This document shows, piece by piece, positions 1 through 53,468 of a DNA stretch of 53,468 nucleotides. This DNA is from Devosia sp. (lineage in GTDB: Bacteria; Pseudomonadota; Alphaproteobacteria; Rhizobiales; Devosiaceae). The notes under the pieces were generated by a model, which saw only the letters and a list, made by a program, of their open reading frames with translations, did not search any database and had not been told where the DNA came from. Position 1 is the stretch's first letter. Every line of letters begins with the position of its first letter. Made by a program: the position numbers and the translations under genes. The stretch spans positions 1 to 53,468 of the forward strand of contig DATCRS010000558.1 of assembly GCA_036568845.1 (NCBI GenBank), in the 5' to 3' direction.

Positions 1-71
1 TGCGCAGAGATGACGACAGTGGCTGGGAGAGGACAGTGCCCTACCCCTCAGCACTCGATCACGGACCGCTC

Positions 72-105
72 AAAAAGCAAAACCCCGCTCCTTCTGGAAC
101 GGGGT
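72..105 (-). terminator. Intrinsic terminator downstream of ctrA
   Basis: Minus strand reads CCCCGTTCC-AGAA-GGAGCGGGG followed by TTTTGCTTTTT. Confidence 0.75.
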
Positions 106-151
106 CTCAGGTTCGCCGCAACTGCGAACGGAGAGCGGGGAGGCTCGGTGT

Positions 152-859
152 TCAGGCGACGCTTTCTGCGAACACTTCGCTCTCGTCGGGCTCGCGCAGC
201 ACATAGCCGCGGCCCCAAACGGTCTCGATGTAGTTCTTGCCGCCGGTCGCCACCGAAAGCTTCTTGCGAAGCTTGCAGATGAAGACGTCGATGATCTTGA
301 GTTCGGGCTCGTCCATCCCGCCATAGAGATGGTTGAGGAACATCTCCTTGGTGAGCGTCGTGCCCTTGCGGAGCGAGAGCAGCTCCAGCATCTGGTATTC
401 CTTGCCGGTGAGGTGCACCCGGGTCCCGGTGACTTCCACCGTCTTGGTGTCGAGGTTCACCGTCAGGTCACCGGTCTGAATGACCGACTGCGCATGGCCC
501 TTCGAGCGCCGGACGATGGCGTGGATGCGGGCCACCAGCTCGTCCTTGTGGAAGGGCTTGGTCATGTAGTCGTCGGCGCCAAAGCCGAGACCACGGACCT
601 TGTCCTCGATGCCGGCGAGGCCGGAGAGGATCAGGATGGGAGTCTGCACCTTGGCGACACGTAGGGTGCGGAGCACCTCGTAGCCGCTCATGTCGGGCAG
701 GTTCAGATCGAGGAGGATGATATCGTAATCGTAGAGTTTTCCGAGATCGACGCCCTCTTCACCGAGGTCCGTCGTGTACACGTTGAAACTCTCAGATTTG
801 AGCATCAGTTCGATGCTCTGCGCTGTCGCGCTATCGTCCTCAATCAAGAGTACACGCAT
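152..859 (-). CDS. ctrA: Cell-cycle master response regulator CtrA
   Basis: [36 protein letters not shown], phospho-acceptor ILLDLNLPD, winged-helix C-terminus ([24 protein letters not shown]); divergent from fliI. Confidence 0.98.
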
Positions 860-939
860 GCCATTCCCCTTAAACCGTTCCTAACTGGAACCGGCTGAAG
901 CGTTTTTTCCAGCCTCAACCCTAACCGAACCCTACTGGA

Positions 940-1214
940 TATGACTCAAACCTAAGCGCAATTAGTTAACAAAGTTTAATTCTGATCCGCAAGATGCAAC
1001 GCATCCTACCACAGAGATATCTTAAGTCATTGATCTGGCTCAAAAAATCGTGTCAATTTGTGTTAAGAAAATACATTAAGATCGGCTTATAACCGACTCT
1101 CGTGACTCAGGGATTTGTAAGCTTTTGTGGGGGTATGGGGCTCGGACGCGGCAGGGGGCTGCGGAGCACGATTAAGACCCTTGGTTAACGCATTCCGCTT
1201 AACGTTGGGTTACC
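940..1214. promoter_or_regulatory. ctrA/fliI divergent control region with multiple TTAA CtrA-type half-sites and three GANTC (CcrM) sites
   Basis: AT-rich; TTAA at 966, 976, 1063, 1076, 1172, 1185, 1199; TTAA-N7-TTAC at 1199-1213; GACTC at 943, 1095, 1104. Confidence 0.65.
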
Positions 1215-1247
1215 GTTGTCGGGTGCGATTCGACACGGAAGAGAGCG

Positions 1248-2585
1248 GTGAAAGCCCTTACAGCTGCCATTGACGCGATTGACGAGGTCGAGGTCTTCGG
1301 CCGAGTCAAGACCGTGCAGGGCCTGCTCATCGAGGTGGTCGGACCGGTGCGCGAGCTGCGCGTCGGCGGCCGCGTGCTGATCGAGACCACTGGCGGCGGC
1401 GAGCTCGCCTCCGAAATCATCGGCTTTCGCGACGGACACGCGCTCTGCCTCCCCTTCGGGCCTCTGACTGGCGTCCGGCTGGGCTGTCGTGCGGTGTTCC
1501 AGTCGACCGATGGCGCCGTCTATCCCTCGGACGCGTGGCTGGGGCGGGTGGTCAATGCCAATGGGGACGCCATTGACGGGCTTGGCCCCATCGCGCGTGG
1601 ATCGCAGGCCTATCCGCTGCGTCAGCAGCCGCTGCCGGCCCATGCGCGCGCCCGCGTCGGCGCACCCATCGACCTGGGCGTGCGCACGCTCAACACCTTC
1701 ACCACGATGTGCGACGGCCAGCGCATGGGCATCTTCGCCGGTTCGGGCGTCGGCAAGTCGGTGCTGATGTCGATGCTGGCCCGAAATGCCCAGGTCGACG
1801 TGGCCGTGATCGGCCTCATCGGCGAGCGCGGCCGCGAAGTGCAGGAGTTCATCACCGAGTATCTCGGTGAAGTCGGGCTGCGGCGCGCCATCGTCGTCGT
1901 CGCCACGTCTGACGAGGCTGCGCTGATGCGTCGCCAGGCTGCCTACCTCACGGTCGCCCTCTGCGAGTACTTCCGTGACCAGGGCCTCCGCGTGCTCTGC
2001 ATGATGGACAGCCTGACGCGTTTTGCCATGGCGCAGCGCGAGATCGGCCTTGCGATCGGCGAGCCGCCGACGGCCAAAGGTTATCCCCCGACAGTCTTCA
2101 CCGAACTCCCCAGATTGCTGGAAAGAGCGGGGCCCGGGCTCGTCAATTCGGGCTCCGTTACCGGTCTATTTACCGTTTTGGTCGAAGGTGATGATCACAA
2201 TGAGCCTATTGCGGACGCCGTGCGCGGCATTCTCGATGGGCACATCGTAATGGAGCGCTCTATTGCCGAGCGGGGTCGTTACCCTGCCGTCAACGTGCTC
2301 CGGTCCATTTCGCGGACCATGCCCGGGTGCGTACCGGTCTCGTTCAGACCCACCCTCAGCAAGGCTCGCGAGCTCATGTCCATCTATTCGGACATGGAGG
2401 AACTGATCCGGCTGGGGGCTTACCGGAAGGGATCGGATCCTCAGGTGGACCGCGCGATCGCCATCAACCCTGCGCTGGAGGCTTTCCTCACGCAGCAACG
2501 GGAGGAGGTGACCTCGATCGCCGACGGGTACCAGATGCTCGAGGCGATCGTGGAGAAGGCGGGCGCGGACCAGAAGGGTGGCTGA
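1248..2585 (+). CDS. fliI: Flagellar export ATPase FliI
   Basis: Walker [43 protein letters not shown]. Confidence 0.96.
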
Positions 2586-2609
2586 CTTGGTATGTAAGGA
2601 GTGCAAGTC

Positions 2610-3023
2610 ATGAAGTCGCGGAGCGAGAGCCTCATCCGGCTCAAGAAGTTCCAGGTGGACGAGAAGCGCCGGCAGGTCACGCAGATCGAAATGATGATTG
2701 CGGACTTCGAGCGCATGGCGTCCGAGCTCGACCAGCAGATCGAAATCGAGCAGCAGAAGACCGGCATCTCCGATGTGGCGCACTTCGCCTATTCGACCTT
2801 TGCCAAGGCAGCGATCGCCCGTCGCGACAATCTCCTCGCCTCGGCGACCGACATGAAGGACAAGCTCGAGAGCGCACAGGATGCGCTCGCCGAAGCCGTC
2901 GAAGATTTGAAGAAGGTGGAGCTGCTCGACCAGCGCGAACACAGTCGCGAGCAGGCGGAGCAGGCCAAGGTCGAGCAGGCCGAGTTCGACGAGATCGCCC
3001 GCTACCGTCACATGCGCTCTTGA
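2610..3023 (+). CDS. fliJ: Flagellar export chaperone FliJ
   Basis: MKSRSESLIRLKKFQVDEKRRQV coiled-coil protein directly after fliI; ATG 2610 follows SD TAAGGA (GTG 2601 is too close to the SD). Confidence 0.9.
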   Translation: MKSRSESLIRLKKFQVDEKRRQVTQIEMMIADFERMASELDQQIEIEQQKTGISDVAHFAYSTFAKAAIARRDNLLASATDMKDKLESAQDALAEAVEDLKKVELLDQREHSREQAEQAKVEQAEFDEIARYRHMRS

Positions 3024-3052
3024 AGTAGCGCTTCAACTCCTTGCTCCAAATG

Positions 3053-3080
3053 AAAAAGGCCCGCCAAGCGGCGGGCCTTT
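3053..3080. terminator. Bidirectional intrinsic terminator
   Basis: AAAAAGGCCCGCC-AAGC-GGCGGGCCTTT between convergent fliJ and PRC-barrel genes. Confidence 0.85.
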
Positions 3081-3101
3081 CGTACCTGATGACGCGCAAC
3101 C

Positions 3102-4109
3102 TTACGATTGCGTATTGGCGCCGACCACGATGCGCTGGGTATCGCGCTCGGCGGTATAGGTGTCCTTGTTGAAGGCGGGCGCCGCGTCCATCTGCTCGCG
3201 GGTAATGGGCAACACCAGCGAGCGGTTGTTGTTGGGGTCGGCGAGGAAGTCGAGATTCTCGAAGGCCACCGCCACCGGCTTGGTGCCGATGCCGAGGAAG
3301 CCGCCGAAATCAATGATGATCGCGTCGACCGATCCATCCTCGTTCAGCGCCAGGTCGCCGATCGTGCCGATATGCTCATCATTGGTGCCATAGACGTTCG
3401 TTCCGATCAGCTCTTCGGCGGTGAGCTGCGTCTCATCGAACTCGGTCAGTCCCTCGCGGTTCAGCCGGTCCATGGTCGTGGCACCGGCGGCCGGCGCCAT
3501 GGCGTTGTCGGTCGAGCCAACCGCGCCGGTGGCCGTTTGGTCGGTCTGGTCAGCCGGAGCGGGTGTGGCAGCCGCGGTGTCCGTAGCCGGAGCGTTGGGA
3601 TCGGCCGCTGGAGCCGGCGCAGTCGTCGCGGCGGTGTCGGTGGCAGGCGCGTTCGGATCGGCCGGGGCAGTCGTCGTTGCCGCAGCCGTATCAGTCGGCT
3701 GATCATCCTGCCATTCGAACGCCGGCGCCTCGTTCAGCGCTTCCTTGGTGGTCTCGAGGACGTAGCGCTCGGTGTTGTCGTCGGCGGTGACGAACTGCAA
3801 CTGGTCCATCGGCACAGCGACGTTCTTCTCGCCGATGCCGAGGAAGCCGCCGACGCCGATGACGACGGCCTGGATGGAGCCGTCTTCGGCTACCACGAGA
3901 TTGTTGATGTCGCCGATATGTTCGGCATCAGCGGCCTTTGAGGAATAGACCTGCTTGCCGATGATTTCCGTCGCAAGGTTGTCGCTGTCGGTTACGGTGT
4001 AGCTCAACGTGCCCGGGGCAGGCGTTGCGGTGGTGGCGGCGTTCTGCGCGACCGCGCCGCCGGTCAGCAGCAGGGCCAGCGCCGTTGTAGTCAGCAATGT
4101 CCGGATCAT
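3102..4109 (-). CDS. Secreted protein with two PRC-barrel domains and an Ala/Thr/Pro-rich linker
   Basis: Signal peptide MIRTLLTTTALALLLTGGAVA; two copies of the IG..VY....EHIG.I.......DG......I..GGFLGIG.K.VAV motif; SD GGAG before ATG 4109. Confidence 0.88.
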   Translation of the reverse strand: MIRTLLTTTALALLLTGGAVAQNAATTATPAPGTLSYTVTDSDNLATEIIGKQVYSSKAADAEHIGDINNLVVAEDGSIQAVVIGVGGFLGIGEKNVAVPMDQLQFVTADDNTERYVLETTKEALNEAPAFEWQDDQPTDTAAATTTAPADPNAPATDTAATTAPAPAADPNAPATDTAAATPAPADQTDQTATGAVGSTDNAMAPAAGATTMDRLNREGLTEFDETQLTAEELIGTNVYGTNDEHIGTIGDLALNEDGSVDAIIIDFGGFLGIGTKPVAVAFENLDFLADPNNNRSLVLPITREQMDAAPAFNKDTYTAERDTQRIVVGANTQS

Positions 4110-4196
4110 GGTAGTCTCCACAGGTTCTTCCGAAGGATGAACAGCCGTGTGGCGCGATGCTTACCGGGCAGCGCCGCACGGCCTCTATGCCTCGTT

Positions 4197-4221
4197 AACG
4201 CCGCATTTGGGCGTCTGTTCC
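4197..4221 (-). promoter_or_regulatory. EcfG (sigmaT/RpoE2, general stress response) promoter of the PRC-barrel gene
   Basis: Minus strand GGAAC-N16-CGTT, exact match to the EcfG consensus. Confidence 0.8.
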
Positions 4222-4244
4222 CCAGCAAGACCAATGTCGGAATC

Positions 4245-4277
4245 AAAAAGGCCGGCCCTGTTCGGGTCCGGCCTTTT
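4245..4277. terminator. Intrinsic terminator hairpin, T-tract on both strands
   Basis: AAAAAGGCCGG..CCC-TGTTC-GGG..CCGGCCTTTT. Confidence 0.75.
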
Positions 4278-4404
4278 CCGCCTCCCAGCGGTTTATTGGG
4301 CAGCCTGACTGATGCGAAAGGGCCGCCTGATGAAACGACCATAGCGGAGTTTTGGGGGCGTACCAGCGCCGGCCGGGTTAACCGGTAAACGGCGCGTGAA
4401 TTGG

Positions 4405-5523
4405 TTAAGCCGCTGGCCGGTTGATGGGGATGGGGGCGCCTGGGCCCGGCACGGTCCATTGCACCGAGCCGGCACTGCGCACCAGCCGATGAATGAAGCC
4501 GAGCTTTTCGATCACCACCGGCGTGAGGACGAAGGGATAGGCGTCGTGCTGGCCGACGGCGCGGTTGAGGTTGTTGATGAGCGAGGCCAGGGGGACCCAG
4601 TTCTCGATGAGTTCGTGAATGCCCTCGATGCGATAGGGATCGAAGTCGATCTTCGCGGTCAACTCCCCCTTGGCATCGAGCGCCGGCCGCATGCGGACAC
4701 CAAAGGCCGAGGCCATCTCGGTGGTGTCGACGAGGTGCAGGTAGTGCGCCCAGCTCTCGGCAAAATCCTCCCAGGGATGGCAGGTCGCGTAGCCCGAAAT
4801 GTATCGCGCCTGCCAATCGAGCGGCGCGCCGGTGGCATAGTAGCGCTGTAGGCACTCTTCATAGGGCTGTCTCTCATCGCCGAAGAGCTCCCGAAACTCT
4901 GGAATAGCAGAGCCGTTCTCCACGAGAATATCCCAATAGTGGTGGCCGACCTCGTGACGGAAGTGCCCCAGCAGCGTGCGATAGGGCTCGTTGAACTGGG
5001 TGCGCCGATATTCCCGCTGCGCGTCGTCGGCCTCGGCAAGCGGGATGGTGATGACGCCGCCGAGATGGCCGGTCATCACCGGTGCCGGTGAAAGGGCCTC
5101 GTTGAGGAAGCGGAAGCTCAACCCATGGACGCTGTCCTGCGACCGCGTCGCGAGCGGCAGCCTGAGGCGCAGCAGCGAGTAGATCAGGCGCTTCTTGGCC
5201 CGCTCGATCACCTGCCAGCGGATGAGGCTCTGCGCGTCCTCCATCGGCGGAATGATCTCGTTGTGCCGGCAGGCGCGGCAGTAGCGATCGCCGCTCGCCG
5301 CATCCACCAGCCAGTTGCAGGCGCCGAACTCGGCATTGGCGCAGAAGGCGAACCTGACGCCAGGCAGATGCGGCGCGTGCCACGTGCCGTTGTGATCATC
5401 CGCCTCGAGCGACACCAGCGCGTTGCTCTCGGGCTCGTAGCCCAGCCGATGGCCGCAATGCTCGCAGACGACGTTCTCGAAATAGAGCGCGTGTCCGCAG
5501 TGGTCACATCGGAAGAGTTTCAT
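4405..5523 (-). CDS. Zinc-ribbon plus putative zinc metallopeptidase (DUF2248/Peptidase_Mx-like)
   Basis: N-terminal CxxC pairs (CDHC, CEHC, CRAC); HFRHEVGHHYW zincin motif; YATCHPWEDFAESWAHYLH; ATG 5523 preferred. Confidence 0.85.
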   Translation of the reverse strand: MKLFRCDHCGHALYFENVVCEHCGHRLGYEPESNALVSLEADDHNGTWHAPHLPGVRFAFCANAEFGACNWLVDAASGDRYCRACRHNEIIPPMEDAQSLIRWQVIERAKKRLIYSLLRLRLPLATRSQDSVHGLSFRFLNEALSPAPVMTGHLGGVITIPLAEADDAQREYRRTQFNEPYRTLLGHFRHEVGHHYWDILVENGSAIPEFRELFGDERQPYEECLQRYYATGAPLDWQARYISGYATCHPWEDFAESWAHYLHLVDTTEMASAFGVRMRPALDAKGELTAKIDFDPYRIEGIHELIENWVPLASLINNLNRAVGQHDAYPFVLTPVVIEKLGFIHRLVRSAGSVQWTVPGPGAPIPINRPAA

Positions 5524-5551
5524 CGCGGGTCCACAATGACGCTCGCGGCAC

Positions 5552-5576
5552 AATGCGCGAGCTGGCCGCGCGTTCC
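5552..5576 (-). promoter_or_regulatory. Probable EcfG promoter of the metallopeptidase gene
   Basis: Minus strand GGAAC-N16-CATT, about 30 nt upstream of ATG 5523. Confidence 0.65.
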
Positions 5577-5582
5577 CGCATG

Positions 5583-7724
5583 CTAGATCGCGCCGATCGT
5601 CTTCAGCCGCACGCGGGGGTGAACTTCGTTCTGGCTCATCACCACCGTCTGTGGGCGGAACCGCTCGATGATGGCCCGCACATGCGGCCGGATCGAAGGC
5701 GAAGTGATGAGCACCGGCAACTCGCCGATCTGGGCGGCATTCTCAAAGCCCTGCTGTACGCCGACGATGAACTGCTGCAGCCGCGAGGGTGCCATGGCGA
5801 GATGCCGCTCCGGGCCGTCGCCGACCATGGCTTCGGCAAAATCGCGCTCCCATTGCGGCGAGAGGGTGAGCAGCGGCAGGTTGCCGTCCGGCCCGAGATT
5901 GGCGGCGCAGAGCTGGCGCGAGAGACGCGAGCGGACGTGCTCGGCGATCATCTGCGGCGTACGGCCGGGGCCGGCGACCTCGGCGATCCCTTCCAGAATG
6001 GTCGGCAGGTCGCGGATCGAGATGCGCTCGGCCAGCAGCGTCTGCAGCACGCGCTGGATGCCCGAGACGGTGATCTGGCTGGGCACGATGTCCTCGAGCA
6101 GTTTCTGCTGGTCCTTGCTCAGCCCGTTCAGCAGCGACTGCACATTGGCATAGGAGAGAAGGTCCGCGACATTGGCCTTCAGCACTTCGGTGAGGTGGGT
6201 GGAGATCACCGTCGAAGGGTCGATGATCGAGTAGCCGCGGATCTCGGCTTCGTCGCGCAATGCAGGGTCGATCCAGGTCGCCGGCAGGCCGAAGGTCGGC
6301 TCCGTGGTGTGGTGTCCGGGCAGGTTGATGTCCCGGCCCATAGGGTCCATCACCATCAGCTGGTTGGCATAGATCTGGCCATGGCCAGCTTCCACTTCCT
6401 TGATCTTGACCTTGTAGTCGTTGGGCTCGAGCTGCATGTTATCGAGGATGCGGACCGGCGGCATGATGAAGCCGAGCTCGGTGGCAAGCTGACGCCGCAG
6501 CGCCTTGATCTGCTCGGTCAGCCGGTCGGTGCCGCTGTCGTCTTCCTTCACCAGTGACAGCAGTCCGTAGCCCAGCTCCAGTTTCAGCTCGTCGATCTTG
6601 AGGCTGTCGGAGATCGGCGCCTCGTCCATCGGTGCACCAGGGGCACCCGGTGCGGTCTGCGCCTGCTTCACAGCGTCCATTACCGCCTGCTGGTCCTTGG
6701 CGGCCTTCTTCCGGCTCGACTTGAACGCGAGCCAGCCGACGCCACCTGCGAGCGTAAGGAAGGGGATGATCGGCATGCCCGGCAACAGAGCCAGCGCGGC
6801 AATCACGGCCGAAGACATGCCCAGGGCCTTCGGATAACCCGTGAACTGGGCGACCAGCGCCTTGTCGGCCGAACCAAGGACGCCGGCTTTTGAAACGAGG
6901 ATACCCGCGGCGGTCGAAACGATCAGCGCTGGGATTTGGCTCACGAGGCCGTCGCCGATCGTGAGCAGCGTGTAGTTCGCGCCGGCTTCCTGGAACGACA
7001 GCCCCTCCTGCATCATGCCGATGATCATGCCGGCTATGACGTTGATGAAGGTGATGAGCAGGCCGGCGATGGCGTCGCCGCGCACGAACTTGGACGCACC
7101 GTCCATGTTGCCGAAGAAGGCACTCTCGGCTTCGAGGTTCTCGCGGCGTTTCTTGGCCGTGGCTTCGTCGATGAGGCCGGCGGAAAGATCCGCGTCGATC
7201 GCCATCTGCTTGCCGGGCATCGCGTCGAGGTTGAAGCGCGCCGCGACTTCGGCGATGCGGCCCGAGCCCTTGGTGATGACGATGAAGTTGACGATGATCA
7301 GGATGGCGAAGACGACGACGCCGATAATGAAGTTGCCGCGCGTCACGAAGAGCCCGAACGCCTCGATCACGTGACCGGCCGCGTCGGTGCCGTTGTGACC
7401 TTCAGAAAGGATCAGGCGGGTCGTCGCCAGGTTGAGCGCCAATCGCAGCATGGCCGCGATCAGCAGCACCGTCGGGAAGGACGAGAACTCCAGCGGCGCC
7501 TGGATGAAGAGCGCCGTCATCAGGATCAGCACCGAGAAGACGATCGAGATCGCCAGCAGCATGTCGAGCAGCAGCGGTGGCAGCGGCACGATGAGGATGA
7601 CGATGATCGCCATCACGCCGAGGGCGAGGCCGATGTCGGTCGACCTCAGCGTGCGGCTGATCTGCCCCAAGCCGGGGAACTTGAAACCGGATGGCGATTG
7701 CCCAGGGGCGGAGAGGTCAGCCAT
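5583..7724 (-). CDS. flhA: Flagellar export gate protein FlhA
   Basis: FHIPEP signature RIAEVAARFNLDAMPGKQMAIDADL; FFGNMDGASKFVRGDA. Confidence 0.97.
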   Translation of the reverse strand: MADLSAPGQSPSGFKFPGLGQISRTLRSTDIGLALGVMAIIVILIVPLPPLLLDMLLAISIVFSVLILMTALFIQAPLEFSSFPTVLLIAAMLRLALNLATTRLILSEGHNGTDAAGHVIEAFGLFVTRGNFIIGVVVFAILIIVNFIVITKGSGRIAEVAARFNLDAMPGKQMAIDADLSAGLIDEATAKKRRENLEAESAFFGNMDGASKFVRGDAIAGLLITFINVIAGMIIGMMQEGLSFQEAGANYTLLTIGDGLVSQIPALIVSTAAGILVSKAGVLGSADKALVAQFTGYPKALGMSSAVIAALALLPGMPIIPFLTLAGGVGWLAFKSSRKKAAKDQQAVMDAVKQAQTAPGAPGAPMDEAPISDSLKIDELKLELGYGLLSLVKEDDSGTDRLTEQIKALRRQLATELGFIMPPVRILDNMQLEPNDYKVKIKEVEAGHGQIYANQLMVMDPMGRDINLPGHHTTEPTFGLPATWIDPALRDEAEIRGYSIIDPSTVISTHLTEVLKANVADLLSYANVQSLLNGLSKDQQKLLEDIVPSQITVSGIQRVLQTLLAERISIRDLPTILEGIAEVAGPGRTPQMIAEHVRSRLSRQLCAANLGPDGNLPLLTLSPQWERDFAEAMVGDGPERHLAMAPSRLQQFIVGVQQGFENAAQIGELPVLITSPSIRPHVRAIIERFRPQTVVMSQNEVHPRVRLKTIGAI

Positions 7725-7745
7725 AGATGCGCCTGACGGTCACTG

Positions 7746-7857
7746 ATGAACCCCCTCCCTCGTTCCCTCCCCTCAAGGGGGAGGGAGGCGCCGACTGAGA
7801 GCCCCGATGTATCGCACCCCTCCCCCTTGAGGGGAGGGGGTGGGGGAGGGGGTTCAT
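7746..7857. repeat. 112-bp intergenic inverted-repeat element (CIR/REP-like)
   Basis: About 40-bp arms ATGAACCCCCTCCC..CCCTCCCC-TCAA-GGGGGAGGG and its reverse complement around a ~30-bp spacer; each arm is itself a hairpin. Confidence 0.85.
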
Positions 7858-7874
7858 GAGTTGGTCCAATTGTT

Positions 7875-9245
<1,371 letters not shown>

Positions 9246-9254
9246 TGGAGTCTC

Positions 9255-9575
9255 CTACGCTGCCTTGATGATTTCAGTCATGGTGACGCCGAGACGGCTC
9301 TCGACGAGGACGATCTCGCCGCGGGCAACGAGGCGGTCGTTGACGTAGATTTCGACGGCCTCGCCGACCTGTCGGTCGAGCTCGACCACCGTGCCGACGT
9401 CCATCTTGAGGAGTTGCGCGACCGGCACCTTGGTTCGGCCCAGCACCACCGAGATGCGGACGGGGACATCGAACACGGCCTCGAGATCCGCGGCGCTCTT
9501 CTCGCCCGGGGCGCCCCCGCTGTCGCGGACCTGCGCCGCCATTTCCTCAAAGGTCACGCCCTCGCCGGTGCTCAT
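9255..9575 (-). CDS. fliN: Flagellar motor switch protein FliN
   Basis: DLEAVFDVPV..VLG..VELDRQVGEAVEIYVNDRLVARGEIV SpoA domain. Confidence 0.95.
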   Translation of the reverse strand: MSTGEGVTFEEMAAQVRDSGGAPGEKSAADLEAVFDVPVRISVVLGRTKVPVAQLLKMDVGTVVELDRQVGEAVEIYVNDRLVARGEIVLVESRLGVTMTEIIKAA

Positions 9576-10228
9576 TGCTCAGTCTCCTCGGGACGCTCGG
9601 CGTCCGCAATGATCCCGCGGGCCGCGAGGAAGCTCGCGATGCGGGCATCGATCTGATTGGATATCGCGGCCATGTCGCGCACGAGGCCGCCATCGACCCA
9701 TTCGAGACGGGCGTCGCCCAATGCGACGTCGTGGTCGCCCAACACCACCAGGCGGCCATTGAAGCCAGAAGTGGTCATGCGCACCTGCGCGATCTCCCGG
9801 ACCTGGTCCGCAAGCTCGGGGTGGCAGCGAATGACCAGGTGGGGCACGCCCTCCAGCGAAGCCATGCACTCGGCGATCAGCGCTTCAATTTCGGCTGTAG
9901 GCTGATGCGCCAGCAGCGTGTTGGCGAGCTTGCGGGCGATGCTCGACGCCAGTCCCACTGCGTCGTTGAGGGTTTCGCGACGCGTGTCGTCGAGGCTTGC
10001 CGCCATGGCAGCGACGTGCTCGGCCAGATTGTTGGCAGCGGCACCGAGCTGCTTGGCGGCCTTGGCTGAAACGCTCTGCTCGCCCGCGGCGAAGCCCTCC
10101 GCATAACCCGCCGTGCGCGCGTCGGCGACCATGGTCGCGACGGCGCTCTCGTTGACCGTGGCGCCGTGCCCCTGGGGGTGGCCGAGGTCGAGATCGAAGC
10201 GGAACTTGGCAGGAGAAGCGAGGGACAT
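9572..10228 (-). CDS. fliH: Flagellar assembly protein FliH (FlbE-like)
   Basis: PAKFRFDLD N-terminus, GYAEG repeat, C-terminal GDARLEWVDGGLVRD; lies between fliG and fliN. Confidence 0.88.
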   Translation of the reverse strand: MSLASPAKFRFDLDLGHPQGHGATVNESAVATMVADARTAGYAEGFAAGEQSVSAKAAKQLGAAANNLAEHVAAMAASLDDTRRETLNDAVGLASSIARKLANTLLAHQPTAEIEALIAECMASLEGVPHLVIRCHPELADQVREIAQVRMTTSGFNGRLVVLGDHDVALGDARLEWVDGGLVRDMAAISNQIDARIASFLAARGIIADAERPEETEQ

Positions 10229-10229
10229 C

Positions 10230-11312
10230 TTACGCGATCATCTCCTCGTTCGCCTTGGTTTTCTGGATGATGATCTCGCCCCTTGCGGCAAGATCCTTGG
10301 CGGTCGCCACCATCCGGCTCTGAGCCTCGTCCACGTCCTTGAGACGCACCGGGCCCATGGCTTCCATGTCTTCCTTCATCATCTTGCCGGCGCGGGCCGA
10401 CATGTTGGAGAAGAAGCTTTCCTTGACCTGATCGTTGGCGCCCTTGAGCGCCAGCGCCACCTCGCGCTTCTCCATCCGGTTGAGCAGGGTCTGGATCGCG
10501 CTCTGCTCGAGCTTGGCGAGGTCCTCGAAGGTGAACATCAGCGCCTTGATGCGCTCGGCGCCCTCGCGGTTCGTCTCCTCGAGCGAGGTGATGAAACGGG
10601 CTTCGGTCTGGCGGTCGAAGGAGTTGAAGATTTCGGCCATCTGCTCATGGCTGTCGCGCCGCTTGGTGTGGCTGAGCGTGGACATGAACTCGGTACGCAA
10701 AGTCGTCTCGATCTTCTCGATGATTTCCTTCTGCACCGGCTCGAGCGCCAGCATGCGCTGCACGACGTCCATGGCGAGCTCCTCGGGCAGGGAGGCCAGC
10801 ACCTTGCTCGCGTGCTCGGTGTCGATCTTGGAGAGAACGACGGCGATGGTCTGGGGGTACTCGTTCTTGAGGTAGCTCGCCAGTACGTCTTCCTGCACGT
10901 TGGAGAGCTTTTCCCACATGTTGCGGCCGGCGGGTCCGCGGATTTCCTCCATGATCGCATCGACGCGATCGGGTGGCAGGAACGAGAGCAGGAGCCGCTG
11001 CGTGGTGTCGGAGTTGCCGGCGATGGTGCCGTTGGCGGAGATGGAAACCACGAACTCGCCGAGCAGGTCGTCGAGCATGTTCTGGGTGATCGGGCCGAGC
11101 CGCACCATGGCGCGGGAGAGGAGGCGGATCTCCATCTCGTCGAGCTCCTGCAGGATCGGACGGCCGAAGTCCGGACCCAGCGCCAGGAGCAGCACGGCGG
11201 CCTTCTCGTCGCCGGTCAGCGCGCGAGACTGTGCATCGCCACCGACCACGAGCCGGTTGCTCTGCATCGCCGCTGGCGGAAGGCTGTTGATGTCTGCGGG
11301 TAGGGGTGCCAT
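10230..11312 (-). CDS. fliG: Flagellar motor switch protein FliG
   Basis: [47 protein letters not shown]. Confidence 0.97.
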
Positions 11313-11321
11313 CGGACTGTT

Positions 11322-12941
11322 CTATGCTGCGCTCGAGAGCCAATCGCGGACGATCAAGGCGGCCTGCTTGGGGTTTTCTTCCACCAGGGCGCCAACGTTC
11401 CGAACGGTCTCGGCCTGGGCGGCGCCCGTCGACTTGGCCTCGTCGATCCACTCGGGGAGGCGCGGTGGCGCGGGCGCCTGCGGGATCTCGGCGGCGGCCA
11501 GGCCGGGTCCGCCGATCTCTGCGCTCACCGGCAGCGGCAGCGGCTTGGGCTCAGGAGCGAGCACTTTCTTCACCAGCGGACGCATGACGAAGAACACCAG
11601 TGCCAGCGCGATGAGCAGCGTCACCAGCATCTCGGCGCCGTTGATCAGGTCGTCGCGAGTGAAGTCGAAGAGGCCGGGTTCCGCAGTGCCCTGGCCGGTG
11701 AGGTCCGGGCGGGTGGCGAACTGCAGGTTGGCGATCTGCACCTGATCGCCGCGGGCTTCGTCGAAGCCGACGGCAGACCGGACGAGGGCGTTGATTTGGT
11801 CGAGCTCGGCCTGACCGCGCGGCGCGTAGACCTGGTTGCCATTGGCGTCGGTGGTGTAGACGCCATCGACCACCACGGCGATCGAGAGCCGCTTGATGCT
11901 GCCCCCTTCGGTCATCTGCGTCTCGGTGGTCTTGGAGATCTCGTAGTTGGTGGTCTCCTCGCTGGTCGAGCCCTGTTCGCTGGTGCCGCCGTCGCCAGCA
12001 TTCTGCGATGCGCCCGGCAGCTCATTGGCGACGGTCACCTGGCCGCTGGTGCCGGGGCCGTTAGCCTGGTTGGCGAGTTCGCGCGTCTGCGTGGAACGGA
12101 CGACCTGGCTTTCCGGATCGAAGGTTTCCGACGTGCGCGTCAGGCGGTTGAGGTCGAGTTCGGCCGAGACCTGCACGCGGGCCCGGCCGGAGCCAACGAT
12201 GTTGGCGAGAAGGTCCTCGACCCGGGTGCGCAACCGGTTCTCGATGCCGAGCTGGCGCTCCTCGTTCTGGCTGGCGATCAGCCCCTCCACGCTGTCGCCT
12301 GCCCCGGACGCCAGCAGCCGGCCGGAATCGTCGATGATCGAAACGCGCGACGGCGTCAGCCCTTCGATAGCCGAGGCGACGAGATGCTGGATGGCGCGGA
12401 TCTCGCCGGCAGACAGCTCGCCGCGCACGGCAACCACGATCGAGGCGGTCGGGTCCTTCTTCTCACGGCTGAACAGCGCGCGTTCCGGCAGCACCAGGTG
12501 CACGCGGGCGCTGCGGATGCGGGCCAGCGACGAAATGGTGCGCGAGAGCTCGCCTTCGAGCGCGCGGACATTGTTGATATTCTGCACGAAGCTCGTCGCG
12601 CCCAGCGTATTCTGGCTGTCGAAGATCTCGTAGCCGACCTGGCCGCGGGTCGGCAGGCCGTTCTCGGCGAGGTTCATGCGAACCGTCGTGATCTGGTCGC
12701 GTGGGACCAGGATGCTCTCGCCATCACCCCGCAATTCGTAGGGGATGTTCTGCGACTGCAGTTCGGTCACGATGGCCGAGGAGTCTTCGAGGCTCAACCC
12801 GGTGTAGAGCGGCGCCATGGACGGGGTGGAGGCACGCATGATGAGGAAGGCGAAAAAGCCGAGCATCAGCACCGCCACCACGGCCATGGCGGCGATCCGC
12901 ACCAGCCCGAGGCGGTTGATGAATTGCAGCAGACTATCCAC
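11322..12941 (-). CDS. fliF: Flagellar MS-ring protein FliF
   Basis: Two TM segments, GYEIFD, RALEGELSRTI, ARVHLVLP, TTNYEISK; GTG start. Confidence 0.96.
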   Translation of the reverse strand: MDSLLQFINRLGLVRIAAMAVVAVLMLGFFAFLIMRASTPSMAPLYTGLSLEDSSAIVTELQSQNIPYELRGDGESILVPRDQITTVRMNLAENGLPTRGQVGYEIFDSQNTLGATSFVQNINNVRALEGELSRTISSLARIRSARVHLVLPERALFSREKKDPTASIVVAVRGELSAGEIRAIQHLVASAIEGLTPSRVSIIDDSGRLLASGAGDSVEGLIASQNEERQLGIENRLRTRVEDLLANIVGSGRARVQVSAELDLNRLTRTSETFDPESQVVRSTQTRELANQANGPGTSGQVTVANELPGASQNAGDGGTSEQGSTSEETTNYEISKTTETQMTEGGSIKRLSIAVVVDGVYTTDANGNQVYAPRGQAELDQINALVRSAVGFDEARGDQVQIANLQFATRPDLTGQGTAEPGLFDFTRDDLINGAEMLVTLLIALALVFFVMRPLVKKVLAPEPKPLPLPVSAEIGGPGLAAAEIPQAPAPPRLPEWIDEAKSTGAAQAETVRNVGALVEENPKQAALIVRDWLSSAA

Positions 12942-12993
12942 GCGGCACCCGGTCCAAGAATCCCTTGTGGCCGCAACGTGCCGACCACCCCCA

Positions 12994-13073
12994 TAGGCAA
13001 AAATTACCTAGCGGATGGTAAAGAAGGTATTAACAAACCCTTGCAGAATGCGAACGATCGGCACTTCCTGCCG
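12994..13073 (-). promoter_or_regulatory. fliF class II promoter: CtrA box flanked by two ftr-like (FlbD) palindromes
   Basis: Minus strand GTTAA-N7-TTTAC at 13018-13034; TAGGCA-AAAAT-TACCTA at 12994-13010; CGGCA-CTTCC-TGCCG at 13059-13073. Confidence 0.65.
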
Positions 13074-13098
13074 GGTAGGGTGAAGGAACTCATAACAA

Positions 13099-13725
13099 AT
13101 GGAAAAACTGAAAGTTCTGGGCCGCATCACCTCGATCAACGTACGCAAGGTGCTTTGGGCCGCCGACGAGATGGGTGTCGACTACGAGCGGGAGGACTGG
13201 GGTCTGCCGGTGCGCAATCCGAACGTGCCCGAGTTCCTCGCCCTCAATCCCAATGCGCAGGTGCCGGTGATCGTCGATGGCGGCTATGTCCTGTGGGAGA
13301 GTAACGCCATCATCAGCTATCTCGCCCGGCAGCACCGCTCCGGCCTGATGCCGACGGATGCCCAGGGGCAGGGTCTGGTCGAACAGTGGCTCTACTGGCA
13401 ACTGGGCGAGCTCAACCCGACCTGGATGTACGCCGTCAACGCGCTGTTGCGGAAGAACCCCGCATTCGGCGATCAGGCGCGCGTTCAGGATTCCATCGCC
13501 AAATGGACGGCGAAGATGGAAATCCTCGAGGGGCAACTCCAACGTACTGGTGCCTATGTCTGCGGTGAACGGCTGACGCTCGCCGACCTTGCGCTGGCGC
13601 TCTCGATCCACCGCTGGGTCTCGACGCCGTTCGAGCGCAAGGAGCTGCCGGCCGTGGCGCGCTACTATGCCGAGATGAAGGCCCGCGCCGCCGGCGCGCC
13701 CTATATGGGCCCGGCAACACCCTGA
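13099..13725 (+). CDS. Glutathione S-transferase (GstB/YliJ-like)
   Basis: GRITSINVRKVLW, LALNPNAQVP, LWESNAIISYL, TLADL. Confidence 0.92.
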   Translation: MEKLKVLGRITSINVRKVLWAADEMGVDYEREDWGLPVRNPNVPEFLALNPNAQVPVIVDGGYVLWESNAIISYLARQHRSGLMPTDAQGQGLVEQWLYWQLGELNPTWMYAVNALLRKNPAFGDQARVQDSIAKWTAKMEILEGQLQRTGAYVCGERLTLADLALALSIHRWVSTPFERKELPAVARYYAEMKARAAGAPYMGPATP

Positions 13726-13732
13726 CGAAACA

Positions 13733-13761
13733 AGCCCGCCGCGGCAGTGCCGTGGCGGGCT
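13733..13761. terminator. Hairpin between convergent GST and sciP
   Basis: AGCCCGCCGCGGCA / TGCCGTGGCGGGCT stem. Confidence 0.6.
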
Positions 13762-13786
13762 CGAAACTCTCGAATGCCGACTTCTG

Positions 13787-14065
13787 TCAGCCTTCGCGGT
13801 AGTGCTGGATCCAGGTCGTGCGCAGCCCGGCAAGACCATGCTTGTCGATGGCGGCCTGCCAGTTGAGGAACTCGTCGACGCTCAGCGTATAGCGGGCGCA
13901 GGCCTCTTCTAGGCTCAACAACCCACCGCGAACGGCAGCGACAACCTCGGCCTTCCTACGGATCACCCAGCGCCGCGTATTCTTGGGCGGCAGGTCTGCG
14001 ATCGTCAGCGGACTTCCGTCCGGGCCGATCACGTATTTAACGCGAGGACGCATTGGTACGGTCAT
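13787..14065 (-). CDS. sciP: CtrA inhibitor SciP (DUF1153)
   Basis: VIGPDGSPLTIADLPP..RWVIRRKAEVVAAVRGGLLSLEEACARY..GLAGLRTT. Confidence 0.96.
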   Translation of the reverse strand: MTVPMRPRVKYVIGPDGSPLTIADLPPKNTRRWVIRRKAEVVAAVRGGLLSLEEACARYTLSVDEFLNWQAAIDKHGLAGLRTTWIQHYREG

Positions 14066-14111
14066 TACTCATTACTCAAACTGACCACTGCTTGAGGCTA
14101 GCCCAACGCGC

Positions 14112-14148
14112 TTAAAATTGGGTGAAGCGAAAGCTTACAAGCAGTTAA
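14112..14148 (-). promoter_or_regulatory. Imperfect CtrA boxes upstream of sciP
   Basis: Minus strand TTAA-N7-TAAG and TTCA-N7-TTAA; sciP is a known CtrA target. Confidence 0.5.
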
Positions 14149-14245
14149 GAGCGGACCAGCGCGGTTCGACTTGTCTAGGCCGAAGGCAGGGTGGCGCGAG
14201 AGCTTGGCCGGGGATAGCTTCCGCCGGCGCTTATGGAGGGCCAGC

Positions 14246-14800
14246 ATGGCCAAGGACTTTCCTTCGCTCACGCCGCATCATCGCGACTTCATCGCCCGGC
14301 AGCACATGTTCTTTACGGCCACGGCCGCTGCTGGTACGCGGGTCAATATCTCGCCGCGCTCGACCGACTACTTTCGCGTCGCCGGCGACAACGCCGCCTG
14401 CTATCTCGACCGCACCGGCAGCGGCAACGAGACCTCGGCGCATCTGCTGGCTGATGGCCGGATGACGATCATGTTCTGTGCGGTTGACGGTCCTCCGCTG
14501 ATCCTGCGGCTCTACGGACGGGGCCATGTCATCCACCGAGACACGGAACGGTATGCCGAGCTGCTCGCCGCTCTATTCGACGGTCGGGAGCCGCTGGGTG
14601 CGCGGCAGATCGTCTGGCTCGATTTCGACCTGGTGAAGACGTCCTGCGGTTATGGCGTTCCGCTCTTCGACTATCAGGGCGAACGGGACACGATGGACCG
14701 CTGGGCCGAAGCGAAGGGCCCAGAGGGCATCGAGGCCTACTGGCGCGAAAAGAACGTGGTGAGCATTGATGGCCTGCCCACGGGCATGCCAGTGGAGTGA
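14246..14800 (+). CDS. Pyridoxamine 5'-phosphate oxidase-like FMN-binding protein
   Basis: FIARQHMFFTATA..VNISPR..YLDRTGSGNETSAHL..GRMTIMFC..PLILRLYG..TSCGYGVP; SD GGAGG before ATG 14246. Confidence 0.85.
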   Translation: MAKDFPSLTPHHRDFIARQHMFFTATAAAGTRVNISPRSTDYFRVAGDNAACYLDRTGSGNETSAHLLADGRMTIMFCAVDGPPLILRLYGRGHVIHRDTERYAELLAALFDGREPLGARQIVWLDFDLVKTSCGYGVPLFDYQGERDTMDRWAEAKGPEGIEAYWREKNVVSIDGLPTGMPVE

Positions 14801-14818
14801 GAGGCCGCGATACTCCTG

Positions 14819-14903
14819 CCTCTCCTCCCGTGCGGGGGAGATAGCGATTTCTTGGCCTTAGCGAAGCTAAGCCTTAGAAATCGCAAGAGAGGGGCACGCG
14901 ATG
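14819..14903 (+). repeat. Palindromic repeat copy A, left flank of DUF559; contains the SD and start codon
   Basis: CCTCTCCTCCCGTGCGGGGGAGA-TAGCGATTTC..TTAGCGAAGCTAA..GAAATCGC-AAGAGAGGGGCACGCGATG. Confidence 0.85.
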
Positions 14904-15245
14904 GTCAAGCATCCACCGGTTGATCGCACTTTTGCAAGATCGATGCGCACCAATGCAACTGATGCGGAGCGCCGGCTTTGGAGCATGCTGCGCGGCGGCA
15001 GACTCGAGGGATTGAAGTTCAAGCGGCAGGTTCCGCTCGACGGCTACGTGCTCGACTTCGTTTGTTTTGAGAAGCGGCTGATTGTTGAGGCGGACGGCGG
15101 TCAGCATTCGGAGTCCGTGCACGATGCTCAGCGCGATCGCCACTTTGCGACGCAGGGGTTCACGACCCTTAGGTTCTGGAACACCGATATTCTGACGAAC
15201 CCTGATGGGGTCTGGGCAGAGATCAGGAGAGTTGTGAAAGGTTGA
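14901..15245 (+). CDS. DUF559 (Vsr-like, PD-(D/E)XK-type) endonuclease domain protein
   Basis: AR.MR.N.TDAE..LW..LR...L.G.KF.RQ.P...Y..DF.C....LIVEADGGQH..D..RD......GF..LRFWN motif. Confidence 0.92.
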   Translation: MVKHPPVDRTFARSMRTNATDAERRLWSMLRGGRLEGLKFKRQVPLDGYVLDFVCFEKRLIVEADGGQHSESVHDAQRDRHFATQGFTTLRFWNTDILTNPDGVWAEIRRVVKG

Positions 15246-15247
15246 AG

Positions 15248-15349
15248 CATCCCGCGCCCCTCTCTTGCGATTTCCAAGGGCTTAGTCCTCGCGAAAGAGC
15301 TCGGTCTAAACCCAGGAAATCGCTTTCTCCCCCGCAAGGGAGGAGAGGG
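15248..15349 (-). repeat. Palindromic repeat copy B, inverted, starting just after the DUF559 stop
   Basis: Reverse complement reads CCCTCTCCTCCCTTGCGGGGGAGAAAGCGATTTCC..TTAG..CTAAGCC..GAAATCGCAAGAGAGGGGCGCGGGATG, matching copy A. Confidence 0.85.
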
Positions 15350-15373
15350 TGCGTATCTCGGTATCTCAGTCGT

Positions 15374-15460
15374 CCCTCTCTCCCCTTGCGGGAGAGAAAG
15401 CGAGGCCTTGGACTTAGCTCTTGCTAAGTCCCTAGCCGAGCAAGAGAGGGGCTCGGGATG
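15374..15460 (+). repeat. Palindromic repeat copy C; forms a 213-bp inverted doublet with copy B
   Basis: CCCTCTCTCCCCTTGCGGGAGAGAAAGCG..GGACTTAGC-TCTT-GCTAAGTCC..GCAAGAGAGGGGCTCGGGATG. Confidence 0.8.
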
Positions 15461-15487
15461 GCACCGCGTATCCCTGGCTCGCGCTAG

Positions 15488-16159
15488 CTAAGCTGCCGCC
15501 GTCGTCTCGCGCACCGAGAGAACGGATGACAGGTTCACCCGCGCCGCGTCACCCACGATCAGCACCGGTTCATTGCCCGAGAAGTCGACCCCGGTCACCT
15601 GGCCGCTCATCTCGGTCGCCACGTTCACCATCTTGCCGCTGGCGTTGCGCGCCTGGATGTTGATCGAGTAGGTGCCGTTCAGGCGCGCGCGTCCGTCGTT
15701 GCCAATGCCGTCCCAGGTGAAGACGCTTTCGCCCGATCCGACATTGCCCTGCTTGGTGAAGACGACGTTACCCGAGGAGTCCTTGACGGTGACGTCGATG
15801 GTGGCGGCCTCGTCCACGGCGAAGTGCCATTGCGCAACCCCGTTTGCCAGCTCGCTGCGGACGCCCGAGGCGGTGATGGTCTTGCCGATATAGTTCACTG
15901 CTGAGGACTGGCTCGCGTTCTGGTTGGCGAGCATCATCGCTTCCAGGAACTGGTTGGTCTTCAGCTGTTGTTCGACGCCCGTGAACTGCACCAGCTGCTG
16001 GGTGAACTGGTTGGTGTCCAGTGGGTCGAGCGGGTTCTGGTTCTTGAGCTGCGTGGTGAGAATTTGCAGGAACGTATCGAAATTGTCGGCAATCGTCTGA
16101 CGCGACGAGCCAAGTGCGCTCGACGAATTGTTGGTGCTGCCAACGCCGCTGACGGCCAT
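15488..16159 (-). CDS. flgD: Flagellar hook capping protein FlgD
   Basis: FDTFLQILTTQLKNQNPLDPLDTNQFTQQLVQF; FTWDG in the Ig-like domain. Confidence 0.96.
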   Translation of the reverse strand: MAVSGVGSTNNSSSALGSSRQTIADNFDTFLQILTTQLKNQNPLDPLDTNQFTQQLVQFTGVEQQLKTNQFLEAMMLANQNASQSSAVNYIGKTITASGVRSELANGVAQWHFAVDEAATIDVTVKDSSGNVVFTKQGNVGSGESVFTWDGIGNDGRARLNGTYSINIQARNASGKMVNVATEMSGQVTGVDFSGNEPVLIVGDAARVNLSSVLSVRETTAAA

Positions 16160-16169
16160 GGGTAACCTC

Positions 16170-17939
16170 CTAAACGAACAAGTTCACGCCGCTGGCCGTG
16201 GCCAAGCCGCGATACTGGGTGGTGGTTGAAGCGATTTCCGGCACCTCGTCCGCATCGGCCGCCCGCGATGCAAACGGCGACCCGCTGCCGTTGTGCTGCT
16301 GCTGTTGCCCCTGCCCATCACGCGCAAAGGGGTTCTGGCGCAGAGAGAATTCGAGATTGGTCTTGCCGCCGTCGAGGCCGGCCTGCGCCAGCGCCTTTTC
16401 CAACGAGCGCTGGTCGCGTTGCATCAGGTCGAGGGTTTCGGCGCGCTCCACCGTCATCCGTGCGTGCACATTGCCGTCGCCGTCGACATGCATGCGGACA
16501 TCGATCCGGCCGAGCTCGGGCGGATCGAGGCGGATCTGGAACCGGGTGTTGCCGTGGTTGAACTGCCGCACGACCTCGAAGGCGACCTGCGGCACGTTGA
16601 TCTGCTGCACCGGCGCCTGGTAGGCAGCGTGCACGGACTTGGGCGCGACGACGCCAAGCTCTGATTTGACCTGGGCAGCGGCCTGCGTCGGCGGTTGCTG
16701 CTGGACGGGCTCGGTCTTCTCGCTGCGGGCTTCGGCGAGATGGGCGGCAAACGTACCGCGATCCCGTACCTTGGGTTCGGCATCCATGCGCTCTGCCGGC
16801 CTGGAGTCCTTGGCGACGAGCACGTTGTCCACCGGCGTTTCCTCCGGCTCGGCCTTCTCGACCGGCACGGACTCCACTGCTCCCTTGGGGGTGTCCGCGG
16901 CCTGCTTGGGTGGCACAATCACGGCTGCCGGTGCAGGCAGCGCAGGGACAGTGAAGAGCTGCGGCGCGGGCGGGGGATTGGCCGGCTTCGCATCGGCCTT
17001 GGCCGTGGCCAGCAGGTCGATGTCGGCGCTGTCGAGGTTCGCGGTCAGCTTGGCCAGAGCCTCGGTGTCGACACGGTTTTCGACGATCTTCTGCACGATC
17101 GCTTCAATCTTGGCGCCGAGCTCGGGAGAACGCGCGGCAAGCTTGCGGGCGACCTCGGTGAGTTTTTCGACCAGCTTGCCGAGCGGCGTATCCGGATCGA
17201 TCTCCGCTACTTCGTCCGTTTGCGCAGTGGCGCCGGCTTCAGCCTTGCCGTCTCCCTCGACCTGCGGTGGTGTCGTGGCCTGCTCGACCGCCTCGGCGAA
17301 CTTGGCGGCGAGGTCGACCGTCGGCTTGGTGTCTGCTTCGACGGGGACGAGGGTGACCCCCTGCGGCAGCGGGTCGTTCTCGACCGGGAGGTCCGCCTCG
17401 AGCTCGCCCGAAGCAGAGATCGCCAGGTTCCCGCTGGCGGCCGCCGCGAGCACGGGGTCGATAGCAGGCGGTGTGGGCAGGGTGATTCCGAGAAGACCCG
17501 CGATATCGTCCAGCGCCTCGGAGAGCTTCTTATGCAAAGCCGGGTCGACCGGTTCGCCATTCTCGGTTGCATCGTCGATAGCGGCCAGCGCCGACACCAG
17601 ATCATCGATCAGTTGCTCGCCATCAAGAGCCGGGGCCTGCTCGTCGACAGGCGCCGCAACAGGCGCTTCCACCGCCGGCAGCTGCGTGGTGAGCGCGGTC
17701 TCGGCCGCCACACCCAGATTGGCGAGCATGTCGAGTCCGCCTTTGCCTCTGGCGTCCGGGGCGACCTCGCCCTGCCGTTGCAGGCCAGGCGGCAGCGCGG
17801 TGCCCTGCGCGAGCAGGCCAAGCAACGCATCGAGGAAGCCGAGCGGGCTATCGCCTCCGGTAGCTGCTGTGGCGGCGGCTCCGCCACTGACGATGCCGTT
17901 GCCCGGGGCGACTGGGCTGAACCCTACTGCGGTGGACAC
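16170..17939 (-). CDS. fliK: Flagellar hook-length control protein FliK
   Basis: Long Ala/Pro-rich N-terminus; C-terminal FQIRLDPPELGRIDVRM..ERAETLDLMQRD..LEKAL.QAGL; upstream of flgD. Confidence 0.88.
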   Translation of the reverse strand: MSTAVGFSPVAPGNGIVSGGAAATAATGGDSPLGFLDALLGLLAQGTALPPGLQRQGEVAPDARGKGGLDMLANLGVAAETALTTQLPAVEAPVAAPVDEQAPALDGEQLIDDLVSALAAIDDATENGEPVDPALHKKLSEALDDIAGLLGITLPTPPAIDPVLAAAASGNLAISASGELEADLPVENDPLPQGVTLVPVEADTKPTVDLAAKFAEAVEQATTPPQVEGDGKAEAGATAQTDEVAEIDPDTPLGKLVEKLTEVARKLAARSPELGAKIEAIVQKIVENRVDTEALAKLTANLDSADIDLLATAKADAKPANPPPAPQLFTVPALPAPAAVIVPPKQAADTPKGAVESVPVEKAEPEETPVDNVLVAKDSRPAERMDAEPKVRDRGTFAAHLAEARSEKTEPVQQQPPTQAAAQVKSELGVVAPKSVHAAYQAPVQQINVPQVAFEVVRQFNHGNTRFQIRLDPPELGRIDVRMHVDGDGNVHARMTVERAETLDLMQRDQRSLEKALAQAGLDGGKTNLEFSLRQNPFARDGQGQQQQHNGSGSPFASRAADADEVPEIASTTTQYRGLATASGVNLFV

Positions 17940-17982
17940 GATACGAGAACCTCAGAGGACACATAGATCCGCCAAGCTTGTC

Positions 17983-17997
17983 GCAAGGGTCGTGCCA
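17983..17997 (-). promoter_or_regulatory. Sigma54 (-24/-12) promoter of fliK-flgD
   Basis: Minus strand TGGCAC-GACCC-TTGC, exact consensus. Confidence 0.88.
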
Positions 17998-18015
17998 ATT
18001 TGCTTTTATGAATGG

Positions 18016-18028
18016 AATCAACTGTTTG
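18016..18028 (+). promoter_or_regulatory. IHF binding site
   Basis: AATCAA-CTGT-TTG matches WATCAANNNNTTR, between the sigma54 promoter and the enhancer. Confidence 0.75.
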
Positions 18029-18082
18029 GTGCTTCAGAGGTGTGCCCGCTCCGACACAAGGACGGCAATTTCGAACCTCACC

Positions 18083-18097
18083 CGGCAACAAATGCCG
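18083..18097. promoter_or_regulatory. ftr-type FlbD enhancer
   Basis: CGGCA-ACAAA-TGCCG palindrome about 90-100 bp upstream of the sigma54 promoter. Confidence 0.75.
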
Positions 18098-18265
18098 ACC
18101 TGGGTCGTTCCCGCGACGGACCTCCCTGCGAGGGGCAGGTCCACGCATGGGGTCGAACACTTCCCCGACGTAGGGCTCGGCGTTCCAGTATCGCCCGAAG
18201 AGGTGTGGGAGCGGGGAAGGGGACTGTTCACCCGGCCATCGAGAACCAAGCTAGGAGAAACAGAC

Positions 18266-18706
18266 ATGCGTCTTTCCCTCACCCTTGCAGCTCCGTTTCT
18301 GGTGCTGCTTGCTTCTGGTGGTGCGCAGGCTGCGGCCTCGCCCGAGCAGATCAACAGCGTCCTCGCCAGTTGCCCCGCGGATGCAGCCGCCGGAACCTGC
18401 ACAAGTGCCGTCAGCAGCTTCGCCAACGGGTTGACGGATGCCGATCGCGACAGCGATCTGCTCAATCTCGCCAACTCGCTGGCGGCGCAGGCATCCGGAT
18501 CGCAGGTCGATCCCGACGCGTGCGTGGAGATCAAGGCCGGCATCGATGCAGCGGCGGATGCGGCTTCGACGAGCGCTCAGGGCCAGATTACCGCGGTGGG
18601 TGACCCTCTTTGCGGCGATCTCGACGCTTCGGCTACCGGCTCGGTCGCTCCGGCCGAAAGCTTCGCGGCGCCGCAGTCGCTCGTCGATAGTGCCAACGAC
18701 CTCTAG
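18266..18706 (+). CDS. Hypothetical secreted protein, Ala/Ser-rich, four Cys
   Basis: SD AGGAG then MRLSLTLAAPFLVLLASGGAQA signal peptide; GC3-rich codons. Confidence 0.7.
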   Translation: MRLSLTLAAPFLVLLASGGAQAAASPEQINSVLASCPADAAAGTCTSAVSSFANGLTDADRDSDLLNLANSLAAQASGSQVDPDACVEIKAGIDAAADAASTSAQGQITAVGDPLCGDLDASATGSVAPAESFAAPQSLVDSANDL

Positions 18707-18833
18707 GGCGCACTTCCATCGACCACATCTCTCGCAACAGCCGCTGGTTCTGCCGGCGGCTGTTGCCGTTCTGCGCCACAGGGTGTAGTGAGCCCGCCAT
18801 CCGTAGGACCTTGACCCCTTCTGGATGAGAGAC

Positions 18834-19982
18834 ATGTTGAATTCGCTTGATATCCCCAAGCGCCCCGAAGACACGCGCGTCGTCGTCGCGATGTCCGGCG
18901 GCGTCGACAGCTCGGTGGTGGCCGGACTCCTCGCCCGCGAAGGCTACGACGTCGTGGGCGTCACCCTGCAGCTTTACGATCACGGCGAGGCCACGCACCG
19001 CAAGGGCGCCTGCTGCGCCGGGCAGGTCATTCACGATGCGCGTCGCGTCGCCGCCAAGCTCGGCATCCCGCATTACGTTCTCGACTACGAAGAGCGCTTC
19101 AAGAATGCCGTGATGGAACCCTTCGCCAATGCCTATCGGCAGGGCGAAACGCCAGTGCCCTGCATCGCCTGCAACCAGTCGGTGAAGTTCGTCGACCTGA
19201 TGGAGGTCGCGCGGGATCTCGGGGCCGACGTCCTCGCCACCGGCCACTATGTGCAGAGCAAACTCGTCGACGGTCGGCGGCGGCTGTTCCGCCCGGTCGA
19301 TGCCTCACGCGACCAGAGCTACTTCCTTTTCGCCACCACGCAGGCCCAGCTCGACTTCCTGCGCTTCCCGCTCGGCGGCATGACCAAGTCGGAGGTCCGT
19401 GCGCTTGCCGCCGAGTTCGGGCTCGAGATCGCGGCCAAGCCCGATAGCCAGGACATCTGCTTCGTGCCGCAGGGCAAGTACGCCGACGTCATCCGCAAGA
19501 TGCATCCCGAGGCACACGCGGGCGGCGAGATCGTCCACCTCGACGGCCGCGTCCTCGGCCGGCACGATGGCATCGTCAATTTCACCGTCGGCCAGCGCAA
19601 GGGCATCGGCATCGCCACCGGCGAGCCGCTCTATGTGGTCAAGCTCGAGCACAAGACTGGTCGCGTCGTCGTCGGCCCGCGCGAGGCGCTGATGACGCGC
19701 ACCGTCCGGCTGCGTGACGTCAACTGGCTGGGTGAGGGCGCACTGGCTCATTTGGCCGCCGGAAACGGCTATCCGGTCGAGATCAAGGTCCGTTCCACGC
19801 GTCCACCCTGTTCAGGTGTCGTTCATCTCAGTGGCGAAAGCGTGTTCGTGACCCTCTCGGACGGCGAATACGGCATCTCTTCGGGCCAGGCCTGCGTGTT
19901 CTACGCCGACGAATCCGAGACCACCGAAGTGCTCGGCGGCGGCTTTATTGCCGAGGCTGTTCCGCAGGCGTTGGTGGCGTAG
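18834..19982 (+). CDS. mnmA: tRNA 2-thiouridine(34) synthase MnmA
   Basis: [50 protein letters not shown]; start could also be 18825. Confidence 0.96.
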
Positions 19983-20124
19983 TGGCGGCTTCCTTGAGCT
20001 GCTGGTAGTTACTGAGGCCACCCATAAGTGCCGACAGCGTATAGACAATCAGCAGCACGCCCATGACGAGGATCACGATCCGTCCGGGTGTGAGCTTCCA
20101 CGGGCTCAGCGGTTTTTCTTCCAT
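19945..20124 (-). CDS. 59-aa single-pass membrane protein (not in the ORF track)
   Basis: [59 protein letters not shown]; one clear TM helix; overlaps the mnmA 3' end by 38 bp. Confidence 0.6.
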
Positions 20125-20160
20125 GCGCTCGCTCTACCACAAAAAACCCTGAATCACCGC

Positions 20161-20190
20161 CCCAAGCATATCCCCGCGGGCGGCGTCTCA
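20161..20190 (+). promoter_or_regulatory. Putative autoregulatory ECF promoter
   Basis: CCCAAG-N17-CGTCTCA preceded by an A-tract; the same motif recurs at 20940-20969. Confidence 0.6.
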
Positions 20191-20198
20191 TCGATAAG

Positions 20199-20798
20199 AT
20201 GTTTCGCGAAATGACAGAGGGGTCGGAATTTTCGGGGGCCATGGCCGCGTTCCTTGACCAATCGGCACTGGCGGACGAGCCGGCGCCCGACTCGAGCCTG
20301 GCGCTGCTGGCGGCGCGCGGGGACCGCGCCGCATTCGGCCAACTCATTGAGCGGCATTACGAATACATCTTCCGCATCGCCTGCAAATGGAGCGGCAAGC
20401 GGTCCGATGCCGAGGACATTGCGCAGGACGTCTGCATCAAGCTCGCCACTGCCATACGAAGTTTTGACGGCCGTGCCGCCTTTACCAGCTGGCTCTACAA
20501 GGTCACCCTCAATGCCGTCCGCGACATGCAGCGGGCACGCTCGCGCCGCGGCAAAAATATCGACCGCTATGCCGTGGTGGCGCCGGACGAGGAATTGCCG
20601 GACCAGGAAGACTCGACCGCAATGAAGGAAATCTGGGCGGCGGTCCGGCAGTTGCCCGAGCAGCAGCGCGACGCCGTGCTCCTCGTCTATGCCGAGGACA
20701 TGAGCCATGCCCAGGCGGGGGAGATCATGGGGTGCGAGGAAACCACGGTTTCCTGGCACATACACGAAGCGAAAAAGACCCTGCGAGGTCTGCTATGA
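20199..20798 (+). CDS. ECF (sigma70 group 4) RNA polymerase sigma factor
   Basis: Region 2 DAEDIAQDV..F..WLYKV, region 4 LPEQQRDAVLLVY..MSHAQAGEIMG..TVSW; start 20199 (possibly leaderless) or 20241. Confidence 0.92.
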   Translation: MFREMTEGSEFSGAMAAFLDQSALADEPAPDSSLALLAARGDRAAFGQLIERHYEYIFRIACKWSGKRSDAEDIAQDVCIKLATAIRSFDGRAAFTSWLYKVTLNAVRDMQRARSRRGKNIDRYAVVAPDEELPDQEDSTAMKEIWAAVRQLPEQQRDAVLLVYAEDMSHAQAGEIMGCEETTVSWHIHEAKKTLRGLL

Positions 20799-22927
20799 GC
20801 CACGACGACTTCGACAACAAGCTCAGCGGGCTCAGCAACGCCCGGCTGCCCGCCCCCTCGGAGGCGGCCCGTCGTCGCGCGCTCGATGCCGCCATGCTGG
20901 CCTTCGACGAGGCCGAGGCGAAAAAAACTTCCGAGGTCGCCCAAGGAGAAGGTTTCTGGTCGCGTCTCAGGTCCATCGTTCCAAACAGGAGTTGGATCAT
21001 GGACACGCGTATCACCCTCGGGCTGGGCACTGCCGCAGTGGCGCTTCTGCTACTGCCGCTGGGGTACCAGCTCTATACGTCCACCGCGATCACGCCGCTC
21101 AGCACCGGTCCCGTCGTCGATCACCCCGTCGAGGCCGAAACGCGGCAGCAAGAGCCCGCTCCCGGGCTCGAAGCCCAGCAGAACATCGCCACCGAACAGC
21201 GCCTGCGCGATGAGGCCGATGGCTGGGTCGTGACGCTCACCGAAGACGTCAACGGTACCAACACACAGCAGCCACCCGTTGTGACAATGGAGCTGCCCAA
21301 GCCGGCAGCCGCACCGCAGCAGCAAGCCGATCTCGACAGGGAGGCCGGCGTAATGGCGCAGAAGTCAGTCGCCCCTAGCTCGACCGCGATCGGCCGCACG
21401 ACCGCCGTTCCGATGGCCGCCGAGTCCGCAGCTGGCGCGATGGCCCCCGGCGACGCGCTGGTCATGCCGGCACCCGAGCCGATGATGGTGGCGCCGACCG
21501 AGCCATCCGGCGATGTCTTCACCGAGTTCAAGGAAAGCCCGGTGAAGATCGTCAAGGAAGAGCCGGTCTCGACCTTCTCGATCGACGTCGACACCGCCTC
21601 CTATTCTTATGTCCGGCGCGCCCTCACCGAGGGTTGGATGCCCGAGCCCGATGCCGTGCGCATCGAGGAGATGATCAACTACTTCAACTACGACTATGCC
21701 GGTCCGGACTCTGCCGAGACGCCGTTCAAGGCAACGATGCAGATCTATCCGACGCCTTGGAACCCTAAGACGCAACTCCTTCAGATCGGCATCAAGGGCT
21801 ACGTGCCGCCGGTGACGGAAGACAAGGCGTCCAACCTCGTCTTCCTGCTCGACACCTCGGGCTCGATGGACGAGCCGGACAAGCTGCCGCTCCTCAAACG
21901 CGCCTTCGGCCTGCTCGTCGACCAACTTGGCGCCAACGACACAGTGTCGATCGTCGCCTATGCGGGTTCCGCCGGCGTCGTGCTCGAACCCACCAAGGCG
22001 AGCGACAAGGCTAAGATCCTCACCGCACTCGAGAACCTCGCGGCTGGCGGTTCCACGGCCGGCGCCGAGGGGATCGAACTCGCCTATCGCCTCGCTGAAC
22101 AGAATAAGGTCGCAGGCGGCATCAACCGCGTGATCCTCGCGACGGACGGCGACTTCAATGTCGGCATCGACGATCCCGAGGATTTGAAGACCTTCATCAA
22201 GGGCAAGCGCGACGAGGGCGTGTTCCTCTCGGTGCTCGGCTTCGGCCAGGGCAACCTTGGCGACGACACGATGCAGGCGCTGGCGCAGAACGGCAACGGC
22301 AACGCCAGCTACATCGACAGCTTCAAGGAAGCCCAGAAAGTGCTGGTCCAGGAGATGGGCGGCACGCTCGAAACCATCGCCAAGGACGTGAAGATCCAGG
22401 TCGAATTCAATCCAGCCGCCGTCGCTGAATACCGCCTGGTCGGCTACGAGACCCGTGCGCTCAACCGCGAGGACTTCAACAACGATAAGGTCGATGCCGG
22501 CGACATCGGCGCCGGCCACACAGTGACCGCGATCTATGAGATCACGCCGGTCGGCTCCGGCGCCGAGCTCAACGACCCGCTGCGTTATGGCACCGATACG
22601 CCGGCAGCCGCGGTGCTGCCGAGCGACGAGATCGGGTTCTTGAAGATGCGCTACAAGGCGCCAGAGGGGGCGACTTCGCAGCTCATCGAAACTCCGATTA
22701 CGAAGTCGCTTGCAGTCTCGACCATCGAGCAGGCCTCCGACGACGCTCGCTGGGCGGCCGCCGTTGCCGCTTTCGGGCAGAAGCTCAAGGGCTCGAACTA
22801 CGGCGAAATGAGCTACGCGGACATCAAGGCCCTCGCCCAGGGTGCGCGTGGCACCGACGAGAACGGCTATCGCGCCGAGTTCATGCAGCTCATCAACTCG
22901 GCCGAGATCATCGACACGCGCAATTAG
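20795..22927 (+). CDS. Membrane-anchored vWA/DUF3520 (YfbK-like) protein with a putative N-terminal anti-sigma segment
   Basis: ATGA overlap with the sigma stop; ~70-aa soluble N-terminus, TM LGLGTAAVALLLLPLGYQLY, FSIDVDTASY, MIDAS DTSGS, ILATDGDFNVG, EYRLVGYE.R. Confidence 0.9.
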   Translation: MSHDDFDNKLSGLSNARLPAPSEAARRRALDAAMLAFDEAEAKKTSEVAQGEGFWSRLRSIVPNRSWIMDTRITLGLGTAAVALLLLPLGYQLYTSTAITPLSTGPVVDHPVEAETRQQEPAPGLEAQQNIATEQRLRDEADGWVVTLTEDVNGTNTQQPPVVTMELPKPAAAPQQQADLDREAGVMAQKSVAPSSTAIGRTTAVPMAAESAAGAMAPGDALVMPAPEPMMVAPTEPSGDVFTEFKESPVKIVKEEPVSTFSIDVDTASYSYVRRALTEGWMPEPDAVRIEEMINYFNYDYAGPDSAETPFKATMQIYPTPWNPKTQLLQIGIKGYVPPVTEDKASNLVFLLDTSGSMDEPDKLPLLKRAFGLLVDQLGANDTVSIVAYAGSAGVVLEPTKASDKAKILTALENLAAGGSTAGAEGIELAYRLAEQNKVAGGINRVILATDGDFNVGIDDPEDLKTFIKGKRDEGVFLSVLGFGQGNLGDDTMQALAQNGNGNASYIDSFKEAQKVLVQEMGGTLETIAKDVKIQVEFNPAAVAEYRLVGYETRALNREDFNNDKVDAGDIGAGHTVTAIYEITPVGSGAELNDPLRYGTDTPAAAVLPSDEIGFLKMRYKAPEGATSQLIETPITKSLAVSTIEQASDDARWAAAVAAFGQKLKGSNYGEMSYADIKALAQGARGTDENGYRAEFMQLINSAEIIDTRN
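20940..21001 (+). promoter_or_regulatory. Intragenic ECF-like promoter with SD and in-frame ATG
   Basis: CCCAAG-N17-CGTCTCA at 20940-20969, A-tract 20921-20927, SD AGGAG 20987-20991, ATG 20999 (codon 69 of the vWA gene). Confidence 0.6.
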
Positions 22928-23078
22928 CGCCTCCGGATAGGAGGCGCCGCACAACCCGCCCCCCGCAGGCGTCCTCCTTGGGCGCGGGCCCGTCGTCACG
23001 GGTCCGCGCTCCCGTGTTGTTCACGGCCGTGTGTTGCCCACCGGGCAACTGCTTTGCATCCGGTATCGTTCGGCTCGG

Positions 23079-24212
23079 ATGCATAAAGCTGTCGACAGCG
23101 CTGAGAAGACCACCGGCAGGCTGCTCGGCGTCGATGTGGCGCGGGCCCTGGCCCTCATCGGCATGCTGATGGTCCATTTCGGTCCAAAGGGCGAAACCGA
23201 CTTGCTCGGTCGCCTCTACGCCCTGCCACATGGGCGCGCATCCATCCTTTTCGTCCTCGTCGCCGGCATAGGCGTTTCACTGCTGGGGGCGAGGCCAGAG
23301 ACACGCAGCGATGCCAGGCTGCGGCTCTTCTGCTTTGCGCTTTTCCTTTCGCCGCTGGGCCTCGCGCTCGAAGTTCTTGACCATCCGGTGGCCGTGATCC
23401 TGCATCACTATGCGGTCTTCTACGTCCTCGGCATCGCCGCCATGGGACTCCCCACCCGGGTTCTCGGCTGGGTGGCCGGCGTGACGAGCATGGCTGGTCC
23501 GCTGGCCTTCTACGCCGGACTGATGATTGCGCCGAAGCTCTTTGCTCGCGAGAGCGCCGAACTCGGTGACTCACTGGTTTCCATCTTCTCCGCCCTTCTC
23601 TTCACCGGCCCCTATCCGCTGATCGTCTGGAGTGCGCCGCTGCTGTGGGGGATGTGGATCGGACGGCAGAATCTTCGCGATCCGCATGTCCGGCGTCGGA
23701 TGATCTGGGTCGGCGCCCTGGTTGCAATCGTGGCGATCGCCGCATCGGAGATGCTGTTCGGCTTTTTTGGCGAGCCGGCAGGCAACACGGACTGGCGCTT
23801 CGTTTTCGCACATACCGCGCACAGCGAGATGCCGCTCTGGCTCATCGGCGGCACCGGCGCCGCCATCTTTGCGTTCGGACTCATCATGGAGGTTTCAGCG
23901 CGTTGGACGAGGCTCATTGGGCTGCTCGCCATGCTGGGCCAGATGGCGCTCACCGTCTATGTCGCGCAAGTGTTGTTGCTAACGGCTGCAGGACCGCAGC
24001 TACGGCAGGATGAGGCTCTCGCTGCTACCATCGTGGTTGGTCTACTCACCATGGTTGCCACTGTCTTTGCCGTGATCTGGCGGCGTTATCAGCGACGCGG
24101 CCCGGTCGAGCGCCTCATGCATGCGGTTTGGGAAGCGGCCGATGCGATCTGGCCCGCCCGCCCGCTACCCGCGAGGCGAGACCTCGACCGGACACGCGGT
24201 CGCGTAGCCTGA
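23079..24212 (+). CDS. DUF418/DUF1624-type multi-pass membrane protein (acyltransferase-like)
   Basis: RLLGVDVARALALIGMLMVH, GRASILF, IL.HYA, LGQMALTVY, RRGPVE. Confidence 0.8.
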   Translation: MHKAVDSAEKTTGRLLGVDVARALALIGMLMVHFGPKGETDLLGRLYALPHGRASILFVLVAGIGVSLLGARPETRSDARLRLFCFALFLSPLGLALEVLDHPVAVILHHYAVFYVLGIAAMGLPTRVLGWVAGVTSMAGPLAFYAGLMIAPKLFARESAELGDSLVSIFSALLFTGPYPLIVWSAPLLWGMWIGRQNLRDPHVRRRMIWVGALVAIVAIAASEMLFGFFGEPAGNTDWRFVFAHTAHSEMPLWLIGGTGAAIFAFGLIMEVSARWTRLIGLLAMLGQMALTVYVAQVLLLTAAGPQLRQDEALAATIVVGLLTMVATVFAVIWRRYQRRGPVERLMHAVWEAADAIWPARPLPARRDLDRTRGRVA

Positions 24213-24289
24213 CATTCAATCCCAACACCTGCGCAACCTCCGAGTGGAGACAATCATTGCGATAGTGATGGGCAGAATAGGAGACGACC

Positions 24290-24973
24290 GTGCGTATGGT
24301 CTCAGAGCCAGCGGTCCGCAGTGGCCGGCAGGTGAAGCAAGAACGCCAACCCGAGGTGCTGGAAGAGATCAAGTCACTCGCCGATGCCCGGGCGGCGGTA
24401 CAGGGCTGTACCCGCTGTCCGCTCTACAAGTTCGCCACCCAGGCGGTTTTCGGGCAGGGGCCCGCCCATGCCGAGGTGATGTTCGTCGGCGAACAGCCGG
24501 GCGACCAGGAAGACCTGCAGGGGAAGCCGTTCGTTGGACCGGCCGGCCAGGTGTTCGACCGCGCGATGGAGAAGATCGGCTGGGACCGCCGCAAGGTCTA
24601 CGTCACCAACGCCGTCAAGCATTTCAAGTTCGTACCGCGCGGCAAGCGCCGCATCCATCAGCGGCCGGATGCCGGCGAGATCCAGGCCTGCCGCTTCTGG
24701 CTCAATCTGGAGCGCGAGTTCGTGGCGCCGAAGGTCATCGTAGCCATGGGTGCGACAGCGGTTCGCGGCGTGCTGGGCAAAGTGGCGACGATATCGTCGC
24801 TACGCGGGCATCCTACGGAACTTGAAGACGGCACGCTGGTCCTCGCGACCGTGCATCCATCGTACCTGCTCCGCATGCGGGACCGCGGGGCGGCGGCCTT
24901 GGAGCGGAAGCGGTTCGAGGATGACCTGAAGCTGGCCGCCAGGCTCGCCGAAACGCCGAAGCGACCTCACTGA
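24290..24973 (+). CDS. udgX: UdgX-type uracil-DNA binding protein (family 4 UDG-like, Fe-S)
   Basis: CTRCPL, VGEQPGDQED, PFVGPAG, TNAVKHFKF..RGKRRIH (UdgX R-loop), ACRFWL, TVHPS. Confidence 0.88.
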   Translation: MRMVSEPAVRSGRQVKQERQPEVLEEIKSLADARAAVQGCTRCPLYKFATQAVFGQGPAHAEVMFVGEQPGDQEDLQGKPFVGPAGQVFDRAMEKIGWDRRKVYVTNAVKHFKFVPRGKRRIHQRPDAGEIQACRFWLNLEREFVAPKVIVAMGATAVRGVLGKVATISSLRGHPTELEDGTLVLATVHPSYLLRMRDRGAAALERKRFEDDLKLAARLAETPKRPH

Positions 24974-24995
24974 TCGGTGCTGAAGCAAGTCCGTG

Positions 24996-25430
24996 TCAGG
25001 CGGCGGGTGGCCGGCTCGCGTCGTCCAGTACGTCGAGAAGCTCCTTGGAGTGCAGGACGTGCCGCCGCACCCCGTCGAAGAATCCGCGCAGCAGGTAGCC
25101 CAGAGCTTCCGGGGCCAGGCTGGGTTGTCCGCCCGCGAGGAGCAGTAACTCCTGCTGCACTTCTTCGGCCGAGCATAGGTCAGCGACCTGCTGCAGGCGC
25201 AGCTTCTCGATGAGGTCCTGATGGCCATGGCGAGACTTGGCTAGCACCTGCGGAAACAGCAGCTTCTCCTCGGCCGCCTGCACCGCCTCCATAGTCTCCG
25301 GCAGGGTTTTCGCAACCGACCTGCAGGCCTGCGGGTCGACCCGATCCGGCAAAGAGTCGGCAATCCTCTCGAGCTCGTTGCAGAGCGCGACCTGGCGGTC
25401 ATAGGCATCCTGCAGAATGGGGATCTGCAT
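24996..25430 (-). CDS. Hemerythrin-like (HHE) protein with apparently degenerate metal ligands
   Basis: LC.ELERIADSLP, EE.LLFP, PEALGYLLRGFF..RRH typical of fix-associated hemerythrin-domain proteins; SD GAGGAG before ATG 25430. Confidence 0.75.
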   Translation of the reverse strand: MQIPILQDAYDRQVALCNELERIADSLPDRVDPQACRSVAKTLPETMEAVQAAEEKLLFPQVLAKSRHGHQDLIEKLRLQQVADLCSAEEVQQELLLLAGGQPSLAPEALGYLLRGFFDGVRRHVLHSKELLDVLDDASRPPAA

Positions 25431-25482
25431 GCGACTTCTCCTCGGCATGCAGCACCATCGGGCAAGTCAGGGCGACCGCTCG

Positions 25483-25532
25483 TTGATGTGGATCAATGAG
25501 GGAGCGTTCTGGGAGACATTGATCCCGGTCAA
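25483..25532. promoter_or_regulatory. Two FNR/FixK boxes in the divergent hemerythrin/hemN promoter
   Basis: TTGAT-GTGG-ATCAA at 25483-25496 and TTGAT-CCCG-GTCAA at 25519-25532. Confidence 0.88.
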
Positions 25533-25577
25533 GGTCAGAACGCCGACATGACGGCAGATGGGGGCAGGAGACCGTCA

Positions 25578-26927
25578 ATGACAGCGAACCTCGTCGACCG
25601 CTACGCCAGGCCCGTGCCGCGCTACACCAGCTACCCCACTGCGCCGCAGTTCGGGCCAGAGGTGAACGGCGCGACGTATGAAAGCTGGCTGCGGGATGTC
25701 GAACCTGGGTCCACCCTCTCGCTCTATCTCCACATACCATTCTGCGACCGGCTGTGCTGGTTCTGCGGCTGTCACACCAAGCAGGTGCTTCGATACGATC
25801 CGATCGCGGCCTATCTCGGCTCGCTCCATCGGGAGATCGAACTGGTGTCGTCGCATCTTGGTGATCGGGCAACGGTCACGGCCATCCATCTGGGTGGCGG
25901 CTCCCCGTCCATGCTGGCCCCGGACGACATGGCCAGTCTGGGGGGGCTCCTGCGCCGGCGCTTCAACGTGTCGCCGAGTGCGGAGATCAGCATCGAGATC
26001 GATCCCAACGACATGAACGACGGCCGCTACGACGGCATGGCGGCGCTCGGTGTCACCCGCGCCAGCATCGGGGTGCAGGATTTCGATCATCAGGTGCAGG
26101 TCGCCATCAACCGCACCCAGACCTTCGAGCAGACGGCTGCTGTTGTCCAAAGGATGCGCGCCGACGGCGTCAGGTCCGTCAATCTGGACGTGCTATACGG
26201 GCTGCCGCACCAGACGATCGACAAGCTCAGTGCCACGATCGAGCAGGCGCTCAGCCTCGAGCCCGACCGGCTGGCGCTCTTCGGCTATGCGCATGTGCCT
26301 TGGATGAAAACGCATCAGCGCATGATCGATGAGACCGCGCTTCCCGGTACGCAAAGGAGGTTCGAGCAGGCTCGGTCGGCCGCGGCGACGATCGTGGCAG
26401 CCGGGTACATGCCGATCGGCATCGACCATTTTGCCAAACCCTCCGACAGCCTGGCGCGAGCTGCCCGCTCCGGTCGGCTACACCGCAACTTCCAGGGCTA
26501 CACAACCGACGACGCGGTATCGCTGATCGGACTGGGGGCGTCTTCGATCGGGCAACTCCTGCAGGGCTACGTGCAGAACATCACCCCTACAGGTGAGTAT
26601 CGAAAGGCTGTTGATCAGGGGATCCTGCCCACAGCCCGCGGGATCGCTCTTACGACCGAAGACAAGGCGCGAGCCTTCGTTATCGAGCGGCTGATGTGCG
26701 ACTTTGCGGTTTCTCTGCCGGTGATCTCCGAGCGCTTCCCCGAGCATGCTGCCGCCATCATTGAAGAGATGCGGACGGCGGTATCTGTCGACCAGGACGG
26801 AATCGTCGAGCTGCAGAACGACGTATTCGCGCTGACGCCGACAGGCAGGCCATTCGTGCGATCGGTCGCAGCGGGTTTCGACACCTATCTGCAGCGCGGC
26901 GAGGTGCGTTACAGCATCGCCGTCTAG
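25578..26927 (+). CDS. hemN: Oxygen-independent coproporphyrinogen III oxidase HemN
   Basis: PRYTSYPTA, radical SAM CDRLCWFC, HLGGGSP, YAHVPW, LHRNFQGY; SD AGGAG before ATG 25578. Confidence 0.96.
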   Translation: MTANLVDRYARPVPRYTSYPTAPQFGPEVNGATYESWLRDVEPGSTLSLYLHIPFCDRLCWFCGCHTKQVLRYDPIAAYLGSLHREIELVSSHLGDRATVTAIHLGGGSPSMLAPDDMASLGGLLRRRFNVSPSAEISIEIDPNDMNDGRYDGMAALGVTRASIGVQDFDHQVQVAINRTQTFEQTAAVVQRMRADGVRSVNLDVLYGLPHQTIDKLSATIEQALSLEPDRLALFGYAHVPWMKTHQRMIDETALPGTQRRFEQARSAAATIVAAGYMPIGIDHFAKPSDSLARAARSGRLHRNFQGYTTDDAVSLIGLGASSIGQLLQGYVQNITPTGEYRKAVDQGILPTARGIALTTEDKARAFVIERLMCDFAVSLPVISERFPEHAAAIIEEMRTAVSVDQDGIVELQNDVFALTPTGRPFVRSVAAGFDTYLQRGEVRYSIAV

Positions 26928-27054
26928 CCGCGGGCTGCCCAGCCAAATAGCCAACCCGTTCGCCAGCTGGCCGACGGGTTGCTTGTACTTGCCACCGCGG
27001 GCCAGCATCTGCGGCCTCTGCTCCGGAGGAGAACCGCGACCGGCCCCCTGGAGA

Positions 27055-27068
27055 TTGATCTGGATCAA
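27055..27068. promoter_or_regulatory. FNR/FixK box upstream of ccoN
   Basis: TTGAT-CTGG-ATCAA, perfect consensus. Confidence 0.9.
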
Positions 27069-27128
27069 CGCGCGCGAGCGGGCCTTCCGCAAAGCATGCC
27101 CACGTATCGATCTGGCGCGGGGGCCAAC

Positions 27129-28736
27129 TTGCGACATCTCAACTGGTTCATCATTCTAGTAGCGGGAGCGTTCTTGACGTTTGCTCTCTCTGCACTCGGG
27201 CAAGATGCCCCCTTCCGCACGCATATGGGTCTGCTGACTATCGTGCTCGGACTCGGGGCAATTGTTGTCGCACGGCTGCCCCAGCGGCCTGCCGCTCTCG
27301 CAGGTGACGGGGATAGCGTCTACTTCGACGCGCCGATCCGCGTCGGTTCGATTCTTACCCTGTTCTGGGGCTGTGTCGGCTTTCTGGTCGGGGTCGTGAT
27401 CGCATTACAGCTCGCCTGGCCGGAGCTCAATTTCGGGCCGTGGTTCAACTTTGGCCGGATGCGGCCACTGCATACGTCGGCAGTCGTCTTCGCGTTCGGC
27501 GGCACTGCGTTGATCACGACGAGCTTCTATGTCGTGCAGCGCACGTCCAAGGCCCGGCTGCTCAGCGAGGGCCTCGCCTGGTTCGTCTTTTGGGGCTACC
27601 AGCTGTTCATCGTCATGGCGGCGACGGGCTACCTGCTGGGCATCACGCAAAGCCGCGAATATGCCGAGCCTGAGTGGTACACGGACCTCTGGCTGACCAT
27701 CGTCTGGGTCGGATACCTGGTGCTGTTCCTGGGCACGATCCTGAAGCGGAAGGAGCCACATATCTATGTGGCGAACTGGTTCTACCTCGCCTTCATCGTG
27801 ACCATCGCACTGCTGCACGTGGTCAATAATCTCTCGATGCCGGTGAGCTTCCTCGGCGCCAAGAGCTACTCGCTCTTTTCGGGCGTGCAGGACGCGCTGA
27901 CGCAATGGTGGTACGGCCACAACGCCGTGGGCTTCTTCCTCACTGCCGGCTTCCTGGGCATGATGTACTACTACATGCCCAAGCAGGCCGAGCGGCCGGT
28001 CTACAGCTATCGCCTCTCCATCATCCACTTCTGGGCCCTGATCTTCCTCTATATCTGGGCCGGCCCGCACCACCTGCACTACACGGCGCTGCCCGACTGG
28101 GCGCAGACGCTGGGCATGGTGTTCTCGATCATGCTCTGGATGCCTAGCTGGGGCGGTATGATCAACGGTCTCATGACCTTGCGCGGTGCCTGGGACAAGG
28201 TTCGCACCGATCCGATCATCCGCATGATGGTGATTGCCGTCGCCTTCTACGGCATGTCGACCTTCGAAGGCCCGGTGATGTCGATCAAGTCGGTGAACGG
28301 GCTCAGCCACTACACCGACTGGACTATCGGCCACGTGCACTCGGGTGCGCTGGGCTGGGTCGGCATGATTTCGTTTGCTGCGGTCTACTTCATGGTGCCG
28401 CGTCTGTGGGGACGCAAGCAGCTCTACTCGCCACGCATGGTGAACTGGCACTTCTGGCTCGCAACGGTCGGCATCGTGATCTACGCCGCCGTCATGTGGG
28501 TCAGCGGCATCACCCAGGGCCTGATGTGGCGCGAGTATGACGATCAGGGCTTCCTGGTCTACTCGTTCGCCGAAACCGTCGCGGCGCTCCACCCCTACTA
28601 CATCGCACGTGCCTTCGGCGGCGCCCTCTACCTCACGGGTGGACTGGTGATGGCCTACAACATCTGGATGACCATTCGCGGCAAGGTTCGCGATGAGCGT
28701 CCGATGGTCACCGCCGTGCTGCAGCCGGCCGAATAG
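27129..28736 (+). CDS. ccoN: cbb3-type cytochrome c oxidase subunit I (FixN)
   Basis: [37 protein letters not shown]; TTG 27129 chosen because upstream starts precede the start site expected ~41 bp after the FNR box. Confidence 0.95.
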
Positions 28737-28748
28737 GAGAGAGCACTC

Positions 28749-29480
28749 ATGGGCATTCTGGATAAACACGGCGTCATCGAACGCAACGCCACCCTGCTGC
28801 TGACGCTCTCCCTGGTCGTCGTCTGCATTGGCGGCATCGTCGAGGTGGCGCCGCTCTTCTACCTCCAGAACACCATCGAGAAGGTGGAGGGCATGCGGCC
28901 CTACACCCCTCTCGAGCTGGCGGGACGCGACATCTACGTGCGGGAGGGCTGCTATGTCTGCCATAGCCAGATGATCCGCCCGTTCCGCGACGAGGTCGAA
29001 CGTTACGGGCACTACTCGCTGGCGGCGGAGTCCATGTACGACCATCCGTTCCAGTGGGGCTCGAAGCGCAGCGGGCCGGACCTCGCCCGCGTCGGGGGAC
29101 GGTACTCCGACGAATGGCATGTCGAGCATCTCACCAACCCGCAGTCGCTGGTGCCGGAATCGATCATGCCGCGCTACGGCTTCCTGTCCCAGACCGTACT
29201 CGACACCGGCAACATTGCCAGCAACCTCAAGGCCAATGCCACGGTGGGTGTTCCCTATAGTCCAGACGCCATCACCCACGCTCAGGCCGACCTCGTGGCG
29301 CAGGCGACCCCGGATGCCGACACCTCCGGTCTACTCGAACGCTACGCAAACGTTCGCACCGAGGACTTCGACGGTGACCCGAGCCGGATCACCGAAATGG
29401 ATGCGCTCGTCGCCTATCTGCAGATGCTTGGCACGCTGGTCGACTTTTCGACCTACGACGCCAAGGCGAACTACCGCTGA
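28749..29480 (+). CDS. ccoO: cbb3 oxidase subunit II (FixO)
   Basis: [30 protein letters not shown]. Confidence 0.97.
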
Positions 29481-29490
29481 GGAGTCCTGA

Positions 29491-29670
29491 ATGGAGACCG
29501 TCCACTACGACATGCTCCGGCACTTCGCTGATAGCTGGGGCCTTCTCTACATGATGGCGATCTTCCTCACCGTCGTCTTCATGATCGTGCGGCCCGGCGC
29601 CCGTGCAAGTGCGGAAGCCGCTGCCCGTATTCCGCTCGAGGACAACGAACCCCGGAGCGACCGGAAATGA
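29491..29670 (+). CDS. ccoQ: cbb3 oxidase subunit IV (FixQ), 59 aa
   Basis: Hand translation METVHYDMLRHFADSWGLLYMMAIFLTVVFMIVRPG..AARIPLED; ATGA overlap with ccoP. Confidence 0.9.
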   Translation: METVHYDMLRHFADSWGLLYMMAIFLTVVFMIVRPGARASAEAAARIPLEDNEPRSDRK

Positions 29671-30533
29671 CGGACAAGCACATCGACGAAACCACGGGCA
29701 CCGCAACGACCGGACATGAGTGGGATGGCATCAAGGAGCTGAACACGCCGCTCCCGCGCTGGTGGCTCTGGACGTTCTACGGCACCATCGTTTGGGCGAT
29801 CGCCTACACGATCGCATTTCCCGCCTGGCCGATGATCTCATCGGCAACAACGGGCCTGCTCGGCTATTCGAGCCGGGCCGCTCTCGACACCGACCTCGCA
29901 GCCGCCCAGGCGGCCCAGGGTGATCTTGTCGCTCAGGTCGCAGCGACGCCTGTGGCGGACATCCTCACCGACGAGAACCTGCGGCGTTTTGCCAGCGCTG
30001 GCGGCAAGTCACTGTTCAAAGTCTACTGCAGCCAATGTCATGGCACCGGCGCAACCGGCTCCACCGGCTATCCCAACCTCAATGACGACGAGTGGGTGTG
30101 GGGCGGCAGCATCGACGAGATCTACACCACGATCACCCATGGCTCGCGATCGCCGACAGATCCCGACACACACTATAACATCATGCCGAACTTTGGCGCC
30201 GATGGCACGCTGAGCAGCGAGCAAATCGATGTCGTCGCCAGGCAGGTTGCGTCGCTCTCTGGCATCGAAGGCGGCCTAGCCAGCGATGAGGGCGCGCAGC
30301 TCTTCGCCGAGAACTGTGCCGCGTGTCACGGCGAGACGGGTGAGGGCATGATCGAGGTCGGCGGTCCCTCGCTCAACGACCAGATCTGGCTCTACCAGGG
30401 CACGCTCGATGCCCTCAAGGCGCAGATCACGGCTCCGCGGCACGGCGTGATGCCGGCCTGGGGCACTCGTCTGGGCGACACGGCGGTGAAGGAACTCGCC
30501 GTTTACGTTCACGGACTTGGCGGCGGCCAGTAG
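29667..30533 (+). CDS. ccoP: cbb3 oxidase subunit III (FixP)
   Basis: TTGHEWDGIKELNTPLPRWW, two CxxCH motifs (CSQCH, CAACH). Confidence 0.97.
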   Translation: MTDKHIDETTGTATTGHEWDGIKELNTPLPRWWLWTFYGTIVWAIAYTIAFPAWPMISSATTGLLGYSSRAALDTDLAAAQAAQGDLVAQVAATPVADILTDENLRRFASAGGKSLFKVYCSQCHGTGATGSTGYPNLNDDEWVWGGSIDEIYTTITHGSRSPTDPDTHYNIMPNFGADGTLSSEQIDVVARQVASLSGIEGGLASDEGAQLFAENCAACHGETGEGMIEVGGPSLNDQIWLYQGTLDALKAQITAPRHGVMPAWGTRLGDTAVKELAVYVHGLGGGQ

Positions 30534-30547
30534 CCACTACCGTCGCC

Positions 30548-30587
30548 GAAGGGGGAGGGGAGCGACCGCAAGCGCTCCCCTCTTCTC
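30548..30587 (+). terminator. Stable hairpin after ccoP
   Basis: GAGGGGAGCG / CGCTCCCCTC 10-bp stem. Confidence 0.5.
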
Positions 30588-30590
30588 ACA

Positions 30591-30604
30591 TTGACCTGGA
30601 TCAA
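30591..30604. promoter_or_regulatory. FNR/FixK box upstream of ccoG
   Basis: TTGAC-CTGG-ATCAA. Confidence 0.85.
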
Positions 30605-30657
30605 CGCCGCTGCCGCCCCGCAAGGCCATCGTCGAGCCAACGAAAGTGAGACTATCC

Positions 30658-32220
30658 ATGCTTGCGGAACCTCCAGTCACTGAGCGCTATGATGTCGAGG
30701 CGGTGAACTCGGCGAAGAAACGCCAGCCGCTCTACGCGCCGCGAAAGAAGATCTTTCCGAAGCGTGCGAGCGGCCAGTTCCGCCGCTTCAAGTGGCTGGT
30801 TATGCTCGTCACGCTCACCATCTACTACGTCACCCCGTGGATCCGCTGGGATCGCGGCCCATTCGCACCGGACCAGGCGGTACTCGTCGACCTTGCCAAT
30901 CGACGCTTCTACTTCTTCATGATCGAGATCTGGCCGCAGGAATTCTACTACGTCGCCGGTATGCTGGTGATGGCGGGCATCGGCCTCTTCCTCATCACCT
31001 CGACCGTCGGCCGTGCCTGGTGCGGCTATGCCTGTCCCCAAACCGTATGGGTCGATCTGTTCCTCGTGGTCGAGAGGGCGATAGAAGGCGAGCGGAACGC
31101 ACGCATCAAACTCGAGGCAGCGCCCTGGACCTTCGACAAGATTTCGAAACGCGTCACCAAGCACGCTATCTGGATCGTCATCGGTATTGCCACCGGTGGT
31201 GCCTGGATATTCTACTTTGCCGACGCCCCGACGTTGCTCGCCGACGTGGTGACGCTGCAAGCTCCGCTCGTTGCCTATTTCACCATCGCTCTCCTGACGG
31301 CCACGACCTACACGTTCGGCGGTCTGATGCGCGAGCAGGTCTGCACCTATATGTGCCCCTGGCCGCGCATTCAGGGGGCGATGCTCGACGAGCACTCGCT
31401 GACGGTTACCTATAACGACTGGCGGGGCGAGCCCCGCAGTCGGCACGCCAAGAAGGCTGCTGCCGAGGGAAAGCCCGTCGGGGACTGCGTCGATTGCAAC
31501 GCCTGCGTCGTGGTCTGCCCGATGGGCATCGATATTCGCGACGGGCAACAGCTCGAGTGCATCACCTGCGCGCTCTGCATCGATGCCTGCGACGACGTGA
31601 TGGTTAAGCTCGGCAAGGAAGGGGGCCTCATCTCCTACGCCACGCTCAACGACTACAATGACAATATGCGGCTCTCGATGGGCGATGGCCGAAAGGTGAA
31701 TCCCGCCAATGTACGCGACCACGTAACCGGCAAGCTGGTCGACGCCGTCAGGCATACCAGCTGGCGGTCAATCGTGCGGCCACGGAGCGTCGTCTACTTC
31801 TTAGTCTGGGGCACTATCGGTCTCGCCATGCTGACGGTGCTGTCGCTGCGCTCGCCGCTCTCGGTCAATGTCCTGCACGACCGCAACCCGATCTATGTAC
31901 AGCTCAAGGACGGGTCGATCCGCAACGGCTACGACGTCAAGATCCTCAACATGACGCCGGCGCCCCGCACCGTGGACCTGCGGCTCGAGGGACTGCCGGG
32001 GGCCGAGATCTCGCTCGCCGACGATGGCACGCAGACCATGCAGGCGGTCCAACTCGCGCTCGAGCCCGACGAGGTGCTGCCGGTGCGCCTCTATGTTCGC
32101 GTCGGGCCCGACGTCGAACTCGAGGCCAAGCGGAAGTTCAGCATTGTCGTCACCTCCGAGGACGGCAGTGTCACCAGCACGACCGAGGCCACGTTCGAGG
32201 GACCGGAGGGGCGGCAATGA
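30658..32220 (+). CDS. ccoG: cbb3 oxidase accessory Fe-S protein FixG
   Basis: GRAWCGYACPQTVW, CVDCNACVVVCP, CITCALCIDAC. Confidence 0.95.
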   Translation: MLAEPPVTERYDVEAVNSAKKRQPLYAPRKKIFPKRASGQFRRFKWLVMLVTLTIYYVTPWIRWDRGPFAPDQAVLVDLANRRFYFFMIEIWPQEFYYVAGMLVMAGIGLFLITSTVGRAWCGYACPQTVWVDLFLVVERAIEGERNARIKLEAAPWTFDKISKRVTKHAIWIVIGIATGGAWIFYFADAPTLLADVVTLQAPLVAYFTIALLTATTYTFGGLMREQVCTYMCPWPRIQGAMLDEHSLTVTYNDWRGEPRSRHAKKAAAEGKPVGDCVDCNACVVVCPMGIDIRDGQQLECITCALCIDACDDVMVKLGKEGGLISYATLNDYNDNMRLSMGDGRKVNPANVRDHVTGKLVDAVRHTSWRSIVRPRSVVYFLVWGTIGLAMLTVLSLRSPLSVNVLHDRNPIYVQLKDGSIRNGYDVKILNMTPAPRTVDLRLEGLPGAEISLADDGTQTMQAVQLALEPDEVLPVRLYVRVGPDVELEAKRKFSIVVTSEDGSVTSTTEATFEGPEGRQ

Positions 32221-32699
32221 GCGCTCAGGCAAAGGAATTCACTGGCCGCCACATGTGGCTCGTCTTTGGCGGGTTCTTCGGCGTGATCATTGCGGTGAAC
32301 GTCGGCATGGCGGTCGTCGCTTCCACCAGCTGGACAGGGCTCGTGGTACAAAACTCCTATGTCGCCAGCCAGGAGTTCGAGGACAAGCGCCTCGCGCACG
32401 AGGCCCAGCGGGCGGCCGGATGGCAGACCAGGTTCGACTATGAACCGGGCGTTGCGACGCTCGTGGTTGTCGATGGCACAGGCGGCCCGGTGGATCTCGG
32501 CCAAGTGACGCTAAAGGTCAACCGTCCGGTCGGCGGCCATGACGATCAGACCGTCGTCCTCGGTCGTGCGGCTGGCGGTGGATATCAGGCGCCCCTGACG
32601 CTGGCCGCAGGTGTCTGGGACGCGTTGGTCGAGGCCCCTGATACGCCGAAGGGTTCCTTCGAGCTCCATGAACGCTTCACCGCGGAGGCTGCAAAGTGA
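32217..32699 (+). CDS. ccoH: cbb3 oxidase maturation protein FixH
   Basis: EFTGRHMWLVFGGFFGVIIAVN..WTGLVVQNSYVASQ. Confidence 0.92.
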   Translation: MSAQAKEFTGRHMWLVFGGFFGVIIAVNVGMAVVASTSWTGLVVQNSYVASQEFEDKRLAHEAQRAAGWQTRFDYEPGVATLVVVDGTGGPVDLGQVTLKVNRPVGGHDDQTVVLGRAAGGGYQAPLTLAAGVWDALVEAPDTPKGSFELHERFTAEAAK

Positions 32700-34930
32700 C
32701 CTGCTGCCCACCCGGAGAGCATGCGGTCGTCGATCCTGAGGCCGACGCGATCGAGACGGACGGCGCCGCACTGCTCGCGTTGAGCCGGCGTCTCGGGGAC
32801 GGCACCCGCCAGCTCGAGTTCGCGGTCCCGGACGCACACTGCGCGGCATGCATCCGCTCCATCGAAACCGGCCTTGCGGAGCTGTCGCTGGTGCAGTCCG
32901 CCCGCGTGAACCTTACGCGCCGTCGCGTGCGGGTGGTGTTCGATCCGGCGCGTGGCAGCGCCGCCGAACTGGCGCCTGCCATCCGGGCCAGCGGTTATCA
33001 CACCTATGTCCTCGACCCGAGCCAGGACGACAGCGGCGATCCTGTGCTGCGCGAGCTCATCAAGGCGCTCGGTGTCGCGGGCTTCGCTGCCGGCAACATC
33101 ATGCTGTTCTCCGTCTCGGTCTGGGCTGGCGCGGACGAGGCAACGCGGGACCTCTTTCACTGGATATCTGCGGTCATCGCCTTGCCGGCTGTCTTCTACT
33201 CCGGGCGCATCTTCTTCCGGTCTGCCTGGCGCGCACTGCAGGTCGGAAAAACCAACATGGACGTGCCGATTTCGATCGGCGTCATCCTGGCCACGGCGCT
33301 CAGCCTGTTCGAGACCGTCAACTCCGGCGAGCATGCCTATTTCGACGCGTCCACGACGCTGCTTTTCTTCCTTCTTGCCGGACGTACCCTAGATCACCTG
33401 ATGCGTGAGCGGGCACGGAGCGCGATTACAAACCTGGCCCGACTACAGCCGCGGGGCGCCACGCGGGTTCACGACGACGGACGACGCGAATATCTGCGCC
33501 TCGACGAAGTCGCTCCCGGGATGGTGCTGGAGCTCAAGGCCGGCGACCGGGTGCCTGTCGATGCCATCGTCCTGGGCGACGGCGCGGTGTTCGACTATTC
33601 GATCATCTCGGGTGAGGCCGCACCGCATTCGATATCCGTCGGCGGCACTGTCGTATCAGGCGCCGCGAACCTCTTCGGCCTCCTCACCCTCAGGGCGGAG
33701 AAGGCCTCGACCGATTCCTTCCTTGCCCGCATGGCGGCGATGATGGAGGCGGCCGAACACGCTCGCACACGGCCTCGCCGCATCGCCGACCGGGCCGCCG
33801 CTCTCTACGCGCCGGTGGTTCACACCATCGCTATCTCGACGTTTCTCGGATGGGGTCTCCTCACTGGGGACTGGCATGCAGCCCTGCTCAACGCCGTGGC
33901 CGTGCTCATCATCACCTGTCCCTGCGCACTCGCACTTGCGGTGCCAATCGTCCACGTCGTCGCGGCGGGAAGGCTGTTCGAGCGCGGCATCCTGATGAAG
34001 GACGGCGCGGCCCTCGAGCGGATCGCAGAGATCGACCGCGTCGCGTTCGACAAGACCGGCACTCTGACCCTCGGCCGGCCCCGGCTGGTCGCACGCGAGG
34101 ACGATCCGCGCAGCGCCGGTATTGCCGCGGCTCTGGCCCTTTCGAGCACCCATCCGCTTTCGCGCGAACTTGCCGCGGGGCTGGGTGCCCCGGCATCGAT
34201 CGCCGGACCGATCAAGGAGAGCCCCGGCCACGGCGTGGAGGCGACGATCGAAGGTGCCAATTGGCGTCTCGGTAGTGCTGCCTGGTGCGGCGTGCTGGCG
34301 GGTGACGACGCGCGGTTCTCGGAAGTGTGGCTTAGCCGCGATGGTGTTGTGCAGGCTCTCTATCGCTTCGAAGACACGTTGCGCAGCGACGCGCCGCAGA
34401 CGGTCCGCGAGCTAGGAAAGATGAGCCTTCCCGTGCGGCTGCTTTCCGGCGACCGTGCCGGTGTGGTGCGGTCGGTGGCTGCGGCCGCCGGTATCACCGA
34501 TGCGCACGGTGAACTGCTGCCGGAAGAGAAGGTCACCGCCGTCGGCGACGGCCGCACGCTGATGGTCGGTGACGGTGTCAACGATGCACCGGCGCTGCGG
34601 GCCGCCTATGTCTCGATGGCGCCGGCCACCGCTGCCGATATAGGGCGCAGCGCGGCCGACTTCGTCTTCACGGGCGAAAGGCTGGCTGTCATTCCCTTCG
34701 CCATAGCGACCGCGAAACGCGCCGCATCGATCGTCAATCAGAACCTCGTCATCGCCATCGGCTACAATGCCGTGGCCGTGCCCTTGGCAATCGCCGGCCA
34801 GGTGACGCCGCTCATCGCGGCAGTGGCGATGTCGACATCGTCGCTGATCGTGGTCGCCAATGCGCTGCGGTTGCGATTGAAGGGTAGTGCTCCCACGGCA
34901 CGAGGCATCCTGAAGGAGACCTACGCATGA
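32696..34930 (+). CDS. ccoI: P1B-type Cu ATPase FixI
   Basis: HCAAC metal-binding domain, CPCALAL, FDKTGTLT, HP, GDGVND. Confidence 0.93.
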   Translation: MTCCPPGEHAVVDPEADAIETDGAALLALSRRLGDGTRQLEFAVPDAHCAACIRSIETGLAELSLVQSARVNLTRRRVRVVFDPARGSAAELAPAIRASGYHTYVLDPSQDDSGDPVLRELIKALGVAGFAAGNIMLFSVSVWAGADEATRDLFHWISAVIALPAVFYSGRIFFRSAWRALQVGKTNMDVPISIGVILATALSLFETVNSGEHAYFDASTTLLFFLLAGRTLDHLMRERARSAITNLARLQPRGATRVHDDGRREYLRLDEVAPGMVLELKAGDRVPVDAIVLGDGAVFDYSIISGEAAPHSISVGGTVVSGAANLFGLLTLRAEKASTDSFLARMAAMMEAAEHARTRPRRIADRAAALYAPVVHTIAISTFLGWGLLTGDWHAALLNAVAVLIITCPCALALAVPIVHVVAAGRLFERGILMKDGAALERIAEIDRVAFDKTGTLTLGRPRLVAREDDPRSAGIAAALALSSTHPLSRELAAGLGAPASIAGPIKESPGHGVEATIEGANWRLGSAAWCGVLAGDDARFSEVWLSRDGVVQALYRFEDTLRSDAPQTVRELGKMSLPVRLLSGDRAGVVRSVAAAAGITDAHGELLPEEKVTAVGDGRTLMVGDGVNDAPALRAAYVSMAPATAADIGRSAADFVFTGERLAVIPFAIATAKRAASIVNQNLVIAIGYNAVAVPLAIAGQVTPLIAAVAMSTSSLIVVANALRLRLKGSAPTARGILKETYA

Positions 34931-35070
34931 CCGGTCTTCTGGTCTTGATCCCCATCGCCGTGGCCATGGGACTTGCCGCCCTCGTGGCATTCCTCTGGGC
35001 GCTCCGGTCTGGCCAGTACGAGGACCTCGAGGGCGCCTCGCAGCGCATCTTCGACGAGGACATGCCTTAG
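34927..35070 (+). CDS. ccoS: cbb3 oxidase assembly protein FixS, 47 aa
   Basis: Hand translation MTGLLVLIPIAVAMGLAALVAFLWALRSGQYEDLEGASQRIFDEDMP. Confidence 0.92.
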   Translation: MTGLLVLIPIAVAMGLAALVAFLWALRSGQYEDLEGASQRIFDEDMP

Positions 35071-35083
35071 GCGACCAGCAGCG

Positions 35084-35821
35084 CTACGCGAGCTCGCTCT
35101 GGCCGGCACGGCGCCGGAGGCGTTCGAGGTCGGGCACAACGACGTGGCGGTGGCTCGTGACGATGATCACCCCATCCTCGCGAAGCTTGCTGATCTGCCG
35201 GGACACGGTTTCGATCGTGAGACCAAGAAAATCGGCCATGTCGGCACGGATGAGCGGCAGGTCGAAGGTGACGGCGCTATCCTTGCCGGCATCGGCGCGC
35301 CGGTTCCTGAGGGCGAACAGCAGCAGGATGCTGGCGACGCGCTCGGGTGCAGTCTTCCGCCCCAGCGTGACCATCCACTCGCGCGCATCGTCCAACTCCT
35401 GCAGTGACCGGCGGAGCAGGAAGTCCTTGAGTGCCGAGCTTTCGGCGACGGCACTCTCGAGGATGCTCTTGGGCATCCGGCAGAGCTCGATTTCCGAGAC
35501 TGCTTCTGCGGTGGTGGGATTTTCGGACGAATAGAGCCGCCCCAGAAGATCGGAGGCGAACTGCAGCCCAACGAGCTGCTGGCGTCCATCCTGCAGAAGC
35601 CGCGTCAGCTTGATCACGCCCTCGACAACCATGGCGTAGCCGGCACTGGTATCGGTTTCTGACGCCAGCGTTTCGCCCGCCTGGTGGTGGGAGTGACGGG
35701 TGTGCTGCGCGAAGGCGATGAGTTGCTCGGGCGTCAGGTGGGCGCAGATGCCCGTCTGCCGCACGCTGCACGACACGCACTGATGCGGAATCGTGTCAGT
35801 GGTTGCGATGACTTCGAGCAT
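35084..35821 (-). CDS. fnrN: O2-sensing Crp/Fnr regulator, FnrN-like
   Basis: N-terminal CVSCSVRQTGIC plus an internal Cys (ELC); HTH MADFLGLTIETVSR; SD GGAGG before ATG 35821. Confidence 0.82.
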   Translation of the reverse strand: MLEVIATTDTIPHQCVSCSVRQTGICAHLTPEQLIAFAQHTRHSHHQAGETLASETDTSAGYAMVVEGVIKLTRLLQDGRQQLVGLQFASDLLGRLYSSENPTTAEAVSEIELCRMPKSILESAVAESSALKDFLLRRSLQELDDAREWMVTLGRKTAPERVASILLLFALRNRRADAGKDSAVTFDLPLIRADMADFLGLTIETVSRQISKLREDGVIIVTSHRHVVVPDLERLRRRAGQSELA

Positions 35822-35872
35822 ATTGGCCTCCGTGACGTGAGCCACATCATAGGGAGGCCTTCTCTCTAGCTC

Positions 35873-35886
35873 TTGAGGTAGATCAA
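35873..35886 (-). promoter_or_regulatory. FNR box (autoregulation) upstream of the FnrN-like gene
   Basis: Minus strand TTGAT-CTAC-CTCAA, one mismatch. Confidence 0.7.
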
Positions 35887-35923
35887 GGGTTAGTCCGGTT
35901 GTTGTCGCACCCCACGCGGCACT

Positions 35924-36922
35924 TCACCGCATGCCTTTGTCCCGGCCATAGAGCAGCAGCATGCCGACGATGACGACGCCGAAAGCGATCTGGCGGACGG
36001 CTTCGGCAGAAACGGTGATGCCGAACTGGGCGAAGATGTTCTGCGGCTGGACGACCGAAAGGATCGACTGCAGGAGCGTGATGAGGATCACCCCGGCGAC
36101 GGTGCCGAGATAGGTGCCGCGGCCACCCAGCACATTGGCGCCGCCCAAGACGACCGCCGCGATTGCGGGCAACAGATAGGGGTCGCCCATCGCCTGGTAG
36201 GAGCGGTTGGCCCAGCCCGAGAGCAGGATCCCGGTGGCCGCCGCGCAGGCGCCCGAGATGATGAAGCAGATCAGCACCACGCGCTTGGCGTCGACGCCGG
36301 ATAGATAGACCGCCTTCTCCTTGTTGCCGACAGCGTAGATGCGGCGGCCGAGCGTCGTCCGCGTGAGCATGAACACGGTGATGGCGCCCACAGCGATCCA
36401 TAGCAGCAGGGGATTGGGGATACCTGGGATGAGGCGTCCCACGGCGAGCTCGCGCATGATGGGGAGGGCGTCTTCGGGTGGAGCGAAACCGCCGGTGTGG
36501 TAGACCATCAGGCCCTGCGCCACGGCGTTGACGCCCAGCGTGAAGATCATCGAGGGCGCGCGCAGATAGGCGACGCCGAGACCGTTCACCAGCCCCACCG
36601 CCATACCGCAGAGGATGCCGAACGGGATGGCGAACCACTCGGCGCCTGCGCCGAAGAAACCGGTGGCAGCCGTCGCCATCATGCCGCCGATGCCGATCGT
36701 CCAGGGGATGCTGAGATCGATATGGCCGAGGAGGATGATCAGCATCATACCCGTCGCGACGATCCCGAGGAACGAGGCGATCTGCAGCTGTTGGACGAGG
36801 TAGTCGATGGAGAGGAAGCTCGGCTGGGCGATGGCGCCCACGAGCAGCAGCGCGATGCTGCAGCCGAAGGCGATCACCGTCGCCTTGTCAGGCCTGAATT
36901 GCGTGAGCGTAGCCGACGCCAT
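35924..36922 (-). CDS. Monosaccharide ABC permease (RbsC-type)
   Basis: GHIDLSI, LGRRIYAVGN, IAAVVLGG; real start MASATLTQ at 36922, not the longer ORF-track start. Confidence 0.9.
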   Translation of the reverse strand: MASATLTQFRPDKATVIAFGCSIALLLVGAIAQPSFLSIDYLVQQLQIASFLGIVATGMMLIILLGHIDLSIPWTIGIGGMMATAATGFFGAGAEWFAIPFGILCGMAVGLVNGLGVAYLRAPSMIFTLGVNAVAQGLMVYHTGGFAPPEDALPIMRELAVGRLIPGIPNPLLLWIAVGAITVFMLTRTTLGRRIYAVGNKEKAVYLSGVDAKRVVLICFIISGACAAATGILLSGWANRSYQAMGDPYLLPAIAAVVLGGANVLGGRGTYLGTVAGVILITLLQSILSVVQPQNIFAQFGITVSAEAVRQIAFGVVIVGMLLLYGRDKGMR

Positions 36923-36933
36923 AGCGGGTTCCC

Positions 36934-37950
36934 TTAGCGATAGAGATCGACCTTGTTCTTGATGCGCAGAAGCCGCAGCGAGCCGATGCAGACGGCCAAC
37001 AGCAGCACGACGCCCACGAAAAGAGGCTGCAGCACGGGGTTGATGTCGAAAACGATCAGGAGGTCGCCGACCGTGCGCATGACGAAGGCACCGAAGATCG
37101 AGCCGATGACGCTCCCGACACCTCCAAACAGCGACGTGCCGCCGATCACGACGGCGGCGATCGAGTTGAGCGTGTAGTCGTTGCCGATCTGTACCTTGGC
37201 AGCGCCCGAATAGGTGAGGAAGGTGAGCATCAGCCCCGCTATCGAAGATAGCAGGCCGGAGAGCGCGTAGGCGAGGATCTTGGCCCGCGCGATGGGGACG
37301 CCCGACATATAAGCGGCTTGCTCCGATGAGCCGATGGCAAACGCCGCCCGGCCGAGGATCGAACGCTTGTAGGGTATCCAGATGACGAGGACGACGGCGA
37401 CCAGCACCATCACGGAAACCGGGACGTTGAAGAAAGAGCGCGTCATGAAGTCGGCGAGCTCGAAGTTGACCGAGCCGCCCGGTTGCGGGCGAAGCACGAC
37501 GGCGGCGCCGAAATAGACGGCGCTGGTCGCGAGCGTCACGATAATGGGCTGGAGCCGACCATAGACCACGATCACGCCGTTGATGGTGCCGCACAACAGC
37601 CCTACCAGCAGCACGCCGACGACGCCGATCGCCGTCATCAGCGGGTCGCCGTTGACGATCACCGAGGCCAGACAGTTGGTGAGAAGGAAGATCATGCCCA
37701 CCGACAGATCGAGGCCTCCGGTGAGAACCGGGATGGTCTGTGCCATCGCCACGAGCGCGAGCAGCGCTCCCTTGTTGGCGGCAGTGTTGATGATGTTGGC
37801 GGTAAGGCCGACTTCCTGCTTCCAGCCGTAGAGGCCAAACATCACGACAAAGATCGCGATCGCCAGCAGGATGCCGCGCTGCGCCGAGATGAAATAGGTC
37901 ATTGACTGCCAGCGGCGTTGCCCCTGGTCGATGGCTGCGATCTCGCTCAC
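36934..37950 (-). CDS. Monosaccharide ABC permease (RbsC-type)
   Basis: TGGLDLSVG, LQPIIVTLA, SIAAVVIGGTSLFGG. Confidence 0.92.
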   Translation of the reverse strand: MSEIAAIDQGQRRWQSMTYFISAQRGILLAIAIFVVMFGLYGWKQEVGLTANIINTAANKGALLALVAMAQTIPVLTGGLDLSVGMIFLLTNCLASVIVNGDPLMTAIGVVGVLLVGLLCGTINGVIVVYGRLQPIIVTLATSAVYFGAAVVLRPQPGGSVNFELADFMTRSFFNVPVSVMVLVAVVLVIWIPYKRSILGRAAFAIGSSEQAAYMSGVPIARAKILAYALSGLLSSIAGLMLTFLTYSGAAKVQIGNDYTLNSIAAVVIGGTSLFGGVGSVIGSIFGAFVMRTVGDLLIVFDINPVLQPLFVGVVLLLAVCIGSLRLLRIKNKVDLYR

Positions 37951-39512
37951 GCTTGTGCTCCCGCAAGGGTATGAGTTGCAGTGTGGACTGTCGCCCCGGG
38001 CGCAACGTTGAGCGCCGCCGCCACCAGGTTCCTCTCGGTTATCTCGGCCCCCTCGAGCGTCCGGCTGACGCGTCCGTCATACATGACGAGCACGCGGTCG
38101 CAGCAGCCCACGAGCTCGTCGTAGTCGGTCGAGTAGTAGACGATGCCGACGCCGGTTTCGGCGAGCCGCGCGAGCAGCTGGTAGAACTCCTGCTTGGTGC
38201 CCACATCGATGCCGCGCGTGGGATCGTTGAGGAGGATGATGCGGGGCTTGGTCATCAGCCACTTGCCGATCACCACCTTCTGCTGGTTGCCACCCGAAAG
38301 CGCCGCGACCGGCCCGTCCACACCGTCTGCCTTGATCGACAGCAGCTTGACGATGGCATCGATCTCCTTGTCCTCGGCCGCCTTGTCGACGATGCCGAAA
38401 CGCGAGAACTTCTCCATTGCCGCAAACGACAGATTGGCGCGCACCGACATGGGCAGCATCAGCCCTTCGTTCTTGCGATCCTCCGGAATCAGCGCCATGC
38501 CGATGCCTGCCGCTTTCGCCTGGCGAGGGCTCGAAAGCCTTACGCGGTTGCCGTCGACCTCCACCGTGCCGCTGAGGCCGACCAGCGTGCCGAAGAGCGC
38601 GAGCAGCAGCTGGCGCTGCCCCTGTCCATCGAGACCGCCAAGTCCGACGACCTCGCCGGGCCGCACCTCGAGATCAATGCCTTTGAGCTGGTTGCCCCAA
38701 GTGAGGCCAGTTGTGCGCAGCACGGGCGCGACATTCTTTGGCTTGGGCGACCGCTCGGGGAAGACGTTCTTGTATTCGCGGCCGATCATCAGCTCGACGA
38801 TCGCATCGTCGCTTTTGGTGCGCGCCTCGAACGACTCGACGAACCGCCCGTTGCGGAACACCGTGCAGTCGTCGGCGAGCTCGGCCACCTCGTGCATGCG
38901 ATGCGAGATGTAGATGATCGCAAGGCCCTCGTCGCGAAGCTGCTTGAGCATGGTGAAGACCCGCGCCACATCGGCGGCGGTGAGCGCCGAAGTCGCTTCG
39001 TCGAGAATCAAGATCTTGGGGTTGCGGGCCAGCGCCTTGGCGATCTCGACGATCTGCCTGCGGCTCAGCGGCAGGTCGCCCACCGGCGCCATCGGATGGA
39101 TGTCGGCGCCGCCGACACGCGCCAGGAGCCTTTCGGCGAAGCGGTACTGCTCGGCCGTATCGATGAAGCCGAACCGCTTGGGCGGATTGGTGATGGCGAT
39201 ATTGTCGGCAACCGTCAGGTCGGGCAGCAGCGACAGTTCCTGGAAGATGCACGCGATGCCAGCATTGTTGGCCGCGTGCGGCGAGGCAAACTGCATCGAC
39301 TGGCCGTCGATCAGGATCGATCCGGCATCGGGCTTGACCACGCCCGAGAGCACCTTGATCAGCGTCGACTTGCCTGCGCCATTCTCGCCAAGTAGCGCAT
39401 GGATACGTCCGCGCTCGGCGGTGAACTGCACGTCCTGCAGCGCCCGAACGCCGCCATAGGACTTGAAAATATTCTCCATGCGCAGCAGCGGCGTCATGCC
39501 GTCGGCGTTCAT
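37947..39512 (-). CDS. Monosaccharide ABC ATPase, tandem domains (RbsA-type)
   Basis: GENGAGKSTL, LDEATSAL, LSGGNQQKV, DPTRGIDVG. Confidence 0.93.
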   Translation of the reverse strand: MNADGMTPLLRMENIFKSYGGVRALQDVQFTAERGRIHALLGENGAGKSTLIKVLSGVVKPDAGSILIDGQSMQFASPHAANNAGIACIFQELSLLPDLTVADNIAITNPPKRFGFIDTAEQYRFAERLLARVGGADIHPMAPVGDLPLSRRQIVEIAKALARNPKILILDEATSALTAADVARVFTMLKQLRDEGLAIIYISHRMHEVAELADDCTVFRNGRFVESFEARTKSDDAIVELMIGREYKNVFPERSPKPKNVAPVLRTTGLTWGNQLKGIDLEVRPGEVVGLGGLDGQGQRQLLLALFGTLVGLSGTVEVDGNRVRLSSPRQAKAAGIGMALIPEDRKNEGLMLPMSVRANLSFAAMEKFSRFGIVDKAAEDKEIDAIVKLLSIKADGVDGPVAALSGGNQQKVVIGKWLMTKPRIILLNDPTRGIDVGTKQEFYQLLARLAETGVGIVYYSTDYDELVGCCDRVLVMYDGRVSRTLEGAEITERNLVAAALNVAPGATVHTATHTLAGAQA

Positions 39513-39589
39513 CGCTAGGAGTCCTCCCCCGAAGACAGAGCGCCACGGATGGACCGGCCACCCGCGGCGCCATTGGTGACGACTATAGG

Positions 39590-40726
39590 CTAGTTGTTCT
39601 CACCCGTCTGGCCGGCAATCTCTTCCACGGTAAAGCCGATATTGCAGGCCGGGAAGTTGTTGCCGGTGAAGAGGCTCCCCGGCAGGTCCGGGAAGGCCTG
39701 CTCGCCCACCTTATAGGGCGAGAACGAGATCGAGGTCGGAAGCGCGATCACCTGCGGGATAACCTCGCCCTTGAGCGCGGCGATTGCCGTCTTGATCGTG
39801 ACGGCCGACTGGGCTGGGCCAGTACCGCCGGATTGGCAGCGCATGCCCTTGTCGTGGTTCTCGTTGCAGAGCAGGCGGAAGGCATTCTCGTCCTCGCCCG
39901 ACATCGGCACGATGAACTTGCCAGCGTCCAGCATGGCCTGCGCCGCGCCCTGCGAGCCGCCTTCGACATAGATGCCGTCGAACATGCCGCCCGCCGCGAT
40001 GGCGTCGGCGGTCACCTTCTGCCCGTCGCCCGGGGCCCAGTTTCCCACCACCTCGGTCACGTTGACCTTGCGGCCACCCGCGGCCAAGGCTTCGGCGAAG
40101 CCGGTCGCACGAGCTATATCCACCGGCTGGCCGGCCGGACCGCGCACGAACAGGAAGTTCGCAGGATCGGCAGTGGTTTCCTTGAGCAGGAACTCGCCGG
40201 CGGTGCGGCCAAGGCCGACCTGGTCGACATTGATCTGGATGTTCATGGGATCGTCGATGACATTGTCGAAAGACAACAGCACGACGCCCGCATCGTTGGC
40301 CTTGCGAACGACGCCGCCGAACGCCGACGAATTGTTGGCATTGACGATGACCGCGTCGAAGCCCTGGTCGATGAAGTTGTTGGCGGCCGCGATCTGGGCG
40401 GCGATATCCTCGCCCACCGAGACCACCTTGAACTCCTTGATCTCCTTGGCGACCTCCGGCTGCTCGGCATACGCCTTGGCCACCTTGATCATCTGCACGC
40501 GCCAGTCATTGGCGATGAAGCCGTTGACCAGGGCGATGCGGTAGGGACCAGGCTTTGCAGGGTATTTGAAGAACTTGGTGTCGGCCGCCCACGGCTTGAA
40601 GCATTCGGGATCGGCGCCGGGCCCCGCGACGATTTCGGGCGCAGCAACGGACGGGGCTGATGCAAGAGCGACGAAGAGACCCGCCGCCACACTCAGTGCA
40701 AGGTTCGATAACGTAGTCGACTTCAC
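39590..40726 (-). CDS. Sugar ABC periplasmic binding protein (RbsB-like fold)
   Basis: GTG start after SD GGAGG, signal peptide, RIALVNGFIANDWRVQM, LFVRGPAG, GNW. Confidence 0.88.
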   Translation of the reverse strand: MKSTTLSNLALSVAAGLFVALASAPSVAAPEIVAGPGADPECFKPWAADTKFFKYPAKPGPYRIALVNGFIANDWRVQMIKVAKAYAEQPEVAKEIKEFKVVSVGEDIAAQIAAANNFIDQGFDAVIVNANNSSAFGGVVRKANDAGVVLLSFDNVIDDPMNIQINVDQVGLGRTAGEFLLKETTADPANFLFVRGPAGQPVDIARATGFAEALAAGGRKVNVTEVVGNWAPGDGQKVTADAIAAGGMFDGIYVEGGSQGAAQAMLDAGKFIVPMSGEDENAFRLLCNENHDKGMRCQSGGTGPAQSAVTIKTAIAALKGEVIPQVIALPTSISFSPYKVGEQAFPDLPGSLFTGNNFPACNIGFTVEEIAGQTGENN

Positions 40727-40860
40727 GGTACATTCCTCCCTTGGTTCAGGGGGAGGAGCAATCCCTCGCACCGGTGCCGTTCTCCCGACAGCACCACGCA
40801 CGCCGACGTCGCACAGCGGCGGCGCCAATCTCTCTCCCCTGTGGGGCACGCTAACAGAGA

Positions 40861-40896
40861 TGAAAGCGCTGTCAATTGCCTTTGAAAGCGCTATCA
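40861..40896. promoter_or_regulatory. Tandem LacI-family operators
   Basis: TGAAAGCGCTGTCA at 40861-40874 and TGAAAGCGCTATCA at 40883-40896, CG-centred palindromes between divergent genes. Confidence 0.82.
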
Positions 40897-40970
40897 TCAA
40901 CTCTCGGCAAATACGCCGCAGTGGTGTCGGCGACCGCCAGGAGGTACACAATCGACGTGACTCGGGGGCG

Positions 40971-42026
40971 TTGTTGAGCAGAAATCGTCGTGCGACTTTG
41001 TCCGATGTGGCGCGCGCCGCCGGCGTCAGCCCGGTCACAGTCTCGCGCGTCATTCGCCAGCCCGGCATGGTCTCGGAAAACCTCCGGCAGCGCGTGTCCG
41101 ATGCCGTAGCGGAACTGCAGTACATTCCCAATCACCTGGCGAGTGCGCTGGCTTCCACGCGCACGAACATCGTCGGCGTCATCGTGCCCTCGCTCACCAA
41201 CGGCGTCTTCGATGACTACGTCGGCGCGATCGAGGACGTGCTGAATCCAGCCGGCTTCCAGGTGCTGGTGCTCAACGTGCGCTATTCCGAGATCGAAGAA
41301 GAGCGCGCGATCCAGGCGCTGATGGGCTATCACCCGGAAGCGATGATCGTCGCGGGAGTCGATCAGACCGATCGCGCGCGGCAACTGCTCAAAACCTCAG
41401 GCGTGCCCGTCGTCCAGACGATGGACGTCACCGACGACCCCATCGACCTCAACATCGGCCTCGATCATGCCGAGGCCGGCGCCGCGGCGGTTCGCTACCT
41501 TCATGGCCTGGGCCACACGCGCATCGCGCACCTCACAGCGCGCGGCGACCCTCGCGCGCGTCGTCGACATGGCGGCTACCTTCGGCAGATGCAGGCGCTC
41601 GGCCTTTCTACCGACGGTCTCGTGCAGAGCCTGCCGCGAATTTCCGATGTCGCCATGGGTAGTGAGCTCTTCTCGAACATCCTCGCCGAAGTGCCCGATG
41701 TTACGGCCGTCTTCACCTGCAATGACGACCTCGCGTTGGGCACGCTGTTCGAATGCCAGCGGCGCGGTCTGCGAGTGCCGGAGGACGTGGCGATCGTCGG
41801 TTTCAACGATCTCGACTTTTGCGTCGCGTCAGTACCGCCGCTTACGTCCGTCTCCACCGAACGGCGCACGATGGGAACCTGGGCAGCCCAGTCGATCCTC
41901 GAGATCATCCGTGGCTCCGGCAAACGGCCGAAGCAGCAGAGCGTAGATGTCGGCTTTTCTATCAAGGTCCGCGGCAGTAGTGACGCGGGACCGGTACCGG
42001 ACAGACGACAGAAGCGCAGCGCCTAG
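40971..42026 (+). CDS. LacI-family regulator (GntR/IdnR-like)
   Basis: ATLSDVARAAGVSPVTVSRV HTH, YIPNHLA, FTCNDDLALG, VPEDVAIVGFND; TTG start approximate. Confidence 0.92.
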   Translation: MLSRNRRATLSDVARAAGVSPVTVSRVIRQPGMVSENLRQRVSDAVAELQYIPNHLASALASTRTNIVGVIVPSLTNGVFDDYVGAIEDVLNPAGFQVLVLNVRYSEIEEERAIQALMGYHPEAMIVAGVDQTDRARQLLKTSGVPVVQTMDVTDDPIDLNIGLDHAEAGAAAVRYLHGLGHTRIAHLTARGDPRARRRHGGYLRQMQALGLSTDGLVQSLPRISDVAMGSELFSNILAEVPDVTAVFTCNDDLALGTLFECQRRGLRVPEDVAIVGFNDLDFCVASVPPLTSVSTERRTMGTWAAQSILEIIRGSGKRPKQQSVDVGFSIKVRGSSDAGPVPDRRQKRSA

Positions 42027-42997
42027 CCGATGCGGCCGAAGAGGTTGCCCGCATCGGGGATGTGCGTGACGATCCGGTCGCTGGTCGCGGTCATCCGATC
42101 CAGCGTCGCCTCAGAAATAGTGCCCTCGAGTGCAGGTGTGACCTCGTGGAGCTGCGCGGCGTTCCGGCCGCCGATCAGCACCATGTCGATCCCCGGACGT
42201 GCCATGGTCCAGCGGATAGCAAGCTGGCCCAGCGGCCGGCCGGCCTCGGCCGCAACCGCCTTCAACTCCTCGACGCCTTCGTAGACGTGCGGCCAGACGT
42301 CGGCGCGGAACGGCAGCACCGAGTTGCGCTGGTCGCCCTCGCGCAGACCGGGATTGCGCCCGAATTTACCGGTCAGGATGCCATGTGCCAGTGCCGAGTA
42401 GGCGATGACCTTGATGCCATTGGCCACGCAGTATGGGATCACGTCGTCCTCGGCATAGCGCCAGAGCAGGTTGTAGCCCAACTGGTGGGCATCGATCGTG
42501 CCCACCTCGGCCACCTGCGCCATCTCGGCAACCGAGAAGTTGCTGACGCCCACCGCTCCGATCTTGCCCTCCGCGCGGGCCCGCTCCAGTCCCTCCATTA
42601 CCGGGCGCATGTCACGGCCGGTCCGGGGCCAGTGGATATAGTAGAGATCGATACAGTCGACCCCCAGGCGCTTGCGGCTGCCTTCGACCTGGGCATACAT
42701 CGCCGCCGCCGTGCTTTCCGCTGGATCAGCCTTGGAGGCGATGAAGAGGTCGTCGCGGCGCCCTTTGAGGAACTGCCGATAGAGCTCCTCCGAGTGACCC
42801 TTGCCGTAGCCGGCGCCGGTGTCGAAGTGACGGATGCCGCCATCGAAGGCGGCCTGCATCGCTGCCAACCGGTCGATGTCCTCGTCGCTTGCCAGCGCAT
42901 AGGGCATGTACCACGAGCCGCCGAAGGCAAGTGGCGCCTGCTCAATGGCGCTGGTGCCGATCCGCACGGGTCGCAGCGAAGGGTCGAGGTGGGTCAT
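42023..42997 (-). CDS. Aldo/keto reductase
   Basis: FDTGAGYGKGHSEE, IASK, IDLYYIHWP, IGAVGVSNFS. Confidence 0.92.
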   Translation of the reverse strand: MTHLDPSLRPVRIGTSAIEQAPLAFGGSWYMPYALASDEDIDRLAAMQAAFDGGIRHFDTGAGYGKGHSEELYRQFLKGRRDDLFIASKADPAESTAAAMYAQVEGSRKRLGVDCIDLYYIHWPRTGRDMRPVMEGLERARAEGKIGAVGVSNFSVAEMAQVAEVGTIDAHQLGYNLLWRYAEDDVIPYCVANGIKVIAYSALAHGILTGKFGRNPGLREGDQRNSVLPFRADVWPHVYEGVEELKAVAAEAGRPLGQLAIRWTMARPGIDMVLIGGRNAAQLHEVTPALEGTISEATLDRMTATSDRIVTHIPDAGNLFGRIG

Positions 42998-43003
42998 GGG
43001 CCT

Positions 43004-43474
43004 TCAGATCGGCCGGACGAGCGATTGCGCCGGGCCGCCGGCCCGCATCGCGCGAAGCGCCTCGTACTGCACGCAGCCGGGCGCCATTTCCATGATCTCG
43101 ATGCGGTTGCCGTCGGGGTCGGTGACCCACATGCCGCGGTTGCCATCGACACCGCGCTTGGTAGGTACCAGCGGCGCACTGGCCGGCACGCCCACCGCTT
43201 CGAGATGAGCCGCGGTCATCTCGATGTCGTCGGTGGTGAGACAGAGGTGGTTCACGCCGGTGCGCTCCGGGCCCGCGGCCTCAGCCCCGTCTCCACCAGG
43301 GAACAGCTCCAGGAAGAGTTCGTCCGTCACCCGCAGGTAGGCGATCCAGGGTCGGCCATCCTCTTGGGTCAGGCGCAGGAACTCGGGGAAACCCAACTTG
43401 CGGTAGAACTCGAGCGAGCGATCCAGGTCGTTGACGCGGAAAGCGATGTGTCCGACGCTGCTGAAGGGAGCCAT
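43004..43474 (-). CDS. VOC/glyoxalase-family metalloprotein
   Basis: GHIAFRVNDLDRSLEFY, LELF, NHLCL, DPDGNRIEIME. Confidence 0.9.
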   Translation of the reverse strand: MAPFSSVGHIAFRVNDLDRSLEFYRKLGFPEFLRLTQEDGRPWIAYLRVTDELFLELFPGGDGAEAAGPERTGVNHLCLTTDDIEMTAAHLEAVGVPASAPLVPTKRGVDGNRGMWVTDPDGNRIEIMEMAPGCVQYEALRAMRAGGPAQSLVRPI

Positions 43475-43489
43475 TGCAGTCCTTTCCGG

Positions 43490-44497
43490 CTAGGTGCTGT
43501 CGCGCACGACGAGCTCAGGTTCGATAAGGGTGATGCGCGGCTCGGGCGGCTTGTCGCCGGCCGAGATCAGCCGCAGCAGCCGATCCACCGCAAGGCGCGA
43601 GACGGTGTCGACCGCATAGTTCATGGTCGACAGCGGCGGCTCGGCGAACTCGGTGAATTCGATGTTGTCGTAGCCCATGATGGCAAGGTCTTCCGGCACT
43701 CGGCGGCCGTTGCGGTGGCACCAGCGCAGCGCGCCGAAGGCCAGCGAGTCGTTGTGGCAGAAGACGGCGGTCGGCGGTCGCTCGATGGTCATCAGCTCGT
43801 CGAGGGCAAAAAAGCCGTGCGTCGCGTAGTGCCCGTTGGTGGCGACCACAAGCTCCCGGTCATAGGGGATGCCCGCCTCCGCCAGAGCCTGCTGATAGCC
43901 TTCGAATTTCTCGTTGTTGCCGCTGCCCGGCGTCGGGTTGAGGAGGCCGATCCGCTTGTGCCCGAGCTCGATCAGATGCCGGATGGCTCGCTTCGCCCCA
44001 GCCCGGTCGTCGATGCTCACGGCATCGATGCCGACGTCAGGTCCTGCAATCAGCAGCACCACGGGGAACTGCCGGGTCAGCGCCTTGATGTGGTCGAGCT
44101 CGTGGTGAACGGCGGGGTAGATCAGGATGCCGTCTACACGTCGCGAGCGGAAGGTTTCGAGCGCGCGCTTCTCCTCGGCCAGCGAGTGGTTGGACGTGGC
44201 GAACAGCGTCCCGTAGCCGCGTGCCGCGAGTGCCAGTTCCACCTGCTGGGCGGTCTGGGTCAGGGTCGGGTTCATGATGTCGGTGAGGACGAGACCGATG
44301 GTCTTGGTCTCGCGGCTCACCAGCGCGCGGGCGACGTGGTTGGGCTGGTAGTTGAGCTCCTCGGCGGCGCGCCTGATGACCTCTCGCGTCTCGGTCGGGA
44401 TCCGCGGACTTTCCCGCAGCGCCAGCGAGACCGTGTTGGCTGAGAAGCCGGTCTTTTGCGCGATGTCCTTGAGGCGGATCGGGGAGCGGGTGCTCAT
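43490..44497 (-). CDS. LacI-family regulator
   Basis: LKDIAQKTGFSANTVSLAL, YQPNHVARAL, FCHNDSLAFG, VPEDLAIMGYDN. Confidence 0.93.
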   Translation of the reverse strand: MSTRSPIRLKDIAQKTGFSANTVSLALRESPRIPTETREVIRRAAEELNYQPNHVARALVSRETKTIGLVLTDIMNPTLTQTAQQVELALAARGYGTLFATSNHSLAEEKRALETFRSRRVDGILIYPAVHHELDHIKALTRQFPVVLLIAGPDVGIDAVSIDDRAGAKRAIRHLIELGHKRIGLLNPTPGSGNNEKFEGYQQALAEAGIPYDRELVVATNGHYATHGFFALDELMTIERPPTAVFCHNDSLAFGALRWCHRNGRRVPEDLAIMGYDNIEFTEFAEPPLSTMNYAVDTVSRLAVDRLLRLISAGDKPPEPRITLIEPELVVRDST

Positions 44498-44572
44498 GGG
44501 ATCATCCGGTTGCCGGGTAGGGGCCCTTTCCTGCCTAGCTACGTGAACCCGGGCCGGTCCGCAACGCGCGCC

Positions 44573-45019
44573 TCACGCCGGCACCGCTTCGCCGCGCAGC
44601 CGGGCGATCGCCTTGAGCTGCAGCGAGTCGGGAGCCATTTCCATCAGCTCGATGCGGTTGCCGTCGGGGTCCTCTATCCAGGCCTGCCAATTGCCGTCGA
44701 GTGCCAGCTTCAGCGGCATCAGCAGCGGGATGCCGGCCGCCTCGATCTGGGCCACCACCCCGCGGATATCCTCGACGGCGAGGCACATGTGGTTCATGCC
44801 GTTCGCATTCCATCCGGGCGCCCGGTCGTTCTCGGCGCCGGGGAAGATCTCTAGGTACTGATCGTCGGTGATGCGAAGGTAGACCAGCCAGGTGCTGCCG
44901 TCCTTGTTGTGCAGGCGGAGCATCTCCTCGAATCCAAGCTTCTCCACATAAAACGCCAGCGATCGGTCCAGATCGGTGACCTTTATGGCGACGTGCGCCA
45001 GACCCGCTATCCCCTTCAT
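44573..45019 (-). CDS. VOC/glyoxalase-family metalloprotein, paralog of 43004-43474
   Basis: AHVAIKVTDLDRSLAFY, LEIF, NHMCL, DPDGNRIELME. Confidence 0.9.
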   Translation of the reverse strand: MKGIAGLAHVAIKVTDLDRSLAFYVEKLGFEEMLRLHNKDGSTWLVYLRITDDQYLEIFPGAENDRAPGWNANGMNHMCLAVEDIRGVVAQIEAAGIPLLMPLKLALDGNWQAWIEDPDGNRIELMEMAPDSLQLKAIARLRGEAVPA

Positions 45020-45057
45020 ACTTCCCCCTGACGTGGTTCCTTCGTCCTCGTTCTGAT

Positions 45058-45181
45058 ATGAACGATAATACGAATGTACAAGGTAGCACCGGGCGGTCGA
45101 CTGTCAATCTCGCTTACCACCCTTGGAAATCATAAATTTCCGGATTGACCGCCGCTGGTCTGACAGATTATCGATAATACG
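45058..45181. promoter_or_regulatory. Candidate operators of the second LacI regulator
   Basis: ATGAACGATAATACG at 45058-45072 and palindromic ATTATCGATAAT(ACG) at 45167-45181 in the divergent promoter region. Confidence 0.5.
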
Positions 45182-45231
45182 CCTAGTGATCGAAACGTCC
45201 ACGAGAGGCGGATCGCTGCAGGGGAGGGAAC

Positions 45232-46128
45232 ATGTCTATCCGCTGGAGTCGGTGGTCGCCTCAACTTGCGCTGACCCCTGCGCTCGCCATCACGGCAGTC
45301 GCGTTCGTCGGGGCGATCGGCTGGACCATCTACATGAGCCTCACCCGGTCGCGGCGCTTCGCCGAATACGAGATCGATTGGAGCGAATGGGGCCGCCAGT
45401 ACGAGCGCCTGTTCAAGGACGACGGCTGGATCATCTCACTCAAAAATCTCGTGATCCTCGGGATCGGATCGACGCTTGCTATCGTCTTCGGGTTCATCCT
45501 CGCCGCGCTCATCGATCGCGAGAAGCGGGGGCAGGGCTTCTTCCGGACGGTGTTTCTCTATCCGCTCGCGGTGTCGCTGATCGTCACGGGCGTGGCCTGG
45601 CGGTGGATCTTCAACCCGCAGTACGGGGTGCAGTCGTTCCTCCACGGCATTGGCCTTACCTTCATCAACCTGGACATCCTCACCAATCCGAACACGGCGA
45701 TCTACGCGATCATCCTCGCCTATGTCTGGCAGGGCTCGGGCTTCTACATGGCGCTGATGCTCTCCGGGCTCAAATCGATCAACACCGAGATCTGGAGCGC
45801 CGCCAAGCTCGACGGGGTGAGCATCTGGCGGCTCTATTTCGAGATCATCATTCCGATGATGAAGTTCACCTTCCTCACCTGCGCGATCCTGCTCTCGCTC
45901 GGCGTGGTCAAGGCCTACGACGTCGTGGTCGCGATGACCAATGGCGGGCCTGGACAGGCGACTTGGGTGCCGGGCTACTTCACCATCAATGCCTATTGGG
46001 TGAAATCGAACCTCGGCTTCGCCTCGGCCGCAGCCGTGATCATGCTGCTCATCACGGCGGCGATCTTCCTGCCTCTCGTCCTTCTTACGGCGTGGCGCGA
46101 ACGGGCGCGGGTGGCGCAAGTCCAATGA
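45232..46128 (+). CDS. CUT1 sugar ABC permease (GtsB/MalF-like)
   Basis: FFRTVFLYPLAVSLIVTG, EAA-like EIWSAAKLDG. Confidence 0.9.
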   Translation: MSIRWSRWSPQLALTPALAITAVAFVGAIGWTIYMSLTRSRRFAEYEIDWSEWGRQYERLFKDDGWIISLKNLVILGIGSTLAIVFGFILAALIDREKRGQGFFRTVFLYPLAVSLIVTGVAWRWIFNPQYGVQSFLHGIGLTFINLDILTNPNTAIYAIILAYVWQGSGFYMALMLSGLKSINTEIWSAAKLDGVSIWRLYFEIIIPMMKFTFLTCAILLSLGVVKAYDVVVAMTNGGPGQATWVPGYFTINAYWVKSNLGFASAAAVIMLLITAAIFLPLVLLTAWRERARVAQVQ

Positions 46129-47063
46129 CGACGATCGTGGAACGAGCGCTTAGCGACGGGGTGAACCGGGACGTGATCGTCGAGCGGGCGCCGCTTTATC
46201 CGCGCCGGGCGAAGCGGATCTCCGGACGGTCGATCGCGATCATCTGCTTCCTCACCATCTGCGCCGCATTCTTCTGTCTGCCGCTCTACATGGTGGTCGT
46301 CACCTCCTTTAAGACGATGGACCAGATCCGGCTGGGCGAGGTGTTCTCGCTGCCGATGCCGTGGACGTTCGATGCGTGGTGGAAGGCCTGGGACAGCGCC
46401 TGCACCGGCATCGAGTGCAACGGCATGAAGGTCGGGTTCTGGAACTCGGTGGGGATACTCTTCCCCTCGATGATCCTCGCCATCACACTCTCGGCCATCA
46501 ACGGCTACGCGCTCGCGCTCTGGAACGTGAAGTGGGCGGGCACTTTCCTCTTCCTGCTCTTCATCTGCGCCTTCGTGCCGTTCCAGATCATCATGATCCC
46601 GCTCGTGATCCTGAGCGCCGGCCTCAAGGTCTATGGCTCGATCTGGGGCATCGCACTGGTTCATGCGGTCCTCTCGATGCCGCTGCTGACGCTGATCTTC
46701 CGCAACTACTACAAGGACATCCCGCAGGAGATCATGAGCGCCGCGATCATGGATTCGGGGTCCTTCTGGCGCATCTTCATCGAGATCATCCTGCCGATGT
46801 CGGCAAACATCCTGATCGTCGTGCTGATCCTCCAGATCACCTCGATCTGGAACGACTTCCTGATCGGGCTGACCTTCGGCGGACTGGGGACGCAGCCGAT
46901 GAGCGTCGTGCTCGCCAACGTCGTCATCACCTCGACGGGCGAGGTCCGCTACAACGAGAACATGGCGGCCGCGCTGCTCACGGCCATTCCGCCCCTCGTC
47001 ATCTATTTCGTCCTGGGACGGTTCTTCGTCCAGGGCATCACTGCCGGGGCGATCAAGGGGTAG
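46125..47063 (+). CDS. CUT1 sugar ABC permease (GtsC/MalG-like)
   Basis: ATGA overlap; PLYMVVVTSFK, IPQEIMSAAIMD, IWNDFL, FFVQGITAGAIKG. Confidence 0.9.
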   Translation: MTTIVERALSDGVNRDVIVERAPLYPRRAKRISGRSIAIICFLTICAAFFCLPLYMVVVTSFKTMDQIRLGEVFSLPMPWTFDAWWKAWDSACTGIECNGMKVGFWNSVGILFPSMILAITLSAINGYALALWNVKWAGTFLFLLFICAFVPFQIIMIPLVILSAGLKVYGSIWGIALVHAVLSMPLLTLIFRNYYKDIPQEIMSAAIMDSGSFWRIFIEIILPMSANILIVVLILQITSIWNDFLIGLTFGGLGTQPMSVVLANVVITSTGEVRYNENMAAALLTAIPPLVIYFVLGRFFVQGITAGAIKG

Positions 47064-47066
47064 CGC

Positions 47067-48165
47067 ATGCCACGCGTATTGTTCGAAGACATCATCAAAG
47101 ACTACGGCAAGCTGACCGTTCTCAAGAACCTCGACCTCGTGATCGAGGACGGCGAGTTCGTGGTGCTGCTGGGGCCGTCGGGCTGCGGGAAGACGACGCT
47201 GCTCAACCTGCTCGCGGGGCTCCTCGACGTCACCGCCGGCCGCATCTCGATCGGCGACCGCGACGTGACCGACCTCGATCCCAAGGATCGCGGCCTGGCA
47301 ATGGTATTCCAGTCCTACGCGCTCTATCCGACCAAGACGGTGGAGGGGAACCTCCGCTTCGGGCTCTCGGCGCAAAAGCTCGACAAGGCGGAGGTCGACC
47401 GGCGCGTGGCATGGGCGGCCAAGCTCCTGCAGATCGAGGCTCTGCTCGACCGCAAGCCGGCACAGCTTTCGGGCGGGCAACGCCAGCGCGTCGCGATCGG
47501 GCGGGCGCTGGTCAAGCAGGTGCCGGTGTTCCTCTTCGACGAGCCGCTGAGCAACCTCGATGCAAAGCTCCGCACCGAGATGCGGCTCGAGATCAAGAAG
47601 CTCCACGACGAGCTCAAGTCGACCATCGTCTACGTCACGCACGACCAGATCGAGGCGATGACCATGGCAACCAAGATCGCGGTGATGAACGCCGGGGGTG
47701 ATCCAGCAGTTCGGGACGCCCGACGAGATCTACGGCAACCCGCAGAATCTCTTCGTCGCGGGCTTCATCGGGTCGCCGGCGATGAACCTCCGACACGGGA
47801 CCATCGCGGCGAAGAATGGGACCATCGGTGCGTCCACGGGCGGCGTCGATCTCGGTCTCGATCGCTACCCGTTCGCGACGCGGCCCGCCGACGGGCAGCC
47901 AATCGTCGTCGGCCTCCGCCCTGAGCACTTTGGCGGGCCCGGCGAGGCTATGGCCGATGCGGCGACCACATTCGACCTACCGGTGCAATACACCGAAAAG
48001 ACCGGCGGCGATGCGACCGGCTACCTCAAGTTCAACGACGGCCTGCTTGCGGTGCGCGTCGACCCTGAGCGGGTCAATGGCCTGTCCCAGGGTACGCGGG
48101 TCAAGGTGTCGTTCCCGCAATCGAAGCTTCACGTATTCGACGCCCAGAGCGGGCGCCGGCTCTAG
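47067..48165 (+). pseudogene. MalK-type ABC ATPase with a +1 frameshift (real lesion or sequencing error)
   Basis: [30 protein letters not shown]; the frame switches at the G5 run 47694-47698, and removing one G gives [12 protein letters not shown] and a continuous ORF to the stop at 48165. Confidence 0.85.
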
Positions 48166-48242
48166 GCCGCAGGACCGGACAGCCTGCGGAGACGACCGAG
48201 AATGCCAACCGCGCAAGAAGCGCGCACAGGGAGAGAGACGAA

Positions 48243-49487
48243 ATGAAACACTTCATTCTTTCGGCACTGGCCGCGGGGCTCATGATAGGCACGGCGCCCA
48301 GTGCGCTCGCCACCGAGCTCATCATCTATCACACCTGGTCGACGCCCGCGGAGGTTGCGGCGCTCACCGAGCTCCGCACCAACTGGGAAGCCAAGGGGCA
48401 CGTCTGGAAGGATCTCGCGATTCCCCACAACTCGGGCGTCAACGTGAGCCTTATCAACATGATCACCGGCGGCGAGCCGCCCAACGTGTTCGTGAGCTCC
48501 GACCCCAACCTCTATCGCGACCTTGCCGGTCTTGGGCTCGAATACGATCTCACCGAGTACTACAAGTCGATCGGCGCGACCGAGAACCTCTTCCCGATCG
48601 TGCGCGACCTCTCGACGGTCGACGGCAAGATGGTGAAGATCCCGCTCTTCCTCCACATCGACGGCATGGTCTACTGGAACAAGGAGGTTGCAGCGGCAAC
48701 CGGCGTGGACCCGGCGAGTTGGACCAGCATCGACCAGATGATCGCCGACTTCGACAAGGTGAAGGCGCAGGGTTACGTGGCGGCGGCCGTCGGTGGCCAG
48801 GCCTTCCAGGTTGGCTACCTGTTCCACGCGCTCCTGGCGGCGGTGGGCGGCCCCAAGATCTACAACCGCATGTATGCCGAACAGCCCGACGCTACCGTCT
48901 TCGACACGCCGGAATTTGCCAAGACGGTCGAATATCTGCGGGTGTTCTCGGAACAGGCAACTCCAGAGAGCGAAAACCGTCCCTGGAACGAGACCACCAA
49001 CACGGTAATCACCGGCAAGGCCCTGTTTCACATCATGGGCGACTGGATGAAGGGCGAGTGGAAGGCCGCAGGCAAGGTTCCGGGCGTCGATTTCGGTTGT
49101 GCCGTGATCCCCGGTGCGAAGGCGGTTCCCGTGACCTCCGACGCGATGGGCATCAAGGGCGCCGTCGAGGGTGAGGTCGAACAGGCCGAGCTCGATTTCG
49201 TGGCGACTGCCGTGGATGCCAAGGTGTCGGGCGCCATGAACCAGAAGAAGGGCTCGACCCCGCCGCGCATGGACGCACCCGCGGAGCTTCTCGATGAGTG
49301 CAACGTCGTCGCGATGGACGCGATGAGCGTTCCGAACGGGCAGGTGAAAAACCCGTTCAACGTGATCGACGCCGACTGGAACAACGCCATCTGGACCGTG
49401 ATGTACAACTTCTGGTCGGACAAGTCGCAGACGGTCGAGGACGTCATCGCCGCGCTCAAGGATGAGCACGACGCCATTTTCGGCTAA
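48243..49487 (+). CDS. CUT1 sugar-binding periplasmic protein (GtsA-like)
   Basis: Signal peptide, IYHTWS..EVAAL, IMGDWMKGE. Confidence 0.88.
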   Translation: MKHFILSALAAGLMIGTAPSALATELIIYHTWSTPAEVAALTELRTNWEAKGHVWKDLAIPHNSGVNVSLINMITGGEPPNVFVSSDPNLYRDLAGLGLEYDLTEYYKSIGATENLFPIVRDLSTVDGKMVKIPLFLHIDGMVYWNKEVAAATGVDPASWTSIDQMIADFDKVKAQGYVAAAVGGQAFQVGYLFHALLAAVGGPKIYNRMYAEQPDATVFDTPEFAKTVEYLRVFSEQATPESENRPWNETTNTVITGKALFHIMGDWMKGEWKAAGKVPGVDFGCAVIPGAKAVPVTSDAMGIKGAVEGEVEQAELDFVATAVDAKVSGAMNQKKGSTPPRMDAPAELLDECNVVAMDAMSVPNGQVKNPFNVIDADWNNAIWTVMYNFWSDKSQTVEDVIAALKDEHDAIFG

Positions 49488-49494
49488 CCTCCCG

Positions 49495-49535
49495 AAGGCA
49501 CGCCGGACGGCAACGCCCGGTGTGCCTTTTTCTTT
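49495..49535 (+). terminator. Intrinsic terminator-like hairpin after the binding protein gene
   Basis: AAGGCACGCCGG..GCAA..CCGGTGTGCCTT followed by TTTCTTT. Confidence 0.7.
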
Positions 49536-49556
49536 CGGTGAACATCAGGGAACGAG

Positions 49557-50711
49557 ATGAAGATCACGGGCGTCAGGCCATGGCTCGTCAAGGCCAGCAG
49601 CTCATATTGGGGCGAGTATCTCTTTGTGGAGGTCACGACTGACGAGGGCATTTCGGGCTGGGGCGAGATCACCTCGACCACCAAGATCGCCAACCGCGCG
49701 CTTTGCGCCATCCTGCGGCAGGTCAGCGGGCAGCTTGCCGGGGAAGATCCCAGCCAGATCGAGCGGCTCTGGCACAAACTCTTCCGCAGCTTCACCTATA
49801 TGGGCAGCCGGGGCGCCGCGTGCGAATGCGTGAGTGCCATCGACATCGCGCTCTGGGACATTCGCGGCAAGGTCCTCGGCCTGCCGGTCTATGAGCTGCT
49901 CGGTGGTGCGGTCCGCGACGAGATCTCGCTCTACACGCACCCCGACCAGAGCCGGTTTACGTCAAAGGAAGGCGTCATCGCCGAGATCGAGGACATCGTG
50001 AAGTCCGGGCATACGGCACTGAAATTCGACCCGTACCCCTATCAGGGCAAGGGTCAGCGCGAACGGCACGATGGTTACCTCGATGGCGCCATGTCTCGAC
50101 GAGACGAGCGCGAGGCCGCTGAACTTACCGCACTCATCCGCGAGACGGCCGGCCCCGACGTCGACATCCTCATCGATGCCCATGGACGTTTCGACGTCCC
50201 CACGGCGATCCGACTTTGCCGTAGCCTGGAGGAAGCCGGCGATATCGACTGGTTCGAGGAGCCGGTGCCGCCCGAGAGCTACCATGCGCTGGGCCAGGTC
50301 CGTGAAAAGGTCAGCGCGGCAATCTCGGTCGGCGAGCGCGCCCACACCAAATGGGACTTCGCCCCGATCCTGCAGAACAAGCTCGCCGACTACATCATGC
50401 CCGACGTCACCTGGACCGGCGGCATCACCGAAATGAAGAAGATCGCGACGCTGGCCGAGGCCTATTTCGTACCGATCTCCCCGCACGATGCCGGCGGCCC
50501 GATCAACATTCTGGCTGGAGCACACGTCATGATGACAGTGCCGAACTTCTACCGGCTCGAGACCTCGCGCTGGGACCTCAGCGGCTACAACGAGTTGATG
50601 CACACTCGGCTCGACAATTCGAACGGAGCGCTGAAGCTCCCGCGCACGCCGGGTCTCGGCATCGAGATGAATCGGGAATACCTCACGGAGAACGAGGTGG
50701 AACTGCTGTAG
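49557..50711 (+). CDS. Enolase-superfamily acid-sugar dehydratase (mandelate racemase subgroup, DgoD-like)
   Basis: SAIDIALWDIRGK, KFD, IDAHGRF, WFEEP, VGER, MPD, PHD. Confidence 0.88.
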   Translation: MKITGVRPWLVKASSSYWGEYLFVEVTTDEGISGWGEITSTTKIANRALCAILRQVSGQLAGEDPSQIERLWHKLFRSFTYMGSRGAACECVSAIDIALWDIRGKVLGLPVYELLGGAVRDEISLYTHPDQSRFTSKEGVIAEIEDIVKSGHTALKFDPYPYQGKGQRERHDGYLDGAMSRRDEREAAELTALIRETAGPDVDILIDAHGRFDVPTAIRLCRSLEEAGDIDWFEEPVPPESYHALGQVREKVSAAISVGERAHTKWDFAPILQNKLADYIMPDVTWTGGITEMKKIATLAEAYFVPISPHDAGGPINILAGAHVMMTVPNFYRLETSRWDLSGYNELMHTRLDNSNGALKLPRTPGLGIEMNREYLTENEVELL

Positions 50712-50742
50712 AGCCGCCGACACGCGGCAGAACGCGCAAGAC

Positions 50743-53388
50743 CTAGGCCGTAGCGGCTTCCGCTGCGGGACGATTGAGTTCCACGATCGTCCGGATTTCC
50801 GGCCGGCAGGAGCCGCAATTGGTGCCGGCCCGCAGTGCGCCGCCAATCGCCTCTACGGTGTGGCAACCGCTACGCGCTGCTTCGGCGATCTGGTTGGCGC
50901 CGACGCCGAAGCAGGCACAGACGATCGGGCCGGGATCGGGCCGGTCCGCTCCGGGACGCCCGGCGAGGATGTCGGCGCGGGCCCGCGACTCGATGGTCTC
51001 GGTGAGAAGCCCTGCAGCCCACTGCCGGGAAACCAACACGGGGTCGGGCGAGAGAAAGAGGGCGAAGGCAAGGCGGTCGCCGTCGAATGCTGCCAGGCTT
51101 TGCCGTCCCGTCGCCCGGTCGCGAACCGAGAGAACATGCAAGTTGGTGTCGATGCCAAATGCCGCGCTGGCCCAGCTTGTCCAATCGTTCGGCTCGGCAA
51201 AGAAGGCGAGTTCGGCACGCCAGCCGCCCTCGGCTTCAGCCAGCGCCCAATAGTCGACGCTCCCCAGGTCGGGCTTTTTGGCGCTGACGGCAAATCCGTA
51301 GCACTTGGCAAGCGCTGGTTCGGCCGCAACCATCGCCATCTTCAACGCCGGCTGGCCGGAGCGCGGATCGGTCTGTGACGTCACAAGCGCATCGATCCGG
51401 CCAGCAGCGGAGAATTGGCCGGTCCAGTGCATAGGCACGAACACGGCGCCACGCTGCTGTCGGTCCGTGACCAAGGCGCGGACGAGAGCGCTGCCGTGCC
51501 GGTTTTCCAGCCGCACCAGGCTAGCGTGCCGGATGCCCTTGCTGGCTGCGTCGTCGGGATGCAGCTCCGCGAACGGTTCGGCGAGATGTGCGGATAGCCG
51601 CGCGGCCTTCCCGGTCCGGGTCATCGTATGCCAGTGGTCCCGCACGCGACCCGTATTGAGCAGCAGCATGCCCGGAGGTGGGACCAGGGGCGGAGGGGGC
51701 GCGATCGGAGCAAACCGCGCGCGACTGTCGGCAGTAAAGAACCGGCCCTCGCCGAACATCCGCGGCGTGCCGGAGGGGCGAACCGGCCACTGCGCGGGAG
51801 CGAGAGCCTCGTAGTCGGCGCCGGTGAGCCCGGAGAGATCGAAGTCCCGAGCCCCATCATTCTCGAAGGCCGAGAGAGCCACATGCTCGGCGAAGATTTC
51901 GCCGGGGCTCTCATAGGGGAAGGCGTCGCCAAATCCCATACGCCGTGCCACCTGGGTGATAATCCACCAGTCGGGACGGGCCTCCCCCGGCAACGGGAGG
52001 AACGGCCGCTGGCGCGATATCCGTCGCTCCGAATTGGTGACGGTGCCGTTCTTCTCACCCCAACCGGCCGCCGGCAGGCGCACATCCGCCTCCACTGCGG
52101 TGTCGGTGGCGGCGTTCATGTCCGAGACAACGACAAACGGACAGGCACGGATCGCCTCCCGTACCTTGTCGGCCTCCGGCATCGAGTCCACGGGATTGGT
52201 GGCCATGATCCAGAGCGCTTTGATCCGCCCCTTCAGAACGGCTTCGAAGAGGTCCACTGCCTTGAGGCCCGGCTCTTGCGCCATCCGCCCCGAGCGCCAG
52301 AATCGGCCTACCCGATCGATGCTGGCCGGATCGAAATCCATATGGGCCGCCAGCATATTGGCGAGCCCGCCAACTTCGCGCCCACCCATGGCGTTGGGTT
52401 GGCCGGTGACGGAGAATGGTCCCATGCCAGGATGGCCGATCCGACCGGTCGCCAGGTGGCAGTTGATGATCGCGCTGACCTTGTCGGTGCCGGTCGCCGA
52501 CTGGTTCACGCCCTGCGAGTAGACTGTGACGACTCGGTTCGTTGCAGCGAACCAATCGTAGAATGTTCCAACGTCCTTCGGTTCGAGGCCGGCCGCCGCC
52601 GCAACCTCGTCCACGCTCCATCTCTGGGCTTCGGCAAGTGCTGCGCTAAACCCTTCGGTGTGCTCCTCAATGAAGCGCTGATCGAGCACGCTCCGCTCCG
52701 CGAGCGACTTCAGTAGCCCGACAAAGAGCGCTGTATCGCCATCGGCCCTGATCGCGAGATGGAGGTCAGCCTGATCTGCCGTCGCGGTCCGTCGTGGATC
52801 GACGAGAACGATGCGCATGCCTGGCCGCTTCGCCTTGGCACCGACGATGCGCTGATAGAGGACGGGGTGGCACCAGCCGAGGTTGGATCCGACGAGGACC
52901 ACCAGGTCGGCCAGCTCGAGGTCCTCATAGTTCCCCGGCACCGTGTCCGAGCCGAATGCCCGCTTGTGGCCGGCCACCGACGATGCCATGCACAGGCGTG
53001 AATTGGTGTCGATATTCGCCGCGCCGATGAACCCCTTCATCAGCTTGTTGGCGACGTAATAGTCCTCGGTGAGCAGCTGGCCGGAGCCGTAGATGGCGAC
53101 CGAGTCCGGGCCATGCCTGGCAATCGTCTCGCGAAAACTCGTGGCGACGAGGTCCAACGCCTCGTCCCAGCTGGTGCGCTTGCCGCGTATCTCCGGGTGC
53201 AGCAGCCGACCATCCAGCGAGAGCGTCTCGCCCAGAGCCGAGCCTTTCGAGCAGAGCCGCCCGAAATTGGCAGGGTGTTCGGGGTCCCCGGCGATCCCCA
53301 CCGATCCGTCGGGCCGTGGCGTGGCCAGCACTCCGCAGCCTACCCCGCAATATGGGCAGGTCGTGCGCACCGTGGCTGGGTTGGACAT
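50743..53388 (-). CDS. nasA: Assimilatory nitrate reductase catalytic subunit
   Basis: CPYCGVGCG..GRLCSKG Fe-S motif, IDTNSRLCMASS, GQPNAMGGRE, GTVTNSERRI, C-terminal BFD-like CAC..GTNCGSC. Confidence 0.93.
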   Translation of the reverse strand: MSNPATVRTTCPYCGVGCGVLATPRPDGSVGIAGDPEHPANFGRLCSKGSALGETLSLDGRLLHPEIRGKRTSWDEALDLVATSFRETIARHGPDSVAIYGSGQLLTEDYYVANKLMKGFIGAANIDTNSRLCMASSVAGHKRAFGSDTVPGNYEDLELADLVVLVGSNLGWCHPVLYQRIVGAKAKRPGMRIVLVDPRRTATADQADLHLAIRADGDTALFVGLLKSLAERSVLDQRFIEEHTEGFSAALAEAQRWSVDEVAAAAGLEPKDVGTFYDWFAATNRVVTVYSQGVNQSATGTDKVSAIINCHLATGRIGHPGMGPFSVTGQPNAMGGREVGGLANMLAAHMDFDPASIDRVGRFWRSGRMAQEPGLKAVDLFEAVLKGRIKALWIMATNPVDSMPEADKVREAIRACPFVVVSDMNAATDTAVEADVRLPAAGWGEKNGTVTNSERRISRQRPFLPLPGEARPDWWIITQVARRMGFGDAFPYESPGEIFAEHVALSAFENDGARDFDLSGLTGADYEALAPAQWPVRPSGTPRMFGEGRFFTADSRARFAPIAPPPPLVPPPGMLLLNTGRVRDHWHTMTRTGKAARLSAHLAEPFAELHPDDAASKGIRHASLVRLENRHGSALVRALVTDRQQRGAVFVPMHWTGQFSAAGRIDALVTSQTDPRSGQPALKMAMVAAEPALAKCYGFAVSAKKPDLGSVDYWALAEAEGGWRAELAFFAEPNDWTSWASAAFGIDTNLHVLSVRDRATGRQSLAAFDGDRLAFALFLSPDPVLVSRQWAAGLLTETIESRARADILAGRPGADRPDPGPIVCACFGVGANQIAEAARSGCHTVEAIGGALRAGTNCGSCRPEIRTIVELNRPAAEAATA

Positions 53389-53399
53389 CGTGGCTCCGC

Positions 53400-53468
53400 C
53401 TACTCCGCCGCCGCCAGCATGACCTCTGCGGCCATGAAGATACGGCCCTCGACCACTTCCACCGCGAA
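53400..53468 (-). CDS. nirD: 3' end of probable nitrite reductase small subunit (partial)
   Basis: FAVEVVEGRIFMAAEVMLAAAE-stop, a Rieske-type C-terminal strand immediately upstream of nasA. Confidence 0.6.
   Translation of the reverse strand, partial: FAVEVVEGRIFMAAEVMLAAAE

Follow-up and report, generated by a model that had tools for sequence, protein, structure and literature searches.

In the Devosia sp. contig DATCRS010000558.1 (the window, a stretch of 53,468 nucleotides), a short gene of the DUF559 family lies between inverted, structured repeats. This raises the question of whether gene and repeats form one element, and whether the encoded protein spreads the repeats. The original prediction had read the locus as a REP/RAYT-like cassette with a different enzyme. 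The features on which our analysis rests are the following:

14246..14800, + strand: PNPOx-family gene, the left host gene, outside the element (open reading frame, Pfam and comparison of relatives)
14819..14903, + strand: unit A, 85 bp, left end, tail toward the gene (sequence comparison and folding)
14885..14894, + strand: third (mirror) purine tract of unit A, AAGAGAGGGG, a predicted ribosome-binding site
14901..15245, + strand: DUF559 (YcjD-like) gene for a Vsr-fold nuclease, 345 bp with stop, 114 amino acids (open reading frame and Pfam)
15248..15349, − strand: unit B, 102 bp, right end, tail back toward the gene, with a longer second hairpin (sequence and folding)
15350..15373, no strand: head-to-head spacer of the B–C doublet, 24 bp, containing the head tag CAGTCG at 15367–15372
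15374..15460, + strand: unit C, 87 bp, partner of B (sequence comparison)
15488..16159, − strand: flgD, the right host gene, convergent, outside the element (open reading frame and Pfam)

The gene is bracketed by inverted repeats, as had been described: the architecture reads head–unit–tail, DUF559 gene, tail–unit–head, with both tails pointing at the gene. Complementarity between the arms of A and B is 88% over 43 nt and 91% over 32 nt; between B and C it is 80% over 44 nt. Unit A runs from a pyrimidine tract through a 5-nt loop, a purine tract, a 40-nt hairpin and the mirror purine tract to a short tail that closes with ATG. It had been proposed that this copy supplies both the Shine–Dalgarno sequence and the start codon of the gene. 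The ATG is itself part of unit A, and AAGAGAGGGG, which ends 6 nt 5′ of it, is a predicted ribosome-binding site. A unit–ATG join like that of unit A recurs at G000:C3 in this genome and at G026:C208 in a congeneric one. At the other end, unit B begins 2 bp past the stop codon and forms with C a doublet of 213 bp, both as first reported.

Contigs from run X1 cover 14000–14894 and 14866–15276 with zero differences. Since this run probably represents the source sample, the match excludes only assembly error, and an artefact at the A–gene–B joins is thereby ruled out. Run X1, the sole listed sequencing run with the locus, contains no joints that skip the cassette; no RNA run is listed. A promoter and terminator scan of 14000–15700 found no terminator-like and no sigma-70 site; identity of the repeat as a terminator was rejected. 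Rfam returned eight matches for 14700–15600, all far below gathering scores, and no intron match. Elsewhere in the window, 7750–7851 holds a second head-to-head doublet without a gene; it is made of the same triplex repeat, in a subfamily with a short loop, and carries the same spacer words. Beside flgD, a DUF1153 protein (13787–14065, − strand), which we take to be the cell-cycle regulator SciP, is 95–100% identical throughout the genus.

Fold of the repeat unit and of the DUF559 protein

Units A, B and C each fold better than 200 of 200 shuffles (z −4.4, −4.8 and −3.2). They share a grammar in which a pyrimidine/purine hairpin is followed by a variable second hairpin and then by a mirror purine tract, the tracts being of the GGGAGAGAA type. 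In all three units, which are detected as a triplex motif, the final purine tract is a mirror image of the purine arm in hairpin 1, over 8, 8 and 10 nt, respectively; this signature was missing from the original prediction. TMECO, as described in the accessible text of Holder et al. 2015 (PMC4666352), begins with a pyrimidine tract, which a loop joins to its purine complement; a 3-nt loop then leads to the third tract, again of purines. The window units carry a hairpin of about 40–60 nt in place of that 3-nt loop. With second loops of 42–59 nt, they depart from the exact TMECO consensus, which some homologous DUF559 flanks fit directly (for example, L037, L042 and L055 left). Loop 2 measures 1–3 nt or 10–70 nt in the DUF559-flanking set. 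At the base of hairpin 2, the sequence changes among homologues with pairing kept.

To avoid circularity, the mirror was assessed in 208 DUF559-flanking units chosen by hairpin 1 alone, 193 of which have a purine block and yield 104 distinct pairs. A perfect mirror (T allowed for A) occurs in 73 of the 104 pairs versus 35 in shuffles, a value reached by none of 2,000 shuffles in a test that relatedness inflates. The Watson–Crick alternative, in which the purine block pairs perfectly with the pyrimidine tract, holds for 22 of 104 pairs (31 with G–T). For the window's own repeat class, the figures are 7 of 12 for the perfect mirror and 2 of 12 for perfect Watson–Crick pairing. ViennaRNA, which does not model triplexes, predicts ordinary three-way junctions for units A and B. 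Judged by their sequence, the window units are BoxC/TM intrastrand-triplex motifs with a long second loop; given the less clear mirror in their own class and the three-way junctions of A and B, the triplex itself is a prediction.

The REP/RAYT-like reading stands for the layout and fails for REP in the strict sense. GTAG is absent from A, B and C; CGTC is absent from A and B and occurs once before C, in the spacer, where it is not common to other copies. The assembly, which is 88.6% complete, has no match to RAYT/Y1 (PF01797), to C5 methylase (PF00145) or to Pfam Vsr. With no RAYT in the genome and no GTAG/CGTC tag abutting the palindrome, RAYT-driven REP was rejected, and the repeat is in kind the BoxC/PIT/TM triplex motif. 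GANTC, the CcrM site, is also absent from A, B and C, on which ground we rejected membership in the Caulobacter CIR family; CIR was compared by its description in a review (PMC2229807, in excerpt), not by sequence.

The encoded protein matches Pfam DUF559 (PF04480) with an E-value of 3.6e-38 over residues 10–112 (130.2 bits against a gathering score of 20.6; profile positions 5–108 of 109) and is 44.6% identical to E. coli YcjD. Its AlphaFold model (pLDDT 89.7) comprises a single domain of 114 residues. The best structural matches are an uncharacterised Neisseria protein (3hrl, Z 16.3), I-Bth0305I (3r3p; Z 11.6, r.m.s.d. 2.6 over 91 residues) and Vsr (1cw0, Z 9.9), which upholds the Vsr-like fold assigned to DUF559 before. 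The matches that follow include RAP domains, which share the Vsr fold and belong to RNA-binding proteins. A profile search of PDB sequences finds 3r3p at just E 0.02, along with one chance match at E 1.2. None of 88 homologues departs from E23, D52 or E63, and conservation is at least 90% at D65, H69 and D75. The dN/dS ratio is about 0.15 against four of seven near homologues, dS being saturated for the other three. The spacing of E23, D52, D65, H69 and D75 parallels that of E73, D102, D115, H119 and D124 in VsrA, residues mapped to the Vsr active site in the available text of PMC12907096, and also that of the EDxHD set in PMC3239194. The active-site pattern is thus of the Vsr type, conserved and subject to purifying selection, with spacing indicating the likely residue equivalence. 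There is no separate DNA-binding region as in I-Bth0305I, so specificity would have to come from the small domain, from a dimer or from the shape of the substrate.

Linkage of DUF559 genes and repeat units

With A, B and C as queries, BLAST detects 35 units, which are spread over 18 contigs. Thirty of these pair head to head into 15 doublets, whose two units are separated by a semi-conserved spacer of about 24 bp. A looser, general detector raises the genome total to 360 units versus 0 in 1.03 Mb of shuffled sequence; the repeat is therefore not unique to this locus. Doublets of the B/A+C type lie at 15 places, 13 of which have no adjoining DUF559 gene. The units of the general detector include 36 head-to-head doublets. 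Tail-to-tail pairs number about 70 (from 72 rows, a small number being duplicated or mis-called) and have the polarity of the cassette with a 30–35-nt spacer in the gene's place. Of 350 units across the genome, 70 have CAGTCG roughly 10 nt 5′ of their head versus 2.3 expected, and tag words concentrate 9–14 nt 5′ of the pyrimidine tract. Among 64 congeneric genomes, G026 is the only other one with near-identical doublets (81–87%). For 187 of the 360 units, no gene-flanking unit reaches a similarity of 0.6 (with the units of gene C12 outside the reference set), and these 187 include large families without a matching gene in the 88.6% complete assembly. Eighty of the 360 units lie well within open frames of at least 300 codons, some of which will be shadow frames in this 65% GC genome.

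All eight DUF559 genes of this genome lie beside units and have unrelated neighbours. Inward units flank six of the seven testable genes on both sides; gene C12 has a doublet downstream only, and gene C3, which is truncated by a contig end, has a doublet upstream. The wider set comprises 135 distinct DUF559 loci, 124 of them with 200 bp on each side: 74 protein-only loci (best 80 of 343), which come from Pseudomonadota and a small number of further phyla, and 50 congeneric loci, about three of which were retrieved because of an adjoining repeat match. An inward unit lies within 200 bp on at least one side in 117 of the 124 loci. Split by origin, the count is 70 of 74 protein-only loci (best 80 of 343) and 47 of 50 congeneric ones. 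Both sides are occupied in 70 of 124 (43 of 74 protein-only, again from the best 80 of 343, and 27 of 50 congeneric). By comparison, control windows 800–1000 bp off the DUF559 loci contain an inward unit in 4 of 93 cases, and 600 control genes, drawn from the 2319 long open reading frames of the genome, have one on one side in 35 cases and on both sides in 1.

The repeats also co-vary with the gene. The left and right units of a locus are more similar to each other (0.69) than to other units (0.43; n = 71 two-unit loci; 0 of 5,000 permutations), and in every one of the 28 congeneric loci a unit's own partner ranks among the top four. Protein similarity correlates with repeat similarity, with a Mantel rho of 0.30 (n = 71) and of 0.49 among congeneric loci (n = 28; 0 of 999 permutations). 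On the protein tree, repeat class changes 29 times versus 67 when shuffled (0 of 200); the tree is a quick one with many open forks (121 of 135 proteins, 14 short or unit-less ones left out; 109 columns; 53 of 118 branches open). Paralogues of this genome cluster with other genomes' genes of matching repeat class, and the nearest proteins (G026:C208 at 73%, C3 at 74% and a Devosia record at 70%) all have the same long-loop class. The G026 cassette occupies a different locus, and its left unit differs from A at 5 of 85 positions. The dS between the genes is 1.38, near saturation, and a near-copy of A beside such a gene suggests that units are exchanged or refreshed faster than the gene. The right unit of the G026 cassette belongs to another subfamily, so the pairing of repeat and gene is not strictly one-to-one.

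Across the 64 congeneric genomes, in which kin are not independent, the number of hairpins (0–276) correlates with that of DUF559 genes (0–11) at rho 0.68. The value is 0.60 after subtracting two hairpins per gene, 0.59 per Mb and 0.64 in the 36 genomes at least 90% complete. The median is 8 hairpins in the seven genomes without DUF559 and 54 in the rest; 6–26 hairpins persist in six of those seven.

In E. coli K-12, TMECO no. 9 lies 168 bp downstream of ycjD, and a decayed inward unit is found at the stop/3′ end of the gene. E. coli has roughly 4,300 genes; with 18 TM sites among them, any given gene adjoins one less than 1% of the time. In the region 3′ of ycjD (L191, 3240–3410), a decayed duplicate of the gene's 3′ end precedes TMECO no. 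9, and the upstream unit is gone. The ycjD region is covered to at least 80% in 3343 of 5426 genomes and, according to the excerpted text of PMC12817139, alternates with the eefRABCD operon.

These observations make us highly confident that the DUF559 gene and its repeats are one inherited cassette; linkage and co-variation would also follow from plain co-inheritance. The nuclease–repeat partnership put forward in the original prediction is thus supported on its comparative side, through genome-wide copies, flank enrichment, co-variation with the protein and empty sites in relatives, and that DUF559 recognises or spreads the repeats is what we infer. In the literature searched, which comprises few subscription papers, we found no work that ties DUF559 or YcjD to flanking repeats; the tabulated enrichment of DUF559 genes among predicted inversion targets (PMC9881135) hints at the association indirectly.

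Site occupancy and junctions

The empty sites proposed to exist between the PNPOx gene and flgD of relatives are indeed found. Among the best 29 of 36 congeneric flgD loci, the DUF559 cassette and the window's repeat subfamily are absent from all 29. Sixteen of these loci keep PNPOx, and in 11 of the 16 the PNPOx–flgD gap is 25–68 bp versus 693 bp here. The relatives are too diverged for the ends of the element to be placed by this comparison. At L006, L007, L010, L015 and L016, other repeat subfamilies fill the same gap 3′ of flgD (judged by eye), which points to a repeatedly used site; at L008 the gap is 1216 bp. At the C502 doublet site, G026 has a different repeat and G031 has none. The earlier statement that neither a transposase nor a target-site duplication is visible also holds: the longest direct repeat across the outer ends of the window element is a 5-mer, and the 88.6% complete assembly contains no Y1/RAYT gene.

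A second occupied site lies within a coding sequence. Thirty cobN alleles were retrieved of the 60 genomes with a match, and 28 are measurable. Six of the 28 congeneric alleles have a short loop of 37–45 amino acids, and 17 carry in-frame units of several subfamilies. The cobN of this genome (L192, G000:C12) contains a whole DUF559 domain and a doublet in frame, with 205 amino acids between the anchors. The presence of the cassette is patchy both at the flgD site and at the cobN loop. Two further repeat-like peptide stretches lie elsewhere in the CobN protein of this genome, and by coordinates DUF559 occupies the same cobN spot in G076, G006 and G023.

Eight allele pairs from four polymorphic TM loci of E. 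coli have ragged ends and a target repeat of 0–3 bp. One 186-bp indel ends 40–50 bp beyond the units, with a 3-bp repeat. The pairs also display substitutions at the junctions and two collapses across a unit's own 9-bp repeat, and the differences may be gains or losses; the ygfF–gcvP TM locus has no usable empty allele. Ragged ends without consistent duplication argue against cut-and-paste or DDE transposition. The junctions are compatible with nick-and-repair copying and equally with loss. A classical MITE, or an insertion sequence with a DDE transposase, was rejected on the lack of a target duplication in the window and on the 0–3 bp repeats and variable ends of the E. coli TM alleles. At alx–sstT in E. 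coli KY 1497 (L250), an insert of about 390 bp, palindromic, rich in GC and unrelated, stands in place of the TM doublet.

Proposed mechanism and alternative readings

We favour a repeat-bounded DUF559 cassette in which the Vsr-fold protein probably binds and nicks the folded repeat, with host repair then copying the units. Our confidence in the role of the enzyme is moderate because the evidence on movement and junctions is the weakest link. In single-stranded DNA, the unit would fold into hairpin 1 with a purine-motif third strand, hairpin 2 being a tolerated loop insertion. The enzyme would read the shape of the folded unit and cleave near the head, where the tag words cluster. Strand transfer would fall to host recombination or repair, as with homing endonucleases, in keeping with ragged ends that lack target duplication. 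The products at new sites would be single units, doublets or the whole cassette, and gene-less units may be non-autonomous copies served in trans. With its translation start supplied by unit A, the gene could be read from host read-through transcripts.

By analogy, the cassette likely resembles a selfish, REPtron-like element, its linkage being observed and its nuclease action proposed. As in the REPtron (REP/REPIN with RAYT, as described in excerpts of PMC3733652), one gene lies between inverted copies of a dispersed palindrome, gene lineages within a genome are repeat-specific, and there are gene-less head–head and tail–tail dimers as well as intragenic in-frame copies. In contrast to the REPtron, the enzyme here is a PD-(D/E)XK Vsr-fold protein without HUH or tyrosine, there is no Y1 gene in the genome, and the unit has a mirror third tract and no GTAG/CGTC tag. 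BoxC, PIT and TMECO share with our units the three-tract grammar (T allowed for A), inverted pairs, intergenic position and variability between strains; they differ from the locus described here in its hairpin as loop 2, its tract type and the DUF559 gene between its units. The accessible text of the same paper (PMC4666352) states that Holder et al. never found mobility genes near TMECO. The closest characterised fold is that of the EDxHD homing endonuclease I-Bth0305I (PMC3239194, in excerpt), which has the same acidic/histidine pattern and provides a precedent for a Vsr-fold nuclease spreading itself via host repair. Unlike I-Bth0305I, the DUF559 protein has no N-terminal NUMOD/HTH region (114 versus 266 amino acids) and no intron or intein, and it occupies many unrelated sites with structured repeats at both ends. 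Vsr and VsrA, as far as the available text of PMC12907096 describes them, share the fold; the DUF559 gene differs in having no Pfam Vsr match, in the absence of a C5 methylase match from the 88.6% complete assembly, and in being multi-copy and repeat-bounded. Caulobacter CIR, according to the excerpted review (PMC2229807), are likewise two-arm intergenic Alphaproteobacteria repeats of about 100 bp whose means of mobility is unknown, and Rickettsia palindromic elements are similar in their in-frame insertion in proteins.

A broader proposal can be put forward only tentatively. DUF559/YcjD might constitute a separate class of bacterial mobile element. Its 114-residue, structure-specific nuclease would read an intrastrand triplex as the element end; aided by host repair, it would multiply itself along with hundreds of gene-less copies, in-frame protein insertions among them. 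It would be the missing mobiliser of BoxC/PIT/TM (perhaps also CIR-like) repeats and a natural bacterial triplex-directed protein. If true, this would join two loose ends, namely BoxC/triplex repeats without a mobility gene and DUF559/YcjD without a demonstrated activity in the literature covered. It would also give intrastrand triplex DNA a biological role, open a path without a transposase by which repeats spread and in-frame insertions enter proteins (as in cobN), and allow an alternative reading of the Caulobacter vsrA phenotype. The gene–repeat link is open to test in E. coli K-12, where ycjD adjoins TMECO no. 9. Analysis of the present locus adds an extreme long-loop variant, a mirror-covariation test, correlations of the repeat with the protein and with gene copy number inside a single genus, and junctions that speak against transposition of the classical type.

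Alternatively, DUF559 could be a host-useful nuclease for very-short-patch-type repair that was captured between repeats, which would themselves move by another enzyme or by slippage or recombination at triplex-stalled forks. The Vsr fold of the protein fits such a passenger, as do the variability of TM sites without known mobility genes (PMC4666352, accessible text) and the ragged E. coli indels with their collapses over 9-bp repeats. Caulobacter VsrA, which has DUF559, causes the SOS response of a cytosine-methylase mutant, yet its nuclease activity is not demonstrated in the available text of PMC12907096. We nevertheless consider this reading unlikely: the genome has eight DUF559 copies and no C5 methylase was found in its 88.6% complete assembly, copy number ranges from 0 to 11 inside one genus, and such flanks on both sides occur in 1 of 600 control genes. 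In addition, repeat class tracks protein lineage, and the repeat load climbs with gene number.

A domesticated protein is less plausible still: it would act on the repeats in the service of the host, by resolving or trimming their triplexes and hairpins or by processing RNA made from them, and would not spread them, the flanks being self-regulatory sites. Purifying selection on DUF559, collapse and loss alleles in E. coli, RAP domains among the structural matches and the overlap of units with the start and end of the gene would all agree with such a guard, but the cassette is found at differing loci in related genomes and within cobN, and a higher gene number goes with more repeats, not fewer. 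Processing of RNA is further disfavoured by the statement in the accessible text of PMC4666352 that purine-motif triplexes do not form in RNA. An incidental link, with the repeats as ordinary regulatory hairpins or as ends of an invertible switch, is strongly disfavoured. Many units do lie between convergent genes or downstream of genes, and DUF559 genes are over-represented, at an odds ratio of 14.3, in the predicted targets of programmed inversion (PMC9881135, in excerpt), but this enrichment is expected from inverted flanks alone. The scan of 14000–15700 contains no terminator-like or sigma-70 site, work cited in the accessible text of PMC4666352 found that PIT and BoxC act neither as promoters nor as terminators, and an incidental link is at odds with 117 of 124 DUF559 loci having inward units versus 35 of 600 controls.

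The DUF559 family comprises 21,886 clusters at 50% identity (E ≤ 0.001). In other members (P0067, P0051, P0108, P0002 and P0042), DUF559 splits an indole-3-glycerol-phosphate synthase, lies twice in a restriction methylase, follows a methyltransferase or forms tandem double or triple domains.

Follow-up and report, generated by a model that had tools for sequence, protein, structure and literature searches.

Can a single gene encode both the inhibitor of an ECF sigma factor and an effector that the same sigma factor induces? The question is raised by a gene pair on the forward strand of the window, positions 1-53,468 of contig DATCRS010000558.1 in the Devosia sp. assembly GCA_036568845.1. A preliminary description had predicted two products from the second gene, the shorter one being sigma-induced, and the sequence comparisons and models given below support that interpretation. 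The first gene (20199-20798; 199 aa counted from the first ATG) carries the Pfam domains Sigma70_r2 and r4_2 and encodes an ECF sigma factor of the ECF289 type; its real start could be Met5 or Met15. Its stop codon overlaps the start of the second gene as ATGA (20795-20798), and this translationally coupled gene (20795-22927; 710 aa) encodes the full-length putative anti-sigma factor, with the Pfam domains vWF_A, VWA and YfbK_C (DUF3520).

The window contains two exact copies of CCCAAG-N17-CGTCTCA, at 20161-20190 and 20940-20969, and no third; two matches were obtained in none of 100 shuffled windows, and a scan of the whole genome (3.79 Mb, 88.6% complete) returned those two exact copies only. 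The outer copy, P1 (-35 CCCAAGCA, 20161-20168; -10 CGTCTCA, 20184-20190), is an ECF289-type promoter with a score of 21.6, and the inner copy, P2 (-35 CCCAAGGA, 20940-20947; -10 CGTCTCA, 20963-20969), lies within codons 49-59 of the vWA gene and scored 23.2 when the matrix was derived from upstream sites alone. Each has an upstream A-tract, UP-element-like at P1 (20141-20146) and read as Lys-Lys at P2 (20921-20927, from sequence and codon counts), and 107 upstream sites show an A-rich stretch at -19 to -13; the duplicated motif, its spacing and the A-tracts were thus as first noticed. The predicted transcription starts, formerly placed at 20197 and 20977, shift to about 20196 and 20975 when read off the upstream consensus, which has a pyrimidine-purine step at +34/+35. 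The Shine-Dalgarno sequence AGGAG (20987-20991) and the in-frame ATG at 20999 (Met69) were likewise confirmed just before the single hydrophobic segment (about residues 73-91, 21011-21067; the strongest 19-residue window begins at residue 73, mean 1.85). Together, the inner A-tract, P2, the Shine-Dalgarno sequence and this ATG occupy codons 43-69. A protein begun at Met69, the predicted short form (20999-22927; 642 aa), would consist of a short basic N-region, the hydrophobic anchor, a linker and a YfbK-type module.

The pair belongs to ECF289, in which a sigma factor is accompanied by a one-TM vWA/DUF3520 putative anti-sigma factor. In the available part of the classification of Casas-Pastor et al. 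(2021; PMC7826278), this group, part of the former ECF20, is given a +1 anti-sigma gene of that kind, the predicted consensus CCCAAGGA / CGTCTxA with an A-rich up-element (AAAATTT), and predicted autoregulation. Both promoter copies fit this consensus; the sigma factor has sigma2 and sigma4 only (Pfam, NCBIfam), as expected for the group, and the +1 gene fuses vWA to DUF3520 with one TM. The upstream promoter of the window reads CCCAAGCA / CGTCTCA, and 117 loci yielded 107 upstream sites with the consensus. The spread is proteobacterial as in ECF289, the closest named relatives being Devosia, with Azotobacter as well. The arrangement had been thought undescribed, which holds only in part: the pair and its promoter consensus are already catalogued, whereas a nested promoter, a second start and a start-burying hairpin were not found in print and are what is new here. 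The available part of that account mentions no promoter, Shine-Dalgarno sequence or second start in the anti-sigma gene, nor a hairpin, although the rest of its supplement may mention the nested promoter, and our literature search found no experimental study of any ECF289 member.

Before conservation of the inner site was counted, rows were dropped: of 140 loci, 132 had a sigma match and 117 were non-redundant. Also left out of the counts were two frameshifted loci (L025 and L026, the latter with the motif) and three with no vWA match (L044, L054 and L058); L148, from an unpublished genome, was not used, and L150 was excluded from the tree. P2 was present, in one frame throughout, in 120 of 140 non-redundant loci ranging from Devosia to members of other classes in the phylum, counts in which Devosia and Mesorhizobium are over-represented. 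In 112 order-level loci its scores were bimodal, 93 being at least 11.5 and 19 at most -4.8. Among the 93, Gln was encoded by CAA in 84 of 84 cases (background 15.6%) and Lys by AAA in 9 of 9, Gly by GGA in 86 of 91 (background 4.9%) and Arg by CGT in 92 of 92 (background 9.8%); a wobble C was kept in all 93 under at least eight different residues, and a first-base A in 91. The Lys codon of the A-tract at -16 was AAA in 67 and AAG in 5 of 120 sites, against an AAA background of 16%. A protein alignment blind to the motif (125 rows) gave CAA 96 times against CAG twice, GGA 97 times against 7 other Gly codons, CGT 107 times against 16 other Arg codons, and ATG 104 times; for comparison, Arg in residues 1-40 is CGT in 42 of 343. 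On the tree, P2 presence changed three times, compared with 18.1 after shuffling, and P2 occurs to either side of the midpoint root. The first -35 bases of P1 and P2 (CCC/CCC in 57 loci, CCA/CCA in 6, TCC/TCC in 4, GCC/GCC in 1 and mixed in 17) are only suggestive of covariation, which may follow base composition. Judged from these alignments, the inner copy is due neither to chance nor to coding constraint. It is scarcely credible that the motif arises as a side effect of a conserved Gln-Gly-x5-Arg-Leu peptide. Its frame never varies and the residues it encodes are nearly constant, but rare codons are held fixed by their wobble base, bases stay while residues change (Q/K, L/P/Q/H/R, T/R/S/I/M/K/N), and the residues fall outside the predicted sigma interface and are missing in the loss clades.

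The 68 N-terminal residues had been proposed to bind the sigma factor. Modelled as a complex, the sigma factor and this head scored 0.74 against 0.13 for the best control, a mark reached by 116 of 157 solved pairs and 2 of 215 mismatched pairs, with at least 90% of contacts agreeing between runs and a partner pLDDT of at least 73; such a pass may stem from resemblance to solved ECF/anti-sigma pairs, and this sigma factor has many solved relatives. The modelled interface involves sigma domains 2 and 4 and, on the partner, only residues 6-41 (20810-20917; by alignment and codon counts, a segment kept as protein while its synonymous sites vary freely), upstream of the promoter codons. Binding is thus predicted as proposed, but for residues 6-41 and not for the whole of 1-68. 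Searched by sequence, residues 1-66 matched any one Pfam family in at most 2 of 101 members at E 0.05, and the head had no match in the PDB (best E 0.3).

The lack of a Pfam family would suit a different reading, in which Met69 is the sole start and codons 1-68 are untranslated or a separate leader, the product being an ordinary YfbK under sigma control that lacks an anti-sigma head. So would subgroup ECF289s6, described in the available part of the classification as having a truncated N-terminal anti-sigma domain (PMC7826278); as a guess, that truncation may stem from start calls at the inner Met. However, residues 10-40 are conserved as protein while their synonymous sites vary freely, and the head keeps both its coupling to the sigma stop and its frame with the vWA domain, persists where P2 has been lost and is predicted to bind the sigma factor, all of which makes a Met69-only gene very improbable.

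The inner ribosome site bears on whether P2 leads to a second protein. In distant loci, a Shine-Dalgarno sequence of at least four bases and an ATG preceded the hydrophobic segment in 27 of 27 cases, compared with 59 of 1395 other internal ATGs; R. etli CFN42 and locus L235 have no ATG there and, by inspection, GTG. The R. etli pair is RHE_RS23540/RHE_RS23545 on p42c (NC_007764.1), where the predicted starts corresponding to 20196 and 20975 fall near 148543 and 149263. Folding predicts a hairpin at 20957-21014 (-21.5 kcal/mol, z -2.9) in which 20957-20975 pairs with 20993-21014, and an inner stem pairs 20979-20982 with Shine-Dalgarno bases 20988-20991. Most of the 5' arm would be missing from the P2 transcript, and an equal length from 20975 folds weakly (z +1.9). 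In 24 dissimilar loci, the energy needed to open -16 to +6 was 5.8 kcal/mol for the short transcript, 13.6 for the long one and 8.4 for the long one carrying another lineage's arm; the long form lay above the swap mean in 23 of 24 loci, compared with 12 of 24 in the same test at P1. Synonymous randomisation that kept the -10 core gave 9.4 against a native 13.5, the native value being higher in 23 of 24. A narrower measure (-13 to +6 unpaired) barely differed between native and swapped arms (0.44 and 0.47), and RNAalifold returned no consensus hairpin structure and no fixed register; of three registers counted, one was well paired without covariation (80%, 201/500 shuffles), one had some (4/500) and one none. 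These results predict that a hairpin of the operon mRNA hides the inner start, and that initiation at P2 cuts this hairpin. Because the inner Shine-Dalgarno sequence and ATG would be buried in the operon mRNA, and the 5' arm lost from about 20975, the short form would depend on P2.

A structured RNA element around the start site could also mean that P2 is a real promoter whose product is an RNA, or which works through polymerase occupancy or through read-through into the genes that follow, with no second protein. This is improbable, as the Shine-Dalgarno sequence and in-frame ATG are conserved at a varying distance (53-119 nt) yet always just before the hydrophobic segment, they are lost along with the promoter, and the downstream sequence was not alike in the 10 loci inspected. 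It is thus likely, from sequence and models, that one gene yields two proteins, of 710 and 642 aa, the latter induced by freed sigma factor.

The full-length form would hold the sigma factor by residues 6-41 and release it once the MIDAS-bearing periplasmic module senses an envelope signal. Other one-TM anti-sigma factors undergo regulated proteolysis, and by analogy release might occur in this way here. P1 would then renew sigma factor and inhibitor together, and P2 would supply membrane-anchored YfbK in excess with no added inhibitor. The module (21512-22906; Pfam, alignment, model and Foldseek) comprises vWF_A (residues 240-329), VWA (347-516) and YfbK_C/DUF3520 (523-704). Its MIDAS residues in VWA (D353-S355-S357, T421 and D451) are invariant in 81 of 81 aligned sequences, with DxSxS in all 117 sequences long enough. 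The alignment-based fold reached a pLDDT of 86, compared with only 37 from single sequence, and sequence searches of the PDB gave distant vWA matches only. Most likely, the short form would be the core output of the sigma factor; it would share the sensor's ligand and, by binding it, would at once carry out the task and lower the signal.

Two forms might instead be made of which the short one is a mere decoy or modulator, competing for the protease or oligomerising with the sensor, with no protective function. The two forms share TM and sensor, the short one is likely membrane-anchored (lipobox in 2 of 120, strict AxA in 0 of 120), and Devosia has other secreted candidate targets (SIMPL and others); the genome scan gave a very small regulon, with the inner site in third place. 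In genomes G028, G031 and G548, however, the two locus sites are the sole pattern matches and a pure decoy would leave the sigma factor without output, and YfbK is also found as stand-alone exported proteins, whose signal-like N-termini resemble, by eye, that of the short form. A decoy is therefore unlikely, though less so than the readings above. Motif, Shine-Dalgarno sequence and Met are lost together: one Devosia clade of at least 16 loci has kept head, TM and vWA and lost all three, and since the query used detected no further full-length copy in it, the short form would be dispensable in that clade. Three loci of one genus have P1 without an intact vWA gene and also lack P2, and both are present in a fourth genome from this genus; no separate intact YfbK was found in the three (81-90% complete) with the query used, so that a split-gene prediction is unsupported there.

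In Escherichia coli, rseAP3 is an extra sigma-dependent promoter for the anti-sigma gene alone and raises the amount of complete inhibitor, which shuts off the response. An extra sigma-dependent promoter for the anti-sigma gene alone is also reported, in the available part of the source, for sigH-rshA of Corynebacterium glutamicum, where a larger amount of the complete inhibitor shuts off the response (PMC3489674); P2 differs in starting after the sigma-binding codons, and could not do so. Similarly, Streptomyces coelicolor sigma-R, along with sigma-R', is described as one gene with two promoters and two N-terminal isoforms, one from the sigma-dependent promoter only, but there the sigma factor itself gains 55 residues from the upstream promoter (PMC4921905, in part), whereas here a promoter within the coding sequence would deprive the anti-sigma product of its inhibitory head. 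Exported vWA-DUF3520 proteins also adjoin ECF sigma factors in ECF35 and ECF255, as a gene separate from that of the anti-sigma factor (PMC7826278, in part), and E. coli YfbK is one such exported protein (PMC12204202, in part); ECF289 would pack both roles into one reading frame. If true, this would be a new ECF circuit in which the gene of the inhibitor itself supplies output but no further inhibitor, under double control by promoter and RNA structure. Regulon predictions, according to the part of the source available, score only 300 bp upstream of annotated genes (PMC7776599), and a nested target, in some genomes the sole one besides the operon, is therefore invisible to them.

On balance, we favour the view that the anti-sigma genes of ECF289 combine two functions in a device of ancient origin, which has persisted across Alphaproteobacteria and into other classes and in which some 80 nt would serve as protein linker, UP element, sigma-specific promoter, start-occluding hairpin and ribosome site, the hairpin making the effector strictly dependent on freed sigma factor. 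The device may be what is left of a fusion that joined an anti-sigma head to a formerly independent yfbK target gene by way of the promoter and leader of that gene. It can now be tested whether vWA-DUF3520 proteins truly act as anti-sigma factors, and YfbK would gain a testable role as an envelope-stress effector.

The ECF sigma gene (20199-20798) was found by domain assignment to lie directly upstream of the vWA gene (20795-22927), and the nearest named relatives are from Devosia. Inspection of the sequence bore out the elements listed in the preliminary description: the two motif copies (P1, 20161-20190, before the sigma gene, and P2, 20940-20969, inside the vWA gene), their A-tracts, the inner Shine-Dalgarno sequence (SD), Met69 (ATG at 20999) and the ATGA coupling of the genes. 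The window holds two exact copies of the 13-base motif with its 17-nt spacer, a count reached by 0 of 100 shuffles, and these are its only copies in the 3.79-Mb, 88.6%-complete genome. In the 710-aa downstream protein the head takes up 68 residues, a single hydrophobic segment starts at about residue 73, and a low-complexity linker leads into the vWF_A, VWA and YfbK_C domains. The gene pair and promoter consensus are already known by prediction, since the part of the ECF classification 2.0 supplement that describes ECF289 (PMC7826278) covers both: the putative anti-sigma factor at +1 is a vWA domain fused to DUF3520 with one TM segment, the predicted promoter is CCCAAGGA / CGTCTxA with an AAAATTT up-element, and self-regulation is predicted; an inner promoter copy is not mentioned in those descriptions. 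The first ATG of the sigma gene lies 3 nt past the predicted P1 start site (alternatives Met5 and Met15; 20199-20243), so that the P1 mRNA may have almost no leader, or the gene may be shorter than called. Divergent from it is a gene for a 59-aa one-TM protein (19945-20124, - strand), which overlaps the 3' end of mnmA; homologues hold the same position in most Devosia loci inspected, and a family search gave a below-threshold match to DUF6479 and nothing else.

A weight matrix derived solely from 107 sites that precede orthologous sigma genes was scanned over the first 300 nt of the vWA genes. Among 112 non-redundant loci of the order, 93 scored at least 11.5 and 19 at most -4.8, the top score in the remainder of each gene being 10.1 or less. 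In other alphaproteobacterial groups, at 35-49% sigma identity, 13 of 14 loci passed and one was weak. A further 20 YfbK_C regions included 14 with a related sigma gene directly upstream; all 14 passed, and six of these belong to other classes of the phylum. The inner motif, for which the preliminary description had looked to orthologous loci, is therefore present in 120 of 140, in one frame throughout. An extra batch of 14 loci with intact vWA genes, overlapping earlier genera in part and including one locus already counted, had 13 with the inner site and one miss, which scored 8.0 in the correct frame. In records of R. etli CFN42, R. leguminosarum and Azotobacter chroococcum, P1 and P2 were the two best matches in 6.4 kb. 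Because related loci are not independent, most weight was given to the distant set and to 24 dissimilar loci. On this comparative evidence both the inner copy and the nested arrangement are real.

Translation from Met69 would give a 642-aa short form. Across the 120 loci its hydrophobic stretch begins at residue 3-15 (residue 5 in 78), and a crude test found a basic N-region in 118, a lipobox in 2 and a strict AxA in none, so that the short form likely keeps an uncleaved anchor. The model of the periplasmic module (pLDDT 86, pTM 0.87) resembled ArnA/ArnB, a Catenulispora vWA protein and inter-alpha-inhibitor heavy chain 1 with TM-scores of 0.4-0.5, and its MIDAS is invariant. It is improbable that this product is a pure decoy; the reading we prefer gives it an output role. 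The genome scan suggested in the preliminary description returned five sites scoring at least 18. Two are P1 and P2, another precedes a SIMPL (DUF541) gene, another the gene of an exported 508-aa protein that has no Pfam match, and the last is unexplained. Shuffled matrices gave 0-5 sites at this cut-off, and 0-3 at 21 or above, where the real matrix gave 4. Of 20 regions around such sites in Devosia-level genomes, SIMPL lies downstream in 5, and the proteins encoded after most of the others have signal-like N-termini, a pattern that speaks for an envelope response. In Devosia, ECF289 likely also targets SIMPL/DUF541 and a protein of about 460-510 aa that is exported and has no Pfam match (G000:C275:4986-5015, G000:C76:10090-10119; loci L209, L211, L215, L217, L218, L220, L225). 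In three genomes (G028, G031, G548) P1 and P2 were the sole matches.

That P2 yields nothing other than an RNA is very unlikely. An in-frame ATG lies 53-65 nt past the -35 start in 93/93 positives, with an SD-like word before it in 90 by a loose rule and 65 by a strict one; the strict rule was passed by 27/27 distant loci as against 59/1395 other internal ATGs, a comparison mildly biased in that the best ATG was picked within a window. The inner SD is translated as Trp, Gly or Arg, depending on lineage. In R. etli CFN42 (L264, position 1959) and L235 the inner start is GTG, and in R. leguminosarum (L266) an ATG stands at the same place.

A predicted hairpin over the inner start is new relative to the preliminary description. 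The segment 20955-21015 has a predicted folding energy of -21.5 kcal/mol (z -2.9); in this fold the SD, the ATG and the first codons are base-paired with the -10 element and with the sequence between it and the predicted start site. An RNA of equal length from 20975 folds worse than its shuffles. At 118/120 loci, the energy needed to open the start region is higher by 2 kcal/mol or more in the long operon RNA than in the short P2 RNA (means 14.4 and 6.9). Since length alone adds pairing, longer RNAs always pairing more, three controls were run. With the upstream sequence shuffled, the native start was more buried in 90/93 and 21/27 loci. When the arms (hairpin 5' strands) were swapped among the 24 dissimilar loci, the pairing energy was -10.1 for native arms vs -5.1, the native beating the mean in 23/24 (12/24 and 11/24 at two control positions, 12/24 at P1). 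Synonymous randomisation with the protein and -10 core fixed gave 13.5 for the native sequence vs 9.4 (23/24). The arm pairs at least 4 bases within -16 to +6 of the ATG in 22/24, and the register differs between lineages. RNAalifold on 28 sequences gave no consensus structure, covariation appeared in one of three registers only, and native and swapped arms hardly differed by one narrower accessibility measure. We therefore consider the hairpin likely, and less firm than the promoter.

The preliminary description had assigned sigma binding to the whole 68-aa segment; a complex model of sigma and head (alignments of 101 rows each) predicted binding, with contacts to both sigma domains limited to residues 6-41. 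It scored 0.74 vs 0.13 for the best control, the mark being one reached by 116/157 solved and 2/215 mismatched pairs; runs shared at least 90% of contacts and partner pLDDT was at least 73. Solved ECF/anti-sigma complexes may have contributed to this score, although sequence searches of the head against PDB and Pfam gave no match. Protein-level conservation covers roughly residues 10-40 (L13, A29, A36 and F37 at 90% or more in the alignment), where synonymous codons are mixed, and codons 42-68, which bear the DNA signals, lie outside the named interface. We give very little credence to a protein with no anti-sigma head.

It is scarcely credible that the inner motif is a by-product of coding: in the 93 positives its codons are Gln CAA 84/84, Lys AAA 9/9, Gly GGA 86/91 and Arg CGT 92/92, vs 15.6%, 16.1%, 4.9% and 9.8% elsewhere in these genes, and the wobble C preceding them is kept in 93/93 beneath at least 8 different residues. 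Likewise, the A that ends the -10 element is kept (91/93) beneath many residues, and the five spacer codons vary freely in sequence and are constant in number. A protein-alignment count made without motif selection gave the same codon result, the 27 distant positives have CAA 26, AAA 1 and CGT 27/27 (backgrounds 42% and 17%), and the A-tract Lys codon is AAA in 67 vs AAG in 5. Conservation of motif, SD and Met thus goes beyond coding constraint, the point that the preliminary description had proposed to test, and by codon usage coding constraint is excluded as the motif's source.

On a tree of 122 sigmas (quick IQ-TREE search, midpoint root) the trait changes 3 times vs a shuffled mean of 18.1. 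In a Devosia clade of 16 rows the motif, SD and Met are absent together and the head and TM are kept; because this clade lost it, the proposed two-form device is dispensable. Within genus g41, P1 persists in three genomes that have lost the intact vWA gene and P2, possibly through one event, and G060 has both. An additional promoter-like site, 130-370 nt before the sigma match and upstream of P1, is present in eight of the 19 P2-less loci (L009, L011, L012, L013, L016, L073, L080, L081). It lies where the divergent small gene begins, in many cases has an inverted-repeat element after it, and is listed for none of the P2-bearing loci. Anti-sigma candidates without the vWA core and without P2 (L228 in G190, L229 in G112, L227 in G153, and P0031) keep flanking YfbK parts, weakly in two of three. 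A partial metagenomic protein (P0021) joins a loss-clade head and TM to a prolyl oligopeptidase domain and could be an assembly chimera. G003 (L225), 98% complete, has three promoter matches, one before SIMPL, and no vWA gene was found there with this query.

No description of the nested arrangement was found in the literature searched, which comprised open-access papers and part of their supplements. As a parallel, the ECF system sigma-R/sigma-R' of Streptomyces coelicolor (PMC4921905) has isoforms selected by promoter, and in Corynebacterium glutamicum the anti-sigma gene rshA is additionally transcribed from a SigH-dependent promoter (PMC3489674); as these sources present them, neither strips an inhibitory head from the anti-sigma factor, unlike the proposed P2 product. 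We consider it probable that the full-length protein holds sigma and that, once a signal releases it, P1 would renew the sigma/anti-sigma pair while P2 would make a headless, anchored YfbK from an inner start that the hairpin no longer covers. The short form would be the core output of sigma and would likely drain the signal.
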